Source of the DNA: Yuukianura sp. NJ FZ-2021
Lineage: Eukaryota
Direction: 5' to 3'
Length of the DNA stretch: 64,000 nt
NCBI GenBank assembly: GCA_046563655.1
Contig: CM102283.1
Location: 2,914,001-2,978,000 of the forward strand
Part shown: one piece after another, positions 1 to 64,000 of the stretch
How the letters are laid out: every line of letters starts with the position of its first letter
How positions within the stretch are numbered: the first letter of the stretch is position 1
Made by a program: the position numbers and the translations under genes
Notes under the pieces: model-generated
What the model was told of the DNA's origin: nothing
Seen by the model: only the letters and a program-made list of their open reading frames with translations
Databases searched by the model: none

Positions 1-99
1 CAAATTCAATTAGAAACCAAAACAAAATGACATTTTAAAAAAAGGTGAAAGTGAAACACGCAATTTCAAACCTTCCCGCGTTTTTGATTGACACAAATC

Positions 100-300
100 A
101 ATCCAGTACTAAACTAAAAAGTTTTAGGCCAAAACGTGAAAACGTTTTTCAAACGAAGAGAAACCGTTTTTTAAAAAGGAGAGGAAAACGTTTTTAAAAC
201 GAAGAGGAAAAAGTTTTTAGAATGAATAGGAGAATTCACGCCTCAGAGGGTTAAAACGAAATAGAAAACGTTTTTAAAATGAAAAGAAAAATGTTTGGGG
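100..300. repeat. Degenerate ~22-bp minisatellite (aaaacgtttttaaaacgaagagg-like)
   Basis: The aaacgttttt..aaa(c/t)gaa(g/t)ag unit recurs several times. Confidence 0.55.
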
Positions 301-385
301 CGAAAGTTACGGAATTTGAATTCTTTTTTTTGACAAAAGTGCTTCAGTACATTATTTTCGAAATTTTGAAAAATTTTCACTAAGA

Positions 386-3300
386 ATGTTTAAATTTTTT
401 GCAGTTTTCATCTGGACAGTTCCTTGGTGTGTCTCAGGATTTCCGAGTCCTTCCGAACTTGGAATTCCGGCTGACGAAGCTCTGTCGCAAGAAGAACTGC
501 GTTACCTCCTGTCCATGGTAGGCTCCAAACCGACTTCAAAGAAACCAAAAATACGAATTTTTCATAAAACGACTGCTGCACCAGTTCAAACACAAGAATT
601 CCAATCTACACAGGAGCTACAACGCATGCGTAAGCGATCAGACAAGCCTCTGAGGAAAACCCATGCCGAACCAAAAGAAATACTTCAGCAACTCAATCTT
701 TTAAATACTCTTCTGAAATCTGAAACGGAGAATTCAAAATCTGAAACGGAAACTTCAAAATTCGAAAGAAAAACCAACGAAAAAGTTTCAGCCATTTTGA
801 AATCTGAAAAGAACACAGATGAAAAAATAGAAGAAATTTTGAAACAACTGGAGAAAGATGGAGACGGAAAAACTCCTGCTCAGATGCAAGAAAAAAGCAA
901 CGCTGCCCAGTCTCTGGCTCTGCTCGAATCGCTTTTGAGTCGAAAAGATTCTGCCGGGAGAATTCAAAATTCAAAAATTTCACCTCCAGCTCTACGTCAC
1001 ACAAGTGACAGAGAGACGGCCAAGTTTTTGGCCAATCTCCTAGCGGCACAAGCACTCTCACCCGGAGGCGGGACAAATTCAAATTTGGATTCAAAATTTC
1101 AAAATTTTGAACAATTTTCAAACATGGATGTTCCAATGGATTCTGCGGAGTCCAATCAGCTCTCTTCACTCATAACTTTGCTTGGGACAATCGGATCTCT
1201 TGGAGGCGGGAATCAGATGACAAAGTTGTTGAACTTTGGACAGCCACAAACTTCGGGCTTGTTCGGTTCAAATCGGAATGTTTTTGGCGGTCAACAACAA
1301 AATGCTTTCAATTTGTTTGGAGGTCAACCGAGTGCGTCAACTTTGCAGCCTTCTACGCAGGCCCAGCCGGGAGTTGTCCAAAGTCTGGTTGGATTGGGAT
1401 CTTCCGTGTCATCTTTAGTCGGAAACACTTTTCAAAGACTCAGCGGTTCCCGTGCTGATGGAACACCGCGTGTCAGAGGTAAACTTTTCAAAAAAGTTCA
1501 AAATTTCACTCTGAAAAAAGTTTTTCCAAAAATTTTAAGTTGGAAATTTTTAATTTCTGAAAACAGGGTTCGACACTAGACTTGGACTGGGGTACCGCCT
1601 CGGACAAACCGTCGATGCTCAGATGATGTGGGAAGTTGGACCACAAATTTTTACTGAACCGCTAGAAAACGAAAAACGTGATACCGGAATTCAGTCGGCG
1701 CCGACACAACAGCAAATTTCACCGGAACTGGAACGTCAGCTGACCGAACTGCTTAGCAGAAATCCGCAATTGCAGAAACGCAGACAACTTGCAGCAGTTG
1801 AAGCTCAAAAAATAAAGGAAGAGGAGGAACATGTGCAGCTTGGAAAATTGCTTCACGCAGAACCGTCCGAGTACGTTGCCAAAGCAGTTCCACCTCCACT
1901 GAACATGCGTATGAGATACCCTGCACGTACAGAATTTTCCACTCCGGTTGCGTCTTTTCAACCACTACCGGATTATTACATGAAACCCAAACCGGTTTTA
2001 CCGGTTCGTCCAAAATTTCGACACCTTCCACCTCCTCGTCCAATGCATCTCGTTCCCATGCCACCGCCAAGGGTGATTTCTCATGTTCCGGTTCCGGTTT
2101 CTCATGTTCCGGTTCAACAGCGACGAATAATTCAAAATTTCCCTCCGCGACAGCCATTCCCGCCAACTAATGCGAGAATGTCTCCGGACGCAGTACATCC
2201 AGTACCAATTTCAAGCAACATTGCTGCACAAGCGCAGGAGAAATCGGACACTATTGATCCCTATGAGATGCTGACAGATTATGAAAAAACGCTTCTTGCA
2301 AAAAGTCAAGGATTTGCAAAACGAAATTTGGAAGTGGATCAGACCGGACTGAGTGACGAAAACGGCCATTGGGAAATACCGTCCGAAACACTTCCGACAC
2401 CTTGTCCAGTTGGACATACCAGTAACGAGGTTTTTCAAAGTTCAAAAACTCCCGCCAAGTCAAAATTTTTTAAAATTGAAGCAAAACCCAAAGCAGGACG
2501 AAGATTAACACGAAAATCGGAGGATCTCAACATCTATGCTGATCAATTTGCCAGAAGAAACGGTTTCGTTCAGCATCCGGTTCGAAGAAGCCTGTCTCCG
2601 GTACCGCCATATTCACCGCCGATGCGGTACTACCCTATGACGCATATATCACAGTACACGTACCCAGGATACCGCTATGCTCCTGTACGACCGGTACCAC
2701 TTCGTCCATACTACTCTTTTCCACCACAGCAGTTTCGGCCAATACATCCGGTACCGTCGTACTACCGGTACCAGCGTCCACCGCCACCTCCACCAATGGT
2801 ACCCATTGAAACAACGACTATGAATCCATATCAAAATTTTATAGCAGAATCAGATGATAGTTTCAATAGACGGAATGCAATCGTTACGAAAAAGCCTGCC
2901 AAAAATTCTGGTGGCGCTATAGTCCAAGATGAGCAATTCGGACAGCCGCTAGATACCTCTAGTACCGAAAGCACTAAAAACGGTAAAGACCGAAGCGTTT
3001 CAGTTACAATTGATGGTGACGTACCGAAACCGAAAGATTTGATTGCCGGAATCTTCAGAAAAGCCGTTGACAATCCGGTACTGCGCAAACTGTTTCCGAC
3101 CACAACGGCACCACCACTGACTGATCATGTTGGAGGGGATTACTATTCCACTGAAGAGCCGATTTTGATCGCAACGCCAACTCCGACTCCCGTACCGACA
3201 CTTTTTGATCTTTTCGGACGTCCGAAACCAACTCCCGCTCCACGTCCGAATTTACCTCCAGAACATCCAAATCCAATGATCCACATTGGTGAACCATTGT

Positions 3301-3752
3301 CGTATGACGACCTAGCCAGCGCCATGGACCTAAGTACGAGACCTAAAGTAAGAACTTATAACGGTACAAAAACGAAAGTCACGGAAGGTCAAGTCCAGGA
3401 AAACGAAGTTATCAACCCTCCAGGAATGGAGATGTTCATTGACATTGACAGTGGAGAAGTGAGTGTCCGGAAACCAATTGCTTCTCTGGCTCACTTCGGT
3501 GACCTTACGACGACCCCTAAACCCAAGACTGAAGATGAACTTGAAGATGAAGAGAGTCTGCAGATTTACGAACGGCTTCAGAACCACTTCAAGGCTTCTC
3601 TGGAAGAGTTCCAGCTCCAACAGGAAATTAAGGCTGCAAAGAAACAACATATGGACAAGATTAAAAAAGCTGAAGATGAGTCGCTCGGAATGGTCACAAG
3701 GTACTTTGACCTCTTGGAAGATGAAGGCCAAGGTCAAACTACTGACAGCTGA
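386..3752 (+). CDS. Large putative secreted low-complexity protein (Q/S/G-rich, then Pro/Tyr-rich), uncharacterised; 2 exons in window
   Basis: ORFs 386-1579 and 1623-3752 join in frame through GT-AG intron 1479-1566 (..VRG|FDTRLGLGYRLGQTVDAQMMWEVGPQ..). The N-terminus resembles a signal peptide. The start is uncertain because an acceptor (ttttgcag) ends at 404, so a 5' exon may lie upstream. Confidence 0.7.
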
Positions 3753-4012
3753 TTATATAAAGACCACACGGTCAAACTGTTAGCTGAGTCTGTCAAACCA
3801 GTATCAGCTGATTGTGTTACTAAGGCCTACATGTCAAGCTAAGGCAGCTGATTCAGATTCTAAGGTCAAACTAAGTCAGCTGATTCAGATTCTAAAGCCA
3901 AACTAAATCTGCTGATTCAGATTGTATGTGTTGAATGTCAAGCTAGGGTCAGCTGATTCTGTAAAGACTAAAGAAAGGTCGAACTAGGGTCAGCTACAGC
4001 TGGTCAGCTGAT
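3730..4012. repeat. Degenerate ~30-bp tandem repeat with a CAGCTGATT core, spanning the stop codon and 3' UTR of gene 1
   Basis: Units like ggtcaaactaagtcagctgattcagattctaa recur about 8 times. Confidence 0.7.
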
Positions 4013-5483
4013 TCCGCGAGTCACGAAAATAGGCGAACCCCGTAATGTCCGTCACAAACCTTGTTTTCTGTTCATAAGTTCTTATAAATTCTTAAATTAT
4101 TTTTGCCAATTAATTTAATTAACTTAATTCCCTCTGTGTCTGAGGTCAAGGACGTTGTTTCATGGCTTTGGCTCGTTTTTATGACGTTTCTACATGACAT
4201 TTTTAATTTTAGAGCGCTATTGTCATCAATGTTTTAGTTGGTAGAAAGTGATGGCGTAAGCGCGAATATTCAAAATCGAATAAAATGACATTGTTCACAA
4301 AACGTGTAGACAAAAAACGTTTTTATGCAAAAATTGAAGTTAATTTGTCAATTTTTGTTAATTTAAACTTATTTCATTTAACATTAACATTGTTGTGGAT
4401 TACCTTATTGCTGTAAGGTTCAGGTATGGTGATGGTGTGAAATGGCATCCGACGGGGTATCATCAAATTAGAGGCAAAAAAACTTTTTCTTTTGGAAAGC
4501 AGGCAAAATTGGAATTTTCAAGAATTTGATCTCTCTTTTTTCAAAAGTTCTCGTTTGTCTTGTTCTCGTTTTTAGAAAAAAGGAACAAAACAAAGGACAT
4601 TTTGGCAGTTTATCATCACAAAGTTGGACGGGAGCAGAGGGTATTAAATTAATCGCGTTATTCCATTCCGTTATTCTGGAATTCACCATCACATATCCAA
4701 CCACTGTGTAAGGCAATTGATCTCTTCCCAGTTTATGATTCATAGTTCATCAACTTCTTTACTACAGGAAACGGTCTATAACGTAAGCCCGACGTCTCTT
4801 TGTTTGCTTTTTAATCAATTCAGTATCAATCCATCGCCAAAGTTGTGGAAATAAGGTCAATTGATACTGAAATTCTGCTACTTATGTAAAATACTTTGTC
4901 GTTTGCTGATCGTTGCTTCTGCAAGCGATATAACGGTGATTTACGTTAGTTTTATCTTATACATTGACTAATTGACTTATATTGATATTTTTGTAGTTCC
5001 CGGAAAGACAGACAACGGAGTCAGGACGGGAAGGGAGCTACTACAGTCAATCGTCAAGCTCAAGCTGCTGCTCGCTCTAATCAACCTGGACTCAGTCGTC
5101 CAGAATCTCCGGCTCCAGTTCATCTCAATCCAATATTAGTTAGTGACGGAGGTTTGGAGGCTCCGGCTGACCAGCCTTCTTCGTCACGCCCAATCTCCAC
5201 GACGTCGGCCTCCAGTGAACCAACCAGCACCAGCACTTCTGCAACGACTAGAAGTAAGTCCAGAGCAGCCAAGAAAGCAAAACTTGCAGAAAGAGAAGAA
5301 AACGACGACGACGAAGTGCCCAGTACTTCTACAGCCTCTTCACCCTCTTCGACGTCCGGTAGACGAAACAAAGGAAGGACTCTGACCAGTAGTCGACCAA
5401 TCCCGGCCGAACCCACACCGTCGACTTCAAAAAGTCCACCTCCACCAGCATCAGCTGTCATCGACGACGCTGATTCGTTGAGT

Positions 5484-7839
5484 ATGGACTCATCTGAAGA
5501 GTATGAAGACTCGGGAAATGAATCAAGCGGAGAAGATGTTGAATTTGCCATGGAGAGGGATGACCGTGGAGCTTCTGAGAGATCCTCGGAAGAAGAATTC
5601 CCCTTTACAGTCCTCAGTACTGAAGCGATTGTACAGCATATGGTGGATTCCATAAAGGAAGCAAATACTGTCCTTCAGTTACCTACAACAACAATGAGAA
5701 TACTGCTGAACCACTTTGGGTGGGACAAGGAGAAGCTGCTGGAAGCCTACTACGACGGTGACCCCTCCAAAGTCTTCAAGGCCGCTAGAGTCATTGACCC
5801 CAGAATCCCTAGGCCCCAAATTCTAAATCAAGTCAGTGGAGTCGAGGATTGTCACATTTGTTATCTCCAAAAACCTTCGTCTGTGAGTAATTCCTTGTAA
5901 TTCGAAAGCAATTACCTTTAATTATAAAGTAATTACTTGTAATTCAAAAGTAATTGTAGTTCAGGAGTAATCACTTATAATTCTACTTGTTATTCGCAAG
6001 TAATTACTTGTAATTCAAAAGTAATTGTAGTTCAGGAGTAATCACTTATAATTCTACTTGTTATTCGCAAGTAATTACTTGTAATTCAAAAGTAATTGTA
6101 GTTCAGGAGTAATCACTTATAATTCTACTTGTTATTCGCAAGTAATTACTTGTTATTCATGAATTGGTAACTTGAACTACTGTTTTTACTTTTTATTTCA
6201 GATGATGTATGGATTGGAATGTGGCCATCGATTTTGTACTCTATGTTGGTCCGAGTATCTGACAACTAAGATCATGGAAGAAGGCATGGGACAAACAATT
6301 GCTTGTGCTGCCCATGATTGTCCAATTCTCGTTGACGACGCAACAGTAATGAAGTTAGTAGGTGACCCCCGTGTTAAACTCAAATACCAGCATCTCATAA
6401 CTAACAGTTTCGTGCAGGTATGAAATCGAAACCCTAAGTAATCGATTATTCTAACTTTTTCAGCTGTTTCATTCGATTATTTTTATTTTTAGTGTAATCG
6501 ATTAATGCGATGGTGTCCATCAGCAGACTGTACGAATGCTGTTCGAGTACAGTGGGTTGACTGGAGACCAGTCACCTGTACATGTAACTTCGTTTTTTGT
6601 TTTCAATGTGGTCAAGCATGGCATGATCCTGTTAAGTGTTCCTGGCTCAAGCGATGGTTAAAGAAGTGTGACGATGACTCAGAGACATCAAATTGGATTG
6701 CTGCTAACACCAAGGTGAGTTAAAACGTTAATAATCATTTAATCATTTTAATCATTTGTGAATTAATCGATTAATTTCAATTGGTTTGGATTCTAGGAGT
6801 GCCCGAAGTGTAATGCAACAATTGAGAAGGACGGTGGATGTAATCACATGGTTTGTAAAAATCAGAATTGTAAAGCTGATTTTTGTTGGGTGTGTCTCGG
6901 TCCGTGGGAACCCCATGGCTCATCATGGTAACTTCGAAATTTTACAAAAAAAATTTTTTTTAATTTCTAAAAAAAATTGTTTTCTTTTTGTACAAGGTAT
7001 AACTGTAACCGGTTTGATGAGACGGAAGCGAAAGCTGCGCGTGATGCACAAGAACGATCTCGAGCAGCTCTTCAGCGATACTTGTTCTACTGCAATAGAT
7101 ACATGAACCACATGCAGAGTCTAAAATTTGAGGTAAGTTTCATTCTGTTCAAAAAATTTCAAAACTTCAGAAGAAAAAAACGAAAAAAAAAAACGACTTC
7201 TGTTACTTCAGTTCTGTAAACTTGCAATTTGCAAAGCATCCATGATTTTGAACTTTTTTTTTTAATTTTTCAGCACAAACTTTATGCCTCGGTCAAAGAC
7301 AAAATGGAGGAGATGCAGCAGCATAACATGTCTTGGATAGAAGTCCAGTTTTTGAAAAAGGTGACTGAAGTTAGCATATGCTAACACATTTTGAAAAATC
7401 TCACCTTAACTTTTTAAAAAAGTCGAACTAAATAACATAAAAATTGAATTTTGATGTTGCAGGCCGTTGACATTCTGTGTCAGTGTCGTCAGACGCTCAT
7501 GTACACATATGTATTTGCCTTTTACCTGGTGAAGAACAACCAGTCGGTCATTTTTGAAGACAATCAGCGTGACTTGGAGTCTGCCACTGAGAAATTGTCA
7601 GAGTACCTTGAACGAGAAATCACTTCCGAAAATTTAGCAGATATAAAACAAAAGGTAACCAAAATTTTGAACTTTCCCACTTTTTTTCGAATTCAAAAAT
7701 TTGAATTTTGATTTTCAATTTTCAGGTTCAGGATAAGTACCGATACTGTGAGAGTCGTCGTCAAGTTCTCTTAGACCATGTTTATGAAGGCTACGAAAAG
7801 GACTGGTGGGTGTACAACGAAACTGTCCATAGTCAATGA
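5484..7839 (+). CDS. ari-1: RBR E3 ubiquitin ligase Ariadne-1 (ARIH1)
   Basis: Exons 5484-5882, 6202-6417, 6493-6714, 6797-6927, 6997-7132, 7274-7360, 7463-7654, 7726-7839. Acidic [11 protein letters not shown] start, RING1 ([14 protein letters not shown]), IBR ([21 protein letters not shown]), RING2 ([20 protein letters not shown]) and Ariadne domain ([22 protein letters not shown]). Confidence 0.96.
5929..6153. repeat. 71-bp tandem repeat, ~3.2 identical copies, in an ari-1 intron
   Basis: Unit gtaattacttgtaattcaaaagtaattgtagttcaggagtaatcacttataattctacttgttattcgcaa starts at 5929, 6000, 6071 and 6142. Confidence 0.95.
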
Positions 7840-9057
7840 GACACCGTATGACCTTCATTCTGGACGCTACTAAATGGCAAGCATCGACAGTGTTGCCAGC
7901 ATCAGTACTTTCAGTGCTGCACGTAAAGCTTACCGTTTAGACATTTCCACTAAACGACCGCCTTTCGATTTAAAATTCAACAATTTCTGACTAAGGCACG
8001 CTACTTTTTACATGTTCCCACACAGTATAAAAACAAAAAGTTAAAAATGGCTGACAACCGAAATAGGCGCGCGCATTTATAAAGCATACAGAAGTAATCT
8101 CCAAAACAAAAAATTTTGAAAAAAGAATGGAAACCATTTTTTTTTTGTGTAAAAAGAATCCGTTTTCAGTTGCATTTTTATAGACATGTTTCATGGATTT
8201 TCAATACTTGAAAAAAAAAGGATCACGAGGAAACAAGGGATGAAGAAATTATCGGGACGATGAAATAATTTCGAAATAATTTTTAAAACTAACATGTACA
8301 AAATTTCAATTACTCCAAAAGTTAAAACGGCTTTTAGTTTGAAAATTCAAATTCGACGACGAACTTTTGTAGTCTGTGATTGGAAATTAAAAGTTGATCC
8401 AATTCGCAGCAAAAAAAGAAATAAAAAAGGGGGTGGGGGGTTATAGGGTGAAGTTATAATTTTGAGTGTAAATTATGAAAATTATAAAATTTGAAGTGTA
8501 AATTCCTTAATGTTAGTTAGGTTAAGCCTAACATGAACCTAACCTTAAAAAAACTAGGAAGAAACCCATGTCAAAGTGTGATCTTTTAAAAACGTTTTCA
8601 ACTGACCCTTATAATCCGTGTCTCCGTTATACTCTACGTCTGCTCTCCAGTCAAAATATAATAATTAGTTAATTGTGTAAAATATCAAATTATTACATTT
8701 AGATTAATTAAATTAGTAAGGTAGTTAAATAGTGAGTTAGTAAGTGTAGCCTGTACGTTGTACTAAGAAGCACTTCTCTAAAAACTAATTATGAACATAA
8801 AAAAAATTAATAAACCTTTTAGAACAGATTAATCTTCAACTGGTAAACCTTGATTAATCAATTAATTGGATTACGTTGAAGTCACTTTATTGAGAAGCAT
8901 CCCATTCCCATTTCAATGTGGATTTGTCATAAAAAGTGCAACTAATTAGTCCACACTTTTAAAAGTGTCGACGAAATAAACTTTTCTGGATTATTCTTCT
9001 GTTTTGTTCTAAACTTTTTGTGTTCTGAACAAAAGTGATAAGTCAATTAAAAAAAAA

Positions 9058-10140
9058 CTAAGGTTGCATCCTGAGAGCTCCGTCAAGTCGAATAACTTCT
9101 CCGTTTAGCATGGGATTTTCGTAGATGGAAACGACGAGCTGCGCATACTCGTCTGGAAGACCGAGACGCGACGGGAATGGAACTGTTGTTGCCAGAAACT
9201 TCCGAACTTTTTCGGGAAGTGCTAACAGCAGCGGTGTTTCAAACAAACCTAACAAAAACACTTGATCAATCTTAATAAAGTTTCAAAAACAGAAGAAAAA
9301 CGTTGATCAATCTGTTATTGAAATCGCTGCAGCGATGACATACCTGGAGCAATTGTCATAACGCGAATCCCTTGTGAGGCGAGATCCCTGGCCGCTGGAA
9401 GTGTCATGGCAACAATAGCTCCCTTACTGGCTCCGTAAGCGACTTGACCCATTTGACCGTCATAAGCAGCTACACTGGCCGTGTTGATGATAACTCCACG
9501 TTGGCCATCTTTGTTCGTTTGATTCTCTCCGATTAGTCCGGCCGCAAGTCTCAGGACGTTAAAAGTTCCGGAAGTGTTTACCTGAAACAGTCCATGATTA
9601 AATCAAATCGTTTAATGAAAATGGCTGATTAATCAGAATGAACTTACACTTAAAACTCTGTTGAAATCTTCCAACTTGTGAGGTAATTTCTTGTTGAAGT
9701 TGTACGTTTTGAAGGCGACACCAATCCCGGCACAGTTAACACACAGATCCAGTTTTCCAAACTTTTCTTTCGTCATGGCCAGGGTTTTGGTCACGTCAGC
9801 TTCAGATGTCACCTGAAATTAATAAAAAATTATCGCCACGGTAAACTTTACAAAACGAAGTGTAAATTTTAGGTAAGGAGTTTTACATCAGTCGGTGAAA
9901 AAGCAGTAGTGGGGCCGAGGTCAGCAGAAAGTTTAGCTCCCTCTGAAATCGGAAGGTCGCAAATCATTACGCTGGCTCCATTCCGGACTAAACGTTCTAC
10001 CGTTGCTCGGCCGAGTCCTGATGCTCCTCCAGTGACAAGTCCAACTACTCCCTAAAAAGAACCAGAATGAGTATACGATAAGAACAGGGTGATAATATTC
10101 ATGAATCAACTAACGTTTCTAATTAAATTACCTTGAGCAT
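9058..10140 (-). CDS. scu: 3-hydroxyacyl-CoA dehydrogenase type 2 / HSD17B10 (scully), SDR family; 5 exons
   Basis: Spliced protein [76 protein letters not shown] has the Rossmann TGGASGLG and YxxxK motifs. Confidence 0.95.
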
Positions 10141-11020
10141 TATTGCGAATTTAAGTTGGTGTGATAAAATACTCCCCGTCCCCGAATAAATCCTCAATCC
10201 TCAGTGTCGTCGTTTTTCGCAACGATCTGTCCCTCGTCAAGTGTTACTGTATTTGACCGGTGGAGTGGCAATGGTAAAGTTTTTGTAACTGGATATCTGT
10301 CTGTTCAAGGTCAACGGGGTCACTGGCTTCTTCTACAGCTGATAAAATACATAACACGCGAAAGTCAATTCATTTTCAGCTTCATTTTCAAATTTTGAGA
10401 AGCGGGAAAAGCATATTTATATTTTTTGTTCTTCCAATTTTAGGCCGCTAGGGGTGCGGTGCATGTTTTGAATTCCAAATCAAATTTTTGAATGAGTGTC
10501 CGTTACTTTTGCAAAACTACAAAATCTAAAATACAAAACTGCAAAATAATTTTTTTAAAAATCCTTAAAACTACGAAACATTTTTTAATTTCACTAATCA
10601 CAACTGTTTTGTATAAAATCAACAGCTATTGCTGTATTTTTAATTAATGTTTCTTTGTGGTGATAATAATAAGCCGATTTTAAACAATTTTGGTATTTTT
10701 CTCTATAAAAATAGTTTTGCAATTGTAATACGAACTGCAATAGAATGAGAATAGGAAATGAATTTGCCATTTGCCAAACCGGGGGGAAGAATTTGCTTTT
10801 TCATTTGTTGAATTTTGGATTTTTATTTTTGGTTTTTCGCTTGTTCGTGTTTTGTCATCCCCCCCAAATTCCTAAATTCATTTCCTTGCTGTTTTTTGAT
10901 GTCCTTCTCGTCTCACCTTTGACCTTGCTTATACTATCCTAGCTTCGTCTTTAATTTATAAGTGACCTTCGCAATACTTTAGTTACATTATCAACATTCC
11001 GAAAATTATTACAAATACAA

Positions 11021-13064
11021 ATGGAAATCCCCTGCAAACTGCCAGCAGGATCAGTCAAACTGAGTTCCAGTTTTCGCAAACTAGATTCTTCCCTAAGTAG
11101 CAGGTAATTCATCTGATGATGTTAAACTTACATTCATTCAACCAATTGATGTTTATTTCTGGTTGTTTAGTTTTCAGAATCTCAATGTGTCCTCCGGAAA
11201 TGGGAGCTTCAATTACTCCGCCAGTAAGACTCCAAGCAAGGGCCGTTCAAAAACACCGAACGCGAAAGGGAAGCTAGACAAGTCGGGGTCAAGGCAATGT
11301 CGGACGCCTGGCGGAGACAGATTCTTTGCAGATCGGTCCAGTTTTGAAATGTCCAACTACTTGCTCACCTCTGACAGTTTTTCATTTTCTAACACATCTG
11401 CTTCGACTGACGGGGGAAGTGAAAATACTGGAGTGATCAAACAGGGCAAACAAACCGATATCGGTAACTACTCCAGAGCTCTGAACGAAGCTGTATTAGG
11501 AGTGACTGATCTGGCCGGCACAAGAGTTCTCAGTTTTACTCAAAAATCCAAATCATCCGAAGTAAGATGTGACTGTGACACTAGAATTGAAATTCTAAAG
11601 AGCCCAACTCATGTCGTTTGCTTGTCGTTAATTTCGTTTCCTTTACCATTTTAGGTACTAAACCAAAACACGCATCGAGTTGTGTACCAAGGATCAGGAG
11701 CGGAGTCCCAAGGAAACAGATTCAGGATGCTGCCAAAGTCTCCTGATCGTGTGCTGGATGCTCCGGATATAGTGGACGACTTCTACCTCAACAACTTGGA
11801 CTGGTCCAGTACCAACGTAGTTGCAATTGCACTAAGAGATCAAGTTTATCTATGGAAAGCTCACACGGCTGAAATCGTTCGTCTTCCTTGTGACGTTCAA
11901 CCAGAGTAAGGTCGACATATTGATTAAATTAACTTGCAAGTTGAGAAACTTTACAGTTTTTGTGTCAATTTTCAGCGTATCGATGATTACCAGCATAAGA
12001 TGTGTACGAGATGGATCTCATATTTTATGTGCCACTGACGTTGGGACGATTCAAGTTTGGGATATAAATCAAACCAAAGTGATTCGAACTCTGCGTTCGA
12101 CTGACGTCAATGTACGTATCGCTGGAATGGCCATTGAAGGGCACGTCGTCGTCCAAGGAAACCGCCGCGGTGTGCTGCGTCAACATGATCTACGTGTTCC
12201 TCAACATCTCATTTCTACAGTTGAAAATGCTCATGGTCAAGAGGTAATTTCTGATTTCATAAGGCAATATCCACTAAGATAGTTTATCCTTATCGATTTA
12301 ACAGATATTCGATAAAAATTAACTGTTTATTTGATATTTTATAGATTTGTGGTGTGGAATGGTCGCCGGACGGTCGCTTCATTGCCACAGGGGGAAACGA
12401 CAACGCCGTGAATATTTGGGACGTCATGAACTTTTCGAGTAGTGCCAAATCCGTTTTCAGGTTTACGCAGCACGTCGCCGCCGTAAAAGGTTTGTATCAA
12501 TCAAGAAAAAAAGTAAAAAGTTCATGTAATTCATGAAATTCCGAAAAGTAATTGCGGTAATTCCGAAATATTTTCAGCCCTATGTTGGTCACCAAGCCAT
12601 ACCAGCCTACTAGCCTCTGGTGGTGGTACGAGCGATAGATCCATAAAAGTCTGGAACGTTTCAAGTGGCAACATGCTCAAAAGCGTAGACGCTGAAAGCC
12701 AAGTCTCCGGAATCGTCTGGAGTGAAAACTACCGAGAGCTTATCAGTGCCCATGGATTCAGCAGAAACCAATTGACAGTTTGGAAGTATCCGGACATGAC
12801 CAAGGTATTAATCGATTAATCGATTAATTCATTTAGCACACACATAACATAACTTTTAACTCACAAATGTTATAGGTCGGTGACATCCTGGGTCACCAAC
12901 TGCGTATACTGAAGATGGTAATGTCACCGGACCAGACGACTGTTGCCACCGTGTCAGGGGACGAAACTTTGCGCTTTTGGCGCGTTTTCCCGCCAACGAA
13001 GACTCACAAGAACAAAGCCAAACTGAAAGGACAAAGTGTGCTCAACCTTCAATCGCTACGCTGA
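11021..13064 (+). CDS. Cdc20/Fizzy-family WD40 APC/C co-activator (divergent)
   Basis: Motifs: [87 protein letters not shown]-box-like DRFFADR and C-terminal LR tail. 7 exons. Confidence 0.9.
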
Positions 13065-13984
13065 ACTTTCTCTTCAAATATCATCGTAGGATAATCAGTG
13101 AATCTTATTCACTCCCATCCCCCATTCCACATAAAAGTACTTACTATAAATTTTGATCAAAGTGAAAATTTTTCTAATTTTGTACTAAAAACGCAATCCT
13201 AACCTTAACATGACCTTATTTCAAAATTCAAGCCGTTTAGCCGCCAATATTTAAAAACCAAAATGCATGATCAACATTTTAGAAGCGTATTATGAACAGA
13301 TCTATGAACAACGTATTATGAACAACTCAATTTATGTAGAAATTACTATGATTTTGTATTTTTCCGACTAAACTCCACGTTTCTTGCTTTTGAAGCAGCG
13401 TAAGCTCAAAGTGTCACAAATCTCAATTTCAGAGTGTTCGATTTTCAATCTCACTCGTTCAATGTGTTCAAATATGAATTTTTGACTTTTTCTAAATAAA
13501 ACAACTTATTAAACTAATTGATTCTTACTTTGCTACTGCACAAACTGAGCTAGAAATCGTAGTAGATGTGGAATTTTTCTTATAAATTAAATACTAATGT
13601 AAAGGTCATTTGATGTTTGCTGGTTTAGATGACCCAATCTTCCTCGTACATCCATTTCGTCTTCATCCCCGTTTTCTCCAGTTATAGCGGTTCTGCAAAA
13701 CAATGAAAATAGAAATTAGTTCCAAACATGGTAGTAAATTAACTAAAGTTACGTCTTTATAGATAACAAACTTAACAAAAGTGGGTGGAGCTTAATTGTT
13801 GCAGCGGAGACATTGGCCAGACTTATTAAGTCTGCCCAGCGCACGGGACGTGGACCCTTCTCCGCGTTGGTGCGCCTGCTGACTTTAGTCAGCTAGTGGT
13901 AAAAAAAACTTGAAGTCAAATGTACACACGTCAAATCAAAAATGGAAAAAAGTCATGACGGTGACGTCCATTTCAATCAATCGG

Positions 13985-14708
13985 TCAATTTCCGTTCTGA
14001 AAAACAATTAAACCGATTGTAGAGAAAGTTAGAAATAAAAAAAACGGTGTAGGAAAGTAACGAGAAAGTGGATGGCAGTCTGCGATGGATAATCAGCGCA
14101 AACTTATAAAAGGTCTTCAAAGTACTGCGCATCCTTCTTTAGTTATAACAAAGATTATTTGACCCAGTGGAGCGGACAGAAAGTAGTTTGTAGAATTTTT
14201 TTTTACCTGGCGTGCGATTTCTTGGCGTAGTTCGTCGATTTGTATGCGAAGTCGTCGATTTTCTCGCAGAAGATCTAGGGTTTCTCCGCGTTGTTGTCGA
14301 TTTTCTCGCAGAAGATCTAGGGTTTCTCCGCGTAGTTGTCGATTTTCTCGCAGAAGATCTCGGTTTTCTCCACGTAGTTCTCGGTTGTAAAGGTAGAGTA
14401 GTGAAATTACTAGGCCACCTAGCACAATTACGATATCTACCAACCCAATGGGGTTGGGATCTTTGCGGTTTACTTTGGGCTTCTCCGAGAATCTTCTAGG
14501 CATTGTTCCCAGTGCTATGCCACACAAAACCACCTTAAAAAACATTCAAAATTTTTGTAGTTAATTAAAATTGATGCCTTTGCTGACGTTTGTATAGTAG
14601 TTCAGCCTTAGATCGGCACAAGTTGTTTTTAGCTTATTTAGAACGCATGTTTAGAAAGGAAATGCCAAGAAACCTTACCAAGAAAATGCAAAAAACCATT
14701 TTCGCCAT
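13985..14708 (-). CDS. Orphan small protein with hydrophobic segments and a 14-aa repeat coiled coil
   Basis: Exons 14679-14708 (MAKMVFCIFL|gtaag) and 14207-14533, then a short terminal exon (NGN* from 13996, or NRYNWRKRG* from 13692). Phases are compatible. Confidence 0.55.
14250..14385. repeat. 42-bp coding tandem repeat, ~3 copies (LRGETLDLLRENRQ)
   Basis: gtcgattttctcgcagaagatct recurs at 42-nt spacing. Confidence 0.9.
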
Positions 14709-15455
14709 GTTGTAGTCCAATCAATGTATTAAAAAAATATGTAAATAAATCCGAAATAAGTCACACAAATTGAGTCAATAGCTCTCGTCAGTGTTTAAAA
14801 ACGGACTGAACCATTTTCCAAAAATCTCGTTTCCAAGTTTTTTTAAGCTCTCTAAATATAAGGGATAAAAATGTCCCACTAATCCCTTCAAACAATGGAA
14901 ATGGAAGTCCATCGTTGTCTTTTGTACGCTGGGTAAAAAAACATTGCAAACGGAAAACAAATTTGAACGCGAAGAACACAAAACATTTTCCTTGCAACCA
15001 GATTTAGTTTAAGCCACTGCGAACTTATATCATGAGATACCTATACCTATTCAGAATAAGTTTAACTATGTTAGGATTCAAATTTAACCAATATAAGATG
15101 GAACTGTCTCTTCTGCGCAAGTGTTAGAATGTTTCTATGCACGACGCTTCTGCACTTGATTCGAGAATGCGAACTTCCCTTCATGGATCCACCAAGTCCC
15201 CAAAAAAGTTTCCGATTCCTGTCATTGGGAGAGAGGCAGCAGGATTTCAAAAGTAGTTTGCAAATGGAACGGAGTTAGACGTCGTAACTCAAAATTATAT
15301 TTTTATTTTTTATTTTTGAAAATTGATGCTGCATTTATGCCAGAATGTTCGTCACAATTTAGATACACGTTTGAAGGTTAGTTTAGTACGAATTGAATTC
15401 CGCTTTGTTGAAGTGAACGTTAACTCCTCCATAGGTTGTTACGTTAAGTGAGCTT

Positions 15456-17557
15456 TTAGGTTAACCAATTTGATATGTGCGACATCATGAACTTGCGCTT
15501 GTCGTCACTTCCGACACCGACTGTGGGCTGGACACGTTTTGGCTTAACTGCTCTGACAAATTGTTCAAGTTCGGAAAAACTGGAGTGCTCTGAATACGGA
15601 AGGCTGACGACGGTAATCGTATCACAGTTGTGCGATCTACAACTAAACGTTTTCCCGCCATTTTTATTTCCATTGCTACTTTTAGATGAAAACTCCCATC
15701 CACTTGGTTTGATTGCAATGAGGTGACTGTACACATTCCTCCGACGAGCCAAGTACTCCGACAAAAACTGTAGTACGAAAATGGTCAGATTAATTTTGGT
15801 TAGAATGGAGAAAAATTAAATAATGTCTTTTCAAAATTTCAAAATACGGTAGAAGTTGCTACTCATTATGTTTAGTACCTGAAGATGTAAGCACCTCATG
15901 GGAGCGACATGGACTTGCGCAGAAGCTTCAGAGGAACTCATGTAGAAATTGTATTTGGAGTTGTTTAGTGCTTCCAGAATTCGCTTCTTATCTGGTTCAC
16001 AGTAAACCTTGCTATCCAACGCCTCAGCTACGGAGAAGAACACGCGTTCTTTGCCTAAAATGGAAAACTTCATGAAACTTTGGCTTTCAAAAAACTTTTT
16101 CGTTTTGTTATTGGTTTGCTTACCAATGCAGTAGGCTCCGCAGATGATAATAGTTTGGGGAATCTTGTCAACGTACTGTTTGATAAAATTCACAACTTGT
16201 GAAATAGTGTTGATTTGTGGTGGGAAATCGTATTTGGGATCGCAGTAAGTCGTGTCCAAATACAGGCAGTCCACTGGCAGCGATTTGAGGAAAGGATTCA
16301 GCAGCATTTGAGGTGTAAATCGAAAGTCACCGGTATGCAAAACAGTTGTTCCATTAGGAAGGCGTAGAATGAACATAACCGAACCAGGGCAGCTGGAAAT
16401 TGAAAAAATACAACAAGTTTTTAATTAATCAATTACTAATTTGCAAGTTGTAGCTTTGTTATCTTACTGATTAGCAGCCGTCAAGACGATTTTGACGCCT
16501 TGGACGGAGTAAACTCGGTTAAGGTCAAGTCTCCTTATACAACTTTCATGTACACCGAGCTTCATATGAACGAGATTTCCAGTTCCAGCTTCACAGATGA
16601 TCGTCTTGGAGAAGTTTCTGGATAAGCCCATGTAGTGATCCGAATGAAAGTGACTTAGCAAGTACACATCGATATCGGGAATCACTCCGTAAGAAAAAGC
16701 GTCCACAGCAAACCTCGTCCCTAAAGGCAAAAAAGTCAATGTCAACCCATCCAGGAATATGACCTTTGACCTACACTTGGATCTTATAAAACATGTAATA
16801 AACCTGGAATTTTTTTGTAAAACGGACACGATCTCTTGGAAACTCTTCCAGTCTTGCCAATGTCGCTCGTACTTTCAGTTAATTCAATCATTACAGGATC
16901 ACTACCGTCCCAGCCAATGACGTCTGAATAATTTTCATCGTCGTGATTAAAGGAACTGCGAAAAAGCGGTACTTCTGAATCTGATAGTAGCGCAGAAGCA
17001 GTGGAAGAAATCGGTTTTCGTGGTGGAATCTTTTCGAATCCTGATGCAATTGGAAAGCACTTCGTGACGGTTTGTTCATTTGCTGGAGATAAACATACTT
17101 TCGATGAACTCGATACAGAAATGGCGCCGTATCCTGATAGAATTGTCGCTGAATTTGTTGCTTTGATTGTTACGGAATTGCACCACTCGTTCTTGATTGA
17201 CGAAGATACGACGTTTGCTGGTGGTAAAACTCGATTTACTAGAGGATTAGCAGAACGATGAGAGTCGCCAGTTACTATGACTTTTGTTCTTTTAGGTTTG
17301 TTCTCATTACCTACTGGGCCAGTTTTGATACTTCGTTTACGTCCTCGTGAACTCCCAGTGACAGCTTCCTTTTTCTGATTTTGTTGCATTCGATTCATTA
17401 GCCATTTCCAGCTATTTTTGGCATCTGGAACATTAGCGGAGTTTCCAGTAGTGCGACTTGTTGAATTGGATACCGGCGGAGACTTGCCATCATTGTCGTC
17501 ATCTGTAAATTCCAAGTCGATTACGTCAATCACAGCAGTAGCGGCAGTAGCAGCCAT
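15456..17557 (-). CDS. Snm1: DNA cross-link repair nuclease SNM1A/DCLRE1A-like (metallo-beta-lactamase/beta-CASP)
   Basis: Motifs CPFYKKIPGTRFAVDAF, LLSHFHSDHYMGL, LHTGDFR, LYLDTTYC, GAYCIGKER and PYSEHSSFSEL..VKP, spread over 5 exons. Confidence 0.93.
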
Positions 17558-17820
17558 TGTTCCAGAAATACTCCTCTGTAGCCTATTATTCCCTTTCTTT
17601 CTATCCGCTACGCTTGACCTTTGACCTCAGCTTTCTCTTTGCTGCAACTGAGTTCCTTCAAAGGCTAATTAACAGATTGACTTTATCAATTAATTAAGCA
17701 AGCAGTTGCTTCCTTTTGCTTCTCCCGTTGCCTTTGTTCTTTCTTTTTCTGTTTTCTATTTCTTCCGTCGTTTTGGTTGGTTTAGGTTTGTTTACTCTTT
17801 TAAATTTGAACTCCAGATAA

Positions 17821-19131
17821 TATGGGGCTTTAATAACGACACTATAGAAAATATTTTTATTTTTAAAAACTTCGTAAATTGCGAGGTTGAAAATTTCCAA
17901 CCCCGTAAATTACGAGGTCGAAAAGTTCCAACCTCGCAAATTACGAAGTTTAAAATTTCGAACCTTGTAAATTACGGAGTTGGAAATTTCCAACCTTGTA
18001 AGTTGCGGAGTTGAAAAAGTTCCGGAGTCGGAAAGTGGTGGCCCTTTTACGGAGTCGAGAAAATTCACGAGGTTGGAAAATGCACTTTACTTGCCTCCTA
18101 ATTCCGTGGGGAGAAAAAGCTCAGAAGAAGACTAGCCCCTGTACATTGTTGCCACTACGTGTTATGGCATAGGAATACTAAACAAAGGGATGAGTTTTGC
18201 CAAATCTGTATACATCGATGAACGATGATACCATACTGCGGAAACGTTTGGTTGGGGTGAACCGGAATTCCATCGGATGTAACCACAAAGTCCAATTCCT
18301 CCACCGCCATGCTTTTGTTATTACGGTTTGTGCTTAGTCTTTTAGACTACACAATTACCAACAAGAAACCCCGTTGAAGTAAGCCTAGGAGACCACACTG
18401 TACCCACCAGTTCAAAATTTTGCGCGCTGACAGTTTCATCACCAAAAGGTGGCCAAGTTAAGTTCACAGGTTAATCTATTGCCGCTAGGTGTATGTAATG
18501 CTTACGATGTTGGTGGGTACAATTGTTCTCATCCTATGAGTGGGTACAATGACAGTGCGCATAATTTTGAACTGATGGGTACAGTCTGGTAGCCCAAGTT
18601 TACTTCAACGGAGTTTCTTGGTTATGTTGCACAACTCAGCACAAACTGTAGTAACAAAACGGAGGAATTGTTTCTGTGGTTACATCGGATGGAATTCCGG
18701 TTCACCTCAACCAAACGTTTCCACAGTATAGTATCGATGTATGCAGATTTGGCAAAACTTATCCCTTTGTTTAGTATTCCTATGCCATAACACGTAGTGG
18801 CAACAATGGACGGGGGCTAGTCTTCTTCTGAGCTTTTTCTCCCCACGGAATTAGGAGGCAAGTAAAGTGCATTTTCCAACCTCGTGAATTTTCTCGACTC
18901 CGTAAAAGGGCCACCACTTTCCGACTCCGGAACTTTTTCAACACTGCAACTTGCAAGGTTGGAAATTTCCAACTCCGTAATTTACAAGGTTCGAAATTTT
19001 CAACTTCGTAATTTGCGAGGTTGGAACTTTTCGACCTCGTAATTTAAGGGTTTGGAAATTTTCAACCTCGCAATTTACGAAGTTTTTAAAAATAAAAATA
19101 TTTTCTATAGTGTCGTTATTAAAGCCCCATA
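17821..19131. mobile_element. Non-autonomous foldback element: ~615-bp inverted arms with internal ~30-bp subrepeats
   Basis: 17821-~18435 is the reverse complement of ~18547-19131 (tatggggctttaataacgac...gtcgttattaaagccccata). It is flanked by the direct repeat GATAA and has no ORF. Confidence 0.9.
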
Positions 19132-19644
19132 GATAACATATTCCCGCTCGCCGTCTCAAGATAGGATTTTCGTCGAACAGAAAATTTAACAGATTGATTG
19201 GCGGGAATTCAAAAAAAAAAACATTGACAATTCAATTCTTTCAAACTTGAATGCAATTTTCGCTTAATTTGCCGGTATTTTTGCGAATTTATCGATTAAC
19301 TATTTACTAATAATTTAACTTGTAACTTGACTTGTCTTTGTTTCGTTTCATGTCACTGCCACGTGAATTGACATTTCGGTAACATCAAACAAAGGTGAAG
19401 TTTACCACGGTTAGCATACATGATATGGTTTTATAAATTACTACACTCTACCTAAACCTATCGTCCTACAGCTTTCTATTTCAATTACTAATCATCCTAA
19501 AATTTTTCTAAACTGATGAGTAACTAATTTGAATGCGAATTGTGGTTTTTTGTTTTGTTTTAGGACCGACTTGCCGAAACGAATCCCTTCAAGGGATACT
19601 GGAGTGACGATCCAGGGTTGTTGGATTGACTCTTGGCGGATATA

Positions 19645-21775
19645 ATGACTTATACATTAAAAATTGGGCTCTTGGTGACGTTAATACTACACATCGACGC
19701 TACTGCGACTGCTCAGAAGTCAGAACTTCATAACGACGAAGGATATCGCGATACGTTTGAAGAGAACCTGAAAGTGAAGACGCTCCCGAACGGATACATC
19801 TATACCTACTTTGAATTTGTCATTAACGATGCTGATCTGTCGAACCACACAAGATACTTCCCCAGAACCCTATCGGATATTTTGATTCATCACTCTGTCC
19901 AGGAGTTGCATTATTCGCTGACCCAAGGGTACTGGAGAACAGAGTCATGGGGAGATCCAATCCTGTCTGCTCCCGGTGGAGCCCAAGTTATCGCTTGGTT
20001 CACAGCTTCTGGAGACAAGTAATGTCTGACTTACTAGATCAATTAAGTTCAGTTAATCTATAAAATTTACTATTCTTGTGATTTTTAGACAAGCAAGTGA
20101 CAACTGGAAGGGATTGACTAGTCGCCTGAGTGGACTTACTTGTGCTTCTCTCAATTTCCTGGACGACCGGAACTCTATCAATCCGAATTTCGGGTATCGT
20201 CCGATCGGCGTGCCGTCCAAGTTTGACACTTCGAATCCACTGTTTGTCAGAGTCGGTTCTCTTCCGAAAGAAAACGTTTGTACGGAAAACTTGACCCCGT
20301 GGGGGAAACTACTACCGTGTGGGGTTTCTGTAAGTTACTTCAGAAAAAAATTCTAAAAGAGTAATTTCTGTACTGAAGTCTCAATATTTCTGTAGAGAGG
20401 CCTTGCCTCACTGCTTCGATCCAAACAAGTATTCAACACACACTACCATTCCGCTGGAATTTCGTTTCTCAAAACCAATTCCGGAGTTCAGCTGAAGTTG
20501 ACCATGTCCCTAGTCTTTAACGGTGTGAAGCAAGGGAAGTACAGAGCATCAGATAACTTTGTGCGAAGAGTCTTTGGTCCAGCGGCTACGTTTCCCTGCC
20601 ATCCCAGTCAAACTTCTAGTGTACAACTGTGGCAAAACGGAACCTGGGAGAGGGAGATGTATGAGAGCAGCGTTGTCAATTCCTGGAAGATCTCAGATTT
20701 ACCACTCCCGGATTCATCTGAATTGAACTTGATTTTTACTCCAGTGAAATACTTGGGAGGTAACAAACTGGTAATCTATGTATTTCCAATTAAAACTCAA
20801 ATTAAAGATTGAAGAATTGTTTTTTAGGTTACGGACAAGCCGATGGCGAGATTATCGTGGAGATGACGAATCATCTGGACGTCGTGTTACCCGTTTTGTA
20901 TGTCGAAGTGCTACCGTGGTACATACGTCCATATTTGCACACTATGAGGACACAAGTTTCTCCAGCGGGACGGACAATGCCAGAACCAGGTCACGATACG
21001 GACAAATCAGAATTTTGAAAAAGTTTTTCTTCAAAAAGTTTTTTTTGAAAAAAAAGATTATTATTATCTTTTTTTTGCAGGGCGTTTGTTTCATTACACT
21101 CCGGGAAGAGATAGACAAGTTTTGCATAAACTTGAAATGGATTTTCACTTACCACCGAAATCAACTGTCAGATTGAGCTTCGTCGTTGAAAAGCGACACT
21201 TGAGAGTAACGAAACCTATGTTAACTTTTAATTTTTAATTTAATTAGTATATATTTTATTCTAATTTTTTGTAGTGGGATGAGTACCCTCCAGATGCAAA
21301 TCATGGTTTTTACTTGGAAGCTTCTCGTTTCGAAGTCAACTACACAAATCCACAAGACTCGACATCCAAGACTTTGCATTACTACTCAAGGAAACTCCTC
21401 GTGAATCTTTCCACTCCCGATTTTTCCATGCCGTACAACGTCATTTGCCTAACTTGTACCGTTGTAGCCTTAGCATTTGGTCCACTTCATAACATTACCA
21501 CCAAAAGTCTCAAACTTACTCCCAAGGACGACAAAACTCGTCTTTCAAGCAAGCTTGTTGCTGTTCTCAAACGACTCTGGAACAAAGTTCGATCAAAGAA
21601 AGAAGAAGCTGCTGCTGAAGAGCCATCTGAAGGTCTACAAGAAGAAATGGAAATTGATCCTCCAGAATCCACCGAAGAACCAATGGAAATTGACCCGCCG
21701 GAACAAAGCGGGTCAATAGACCCGCCCGTCCAGAAAAAGAAGAAGAAAGGAGGGTCACCTCGAAAGCAGACATGA
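19645..21775 (+). CDS. PIG-T: GPI transamidase component PIG-T (Gpi16)
   Basis: Signal peptide, YSLTQGYWRTESWG, LSGLTCASLNF, LPKENVCTENLTPWGKLLPC, EYPPDANHGFY and TPDFSMPYNVICLTCTV. 6 exons. Confidence 0.95.
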
Positions 21776-22036
21776 AGTCCAGTGAATTCCTAAAAGTGAA
21801 AAGTCTTTCTTCTTTGTCATCACTCAAACTAATTTCTTGATTTTAGCTGTTAGCATATAACTTAAATGTGTTTAATTAAAAGTGATTTGTTGATTTATCA
21901 TTTGCAATGATCTTTCCGGAATTATTTTGGACAAGCATGCGCAGCATACTTGTTGGGTTAAAATTTAAATTTGTTACTTTACTTTGCCTGTGATATACGA
22001 TACAAATATTGGATTTATTGCATCCAAACATCAACA

Positions 22037-22158
22037 GTCAGCGTGTTCGAGCGGTTAAGAAGCCAGACTCAAGAGAATATCTTGCCATGCTAAAGCAAGG
22101 TGAATCTGGGCATTCTGGTCCTCGAAAGAGGGCGTGGGTTCGAATCCCACCGCTGACA
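22037..22158 (+). tRNA. tRNA-Leu(CAA) with 39-nt intron (22074-22112)
   Basis: Acceptor GTCAGCG/CGCTGAC+A, D-stem TTC/GAA, anticodon stem CCAGA/TCTGG with CAA at 22070-22072, long variable arm, GGTTCGAATCC B-box and downstream T-run terminator. Confidence 0.92.
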
Positions 22159-22750
22159 CATTTTTTTTTCAATCTAAGGAGTTTTTTTTTTCATAAAAAT
22201 AGGTAACTTCACATATTCACCTTTAATAATTTAATAATAAAACTGTTTGTTTAAAAGAATTAGGGAAACAGTAATAATATTTGATAATTAAATTGACTTC
22301 AGTAAAAATTTTACATTAATGACATTCCGAATACCATACTTGAATGTGATTTGAACGTGTAAAAAACCAATTTAATAATTAAATTTTAATTATTTCGAAG
22401 ATAATAGTACAAGCCCTGCGATTCAATTTAGTAAATCAGGGTGCCAAATAATGTTGAAAGTACTGCTGCAATACAGTTGTATAACCTATGCAGTTGTATA
22501 AGGCGTCAAAGAAAGCTAAAATCTGGGGAAATAACATTTGGACAATATTCTAACTGCTACAATATACCTATACATTACTGTTAACAACGCATGAGCAGTA
22601 GCCTTAAGTACAACATACGCTAACAAAGCTTTAGTCTACAATGTAATCTGCAGTACAATGAACAAAGCAAAAGAAAAGTAACAATAATGTGAAACTGCTC
22701 AACTACATAACTTCTACTGGATAAGATAAATAATTATGAATTCAGAAGTC

Positions 22751-24980
22751 TCAGTTGTCCCCTTCTGTTTCGTAGACTTCAAAGTCAGCGCCGTATTGGT
22801 TCTGGTAGAGGCTTTTCATCAATTCTGAGTCCCCTTCTTCTAGATCTCCAAGGTTAAATACCTGATTCACCAATGAGATTGCATATTCGCTTTCTGCATT
22901 CACAGGTCGACGCAAGAGATATGCAATGGTGGCAGCTTGGATACAAATGGATTCCAGGCGTAAGCCATTTTCCTTTGTAGCTTTTAAAATCGGTTTTCTG
23001 GGCAGGGCATTCACCTCATCTAGTCCAGTATCTTGGCAGTACACGAGTATGGAGTAACACGGAGCCGACGGTAAGGTGTTGGGAGTGTGTGACAGCAGCG
23101 ATGTTCTCTGGGTTAACTTCGCACCAACGTAGAATGCATCAAATGCTTCTCGAGTGTAGATGTACGTTGCCTTCACCATATCAATACGTTCACCGCTGGG
23201 AATCTGTTGAAAAATTGGGTCCAACCTCGAAACTGTAGACGGCAGAGGCTTTCCTCTCAACCCAATGTTCAGTTTGCGCAGGTATGGTTTCAATAGCTTC
23301 CGACTTTTGCATATACAAACATTTCCCATGAGATTCACGAACCGATCCTTTCCGAGCAGCATTGACTTCAACCACGCGGCGGTCTAAAAATATAAGTTTC
23401 AAGAAAAAAATTATTATTACATCATTTATAAATGTACCATTTTGAACATCTGCTGGAGTCGGTACTTTTAATTTAGTATTGTTTAACTGAAATCAAGTAT
23501 AAACGATTGCATGCTGTTGTTGGATTGAATAATTTTAAATAATTTTAAACAGCTCAACTCACGGAAATAGCTGAAAATACGGCCATTGCCTCAGATTTCT
23601 CAGTGTAAGTTTTGGTAAAAGGGTGATCTGTTAATAGCTCCGGAGAGCTGCATCCTTGACGTATAATTGATTTGTTGTTGAGCCAACAAAGTCTGCATTT
23701 GCTTTGAATTTCTTCTTCCGCATCGAGAGACGTAACAGCAAAGGACTGCGTAGAGGCATACAAGTACTCCTTCCCTTCCAAACTACACACATTCCAAGTA
23801 ACCCCGTACATTTCTATCTCTCCGCAACTTGTGCAAGATGGCCCGCTTCCGTACAGCTTAACTTTGGAGTCAAAAGTCCTGCAGTCTAGAATTGGTAGGG
23901 TAATTAATCAATTTTTCTTCAAGTGATAATTTCTAAGGTGTATTGAATTGAATTTTCATACTCATGCATAGCATCATGCCACATGATTTACGAGCACTTA
24001 TGTATTTCACTTGAGAAGCGGGTGAGGTGCTGACATAAAATTTGAAATCCGGATGTTCAGGGAGACTCAGTTTGCCTTGGAACGTTAACGACTCTCGGTA
24101 GTGACGTCTTTGCAGTTTGCCGGTAAAGGGTGGCTTGCCTTTGGCTACTCTGACTTGACTCAGCATTTCCTTCACTGCCTTTGTTCCAAGTTTGTTACAC
24201 GTTCCTGATAATATACTTTGCATTTTGCATTAATTCAATATTCATTTTTAGTGTACCATATTTAACAGATTATTGGTTATACGTCTTCTTTCACATCTCA
24301 TATTGAACGTTCGCCCTTTCTCCCGGATGTGGGGATTTGGTTCCGTATTTTCTATGTCACCAAAATTTATGTCATCTCGCTAGAACAGAATTAATATAAA
24401 AGTCCCGGCATTTGTAAGTACAATGTTCTTAATTTAATTCTCGAATAAGTGGTAAAGCAAAATAAAGTTACCTCAGGGATAGGGGGATTGTACCCCAATG
24501 TTGCTGGGCTCTAATGGACATACATAAAAATCGGTTTTAAAGACTTGCACTACATAAAACATTTAATATCGCTACCGAATATCCTGAAAACTTACTACTT
24601 CTGGGTCATTTTCTTGTGTTGACAAATACTCCTGGCTTTCATTTTCATCTGATGACGATGGTTGTGGCTACGAAAGATATAAAAAATCGCATGTTTGTTG
24701 AAACGTTTACACCATAACCTTCATATAATCAATCTTTAACGTACATATCTTAAATATAAAGTCAGACTCAAGCATTCCTTCGGTTGTAATCGTATGAAAT
24801 TCCAGTTCTTACATGGTATCGTTTCCTCCCTTTCGTGTAAATGCAAAATGGTTCATCCAAATCATCTGCGTCGTCGTCGCTCCTCTCTGCAGCTGCGGGA
24901 TCGTCACGCCGTGGTTCCTCATCCTCTGGTTCGGTATCATAGTGGTCACTGACATACGGGTCTTCAATATAGCTTCCCAT
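22751..24980 (-). CDS. Orphan multi-exon protein (~530 aa): acidic N-terminus, CxxC..CxxC zinc ribbon, C-terminal GIY-YIG-nuclease-like domain
   Basis: About 7 exons splice in compatible phases, though some junctions are uncertain. Motifs LCMNC..SCTSC, and in the last exon TYIY-x7-FYVG..R..H..LRLESICI..PVN. Confidence 0.55.
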
Positions 24981-25654
24981 GGTTAACTGTGACAGTACAA
25001 TCCAAGGTCAGTTGAAAATGAAGACATTAAGGATGAATACACGGGGCGAATAAACTCTGAGAAGTAACAATACGGTAAGTACTTGTGAATAGAACGTTTA
25101 CAAAAGTGTAACAATAATAATTTGTAAATCAGAACAAAACACAACGTTAGCTAGTCTCGGCTGTAACTTCAAGAAACAAAGGATTGATGTGTTAGGGAAG
25201 TCGGTAGGTGTCACAAATTGACAAGACACAACAGATCAGGATGACATGTTTAAGCGATTTAAACAAAAGTTTCCCGCCAGAAAGCTCAAACTCGAAACAA
25301 GTGTTTCACATCCTCCACTGTTGCCATTTATTGTTCGAACACACCAGCTATTGATGTAACATCGCAGTAAATCTCATATTTGTATCAAACCCACATAACA
25401 TCCAATCCTAAATCTAAGTGTCTGTGTGTGTAATTTTTTGTCCAACCGGAAAAGGGCATACTTCAAAAGTACGCCCCGTCTCCCGCTCAGGTATCTCTAA
25501 TTTTGCAAACGATTTGTTGAAAACCAAAGTTCCATTTATTTCTCACAACAATAACTAAGATTTAAGAACAAGTCCCTAGTTAAAATCTTACAGGTTTTGC
25601 TTTTAATTCAAATTTTTAATTTCTAATTCTTTTTATTAACAATTATTAATTAAT

Positions 25655-25752
25655 CGGTCTAAGGAGCCAGACTCAAGATAATATCTTGCCTTGTAAGAAC
25701 TGGGTCTTCTGGTCTTCGAAAGAAGGCGTGGGTTCGAATCCCACTGCTGACA
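25655..25752 (+). pseudogene. 5'-truncated tRNA-Leu(CAA) copy with intron
   Basis: Begins mid D-loop (cggtctaaggagccagactcaag). Keeps intron, variable arm, B-box, TGCTGACA end and T-run. The first ~15 nt are replaced by AT-rich sequence. Confidence 0.85.
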
Positions 25753-26504
25753 CACTTTTTGCATTTTTTTTCTTAGTATTTTTGACGAATTTACGAAATT
25801 TTAACTTTTTAATCTACGTATTTGATCAATGCCTGAGCTTCAGTCAGTATTAGATAAGGGAAATCGATTAATTTAACAAAAATCGCGAAATTGCCTGCGA
25901 TTACACAGACAGAGTTTTCATGAGGGGGGAAACATTTCAAAGTTGTGCAAAAGTTACTGCCTCTTGTAGTCCATATTAGTTATCTCTGGGTTAAAAATTG
26001 TGGGCGTAAAATTCGTTAAAACTCTAAAATTTCAGTAAATGACCGTAATTTAAAGAAAGAGAACAGATGACTTGGAAAATTTAATTGCACTGGCTTAGTT
26101 AAAATATCAACTTTGAAAAAATACTCTTTCGGCTAAAAGTGCGTGCGCGAGCGATACGACAATATTATATGATCCTCCCCCCATAACGTATGATTCACCA
26201 TCATATGTTTCATCCCACGCGAATTCATTCTCGATTGTTCATGTTCACGATAGAAAATAACTACAAGTTGCATCGTCACTTCCAAATTTTAGTGTCGTCA
26301 TTATTGGTAGGATTGGGTAATTAAGAAGGTAAGTCAATAGTCGTGTGAGGGTAGGCCATACGTTTTTGCCAGTCATTGTAAAGTACATAAGCTGATGAAC
26401 GTCACCCACTTTTGTTAGTCTGTTTCAGATTGTTGGATACGTAAGAGACCAAGACATCCACTATCCACTCCAGTTCAACTTATCGAGCAGAGTACAAATT
26501 CGAT

Positions 26505-27599
26505 ATGGAATTACCAGGTCTTGGTAAACAGTGCAGTGACCCCACATGCAGACAGCTAGGTAACTGAACAAAAGCAAACCTTAACAAAAATTTTAGCTGG
26601 AATAGAGGAGAGAAGTTTATTCGTTTTTTGGTTTAGATTTCCTTCCCGTGAAGTGTGATGCTTGCAACAATTTATTCTGGTGAGCACAATTTACTGAGGA
26701 ATTAACCAAACAATGTTTCATCTTTGTTTGATTTTTGATGGTTTTGATTGATAGCTCTGCGCACTACAAATATGAAGACCACAACTGCCCAGCCGCCTAT
26801 CGAAAGAATGTCCAAGTGCCCGTGTGTCCCCTTTGCAACACACCGATTCCAGGGAAGAGTGATGAACTACCTGACATTCGGGTCAGTCGACACATCGACA
26901 CTGAATGTCAATCTGACCGAGCTGTGACCAGACGGAAGGCAATTAACATAACCAAACTACTTTGTTAATTCGCATTCGATTTAAATCTAAGGTCATCATT
27001 TTTGTTTTCAGAAAGTTTACAGTAACCGATGTTCTGTGAAGGGATGCAAACAGAAAGAGCTAATTCCAGTCGTCTGTGATCAATGTGGACAAAACTTTTG
27101 CCTGCGACATCGTCACGCTCAAGATCACAATTGCCTTGCCCCTGCTGGATCCAAACCACTGAGCAAATCTGCCTTGGCTGCTCTGTCCAGAACACAGAGC
27201 TCCAGTACTTTTCCGGATGCTAAACGAGGCATGCCAATTCCAGTTGTAACTGGAGTGGGTGTGCGAGCTTCACAAAGTGCAACTGCCATACAGGGAAACT
27301 TGGTAAAAAAAACAATGCACTGTGTGTCATATGACCTCACTACGATTCAAAAACGTTTCGTCTTTTTTTAGTCCGAAGATGCTGCTCTGGCCATGGCTTT
27401 ACAAGCTTCGATGAACAGTCAAGGAGGACCACATGCTGCAAGTGCAACTGAACCGTTGTCACAAGAACAGGAAGATTTTCTATTGGCTCAAGCAATCGCT
27501 GCCAGTGAAGAGGAAGCTCGCAGAGGCCAAGGGGCTGGAACGCGAGCGACCACCACCGGCGGGAACTCTCAAAGAAATTCAAATTGTCGCTTAAGTTGA
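26505..27599 (+). CDS. ZFAND2B: AN1-type zinc finger protein 2 (AIRAP-like) with UIMs and CAAX
   Basis: MELPGLGKQCSDPTCRQLDFLPVKCDAC..H..HNC, VPVCPLC, second AN1 (CDQCGQNFCLRHRH), UIMs (ALAMALQAS, EDFLLAQAIAAS) and C-terminal CRLS. Confidence 0.92.
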
Positions 27600-27952
27600 T
27601 TTCACTTTTTCTAAAAATTCAAAACTACTTAAAACTTATCAACACTCCACTTTTCACGTTAAGAGAATAGAGATTCACTCCAACGAGTACTATATGGGAA
27701 AAAGTGGAAACTTTTAAATTGTTAAATTCCACTGCCTGACTATGCCTTAAGGTTAAAACTTATTTAATTTTAAGCTCCACTGTACTAAAAAAAACAAAAT
27801 AATAACGCTGGACTACGCTCACAATTAGCGATTTTTCTTAAGTACCGGTCTAGATTTCTTTGTTGATTTCAAAATTGCAATCGATTTCGTTTTCAATTTC
27901 GATTTCCAAATGGCGATCGTGTTTGGTATGTTTCATTCCGTTAATAATTCAA

Positions 27953-29817
27953 TTACTCTCGAACATTATCCAGAATCCATTTCAAGTAGCTTCTCACGCG
28001 TGTATAAACTACCGGTTCGTTTCCTTTGCCACATTTCGTTTTACCGAACGAAACGACACCGAGTTGGAACATTCGTTGAGTTCTGGTGGGAGCTTGTTTG
28101 TCAGGTGTAGCCGGAATGTACAACGGTCCGCCGCTGTCACCTAAACACGAATCTTGACCTTTGACCCCTCCAGCACAAACCTGTTTCTCGGTGACATTAA
28201 GTGTTCTGTAGGATATTCGACACAGGATATGCGGTTGGACTGGAACACGAACAAACTGCAGTGTCGAACTTCCGATTACTTCGACTGATATCCAAAAAAA
28301 AATCGATTAACCTCCAAAAAAATCATAATTTAAATAAATTACTTCTCTTCATTATGTTAATTGACAATGTTAATTAGCTAATTAATCTTACCATTGTTAG
28401 TTTTACCCCATCCAGCTACCATGGAGTCCTCTTTTCTCAGGATCTTGGATTCTCCCAAGCTATCCTTTACGTAGTACTCGTTCAAAAACGGCAAGCAAAT
28501 GGGACTTGCAAAAGCTGAAAAACATTGAAAAATTGAAATTTTTCTTAAACATTTGGTGCTACAACGTCCATGTGAACAGTGATCTTGAATTCGGTGACCT
28601 TGGATTTACTAAACTTACGTGTGGTGATGTTAACCTCACGACTAAGCCGAATGAGGGCAATGTCATGACCAGATCCAACTTGTTTGGTGTAACCAGGATG
28701 CAGTATCACTTTGTCATAGCCAACACGAATGGGTGTCCCACATGACACGTCCATCAACTTCCCATTGCTCCCTGTCACTTGAATGCACTCTTGCTTCTTA
28801 CGCTCATCAGTTTGTCCTAGGACGATCTCTGCCCTAAAAAATTAATCAGTGAATTACTTAAACTTTCCTAAACTTAAAACTTAAACCTAAGTTACTACAC
28901 AAAAGTTTCGATGACTTACAACTGATGAGCGGAGCTTTTGAAACAGTGGGCAGCGGTCAGCACATAACGTCGGCTATAAGAAAAATCAAAAAAAAAGTTT
29001 AGTTTCTCGGTCACATTTTTTTGCGGACGGTGAAATCTGAAATGTTGACATTTACTTGATAAGGGAACCTCCACAGATGTATTGAACTGGCGTACCGTCG
29101 TCCATAATAGCTGGAAACAAAATGTCAAAGGTAAATTCTTGATGTCAATCAGTTTCAATTGTTAATTGATCAAGTTCATTAAGCTGAGTCGATTACTTAC
29201 GTTTGACTCCTATGCGAACCATGAACGGGAGTGCTCCCGGGAGAGAAACGTTTCCACCGAGGATTCTGTCGGAAGTGAACGACCGGCCGCAGTCTTTGAG
29301 CGGAAACAGCCGGAAGTTGGGATGAGCAGAGTAGTTCGGTTCTGGGTCAAAGGTTAAGTTTTCATTGAACTCTTCCAGTGGACAACAAACCTAAAACAGA
29401 AAAGACAAACCATAAGTTGCCACCAACTTCAACTAACATCAACAATTAACAAAATTTAGTCTAGTGAAGTAAATCTTTTAACATTGGGACTTACCCTGGT
29501 GTTATCCTCGCTGCAAATACTTTGGCGAAGTTTAGCAAAGTCGCGTTTCTTCAGCAGTCCATGCAGTTTCGGACAGAATTTGAGTTGCGTAGTGATGTCA
29601 ACACAGGCTCCATGTTGGCCGCCTGGAGTAGTACAAAGAGCCTCCCTCTGTCTGTCACCTGAGAAAGAAACTAAACAAAACGTTTATAATTCGTTTTCAA
29701 AAAACCAAGCTATATTTAGAAATTAATTTTTAAAACTGCTTTTGAGTTACCTTGCCCTTCGACTGCAACGTTGTTTAAAATCACAGGCAAAACGAGTATT
29801 GCTAATACTGAAGACAT
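27953..29817 (-). CDS. CLIP-domain trypsin-like serine protease
   Basis: Signal peptide, CLIP cysteines (CTTP..CV..CP..IC..VCCP), activation site R|ILGG, intact triad LTAAHC / HDIAL / QDSCLGDSGGPL, and C-terminal GVYTRV-type motif. Confidence 0.92.
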
Positions 29818-30459
29818 TCTTAGCAAACTGAACTAACTGCCCGACTTACAGTAAAAACTAACACAGCACAGTAATACAACACGAATACTTTAAGACAAAA
29901 TGAAGAGCACAAGAAGTCAATTGTTGTAAAAGTTTCTAAAATTGTGTAGTTTTAGCAGTTTCTAGCCCTGTTAAAACTGTACCAAAAATGATAACCCAGT
30001 GAGATAACGCAAGCGATGATCTTTGATTTATAAGAGCTTTTATAACTGTCTGTACCTTAGTAGGACAAGATGGCCGTTTTTTGTTACATTTTTTTTTGTA
30101 ATTTGGAGTTAAAGAACACCAAAACCTGTTTTTAGCCTGTAGTGACTCAATCTGTAGCGTAGTAAGTAGACAGAGGATAAAGGAATTAGTCTTTCCTGGA
30201 ATACCTTTGACTTTGCATGTTTTACCATTAAGGATGGACAGTCAAATCGTAAATTTTTGCTAAGGCGTTACCTTCCAATCGTACCCTTTCAACTCTTGAG
30301 GTAAATGACGACAAAAGTGTCAGTTTTACGAAAAATCTCTGAAAATCGAAACAGATAGTGAATTTTTATTTGGAAACTTACGTTAAAAAGATTTCCAAGT
30401 AAGATGAGTCAAGTGAAGATTCGGACGTACTTTTTAGTGCATCTGAAATTATGTTAAAA

Positions 30460-30640
30460 CAAGAATCTTGGCTGGCCAAAGGCCAGCCAAAGATTCTTGA
30501 CTGTTGCGTACGTACCAGTTCGACGGATTAATTTAAAAAAAAAAACGATCTCCCAGTCGTTAAATTAAACAAAAGATCCACCAACCAAAATTGGGTACAA
30601 TTAGTTAGTATTTACTTTACTTCAACCCGTGTGTTTTATA
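30460..30640 (-). mobile_element. Dispersed non-autonomous element end with terminal palindrome + CTTGT (Helitron-like); second copy at 42232-42410
   Basis: The caagaatcttggctggcc-aaa-ggccagccaaagattcttg hairpin and ~140 nt of adjacent sequence match 42232-42410 in inverted orientation. Confidence 0.65.
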
Positions 30641-31158
30641 AAAGGAGTATTGTCATGCGCGCAGAGAGTGGATAAAAATCTGAGGAATCCGAGTTATTTT
30701 TCAAAAATAACCTATCATTCAGAGTATGTTTACGTTAGTACCAAAAAGAAACCCACAAACTACGTTGACTCAGCTGTTTCAAAATGAAAATTTCTGAATT
30801 TGTGAAGCGAGAGATGAGTGGCGGGTTCTCGCTTCTCAATAACCAAAGGACTATGCGCATGTGTGGAGCAGAGTCCTTTGAATTAGAATGGAACATGGGC
30901 TTCTCTTTCCTAATGCCAGTTGCATTGGGAGCAGTATTCGGCACTTCTCCGATTCTCGCTCGGAGGAAGAGCAGAGGGTAAAGCCAAAAGATAGGAGAGT
31001 GAGTGCATGGATGTGGAGCAAAAGTGCTGAACTTTAGTGAGGACACACAGAAAGCAGTCCCCTTATGTAGATGATTATGTCACGTTACGAATCAGGTGAG
31101 GATAGTTCATCATGTTGACGATGCTGATACTGGGCAGTATCTTGATGACTCATTGTCG

Positions 31159-32366
31159 TCAGCAAATATGATTATGTGTTCGGCAGTGTTTGACGAGACT
31201 TTCCTTCCTCTTGTATTTCTTGTTACAAGTGATACACTCATGGTCGGCAGCCTCCTTAGAATGGCTGGTTAAATGTCGATTGAGGTGTGGCTGTTGACTA
31301 AACCTTTTAGGACAAAAGGAACAACTGAAGGGCTTCTCCTTCGTGTGAGTCAGAAGATGTCGACGGAGGAACACTGGAAATGGAAAGCCTTCACCACAAA
31401 TGTCACATTCGTGGTCCTTTGGACCGTGGAACCGTTGGTGTTGCTTGAGAATAGTCTTGGTCCGGAACTGTTTAGAACAAACGTCACACTGGAAAGGCAG
31501 TTCAGGAGCATGGTGATCCTTCATGTGCTGCTTGTAGTCGGCCAGTGTTTTAAAAATCACGTCGCACGGGACACATTCGGGTAACTTGGCTCCAGCATCC
31601 GGATATTCCCCGGCTTTGAAACAACTTACTTTACTCGGACTCGGTTTCAGTTCCACTTCGCAAAGTTCAGTCTGAAGAATGTCAACATCGTCTACAAATA
31701 CACAAAAACATTTCGTTAAACTGAAATGGACTTCATGAAAATGCAAACGTTTCATGACGTTACCAATTATGTCAGGTTCCTCTTCCAATTCGGCTAAAAC
31801 CATAGGCTCCGCCTCTTCAACGTCGCCTGACTCGGGCTTATAAAAATGATCCAGTACGGGGGCGACAAAGTCAACGTGTTCGCAGTCTTGTTGCTCTTTA
31901 CATAATTCGCTAACAACTTCGATTACTCTCTCCTTCCGTTTCGCCTTGACTAAATCTGAAAGTCAAAAGTTGTTCAATTAATATAAACCTAAGTTCTAAT
32001 GTTATCTGTAATGATAGTCTTCGCACAGTTATACCTCTGGCCCGATATTTTCGTTTTATCGACGTGTTAATTTGTTGAATAAGGTTCATGTAAAATGGAA
32101 GTTCATGGTCATCTATTAGAAGTTTTCCATTGTCGTCTTCTTGGCCATGAACATAATGTCCACTTTCTGGATCCACATCTTGAAAAACTATTCCGTCTTC
32201 GGTGCCATCGTATTCTTCAATGTCAAAATCGATATCTGAAGTGAACAAATAGTCTTAGCATAAGCCAATCCATCCAATTCAGCATTCAATTAACAATTAA
32301 TAACAAATTTAGACAAAGTTGATCCTAAGGGCTTACCGTACCGTATTTCAACTCCTCCGCCTCCAT
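31159..32366 (-). CDS. C2H2 zinc-finger protein (5 C-terminal fingers, acidic N-terminus)
   Basis: CxxC-x12-HxxxH fingers with an HTKEKPF linker in 31159-31690. Upstream exons run to the ATG at 32366 (MEAEELKYG). Confidence 0.85.
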
Positions 32367-32498
32367 CAGCTGACAACTGCTAATTAATTGACAATGACAG
32401 GAATTTAGTTTAAAAGTAATTAAATACAATGTAAGTTTAAAAACACCCTACTAAAACTAAAACCCATGCTCAACACAAGGTAAATAGAATATGTACTA

Positions 32499-33883
32499 CC
32501 GTGGGGTCAATTGCTAACAAGAAAAACTTTTTTTCCCACCCTTTTCGTCTCATCCCAACTTCTGGGTTTCGCAAGCGGCAGCTACGCTCCGCAAGACATC
32601 TGGCACTTTTGGAACTCTGTTGACAATTTAGAGTTTTTCTAACCAAACCTAAAGTAAATTCACTTCAAACGAATGTAATAATTAACATAACCTAATTAAT
32701 TAATGTTTTAATTAACATAAACAAGTTAACTGGCCTAATTATTTTCTTTAAAATAATTTAAGTATAAAATATTATGAATTGACCTAAAATTTGAACAAAT
32801 TAACCTAACATAACGCTAACCTAATAAAATATTAACGTGTAGTTACCCAATCACCAAAACAACATTTTGGAAAAAAAAAATTTTTTTTCTTACAAACTTC
32901 ATAGAATTTCACATGCTATGGGTAAAACGCAAAAAAGAGTTACCTGTTACTCTTTTTTGGAGGTTTTTCTGTTCCGCCAGAGGTCCGCACTAATGAACTA
33001 CACCTGGCGTTTTAATCCAGAAACGGAAAGGAGTAACTCGTAACTCTTTTGGAGGAGTAACTCGTAACTCTTTCGAGGGGTAACATTTAACTTCTTTGCA
33101 GATTTCTGAGGCCGTTAACGCTGCTAACTGAAGCTTGGGCTAAACCCTACGAAGTCATGTTTTAAAAATTAGTATAAGGATAGGTAATTTCATAAGTATT
33201 AATTTTTTACTCCAAATCTCCAAATTTTTTAATGAACAAAGTTTTAGAGTCGAAGGCACCTCATATTTACACAAAACCCTGAAATTTAGTAAGTTGTCCA
33301 AAAATGGAGAAAGTGCACAGGTGCGAAAAGTTAAAAAAAAAGTACACAAAAAAGGGTGGAGGGGCTGGATTATAGGGGAAGGAGCGGGGCGACCCGGCGA
33401 GGGAATTCCGCGGAGCGGAATTCCCGAGCTAAGGGCGGGTGGGCGGGACCCTTTTTCCCCCATAGCATGTGAAATTCTATGAAGTTTGTAAGAAAAAAAA
33501 TTTTTTTTTTCCAAAATGTTGTTTTGGTGATTGGGTAACTACACGTTAATATTTTATTAGGTTAGCGTTATGTTAGGTTAATTTGTTCAAATTTTAGGTC
33601 AATTCATAATATTTTATACTTAAATTATTTTAAAGAAAATAATTAGGCCAGTTAACTTGTTTATGTTAATTAAAACATTAATTAATTAGGTTATGTTAAT
33701 TATTACATTCGTTTGAAGTGAATTTACTTTAGGTTTGGTTAGAAAAACTCTAAATTGTCAACAGAGTTCCAAAAGTGCCAGATGTCTTGCGGAGCGTAGC
33801 TGCCGCATGCCAAACCCAGAAGTTGGGGGTGAGACGAAAAGGGTGGGAAAAAAAGTTTTTCTTGTTAGCAATTGACCCCACGG
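32499..33883. mobile_element. Non-autonomous DNA transposon with ~425-bp TIRs and TA target duplication (Tc1/mariner-pogo-like)
   Basis: TA|CCGTGGGGTCAATTGCTAAC...GTTAGCAATTGACCCCACGG|TA. Arms 32499-~32924 and ~33456-33883 are near-identical. No transposase. Confidence 0.9.
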
Positions 33884-34246
33884 TATATATGTGCTCAACA
33901 CATGTTTACAGCAACTCAGCAAATTATGAAATTCCCGCGCTTTTTAGGCAAAGCATTTTCCTTCCTTATAGACACGATTTTAAGTTGAATCTTGGTATGC
34001 TCCGCTCCGCGTGCATGCTGGGGCTTCGCCCTACACACCTTCAACATTCAATCGTTCTGCTAATGTTCCTAACGGAAAGTTGTCAACGTTGCCACTAATG
34101 CAATGGTGGGATTATGTTTTTGCAGGTTTCATTTGGCGTTCATGGAAAATTTAAAAACCGAAGAACTTAAAGTTTAGGTACACGAATTTTATTTAATTCG
34201 TCGGAAGTTGATACTTAAATAATTCTCGAACTTTTTTCAAAATTTT

Positions 34247-38094
<3,848 letters not shown>

Positions 38095-39216
38095 CGCTTC
38101 GGATTATCTCAACTTGCATTGAACTCATTTCTTCAAGTATTGTATTTTATACGAAGTAGATCAACACGTTTAACAATCAATTCCTAACGTTAATCCCGAT
38201 TAATCTAATCAATTGACTTTTTAGTTCAACACTTGATCAAGAGCAGCTCTAGCACATTTTCTAACCACCAGCTCTACACCCAGCAATAGAATGATCAGAA
38301 CAGGATGATAGAACGCTACCAGTTCCATCCGCAGTTGAAAAAATATCTGTCATATACTAATGAAAAGTTACCGGTACGATGTATACTTCCGGTATTAAAT
38401 AGTTACTCATCGATTTGTTTACTGTCAAATTTTAGGCTCTAATTTTAAGTCACGGTTTTCGCCTGTAATTCACTAAAGAGGGTAATTTCCTCAGTCATCA
38501 TTATACATGAAAAAAATATTTTCTTAAAACAGGCGAAATATTTAAATATTATTTTTTAATCAAAAACCTCAGAATATTTACCTATTATTAAGGGCATTGA
38601 AAAATCAGTAAATATTTAGTAATAAAAAGTACAAAATATTGATTTGGTTCGATTTGGCTAACATTAGGGGTATGGAAGCTAAATATTTTTTCCATGTATA
38701 GTCATCATGAAAAGTTGAAATTTTCCAAAATATTGTTGTTTTTGTCAAAAGTCATCCCAATAATTTAGGACAATGGGTTGGGCGAAGCCCCAGTAAGCAT
38801 GTGTAGCATACTTGCCTCTGTCACTTGCTCAGTTTTAGTCTGGATGAAAACTAATCAGTTTGCCTTTGATGAACATTAGGTTTTACCCGTGTTGCATGCC
38901 ACACTGTAATCATGTCAATAAATCGTGCCCATTTTCTGTATCTAGTAATTAGGTTAAGTCATTACTTCAAGTGCATTGTTGGCTTTTCCCCGGGGATTTA
39001 GTCATGATCCCCGGGGGAATATTGGGGTTATCATTACATTCTAGAGGGATTTGCGTGTTTTACTTGGATTTTAGGAATAAACAAACTGCGCAGAATTTTA
39101 ACTGTGACTATAATCTAATCGTTGCACTTCAGAATGCTACACAAACTAATTTATCCTACTAAAAAAACAGATTTAATTGTGCCTGTGAAACCATTAATAA
39201 GACCACGAAACATTAA

Positions 39217-41935
<2,719 letters not shown>

Positions 41936-42231
41936 TTGACCTTAATCGCTGGAAGCTTGCTCGAACGTCACAAAAACGTTTCTTGATTCAAGTGGCATGT
42001 CAGTGTCACTTTGTTGACTTAAAAACAAATTACGAAATTGACAAACAAAAGCAATCAATGTTATCTTTAAAGCGTAAAATAACAATCCATGAGTAATCCA
42101 CTCAAATCTAATCTATATTACAGTAATTTCTGTCCGGCCTCATGTGAGTGAAGTGAGCGTAACTCTGGCTTTGAATTCAAGGTTATCCACCACAGGAGTT
42201 AACTCTCACTGCACATCAATTGAATTTTGAC

Positions 42232-42410
42232 AACACAAGGTTGAAGTAAACCATGTGTACCGGCTAATTGTACCCAGTTTTGGTCGGTCGATCTTTTTGT
42301 TAATTTGACGATTGGGATATCGTTTTTTCTTTAAAATTAATCCGTCAAACTGCAACAGTACGCAACAGTCAAGAATCTTTCGCTAGCCAAAGGCCAGCCA
42401 AGATTCTTGT
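42232..42410 (+). mobile_element. Second copy of the hairpin-terminated (Helitron-like) element end
   Basis: Matches the reverse complement of 30460-30640 and ends ..gccaagattcttgt. Confidence 0.65.
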
Positions 42411-42509
42411 AAAATCATAAAGAAAAATAATTTGAATCATTTATACAATATAACAACAACAATAGATGAATATTGAGATATATAATTATAAAATGCTCCG
42501 TCTGGTCCA

Positions 42510-42869
42510 CTCTCTCTGTCTTCTCTCGGATCAACGTTGTTGTTCGGTGGTCGCCCGACGGACTTCCAGATGAAAGTTGATTCCGCAGAATCTGAAGAGT
42601 ACTACACAGGCTGCCTAGGCGACATCAGTGTCAGCGGAAAACAAATTGATTTCAGTGCTTCGGAAGGTTCCGGATCCTCCGTTACCCGGAATAGTCAATC
42701 CGAAAAAGAAGAAGTTCCGCCCGAAAACTCTTCCTATGCAATCGGGCGAGACGACGATCTAGACGAAAAATCCACCAAGAGTCCTGCGCCAGCAGAACAC
42801 CAAGAAACAACTACGTATATTCCTGCTCTGCCAATCACTCCGAAACCGACTACAAAAAACCGATTTTAA
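42510..42869 (+). pseudogene. Isolated laminin-G-like domain fragment
   Basis: LLFGGRP..YYTGCLGDISVSGKQIDF resembles the C-terminal strands of LamG domains. No neighbouring exons of a laminin gene were seen. Confidence 0.5.
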
Positions 42870-43139
42870 CAAAACGAAATACAATTTTAAGCGATGTTTT
42901 GTATCGTGGAATGAATGGAAACGGTTTCTCATCTATGTGTTCCATGGTTTTACGACCAGCCGATCTAAGTCGTATCAATTGTCAACTGCCTCCAGAAGAC
43001 CTATGCTCAACCCTTGAGCATTGCCCTACCTTGTTTTTGAAATGTTTCAACAGGGAACCACTTCAACGGTGTCGTTCGAAGCCCACGTTTATGAAATGGA
43101 CCTATAACAAGCTTCGGATTTTTCCTTGGAGTTGAACTC

Positions 43140-43540
43140 TCAGTTGTCACAAATGTCGGTGGGGAATTCCGTATGTAGCGTCTCAGCCAATGTCTCATTT
43201 TCTGGTGTTGTCCGTCTTCCTTCCGTCTTGACATGCCGTTCAACTCAGCGCTGCTGTTTCATATGTGGCGACCGAAAAGGGCGGAGGAGGGTGCCAGTGA
43301 NNNNNNNNNNNNNNNNNNNNNNNNNNNNNNNNNNNNNNNNNNNNNNNNNNNNNNNNNNNNNNNNNNNNNNNNNNNNNNNNNNNNNNNNNNNNNNNNNNNN
43401 GGGTGCCAGTGACTGCCATTCAAGACGCTTGGAAGAAGAACAGAATTGTAATCCCTGCGACTAATAGATGTTGTGGTGAGCATCTACAGAACTCCAGACT
43501 GAACGAAGAATTTAAATTTCTGTTTAGAAATAAATTATAA
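43140..43540 (+). mobile_element. Truncated transposase N-terminal fragment (ISL2EU/Harbinger-like), interrupted by the assembly gap
   Basis: Collapsing the gap on the 12-nt overlap gives RCCFICGDRKGRRRVPVTAIQDAWKKNRIVIPATNRCCGEHL, a CxxC..IP..RCC..HL pattern. No DDE domain follows. Confidence 0.45.
43301..43400. other. Assembly gap (100 N)
   Basis: Run of N. Confidence 1.
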
Positions 43541-45410
43541 ATAGTTCATTCGAACGCTTAGGTTTTGCAGTGGGTTTTTTATTACTAAATATTTATTGAT
43601 TTGTCCATGCCCTTAATGTTAATTAAGTAAAAGTTTTGAGGTATTTGGTTAGAAATATTTAATATTAAGTATTTCGCTTGTTTTAAGGTAATATTTTTTC
43701 CGTGTCTAATATTCAAGGCGGTTTTGGTATGAACAACTGCTGCTCAAGATGTCAAAAATGCTTTCAACCTTATCAGAAGAGCCAAATGCTACAATCTTTG
43801 AAGGTAACAATCTGAGTGATTAAGGTTTAAAAAACGACAATGTTAAAAGAATGTGTGTACAGTATTTCAAAAATCACATTTTTTACGCCGATTTAATTTA
43901 AATCATTGCCATAGGAAGGCACGGTGAATTAAGTTTTGCTAATTTTTTAACAAAATTGAAAAAGTTATAGTTACTGCCTAACCTGTTGCAGAAAAAACTA
44001 TTTTGTTGTTGACGAACCTTGTTGGGAATCGCTCACTTTCTATTGTGTCCCATTAACGTTGAATTATTTTTAAATGCCCTAAACAATGAATATTCTTAGT
44101 TCCGAAGTATAACCTTCCAGTTACGTATTCAAATGCGTCAGTAAATAAATCGAACGAGAACAATAACGGCAATTTTCCATCATCAAAACGCCAAGACTTT
44201 AAACAATGGAAAAACCTTGATTTCGATTTTTAGAAATTACGCCGAAAACTTAATAATCCACTCAACGGAACCTTGGATAAGATTCACTTATCTGAATATG
44301 GCTGTAAAGTTGAATTTGAATTGTGTCAATTCTTATTTTAATTATCGCCTTCCCGAAAAATTTTTTAAGTCCTTGATAATTTAGCCTTTTGTTGAATTCC
44401 GTTTCCTTATTGTCGCATTGTCTGAACGGGGCTTTATTAACGCACTCGAATTTGTCGCTTAGCATAGTATTATTCTTTCACCGGAAGCTAAGACACTCGA
44501 CGAAATTTAAGCGGAAAAGGTACGCTTAACCTTTTTATCTTTTAATTTTAATTTTAAGCGAATAGTTTTAAGGAAATAAGACTTAGGGTTAAGTTAATGA
44601 GTAATTTACTTTTTATTTTATTTTTAAACGTTAAAAAACACAATTTTGATTGGGTTAATGAAAGATTAAAGACTGAAATTCAATTGACAAGATGTAAAGC
44701 CACTAGCGTGGGTATCTTGTCACTAACAATTATGAAAGAAAAATGACAAGAATAAATTGGAAATTTAAAAAAAAATCTTACATTAATGTGAAGAAAGGTA
44801 TCTTACGATTTGTGTTATCTTACGATTTGTGTTTTATAGTCTAGGATCGGATAAGTACGCTCCAAAAAAGCGTTTTAAGCACTTAAAAAGTCCGTAAAAA
44901 TTGGTCCAAAAAAGTTTAAAAAACATGTACGAAAAGTCCCAAAAATTAAAAAATACGGTTAATTTATTGCCACCATAATTAATGTGACAAGTCGAAAATG
45001 CAAAACATTCAAAGTTTCCAATGGTAAAACACTGTCGACGGTCACTTGATATTTCTTTTAATATATTCTTTTCTATTTTTTTCTTCTGAAGCTGTACTGG
45101 TGAGACGTGTGTTTTCCAGTGATTTTTTTTCCACCCGAATTTCAACAAATTGTGTAATTTTTTGAAAACTTTTGCCATTTTTCATGAAAAAATTTACATA
45201 TGTAAGGAAAAAAAGTCCTAAAAACGTTTTATGGTCGAAAAGGTTTTTAAAACTTTTTTAACTTTTTAAAAGTCCGCAAAGTGCTAAAAGTGCTCAAAAA
45301 AAGTTTTTGCGTACTTATCCGATCTCTGTTTATAGTACTTTCTACAACAACAAAATTCCCAGCAAAACTATAATTTACTTGAATAATTGTTAGGTTTGTC
45401 TCTTTTAGAA

Positions 45411-46523
45411 ATGACAATGGAACTGAGTCAAGTGATGCAAAGGAAATTGCAGTTTGATTTTGGAACATTTTGGGATCCAATATGTAAAGAGTCAGTTGAG
45501 GTCACGGGACAATTCCCAATAATTACTCCCCGTGTGGAAAGTATATTGGTACAGGAAGACGTGGAACGCAGTCAGAAGTTTCTCAAAATTTGGACAGAAT
45601 CAATGTTTAAATCGGATTTAAATCCCAAATATGTCGAAGATACGGCTACCACGGTTGCAATATTTGTAACCCTCACTTATCCATTCCAACCTATCGGCAG
45701 TCCAAAATTTAATTTGTGTCTTCAGTATCTTATGTTCATCTGGGTCATTGACGACATTCTGGAGTCATACCTAAGCAACAAAATCGCTTCTGAACAAGTT
45801 TTTACCAACGGTGCAACATATCTCCTAGGAATACTGTCAAAGAATACAACAGATTTTGACAAAGAAAAAGTAGAAGGAATTCCTTCGTTTCAAGGTTTGT
45901 TTAATGCTTTCTCTGACATTGTCCAAAAGCTTCAAGTATTCGATTCCACCGGAGGAACAAAATCCCAGCAATTTTACTTCTTTTTCAAAGAGTACTTTGA
46001 AGGTGTGGCTCGCCGGAATAAGATTGATGGCGCCCTATCTGAGGAAACTTTTCGGAAATGGCGAGGAGCCACAGCGTTTTTTGCGGGAACGGTAGAATTC
46101 TACTGGATTGTAGAAAATGAACATTGCCTGCCGTCTGAAGTTCTGGAATCACCCGTACTCCATTCCATTTGGTCTGTTATTGACTCTATGGGGGCATCTA
46201 CAAATGATTTGTTGAGTATCCTCATCGACATTCTCCATGGCAACAAACAACCTGAGCAATATGAAGTTGACAGTTTAGTTGTTTTCAAAAATGTCCAAAA
46301 AGGAATTCGATTTTGTGATGCCGTTGACCAAGTTTGTGAAGTAGTTAAGAACGATGTGGTTGAATATTTGAAGTTGCGGGAGAACTTTGTGCAAAATTTT
46401 TCAAAATGTTCTAAGGCCATGAAATACATTGACATGATTGAAACAGCTTTGTATGGGCACTGTCGATCATACCTGTACATGCCACGATACCGGGCTGCTG
46501 GTTGTGTAAAACTTACAGACTAA
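45411..46523 (+). CDS. Microbial-type class I terpene synthase (Terpene_syn_C_2-like), intronless CDS
   Basis: 370-aa ORF with WVIDDILE (DDxxD/E), upstream Arg (WRGAT), NDLLSILID (NSE/DTE motif) and C-terminal RY. The ATG at 45411 is preceded by a splice acceptor (ttttag). Confidence 0.85.
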   Translation: MTMELSQVMQRKLQFDFGTFWDPICKESVEVTGQFPIITPRVESILVQEDVERSQKFLKIWTESMFKSDLNPKYVEDTATTVAIFVTLTYPFQPIGSPKFNLCLQYLMFIWVIDDILESYLSNKIASEQVFTNGATYLLGILSKNTTDFDKEKVEGIPSFQGLFNAFSDIVQKLQVFDSTGGTKSQQFYFFFKEYFEGVARRNKIDGALSEETFRKWRGATAFFAGTVEFYWIVENEHCLPSEVLESPVLHSIWSVIDSMGASTNDLLSILIDILHGNKQPEQYEVDSLVVFKNVQKGIRFCDAVDQVCEVVKNDVVEYLKLRENFVQNFSKCSKAMKYIDMIETALYGHCRSYLYMPRYRAAGCVKLTD

Positions 46524-47008
46524 CGTAAAATTTACCAAATTTCAAACTAAACTATATCCGTAGTCAGTAATTGAATAAAATTAATCAAGTTGTTTGATTT
46601 CTTAGAGAATATATTTGCTGGGAAGTTCGATACTTTCTCTCAAAACCAGTGTTTAGTAAAATGCGCCTTTTCAAAGTCGATACTTTGCTTTTTGCTGTAA
46701 ATAGCTTCTTTTTTTTTGCTGTTTTTGCTTTTTATGCTTTAAAAGCAAAAAGTTGCTTTAAGTACTGTTGGAAGGATTCTGGCCGAAATCGACTAACTCG
46801 TAATTAACGTATTATACGTCAAAATACCATTATACTTGTTAAATAATGTAACTATATTTGGTTTATGGCGGTTTTACCTTAGAAAACAATAAATTTGTCT
46901 TAAAAATGTCAATTAATTGATCTTTCAAAAACCGAAAAATTATAAAAATAACAAGTGTGAAAATCGCTGCTTGCTTCATGACAAATTCAGGTCTAATTCG
47001 ATTGAGTT

Positions 47009-47451
47009 TGTAGTTCCCCGGTTTTCCCCCATTAGGTTAGGGTCATTTGCCACTTGAGGTTAGGGTGTGGCCTTAGGTTAGTGTAGTTAGGTTATGGTTA
47101 GTCTTAGCGTTTAGTGGAGATTGGTTTAGCGCTTAGCGCGAGTTTTGAGAGAGTTAGCGTGGTAGAGGAGAATCAGGAGAGTATTGGGACTAGTTGTGCT
47201 AGTGAGTCGGTTTTTGGTGTTCAGATCAGCACGAGCTGATGATCTTGTATTTAGTGTACAAATAAATATCTTTTATATTTATTTGTCGTCGTGTGTTTCG
47301 TGTTGGTTCTTTGGTGTCCCTTAGGGTCCTCAGTTTCGTGGCATGAGTTCGGCAGTGCTCGGATCGTAGTCTGGAGGCCATTTTTTTTGGCATTTTGCGT
47401 AGCACGAGGTGCTACGAGTTAAGGCAGCGTAGTTAATGCTACGTAGTCACA
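47009..47451 (+). mobile_element. Possible solo LTR
   Basis: TGT..ACA ends, G/T-skewed body and internal AATAAA at ~47260. The target duplication is imperfect. Confidence 0.3.
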
Positions 47452-49405
47452 TGTTGCAAATTAAATACAAAATATATACCATGAATTCATATTTTTGCTA
47501 AGATTACTTTTGTTTGTTAAATTTCTGAAATTTTGAAATATTTAAGCAAATTTTTGGAGCGGCTACTCGGCAACAGCATGACTCTGATAGTCATCCATCC
47601 GGCAGCGTTCCATTGCATCAACACAATTTCCCGGCCATGTCGTAGCTTGGCGATTTGCGTCTGCGTAGGTCGTGGACCGGCACAGCTCTGCTCAACTGTC
47701 TTGCCATGTTACTACAATGTACACAAATACTACTCACCCGTCTCCCAAGGTGCTGCTGAAGATGTCAAAAATGCTTTCAACCTTATCAGAGAAGACCTTA
47801 TAGGTACATGGGTTTGCACAGTGCCCTCTGCATTGCGCTGGGATTGTGCGGTAAACTTTGGCCGAGGCAGCGACAATCGTCGCATTGCGGCTCCAGAATG
47901 CTTCCATTGCCCATGACTTTCCTTCCACAAGTTTTGTACAGGAAATAATTAAAACGGGAAGCAGATATTTCCCACTGTGTGAAAACATGGCCTCAATGTT
48001 TGACCGCCTAGCTTCTATGAGAGATTGGAATGAAATGCGCGTAATGAACTTGCTAAACTTTTAGACGAAGTTGTGAGGTGAAGTCAAACAGAAGGTGAAG
48101 CAAGCAGTGCGTTATTGGAACTCGAAACTAAATAGCACATATACTAGCATTAAGTATCGGCAGAAAAAGGTGCGACGTCTGTGAGGAAATTTTGTAATTT
48201 ATTATTCCCAGGTTTTATGTTACTCTTAATTAATATTTATTATTTAACTTCCTTAAGTAATGCCAGATAATAGCAACCTATTGAGCTTCGCGTTGAGTGA
48301 TAAACAAAGAATGCTGAATGATTAATTTAACGCTTTAATTTATATTGCTCAAGGGTCTTAAACAATAAAACAGTTGTTGAGGACAACAAAACCTTCATAG
48401 CAAAACCTACTCAAGGCGGTTTTGGTATGGAGATCGGTGCCGAAGCTGTCGTTCATGCTACTAGATTGTACACAAGTACAACTCATCCGTCTCTCAAGGT
48501 GCTGCTCAAGATGAAAAAATGCTTTCAAGTTTATCTGAAGAGACTTAATGCTACAATCTTTGAAGGTAACAATCGAAGTCATTAAGGTTTAAAATACGAC
48601 ACTCTTGAAAGATGTTATTTCAAAATTCACATTTTTTTTAGAAAAAAAATTCTGTTGTGTTTAATACATTTGTTCATCTACCGCTTTACATTAACATCAT
48701 TATCAAGAAAGCCGATTTTGGAAAGAAACATAACGTTATTGATTTTTAACATGTCTGTATCCAATTATTAGATTCGTTATGTAGAAAAAATGGCAAAATC
48801 GCCGTCTAGCGTGGTTGTATTGTAATTTATTTTTTGATTGAACTAAATGAGACTTCGATAATTCGAAAGTAAAACAATTTTAAGGATTAGCAGAGGTTAG
48901 GTAATGTGTTTACTTCAGTTTTATCAAATGTAAATGTGGCTTATAACTCAATTCGTAATAAAGTTACCAGACGTAGCGACGACGAAAGGCTTTTCAAACG
49001 TTGATTTCAGCATAGCCTAATTGGCAACTAAAATTTAATCTGGCAATAACTTGACTCATTTTCAATTCTATTGCCTATTAACTGAAAAACAATAGGGCCT
49101 GTTTGTCTTATAAATTAAGAAAAAGGTGAATGAGGACATTTCCAAAGAAGAAAACACTGTATCCCATCTGTGCTGAAATCCATTCCGGATGCAGCGGTTA
49201 AACAGTTGAAAAGTTGGTAAATTCTTGTTTTTGAAATAGCAAATTTTTCAAACTGTATTTTTTTATTACTTGTTGTACCATTCACTTGCAGGTTTTGTGC
49301 TAAGTGTTGGTAGTTATTAGTACAGCTATTATTTTTTGCTAGGTTAATGTAATAACCTTTTCTAAAAACCGCAAACTTGCTCATTGAATTGTATTAAATA
49401 TCGGA

Positions 49406-50652
49406 ATGCGGAAAAGGCTTAACTTATGTGTAAAGTTGTTGTACATGTGGGCAGGAGCTCTGAATTGTGTCCCTGTTCGGTATAACTTTGGACATAACAA
49501 ACCCGATACTCTAGTTCACTCCGTTCAAAAATTTCAATCAGTATGCACAATTTTTGGAATATTTTCAACACTTGTCGTAGGCTTGTTTATTTCTTACTTG
49601 TACTACGAAGTAATCTTCGGAGCTACAACGGAAATGGAGAAAATATTTGCCCTTGGGTTGAACGGCATCTTTAACATATTTCACATAACACAATATGTTA
49701 TACTTATCCCAACTTCTAGAAACCGATGTATTAACGTTGTCAACGTTGCTCTGGATACCATTTTCCACTTGTCAAAAAAATTGCCGCTCTTTTATGAAAT
49801 AATCTGCTACATCTGCTCATTCGATTCGGTCATGTATCCATTCTTGTTCGGTCCAATATTATATGCAGTGTCATGGACATTTCCTGGGCTTTTCGCTTCA
49901 TTTCACAACGGAATGTCGGCCATTGCTTCAAAACTTAGCACTCCAGAATCTGTTGCCTTTCCCTGGATTTTCAGCTCTTGTAAATTTAGTGTTACATTTA
50001 TTGTTACGGTTGGACTGGGCCATTCAGCAATCACTTGTATGGTTTTCTCTCACTGGATGTTTACATATTTATTTACAGCTATTCAAAGTTTAAAGGATTT
50101 CAGTTGGTAAGAAAGTTTCAAATTTTCAAAAGTTGTTATTGAAAGTACAAATTAATTTTACTTGACAGTAAAGCGGGCTTATCTAAGGATGGGAATCGCT
50201 TCCTTATGCACACTAGAGAGGTGCGTATGGCGTATTTGAACCTCAAAGTGGCTGCTGAAGCATTTCGAGTAGCATTTGAAGATGCAATTTCGTTAGTCAC
50301 ACCGAACCTTCTCATGATCATTATCATTACAACTTTTTTCACAATCAGGAGTTCTGGGTATCCTTTTGTGATCGTATTTACTATGGCGTGTACTGGTTTT
50401 ACTAGTGGAGTGGCAACATATTTTATTATTAGTCTTTCAACAAACCACCACATTCTGTCTAACGATTTAATTCAAACTGCTCGTCGTCGTGCCCGAGAAC
50501 ACTCAAAATTCGATTCAAAATTTTGGAAAGGAATGACGCCGCTGCGAATCCACGTTGGAACGGCGGCCTCTTTTGAAACTAGGGAATTCATTTTGTTCAT
50601 TTGGTCTCACGTGGTCGTGGGCTCCATTATAAACCTTCTCCTTGCATTTTGA
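49406..50652 (+). CDS. Multi-pass 7TM chemoreceptor-like protein (GR/OR superfamily-like); 2 exons
   Basis: Exons 49406-50106 and 50169-50652 join in frame (~395 aa). About 7 hydrophobic segments. C-terminal KFWKGMTPLRIHVG..F..FIW..VV..IINLLL resembles the GR/OR TM7 region. Confidence 0.7.
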
Positions 50653-52362
50653 ATAGAATGAGAGAATCTTCTTTCTCTAAATAAAAGTAGTGGTATGCAT
50701 GCAAATATTTATGTCTATTAGAAAGCTACATGTTTGAAATTGAAAGTAATAAATGACAATCTGCAAAATTAGATTATCGAAACTACCAGTTTTACACTTT
50801 ATTCTTAAGATGAAAATTATTGTCGTGTTTTAACTACTTGCCTTAAGGTTTTCTATAACATTATTTAAAAAACTAGTATCTATAAAAGCCTATCTATAAA
50901 AACGTGTTCTAAAACTCCACGTCCATGGGCTACTTATTCTCACTGTTGCTTGACATCAATTGACCTCTAAAAATGGCAGAGGTCAAAGTCCAGAATATTC
51001 TCACCACAATTCTTTACAGAGAGAATTATATATTATTCAGTATTACTTATTACAGTATTCGAATTTTTTATATCAGCTCATCTGTTTTCACCTTAATGAG
51101 TTGTTGGACAGTATCGTTAGTAGGTGATTTCTCATAAAGACTTTGGGGACAATTGCTGAATGATTGATATGACTCTCAGAACACTACAAGAAACACTTTT
51201 CGCATTAGCGTAAGCTGGAAAATGTGGCATAAATCTTTTATTTTACGAAAACTGGACGCTTCATCCAGAAAACATAAGTTTTCTGGAGGACATTCGTGAA
51301 ACCATCGTATTTTTGCCATAGATATTTTCATTCCTACGGCTACAGGTTTGCAAAAATGGTAAAAAAAAGACTTAAGCAATGATTTGCAGCGTATGCTAGT
51401 GGTTGTAGTTTTCTGAGCATCCCATCAATCATGCAGTAATTTTCCACAAAGATTGGGTCCAAGCTCAAGTTTTTTTTACGATTCACGGTTCACAAATTAC
51501 GCCACCATGAACACAAAAGGCGTACGACTGAAATCACTGAATCTATATAATCACTGGAATTCAACCTTGTAAAACCATTATTGTAGGAACAAGAATTAGC
51601 GTGGCAAGAATCAATGTTGAAGGTTCGTTATTTGGGTAGAAATGTTGAAATTGCTTTCCTGTGTGGTTGTCATTTTATTCTTTGATTGAGCTAAATGAGA
51701 TTTCAAAAATTGTAAAGTTATACAATTTTAAGAATTACCATTCGGTAGGAAAAGTGTTTACTTTTTCAGTTTTACCATATGTAAATGTGGCTTATAACTC
51801 AATTATGTAGCAATCGTAATGAAGTTTTGAGACGTAGCGACGACGATATTAAAGGCTTTCAACGCTGTTTTTTCCTTCCAGAATAACCTAATTGGCAACG
51901 AAAAATTTAACCCGGCAGGCAATAACTTTTGACTCATTTTCTAGTATCGAATAAACCGCGTATACGTTAAGTAGCGAATGACACACTGACCTTGCAATGA
52001 ATGAGTTACTTCTAAAAAAAATGGAGTTTTTGTATTATCACATCAACACTTTTAACAGACCCTTGCTAAAGTTAATCACGATTAATCTAATCAATTCACT
52101 TTTTAGTTCAACACTTGATCAACCGAAGGACAAGAACCCTGAATTGGCCCTACTAATTTTTTTGGCTCTTATTGAAACTACCCCATATTGGATTGGCCCT
52201 TTTTGGATTAGCCCTTATTTTTTCGGCCCTTTTTGATCTGGCCCTTTTTGGTTTGGCCCATATGATCTGCTTCGCACACACACACACCTTCCCACCTCCA
52301 GCTCTACACTTAACAATAATACACTGATCACGTCAATAAAATTTTATCAAATCACCCCACTC

Positions 52363-52761
52363 CAGTGTTGCTGGATGCTTAAACGTCCAGTGGCTTAATT
52401 GCCACTTCCTCTGGATATCCAGTGGATGAAATGGGGTCCTACTGGACGGTGGATGGAAGAAATCAGCTGAGGTCAAAAATTCAGTGCCAATTTCAAATAA
52501 ATTTAAATTAAATAATAGGAAATACTTTAATTAAGTATTTAAATTGCTTTTGCTTAATCGGTTTTGTTATTTTAACTTATTTTAGAACGATTTTCGGTTG
52601 TTTTTGCATTGTTTTTGATTTTTTTGCGTTCTTTATTATCAAATTATGCACACCCTGCGGGCAAAGCTCCGCCCCTTTGGATTTATCCATTTCGTCCATT
52701 TCTTCCACTGGATATCCAGCCGTGGATGAAATGTCGAAAAAGTGGATATCCAGCAACACTG
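52363..52761. mobile_element. hAT-type MITE, 399 bp
   Basis: TIR CAGTGTTGCTGGAT...ATCCAGCAACACTG and perfect 8-bp TSD CCCCACTC (52355-52362, 52762-52769). Subterminal tggatatccag repeats. Confidence 0.92.
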
Positions 52762-53355
52762 CCCCACTCCAACCAATTGATGTCTGAATTTTCTAACCTA
52801 ATGCTAATTTGAAATGGAAAACAAAATGGACGATATTTATGAACTTTGACAAAATTTCCAACACCTTCGAGAATAACACCAAAATGTTGCCACGAATGGT
52901 GAAATCTAACTTTTGGACGTACTAGATTCGATAAAAATTAAACTGAAATCTAACTTTTGAACTTAATAGATTCGGTGAAAATTCATTCATTTTTTTAATT
53001 TTTTTTCCCCAAGAGCTACTGCCGCCTGGGGCTTACACCAAAATGTTGTCACGAATGGTGGAATCACGTTTTGGTGGGTTTCATTGAGGCGTTCATGTGA
53101 AATTCAGAAATTAGAACCACTTGAAGTTGAAAAATGCACGAATTTTTCACTTTTCCAACATTTCAGAATTTTCAACTTTTTCCGACATTTCAATTCCACT
53201 TTTGGAAAACAATGAATTATTGGTAAAAAAACGAATGGTGAGATTACGTTTTTTGAATGAATGAATTTTAATTTTTGTGAAGAACAGTTTGTCATCAGTT
53301 TCAGCAATTCAAAAATGAGTGTTAACTGCCGTATGTTAATTGAGTTGTTGATTAG

Positions 53356-54357
53356 TCACACTTTGGTAATTTGAGTATTACTGTTAGGAGGAATTGAGGC
53401 AAGACTGGATCCATCTGAGCTGGAGTTCGTACTTCCGGAGAGTCTATGGATTTTGGGGTTACTGGGGTAGTCCACTCCCCAGGGCAGAATTGGTTTCGAC
53501 ATCCGGAATCGCAAGTACTTCACGACAACTTCAATCTGAAAATTTAGCACATTTTGGAAAAAGGATGAAATTTTTTAGAAAATTTAGAACACCGTACGTA
53601 TCGGTATCCAGTCAAAGCAGGATCTTTGAACTCCAGCCCAAGAGAATCATAAATGTTTTTATTTTCCTTGTCAATGTAGGCAGCGACACGTTCCATGCAC
53701 TGAAAGTCATTTGGATTATCAAAAGAGTTTCAAAATTTTGGATTTTCTAAACAAAAATTTTGAAATATTAACCTTCCTGGTATTCTTTTTTCGTGGAATG
53801 AAGAAAAAGTAGGCGAGCGTGTCAAGGAAAGTGGCACAATTGACTTGGTCCATTTTGGCACAAATTTTGTTGATCTCTTCCAACGTCCGAGTCCAAACTC
53901 TTTCCTCAACGTTCTAAATAATATATAAAATAAATATTCTAATATATTAATGTATTTTAGTATATTAATTAGTTTGATATATTTTCACCATTTCTTGGAC
54001 GAGGACAGGAGGAATCTTTTCAGAGAATTTCACTGTGCGCCAATTTGTGTAATCTCTGAAAATGAGGAATCTGGAGTAGGTGCAAGCAGGGGTGGGACCA
54101 GAGCCCCACTTAAGTGGGTCGTCGATGTTGGGCGGAGGTGGGGCCAGTGCCCATTCTTCATGGAGGTGAGGGTCAGTGACCTTGACCCCCCGGCGGTCAT
54201 CAGACTCCGAAGCATTGTGGTTGCCACTGGCCTTGGAATTCCCAGGACCAGCAAGAGTTGACGCCGAATTGACCCCAGCTTTTTCCATTTTGCGAAGACA
54301 ACCCCCTGCGCCCCGCTTGACGTCAACGCAGAAGATACAGCGGAAGAAGGAACCCAT
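53356..54357 (-). CDS. Golgin subfamily A member 7 / Erf4-like protein (divergent); 4 exons
   Basis: Spliced core FLIFRDYTNWRTVKFSEKIP..EEINKI..MERVAAYIDKENKNIYDSLGLEFKDPALTGYRYIEVVV matches the Erf4/Golga7 pattern (RDY..F..KFP; N..Y..GL..DP..G.R.IE). Start at 54357 or 54288. Confidence 0.75.
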
Positions 54358-54373
54358 AACCACAATGGTACAT

Positions 54374-54450
54374 CGGCAGAGGTCAAAGGTCAAGCGTTTG
54401 TCGGCAGAGGTCAAAGGTCAAGCGTTTATTGGCAGAAGTCAAAGGTCAAC
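54374..54450. repeat. 28-bp tandem repeat x3 containing AGGTCAAAGGTCA
   Basis: ggcagaggtcaaaggtcaagcgttt is repeated just upstream of the Golga7-like ATG. Confidence 0.85.
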
Positions 54451-55283
54451 GGTTTATGAATTTCTCGGGTAAATAATTTAGGACATTCAGTTTGATTTGA
54501 CACATTCAAAAAAGATACACAAAACCATGCTCCACTGTAAAGTCGTTTTCATGGTAACAAAATAAAAGTAGCTTTTCTAGAAGTACATTTTAAAATTTAG
54601 AAATCAGTCCAATTATTTCGAAATTGCTTCAAGCGGTTTGTATTTTACTAACAAAAAAAAATGAAAATTTGTCAATTTCTTGGTTTATACTCGAAGCGAC
54701 ATAGCTGTTTTTAGTATTTTGACAAAAGATGGATAAAATTCCACATTTTCATCCATGTTGAACGCCACACGTTTGGCAAAAGTCGTTTAAAAAAAAAACT
54801 GTGGAGGTGGATTTTTCCGTTACGTGTCTAAAGGTTATTGTGTTTTATTGTGGGAGTATAACGTCTCACATAATGTCATCAATTTCTTCTGAACATAAAA
54901 TTTTTTTGAAAATAATTACCAAATTTAATTTTGCAAATGAGCTGTGTATACTATAAAAACAAAGGAAAAAGGATAATTTCTGTCTCTTTTTTAATGAATG
55001 ACTAAATTCTATTGTAAAAAGCCTTCATTTGGCTTCCAGTTGATGTCATGTTCATAGAATTTCAAAGTTTGCAAGTTTGAATATCTTCATATTCATCTTT
55101 GTGTCTTCGTGAGGACAGAAGGTTCGCAAAAATTGAAAAAGTTTTGGGCAAGGCTGTTTTTGGCGTTTGTATGTCAATATATGGAGCGTCGTCCTTGTAA
55201 GTTGTTTTGAACTTGCCAATTTGCTTGTTGCTTGTTAGTCTGTCTGCAGTCAGTTTCAAGTTACAAACTGACACAAGACAGCA

Positions 55284-57897
55284 ATGAATCTCATCTTGAC
55301 AGCCGCCTTCTGCTTCATCTTAACCGCAAAGTAAGTACAACCAAAAATTTGTCAAAATTTTGAAAATTCTATTTTGTTTCTAAACACATTTTTAAATCAT
55401 GTGTAATGTAAGAAAAAGCCTCTGCAAAAGTTTTTGTTTCAATTTTTTAGTTGGATTGAAAAAAGCTGTGCTAAAGAGCGTCGTTTTCAAAAACGGGAAG
55501 TTGAAAAACATGAAAATTTGAATTTGGTGCGATCGGAACGCGAGGCTTCAAGAAAAGACGTTGATTTTGATGATTATGGAACTTATGGTCTCCGTTCACA
55601 CAAACCAAAGAAAATTAAATACTTGGAATCACAAATTCAAAAAGTTGAGAATGAAACTGAACCAAATGATCACGAGGCTTTCGATTTGAAATTGCCGCCG
55701 GGATATGACAAGTACTCCATTCCCAAAAATAGTTGTAAGTTCAAATTTTGGTTTTCAAATTTTGAAAACCTATTATTTTATTCTATTTCGATGTTACATG
55801 GTGCGAAATTTTGAAAAAATTTAGCTGGAGAGCCCTTAATGTTTTCATTCAAGTCAACATCCGCAAAATTTTGGATTTCGACGAATTAGAAGAGGTGGAA
55901 AAAATATCATTGTCTTAAGAAATTTGGAAAATTTTTTGTCAAAATTCTGGAAAATTTTTGAATTTTACAGAGTATCAAACTGGATATGACTTTTCGTGTA
56001 CTGTGGACGGATCACAAAATCCAGCATATGCACAATGATGAACGAAGGAAACGCGGTGAGCCTGAGCAAACGAGGGAGTCATTGACTACAGAAGAGGTCA
56101 TAGCTCAAACACACACGATCAATGACCCGCACGCACTTGACCTCATTTGGAAACCTAACTTATTTTTTGGTAAACCATAATTTTTTTGAAAAAGTTTGAA
56201 AAATCATTTTAAACAGTTTTTTGAAAATAGAAAATTTACTGAAAGTGAGACAACCCTACGTCATGACCGCACCAATCACACTCAAATTAATTCCGGAAGT
56301 TGGTTGGTTCGAGTATCTCACACGGTGAAAAAAAAAATTAACTTTTGAAAACATTTTGAAAAATTTTCTAAAATTTTATTTTATTATTTCAGAATTTCAG
56401 TTGTGATAGACTGCTCTATGGAGTTCCACTACTACCCAGCGGATATTCAGGTCTGCAAATTTGCCATTCGCCCATGTAAGTCTAAAAATCTGCATTTTTT
56501 CAAAATTTCATAAACATTTTTCAAAATTTGACATTAATTTGAAATTACGATAGTTTCATATACAAAGAAAAATATGCGGCTGAGTTGGTACCGAACGGGA
56601 GTGTGGCTGCACGATCTAGACTTGCCTAGTTTTGACGTCCAGGTCACCAACCTCAGAGAATTCTTTTTAGTGGAAGATGACGAAGGTCAGAGGTCAAATC
56701 ATACCTTAAGTTAATACGTCATGTCTATCACATATAATACATAAATATTATATTCTATATATTATAATATATTATACAAATCAGTGTCAAACTTTATCTG
56801 TCACAGACCCAAACCCTGACAGCTTTGACATTTTGGCATTCAACATCAAGACACGACGCAGACTTAGCTACCACTTGGTACAAACATACTTGGCAAGGTA
56901 AACATGCTTTAACAAACAAAAGTGTTACAAATCTATTAATATATTTGTATATTTATATTATTTGTAATAATATTTGAATCTACCTTGTTCATATCGCAGT
57001 ACGTTCTACATTATCATCACTTGTCTCTGCTTTCTGCTCCCTGGTAAGGCAACTTTTGCACTGAAAATAAAAAAATGAATTTCATTTCTAAATTTTGAAT
57101 TTTGAGTTTGAAAATTTGAAACAGCTCGATTTGTGGAAGCTAGAATTGGAATAGCAATGACGACACTGCTGACACTCACAGCAATGTTTGCAGCAGTACG
57201 TGAAAGTACTCCTATTGTAGCCTACATCAAGGTAAAATTTATCATTAATAAATTTAAATACATAATTAGTTAATATATTTTAATTAATTTTAGGCAATTG
57301 ACATATGGATGGTCGGATGCATCGTTTTTGTTTTCTTGACTCTTGCTGAATTCACGTTCCACACTTGGTTTGACCTTTGACCTCTGCAAAATAATTTCCT
57401 TTTCAAAATTTCTACTCTTTTAAACATTTTGAAATTTGGAAATTTGTGGTATTTTCACAGGCTCCAGGCGAAAAAAGACGATTTTGAGAAATGCCTCGAT
57501 GGAAAAGTGAGAAAATTTTGAATATCGGAATTTGCAATTTTAAAAAACTGTGTTGAATTTTTGTAAATTGAAGGAAAAAGAGTTGATTTCATTTACACAA
57601 CGCACAAAGGGAAAGGACTACTCCATTGATAAGAACGGAGACGCAGAAGATGCTGCGCAGACTGATCAGATGCTGGATTTGAGAATGCGCAAAGGCAGTG
57701 CTACACAGACGCTTTCTGCAAAATCTGCTCCAGTGTTGCAACATCCGTGCGACAAAAACGATTTGAACAAATACACAAAATGGCTTCGCATAATGGACAA
57801 GTATGGTTTCTACTTCTTCATCACCCTCATTGCAGTCTACACCATCATGCAAGTTCACATGTTGCAAAAAGACACTCAAAATTTAAAAAAAAAATAA
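55284..57897 (+). CDS. Cys-loop ligand-gated ion channel subunit (GlyR/GluCl-like clade, divergent); ~13 exons
   Basis: Signal peptide, IWKPNLFF, Cys loop CSMEFHYYPADIQVC, RRRLSYHLVQTY, TM2 EARIGIAMTTLLTL, TM3 YIKAIDIWMVGCIVFVFLTLAEF and TM4 MDKYGFYFF. Confidence 0.9.
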
Positions 57898-58327
57898 AAT
57901 TTCGGACTTTTGAAATTTCGAAATTTGTAGATACTGGACTTGGCTTCTCGTTGCAGCACAATATTTTGACTGGACAGTGGATCCCGAGAACAACAATGTC
58001 AATGAGACAGATAACCATTAAAATATTTTAAATAACTATACAAATAAGTGTTAATTTAATTTAGTTTGTAATTAGTTTAGCAAACTTTAACAAAACTTGT
58101 TCAATTTCTCATGAATTTTTTCTTGTATCTTGCAGTAATGAAAAAAAGAGAGCTCACTTTTTCGTTGATTGTGCGAGAATTTGAAAAAAAGTTGCAAAAA
58201 AAGTTTAAAACATGAACACAGAAGACACAGATATTAACGAGGCACAAATTTTCACCTTGACCTTTGCAACCATGGAGGTCATTGACCTTGACCTTTCCCC
58301 AGACTGGAGTAGGTGTATGACCTTGAA

Positions 58328-59456
58328 TCAGATGAATCTGTGTGAATCTGATGCAGGGTTCGACATGGCTCCGAATACACTGCTGCCACTTTGACCCCCG
58401 TCCCCGTGACCTTGACCCCCCGTGGGTTGCATGGGGATTTCCTGATGCCCATCACCCTCTCGGTAGTGCTTCAACTCCACTCGACATTCTACGAACATCA
58501 GCACTGCTGCAAATGCGTGCAGAAACATGGCGATGACTGCGCAGGCGTAGGCCCATGACAAGTAATTGAAGTTCGGATATTGGAGCCAGTCACGCCGGTA
58601 ACACTGACCGCCAAAGATCGATACCGCCAGGAACATCAAAAATGCTAAACTCCCAAAAAATAATGAACTTTTTGTTTTAAAATATTGATTTTTCAAATTT
58701 TCAAATTCGAGTCTCACATGTAACTGCATTAGAAATGGCACAAATCCCAGCTATGAACCACCCAGTGCTCAAAATCAATTTGAGCGGCCATTTTGCTATC
58801 AAGGGAACCGAAATGAGCTGAGACGCAAATGAGCCCATCAGGCCTAAAGTACAAAATGCTTGGACGACTTGTAGCCAACCTGAAATGAAAAAGTTTAAAG
58901 GTCAAAGGTCAACGGAGGTCAAAGGTCAAAGGTCAAACCTGGAAGGAGCCACTCTCTGATGATCCTGTACTCTTCACTGAAGATGTAATAACATCCGTTG
59001 AACAGTTTGTCAAACTGGTAGTGCGGATGTCTGTAGTCTTTGAAGCAGTACTCCCAAAGTCCCATGTTCTGGAATGGACTGAAAGTGTACTCCCATGACA
59101 CTATCCAATATGGACTGAAAATATATTAAAAATAATTAATTTTATATTATATAAAAAACAAAACTCGTTTGCCGGTATTTAACTCTTCATATTCACGTGC
59201 CTTGCGAACGCAATAAGAACAAAAACTCCACCCAAAAATGCTAGAATTGAGCCCAAAACGAGAATATCTGAAAGCAAACAAAATTATTTTAAAAAAAAGG
59301 CTATGTGTAAACGACAATGATATAAATAAATTTGTTTTTGTGAAATTTGAAAATTTTTCGAAAACTTTTTTTTTAATATGAATTACTTGATGGTTTTGGT
59401 ATCTCCACTTCATATTTTTGTGTCCTGTAAAAGTTTTGGTGAAAAATGGACGACAT
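58328..59456 (-). CDS. pck: Septate-junction claudin, megatrachea/pickel-like
   Basis: ILVLGSILAFLGGVFVLIAFASPYW..NMGLWEYCF..GC..IFSEEYRIIREWLLPGWL..RRDWLQYPNFNYLSWAY carries the W-GLW-C-C claudin signature. The start codon is uncertain. Confidence 0.88.
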
Positions 59457-60521
59457 GAATGCTGCACAATTCTGATTTTTATAACACGAAAGTTAAAAAT
59501 TTAAAAAGTGATTGCTAAAAGTTAGTTGAAATTACGAATTCTACTATAATTTGACACTTCTGACTCATCTTCACTATAAAAATTTGTTCTTCGCCTGAAT
59601 GCTAGTTGTATACTGCAAACAGGTTCGGTTTGTTATTTTATTTTTTGGCTATACACTGCCACACCTGTAGAACAGAACAATAGAAATTTTTTGTTCGGTA
59701 AAAAAGCACAACAAAGCGTCTCGAACCTACCTGCTGAAACTCAAATTGTTACAACAATCACACACAGATGGAATGCCCAGTTGAGACTACTCTGTTATCT
59801 CAATTTCACTATTTTATTTATTATATTTTATTGCTTTTTATACATTATTAAATATATTTTAGTTATCATTTATATGATTTATTTACTCTGACGCCATCAA
59901 ACCAATGCAAGGCTGAATAAACTGCTGAATTCCAATCAATGAAACGCCAGCTATTAATTTCAGAAAATTTTAGCATCTTGTCAACCATTCATTTTTCAGT
60001 TTGTTTACTTCATTGCACAGTTTTGCATTTGTGTATTAAAATTTTATTTTGTATATTTTATATTTTGTGAAGTTGCATAATTTTCTGTAACTGAAATTAT
60101 TCAGGTCAGCTAACGTGATGGAAGACACATTTTTCATCCAAATTGATTTTATTATTTGATTAATTTAACTAATAAATCTACAATTTATATGGCGTCTAAT
60201 AGCACTCAGTGAATATATGATTCTTATAAAACTTTATTTTAGCTTATCTAACTAATTTAGCAATTAATCACAACAGATTGTTTTAGCATTACATTGATGA
60301 AAAAACTAATTAACTTTTTTAAATTAACTTTAGTGTTAACTCTAAATTCAACTGGATTTGATGAAAAGATCAAAATATTCTATTATTTGTATTAGAAATG
60401 GCAAAAATTTCAAGTTTTTTGTGACTAAGAATTTCCAGCAACTTGTTGCTCCTATAAATTTCCTTTTAACTTCGACTATTTCTGGACATGCGCAGTTCAT
60501 GACTTTTCTGCATTGAAAATG

Positions 60522-62655
60522 CTACCGACGACGCCGTTTCTGCGCATGAGCAGTTGACACCGTGGACACAACTGCGCCGGGGCAATATGAGAAGTTCGGA
60601 AACAGGAGACAATGCAGAGATAAGAATCGGGTAGGATCCTCTTCCTGGCTGAATCCATCCGGAACTTCCAGAATATTCTCGTACTCTGCATATCGAACAT
60701 AACTAAAGGTAATCTGAAATTTAAAAAAAAATTGTTTTGAATTTCAAAATTTCGAATATAGTAAGAATTTATTTTAGTAGCATGTGGAATTATTTTGTAA
60801 CTGAGCAAATCAAATCATGTTCCAAATCAGTTTGAATTTACTGCATCCTCCCTCAAGCCATTTTGGCATTCTAAAATTTCGTGTGTTAACAATGGTAGGC
60901 AAAATTTTTTTTTCGAAAACACATCATCAATCAAAAATCGAAGCTGAAAGAAGTAGTTGCAGGTCTAATCAAGCCATTTGAAAGTTTTTTTTGTGATGAA
61001 GCTGAACATGGATTTGATCACTCCAGGGATTCTGTTTGAATTTTAAAAGTTTCCGCGCCTCCAGCACAATTCATTTGCTACATCCAAATTCCTCCCGGCA
61101 AATTTTTTTTGAAAACTGAACAAAATGATTACACGGCATTTTTGTGGGTGCGCCTTCAACAACAAAAGAAATTACGAAGGGCCCTTCAAGGGACAGAAAA
61201 TTTGAAGCTTCAATTGTGACAAGGCACAAAATATTTCCAATTCTAATCTTCCAATATTATTTTTACTAATGCGTATTAAAATTTTTTACTTTGGATAAAA
61301 TTTTTAATTTTTAATTTTTACTAAAAACGCTCCTTCGGGCCATTCACGAATGTTCAAAATGATCGGGAACATTTGAAATTTAAAAAAAAATGACTTTTTT
61401 TTTTCGAAAAAATTTACCTCTGTTCCTGGACTTTTCATGTCAATGAACTTCATTGTTTCAAAATGAGAATGAAACTGGGGAATGACTGTCAAATTTTGAC
61501 CCAACAGATGACCTGCAATCACAATCAAATTTTGTTAACATAACATTTTTGTTAACTTAACATTTTGTTAACTTAACATATTGTTAACCTAACTTATGTT
61601 TAGGAATCTTACCAGCGATGTAGCCCACTGTTACATCATCAGGCAACTGAATTCTATCACAGACTTTCATAAATTTTCCGCCACTGAAAACCAAAATCAA
61701 AAGTCAAATTAAAAGTTTTGAAAAAAAAAAGTTCAGATTCTGACAAATCAGGTTCTAAAAGCATTATTTTGAAAACACATTTGCCTTGTAGCAGCTTACG
61801 CTTTGCATTCACGCATGCGCGGTGAGCATAGAATTAAAAAAATGGACAATTTGAACTTTTTTCAACTGTATTGAATTTTTTTTTGGATTGTTGAGATAAA
61901 GTGCAGAGTTGAAAGTTTGAAAAGTGGCGCTCCTTGGTTTTAAAAGTCTGATGAAGCATGACGGGCGGTAAAGCCACAACCGGAGGGATTTTGAAAATGT
62001 TCCATTTGAGAAAAATGGCTACTTTTGAACCATGGGGGGAGATTTTGAAAGTAATCTCGTGGTCTATTGTTCTCCTGTCAAAATCAACTTCAACCTCCAT
62101 TTCTTCTATTTCCAACAACTCAGAAGCCAAGTTTTGTTCAGAAGTCTTTCTAAATGTCTTTTCCAATCATTCAATCACACAAACTACACCAGAAAACAAT
62201 CAACTCTAATGGAACAGGCATGTAAACCTACAGCATATCAACGCATGCACATGCGTCTTAGTGTTTAGAAACATTTGAATTTAAATGAAGCGCATAAAAA
62301 CTCTTCCTTTTAGAAAAAGTACAAATTTTTCAAAGAAAAATGTGGACTTTTTTTGAACAAGCTAGGAGTTAGACTGGTGCACGCGTTGAGTTTTTTTTTT
62401 AAAAAGTTCACTTTTTTATTATTTTGTTTTATGCATAAGATTTTTCCGCTTTGTTGCTCAGGTAGGCTTTAGCTGTGCTAATTACACAATCGAAGGTGTT
62501 ACATGAGGTAACTAATTAGCTGAGTAATTAGTAATAAGTAATTAACGATAGTAAAATTTTGAGTTATACCTGGCCAGTGGACTCATGCGCAGAGCCAGTG
62601 CTCGACTGATGCAGAAACCTGCACCGCCAGTGGCAAACCAAAATGAAACTTCTTC
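60522..62655 (-). CDS. fng: Fringe beta-1,3-N-acetylglucosaminyltransferase, last 4 exons (5' part outside window)
   Basis: Exons 62570-62655 ([17 protein letters not shown]), 61612-61684 ([10 protein letters not shown]), ~61418-61512 (FHSHFE) and 60522-60713 ([21 protein letters not shown]). Confidence 0.92.
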
Positions 62656-64000
62656 CTGAAATAAAAAAACAAAAGAAATGTTTAGACACAAACAAAATGA
62701 ATTATTGGACGTATGGAACAATCCACTTGTTAAAAAAAAAACAAAATTTTGAACCCTCATTCCCATTTATTATTAATCCCCACTTGTTCTGTACTACAAG
62801 GTAGGAAAGGTATGATTTAGTTTCGGAAAAAATTTTTTGAAAAGAAACAAGTTGAACTTGGCGGCAAACAAAAAAAAAGTAGCGGCAAACGCTCCTTTTA
62901 TTTAAAAAAAAAAAAGAAAACACGAAATTGTTTCTAGCGAATTTCCTCAACTAAACACTTTCCATCGCACAGATAAATCTTCAAGAGGAAAAAAATGTGA
63001 AAACAACGGAGAAAATTCTGCAAATTGCGTCTTATATGCTTCATTTCAATTTTCAGAAAACAATAAATAAATTCTTTCTAAGAAACAAAACAAATTTTCT
63101 CCGCATTTCTTTTGAGTTTGGTCCCGATCCATCCTTTTGGAAATCAATACCAATTTCCATCCATTTGACCTTTGGACTTTTGCTCTCTTTTCTTGGTACT
63201 TTCTCAACATTTTCTTATAAACTTTGTTCATAAAGTGGTTTTTCCGCTCACTTTCTCCTCTTTTGTTTTAATTTAAAAATAAATTGAACATTATTATCTC
63301 ATTTTTCTCTTAAATTTTTTTCTCTTCTAAATTTTCTAAAATTTTCTGCTAAAATGCACATTTTTGCAGTCACGTCACGCTCCGTATTTCTTGACTCATC
63401 TGCATTGACTAAAAGGAAAAAGAAGGAGATGCGAATGACGTCATTGTTCAAACACGCCAAGGATGTGTCTAACAGAACACTTCTGGAAGATCACTTTGAA
63501 CAAGAACTTTCTCCTGTCCCGCTGTACACAAAAGACTAAGAAGTGCTATAGTACTCCAGAACAGCTTAGGATTTAGAACAACTTTGTTCTAAACCTGTTC
63601 TAAACACAGAACTTTCCCCATTCTCTCCTTCTCCGTCACCGCACCTATTGATTTTCACGCTCACGATTTCATCCGAAGTCCAACTTCGACTTAAAACTGC
63701 CTTGGCACACGCCCAACCTCACTTTTCCCAGAATTACTTTCTCTTTACAATCTTCTGCTTCTGCTCAACAACAACTTTTTTTTGTGTCCAAAGAGCACCG
63801 TTTCCTCCCCACGGTGCACCGCGGCGGCGGCCGAAAACTTTTTAGTTCCAGGAGAAAAAAAATTCCGTCGGACTTTCTCCCCAGCGAAAGCAGCCATACT
63901 TTCCCTTTGCTCAAAAACTTTCCAACTCCCCTTCCGAACCAAACCTAAAGTGAGCAACTCTATCACTTGTTTACAAAATTAACCTAAAACAAGTTAGCCT

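Follow-up and report, generated by a model that had tools for sequence, protein, structure and literature searches.

A divergent terpene synthase gene of the microbial type in a springtail genome

Canonical terpene synthases occur in springtails, mites and sciarid flies, and the springtail enzymes AfTPS2, FcTPS2 and FcTPS5 are active, according to the part of the PNAS 2024 study used here (PMC11665903). The same part records BcTPS4, which has a complete set of motifs and is inactive in vitro (PMC11665903). In the available text of an Angew Chem 2026 survey, 277 springtail terpene synthase genes are counted in 21 of 26 genomes; introns are present in 55% of the genes and absent from 45% (PMC13638087). 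Four of the five Sinella enzymes ScTC1-5 are described there as active, and the motif-complete ScTC4 as inactive in vitro (PMC13638087). The springtail enzymes make up a separate clade of their own with good support (PMC13638087), apart from those of mites and gnats in the text available from both papers (PMC11665903; PMC13638087). As far as that text goes, the microbial origin of the whole springtail family is left unresolved in print (PMC13638087).

The window considered here, meaning the whole 64-kb stretch of DNA that was analysed, contains a further gene of this kind. Its stop-to-stop frame, 45387-46523 on the forward strand, runs for 378 codons; translation from the ATG at 45411 gives 370 residues, followed by TAA. 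With the base composition of 43401-48500, stops should come about once in 14 codons, and the probability that 378 codons stay open by chance at that local composition is p ~7e-13. The main reading, to which a probability of roughly 0.8 is assigned, is that the locus is a springtail nuclear gene for a single-domain (alpha-only) class I terpene synthase belonging to the microbial-type family described in Collembola. Its identity as a springtail terpene synthase gene can be stated with high confidence, and that it gives rise to an active, expressed enzyme seems, from its sequence, slightly better than an even chance. The gene is a divergent further member of the published springtail family and may already be among the 277. 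Because microbial-type synthases of springtails are already in print, it does not represent a new kind of gene. The positions of the features are collected in Table 1.

Table 1. Features of the terpene synthase locus and its surroundings (positions count from the first letter of the window)
Feature	Position	Strand	Basis or remark
GH31 pieces	34534-35082 and 36209-36739		Pfam
Alpha-amylase-family exon, profile positions 204-367	40352-40921		Pfam
Alpha-amylase-family exon, profile positions 378-442	41200-41553		Pfam; frame separate from 40352-40921
Assembly gap, 100 N, between terpene synthase gene and upstream maltase gene	43301-43400		Sequence
Short dispersed repeat copy, upstream of gene	43738..43884	+	Other copies 48500-48637, 47751-47790
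Pyrimidine tract and AG, candidate 3' splice site, 2 nt before ATG, phase 1	45399..45408	+	Sequence
Putative terpene synthase CDS, 370 aa, single-domain class I microbial-type	45411..46523 including TAA	+	ORF, PF19086, model
Asp-rich motif DDILE (D114, D115, E118), predicted first metal-binding site	45750..45764	+	Sequence, alignment
R218, candidate pyrophosphate-sensor Arg, 47 residues before N265	46062..46064	+	Sequence, alignment
NDLLSILID (N265, S269, D273), predicted second metal-binding motif of NSE type	46203..46229	+	Sequence, alignment
Seven-residue insertion H276-E282, right behind NSE helix	46236..46256	+	Alignment
RY pair R359-Y360, near C-terminus	46485..46490	+	Sequence, alignment
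AATAAA, possible polyadenylation signal, 51 nt past stop	46574..46579	+	Sequence only; weak in AT-rich DNA
Repeat copies, downstream of gene	48454..48637	+	Resemble 47705-47796 and 43738-43884
Fringe exon	62542-62766		Pfam

The encoded protein matches the Pfam family PF19086 (Terpene_syn_C_2) at 23.9 bits (E 3.9e-5), a margin of 0.2 bits over the cut-off of 23.7, and its residues 106-314 span profile positions 2-195 of 199. Six Pfam families were matched up to E = 1, the polyprenyl synthase family being absent among them, and an NCBIfam search with the protein returned nothing relevant. With the single sequence as query, the best match among PDB sequences was pentalenene synthase at a non-significant E of 0.69, and a word-indexed protein search yielded 1158 candidates, none at E <= 0.001. 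The word-indexed search with a profile of 16 family members (A1) had P0018 as its sole return. Exhaustive phmmer comparison with 1.84 billion representatives detected 20 proteins at E <= 1e-3, nine of them at <= 1e-10 and two at <= 1e-30. Identity to any of these relatives is at most 35% over the matched stretch, and the two best full-length matches stand at 31% and 30%. PF19086 itself is matched at E <= 0.01 by 18 of the 20 relatives, 17 of which are above the cut-off, and most score 40-93 bits on it, well over the value for the window protein. As the protein came so close to being missed by the profile and the word-based searches were empty, current counts of springtail terpene synthases may be underestimates.

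Comparison at the level of profile and structure points in one direction. Profile A1 retrieves 98 distinct PDB sequences at E <= 0.01, headed by 10-epi-cubebol synthase (7zrn, 3.1e-23), and the best 60 of these 98 are nearly all named terpene synthases or cyclases or designed variants. An AlphaFold2 model built on alignment A1 reaches a pLDDT of 86.2 and a pTM of 0.88. Foldseek searches with this model give 251 PDB matches at E <= 0.001; among the matches listed, TMq lies between 0.63 and 0.71 and there are bacterial or fungal class I synthases exclusively. VIA-align superposes the model on the diterpene synthase CyS (7y50) with a Z of 32.2 and an rmsd of 2.6 over 320 residues; Z lies at 28-32 for 50 entries, and every structural match is a terpene cyclase or a related N-prenyltransferase. 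The best ten hits of a protein-language look-up are all terpene synthase clusters. Judged by its sequence and predicted fold, the window protein belongs with the microbial-type terpene synthases of class I, has an alpha-only architecture and is not an IDS derivative. A sequence-only reading of this DNA had proposed the same distinction, which is borne out by the PF19086 score, by the lack of a polyprenyl synthase match and by the class I fold of bacterial and fungal enzymes.

That reading had also recognised DDILE, an upstream arginine, NDLLSILID and a terminal RY within one frame of 370 residues, and all of them are found where it had placed them, as D114-E118, R218, N265-D273 and R359-Y360. 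DDILE fits the pattern DDxx(D/E). D114 and D115 are kept in all 14 relatives with a residue there, while position 118 is E in nine and D in five of the 14, which makes DDxxE the majority form. The column of R218 holds R in 13, K in one and G in one of 15 relatives, and the pyrophosphate-sensor Arg was reportedly placed about 46 residues upstream of the NSE motif in the paper on induced fit. N265 and D266 are invariant (15/15), and N265, S269 and D273 fit the triad pattern (N/D)Dxx(S/T/G)xxx(E/D). At the centre of the motif, 13 of 15 relatives have Gly and two have Ser, as does the window protein (S269). At the terminal residue of the motif, position 273, the relatives carry D in seven cases, E in six, S in one and Q in one, so that Asp is ordinary in the family and not the noteworthy variant for which it had been taken; it is assumed that Asp can stand in for Glu in catalysis at this end of the motif. 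At position 272 the window protein has Ile, where 12 of 15 relatives carry K and one each N, M or R. In bacterial enzymes the equivalent Lys beside the NSE motif contacts the diphosphate. Towards the C-terminus, R359 falls in a column with R in 14 of 15 relatives and Y360 in one with Y in 12 and H in three. All predicted metal- and diphosphate-binding positions are filled by permitted residues. The insertion H276-E282 is missing in 13 of the 15 aligned relatives, and the other two have at most 2-3 extra residues there, a length specific to P0001 aside. The model is less confident in this region, with a pLDDT of 69 for residues 271-280.

If the enzyme works as its family does, three Mg2+ ions would be held by D114/D115/E118 and N265/S269/D273, and R218, R359 and Y360 would take hold of the diphosphate in a prenyl diphosphate substrate, which may lie between GPP and GFPP to judge from the characterised springtail enzymes. 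Loss of the diphosphate would leave an allylic carbocation that could be cyclised or quenched in a hydrophobic helical pocket. The product would be one or more terpenes, with a probable role as a defence or signal compound.

The DNA around the gene is that of an animal. A maltase exon, the first alpha-amylase-family exon of Table 1, is 65% identical to Folsomia candida, 60% to Orchesella cincta and 56-60% to O. dallaii, compared with at most 50% for insects and crustaceans. On these sequence identities the host is a springtail, which makes the arthropod genome of the earlier reading more precise. The neighbouring host genes are split into exons, as had been stated, the alpha-amylase pieces lying in separate frames and GH31 coming in two pieces, and a C2H2 zinc-finger exon and a claudin-like exon are also present in the window. 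Microbial contamination or an assembly mis-join is scarcely credible as a source of the gene. In its favour, the 100-N gap does lie 2 kb upstream as had been remarked, and the public contigs are short, none of those listed joining the gene to host exons. However, no N occurs from 43400 to the end of the window at 64000, and the 17.5 kb of DNA downstream of the gene holds the claudin-like and Fringe exons, with which the gene is therefore contiguous. Its composition is also that of the host, with a GC of 0.397 in the ORF against 0.382 in the window and a GC3 of 0.383 against 0.38-0.57 in neighbouring exons. Two further points against contamination are that the gene is present in runs of two studies with two organism labels and that its relatives carry introns.

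Organism names are attached to three of the 20 relatives, all of them F. candida; 15 are nameless and two have generic names. In one cluster there is a record named (+)-germacrene D synthase by its source. Identity of the window protein to the F. candida representatives is at most 24% (P0010). A maximum-likelihood tree of 17 rows, without outgroup enzymes, places the window protein together with metagenomic sequences in a set of eight rows with support of 96/93; the next sequences outside this set are P0005 and then F. candida P0010 (89/83). With no bacterial, fungal or mite enzymes among its rows and with a midpoint root, the tree gives membership of the family and not its origin. The window protein has a long end branch, 1.49 changes per column where its seven set-mates have 0.10-0.98, and this length could reflect relaxed constraint. 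A scan of metagenomes with the single protein as query produced 102 pattern matches with no relative among them. With an alignment of the six closest sequences (A2) as query, the scan produced four loci, L001-L004, on contigs of one metagenome with a GC of 0.35-0.42. A second synthase copy is absent from the 64-kb window, where tblastn of the protein matches the gene itself alone.

The four metagenomic loci are informative about the 5' end of the gene. The main exon of L001, L003 and L004 lacks a start codon, and ahead of it lies a conserved exon, 18 codons and one base long, which ends in a DYPxYxDP-like stretch. The two are separated by a phase-1 intron of 69-142 nt with a GTAAGT or GTAATT donor and a pyrimidine-rich acceptor, located 17 codons before a conserved FDF. 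The main frame of L004 has one further interruption. L002, the fourth relative, has neither such an acceptor nor the mini-exon and begins with its own ATG. From the mini-exon and intron it follows that the contigs of L001, L003 and L004 are eukaryotic, and from the mini-exon that P0002 and P0004, as automatic proteins, have a truncated N-terminus. These features in the nearest relatives show a long residence of the subclade in eukaryotic genomes.

In the window, the acceptor stretch TCTCTTTTAG ends at 45408 in phase 1, 15 codons before FDF, and the earlier observation of an acceptor just before the ATG, a pyrimidine tract with AG, is thereby upheld. It had been interpreted as belonging to a newly gained intron in the 5'UTR. 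Three of the four nearest relatives share a phase-1 intron within two codons of it, and as the acceptor is in phase with this common intron, the intron looks inherited rather than gained. The mini-exon was sought in 43401-45410, where none of 19 ATG-to-GT phase-1 candidates is similar to it and no motif match occurs; short-query tblastn of the whole window gave chance-level matches, none of them on the + strand upstream of the gene. With no credible mini-exon found in the window, this copy may lack its original 5' end and promoter. The sequence is suggestive of an acceptor that either remains from the inherited intron or is still in use as part of it, with the protein now beginning at the adjoining ATG, and the copy is possibly 5'-remodelled. 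A pyrimidine tract with AG arising by chance in the same phase and within two codons is not very unlikely, at an estimated few per cent. The coding sequence seen in the window is a single exon, as had been reported, and this state is nothing special in view of the 125 of 277 springtail terpene synthase genes (45%) that are given as intronless in the available text of the survey (PMC13638087).

A fresh, isolated horizontal acquisition, as put forward in the sequence-only reading, is not sustained by these comparisons. Recent independent transfer from a bacterium or fungus, outside the known springtail family, is very improbable, even though bacterial and fungal enzymes have this fold and these motifs, the coding sequence is one exon and the window holds no other copy. 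The best matches are at most 35% identical, the only relatives with an organism name are the springtail F. candida and none is bacterial or fungal by that name, and the window protein nests among family members in the tree. The nearest relatives possess spliceosomal introns and lie on AT-rich contigs, the acceptor of the window gene sits at the intron position of the family, and its base composition equals that of the host. Membership of the springtail family remains the preferred reading, in which the window copy would be a fast-evolving solitary paralogue that has apparently lost the short first coding exon of its relatives.

Repeats lie on both sides of the gene. The copy at 43738-43884 is 83% identical to 48500-48637, its beginning (43738-43777) is 97.5% identical to 47751-47790, and 47705-47796 resembles 48454-48544. 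Twelve flanking ORFs, located from 42.9 to 49.4 kb, were compared with Pfam, and none matched a family, transposon families included. The surroundings had been described as debris of transposable elements; the repeats are there and the region is shown to be repeat-rich, but no transposon domain occurs in the 12 ORFs, and transposon debris is thus not seen at the protein level. Two joints, 43737 to 48438 (X4, side 26) and 46577 to 43738 (X5, side 75), could have indicated a presence/absence variant or a unit arranged in tandem or as a circle. This interpretation was rejected, since position 43738 marks the border of a repeat with three copies in the window and both sides are short.

Variation in public data bears on whether the gene is maintained. 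The stretch was found in five public DNA runs. Four come from one sample, with 0.56-0.57 of the sampled words, and the fifth, with 0.21, has another organism label and study, here organism B. Contigs of organism B show 29 substitutions and 0 gaps over 45807-46420 (29/614), 43 differences and four gap letters over 45100-45836, and 37 substitutions and 17 gap letters in the non-coding flank 43738-44519 (37/775). The coding copy in organism B is about 95% identical to the window gene; its frame is kept, and the density of substitutions is alike in the coding part and the flank. The coding differences common to four runs, among those listed, are I157F, G198C and a silent change at Y195.

These data can be turned towards a different history, in which the gene is an intact-looking duplicate that is non-functional or decaying, having lost its first exon and promoter and drifting among repeats, silent or impaired by K272I and the insertion. 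The similar substitution densities of coding part and flank in organism B would fit such a copy, as would the two of three listed coding variants that alter the protein (I157F and G198C). So would the first coding exon not found in the window, the end branch of 1.49, the Pfam score at the cut-off where most relatives reach 40-93 bits, the replacement of Lys by I272 and the repeats on either side. This history is nevertheless unlikely. The frame has stayed open over 378 codons (p ~7e-13) despite about 1.5 changes per site, which argues that selection kept it for most of that time. In organism B the 614 coding bases contain no gap against 17 gap letters in 775 bases of flank. The predicted metal- and diphosphate-binding residues are all retained and the structure model is confident (pLDDT 86.2). 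An in-frame ATG in good context directly follows the acceptor, and L002 likewise begins at its own ATG without the mini-exon.

One observation on the relatives concerns possible chemistry. On L001, an ORF in divergent orientation, about 1.4 kb from the gene of the closest relative, matches geranyl diphosphate 2-C-methyltransferase (3vc1, E 4.5e-72). In bacteria, a pair of genes for geranyl diphosphate methyltransferase and synthase makes compounds of the 2-methylisoborneol type. If the pair on L001 is that of a springtail, it would point to animal synthesis of methylated terpenoids. The 64-kb window has no homologue of the L001 methyltransferase, its lone match being 27 residues long (18189-18269, E 0.002). 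The literature search on geranyl diphosphate methyltransferase in springtails found nothing, one on 2-methylisoborneol, Collembola and methyltransferase had no relevant title among the matches listed, and the main text of PMC13638087 makes no mention of a methyltransferase. That the subclade of the window gene might provide a springtail route to non-canonical methylated (C11-type) terpenoids, and that the diverged window enzyme, in which the surroundings of the diphosphate site are altered, could take such a substrate, is a long shot.

The value of the locus lies mainly in annotation, as one more unusually divergent member is added to a published family. The mini-exon and its intron can serve as a marker that separates whole copies from 5'-truncated ones.

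Among known systems, the IDS-derived terpene synthases of insects share the reaction class and the arthropod host with the window enzyme and differ in fold family. The canonical synthases of mites and sciarid flies are arthropod-encoded and microbial-type, like the window enzyme; arthropod-encoded enzymes of this type are also said to be the subject of a study on trombidid mites. The solved bacterial and fungal synthases CyS (7y50/7y88), 7zrn, pentalenene synthase (1ps1) and Copu9 (7ofl) superpose on the model with Z 30-32 and rmsd 2.4-2.9 over 295-322 residues. Profile homology to the solved enzymes is 3e-23 to 4e-16, with just 11-18% identity to the window protein. The Asp-rich, NSE, Arg-sensor and RY elements are common to these class I enzymes and the window protein. 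Unlike them, the window enzyme is encoded in an animal genome, its relatives have eukaryotic gene structure, and DDxxE and a central Gly or Ser in the NSE motif are the norm of its family. The springtail enzymes AfTPS2, FcTPS2, FcTPS5 and ScTC1-5 share with it the host group, the alpha-only class I architecture and the four motifs. Their family holds copies with and without introns, and the window gene is a single coding exon. It is set apart from the other springtail enzymes by its long branch, I272, the seven-residue insertion and a borderline Pfam score.

The predicted model of the 370-aa terpene synthase places an N-terminal beta-hairpin, modelled with confidence, and a short C-terminal strand, both predicted to pack on the helical core. 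In the alignment the sequence beneath them (FDF...G..PR..P and G.V.L) is kept in relatives. Structural alignment with bacterial structures starts at residue 10-20 in some and only at about residue 30 in others. In the near relatives on three contigs of one metagenome (L001, L003 and L004) the main exon follows a phase-1 intron of 69-142 nt, itself preceded by a first exon of 18 codons that is conserved. The automatic protein predictions P0002 and P0004 from these contigs begin too far downstream and are cut short at the N-terminus.

At window position 45879 the public DNA run X1 carries the window's A alongside T (I157F), at similar contig depth, and in runs X3, X4 and X5 T alone is seen. Of the words sampled from the synthase gene, just 0.56-0.57 occur in the runs of this sample. 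The gene therefore exists in two or more variants about 2.4% apart, and the assembly contains one of them. The nearest gene downstream is a pair of adjoining frames encoding a hydrophobic, multi-pass-looking protein, for which a Pfam search gave no match at E <= 0.001. Further downstream, each of the four runs has one contig that bypasses a segment present in the window, and ten letters at the joint are compatible with either side. Many loose ends at 52362/52363 and 52761/52762 and a very high contig depth accompany the segment, which resembles a short mobile element of high copy number with polymorphic insertion.

Coordinates of features in the window and on metagenome contigs
Feature	Location	Strand	Remark
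Modelled beta-hairpin, residues 11-37	window 45441-45521		
Modelled C-terminal strand, residues 366-369	window 46506-46517		
Open frame	window 49388-50110	+	240 codons
Open frame	window 50143-50652	+	169 codons
Skipped segment	window 52355-52761		407 bases
First exon and intron	L001:2956-3081		conserved
First exon and intron	L003:1272-1395		conserved
First exon and intron	L004:265-461		conserved
Geranyl diphosphate 2-C-methyltransferase-like ORF	L001:542-1576	-	345 codons; match to 3vc1, E 4.5e-72
Intron-bearing terpene synthase	L001:2956-4172	+	closest relative of window enzyme

On L001 the closest relative lies about 1.4 kb from a divergently oriented methyltransferase-like ORF assigned to Methyltransf_25/CMAS in Pfam, whose open frame has no start codon and whose N-terminus carries about 90 additional, hydrophobic residues. 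Literature searches found no report of this methyltransferase-synthase pair. The two genes form a pair of the 2-methylisoborneol type, apparently in a eukaryotic carrier.
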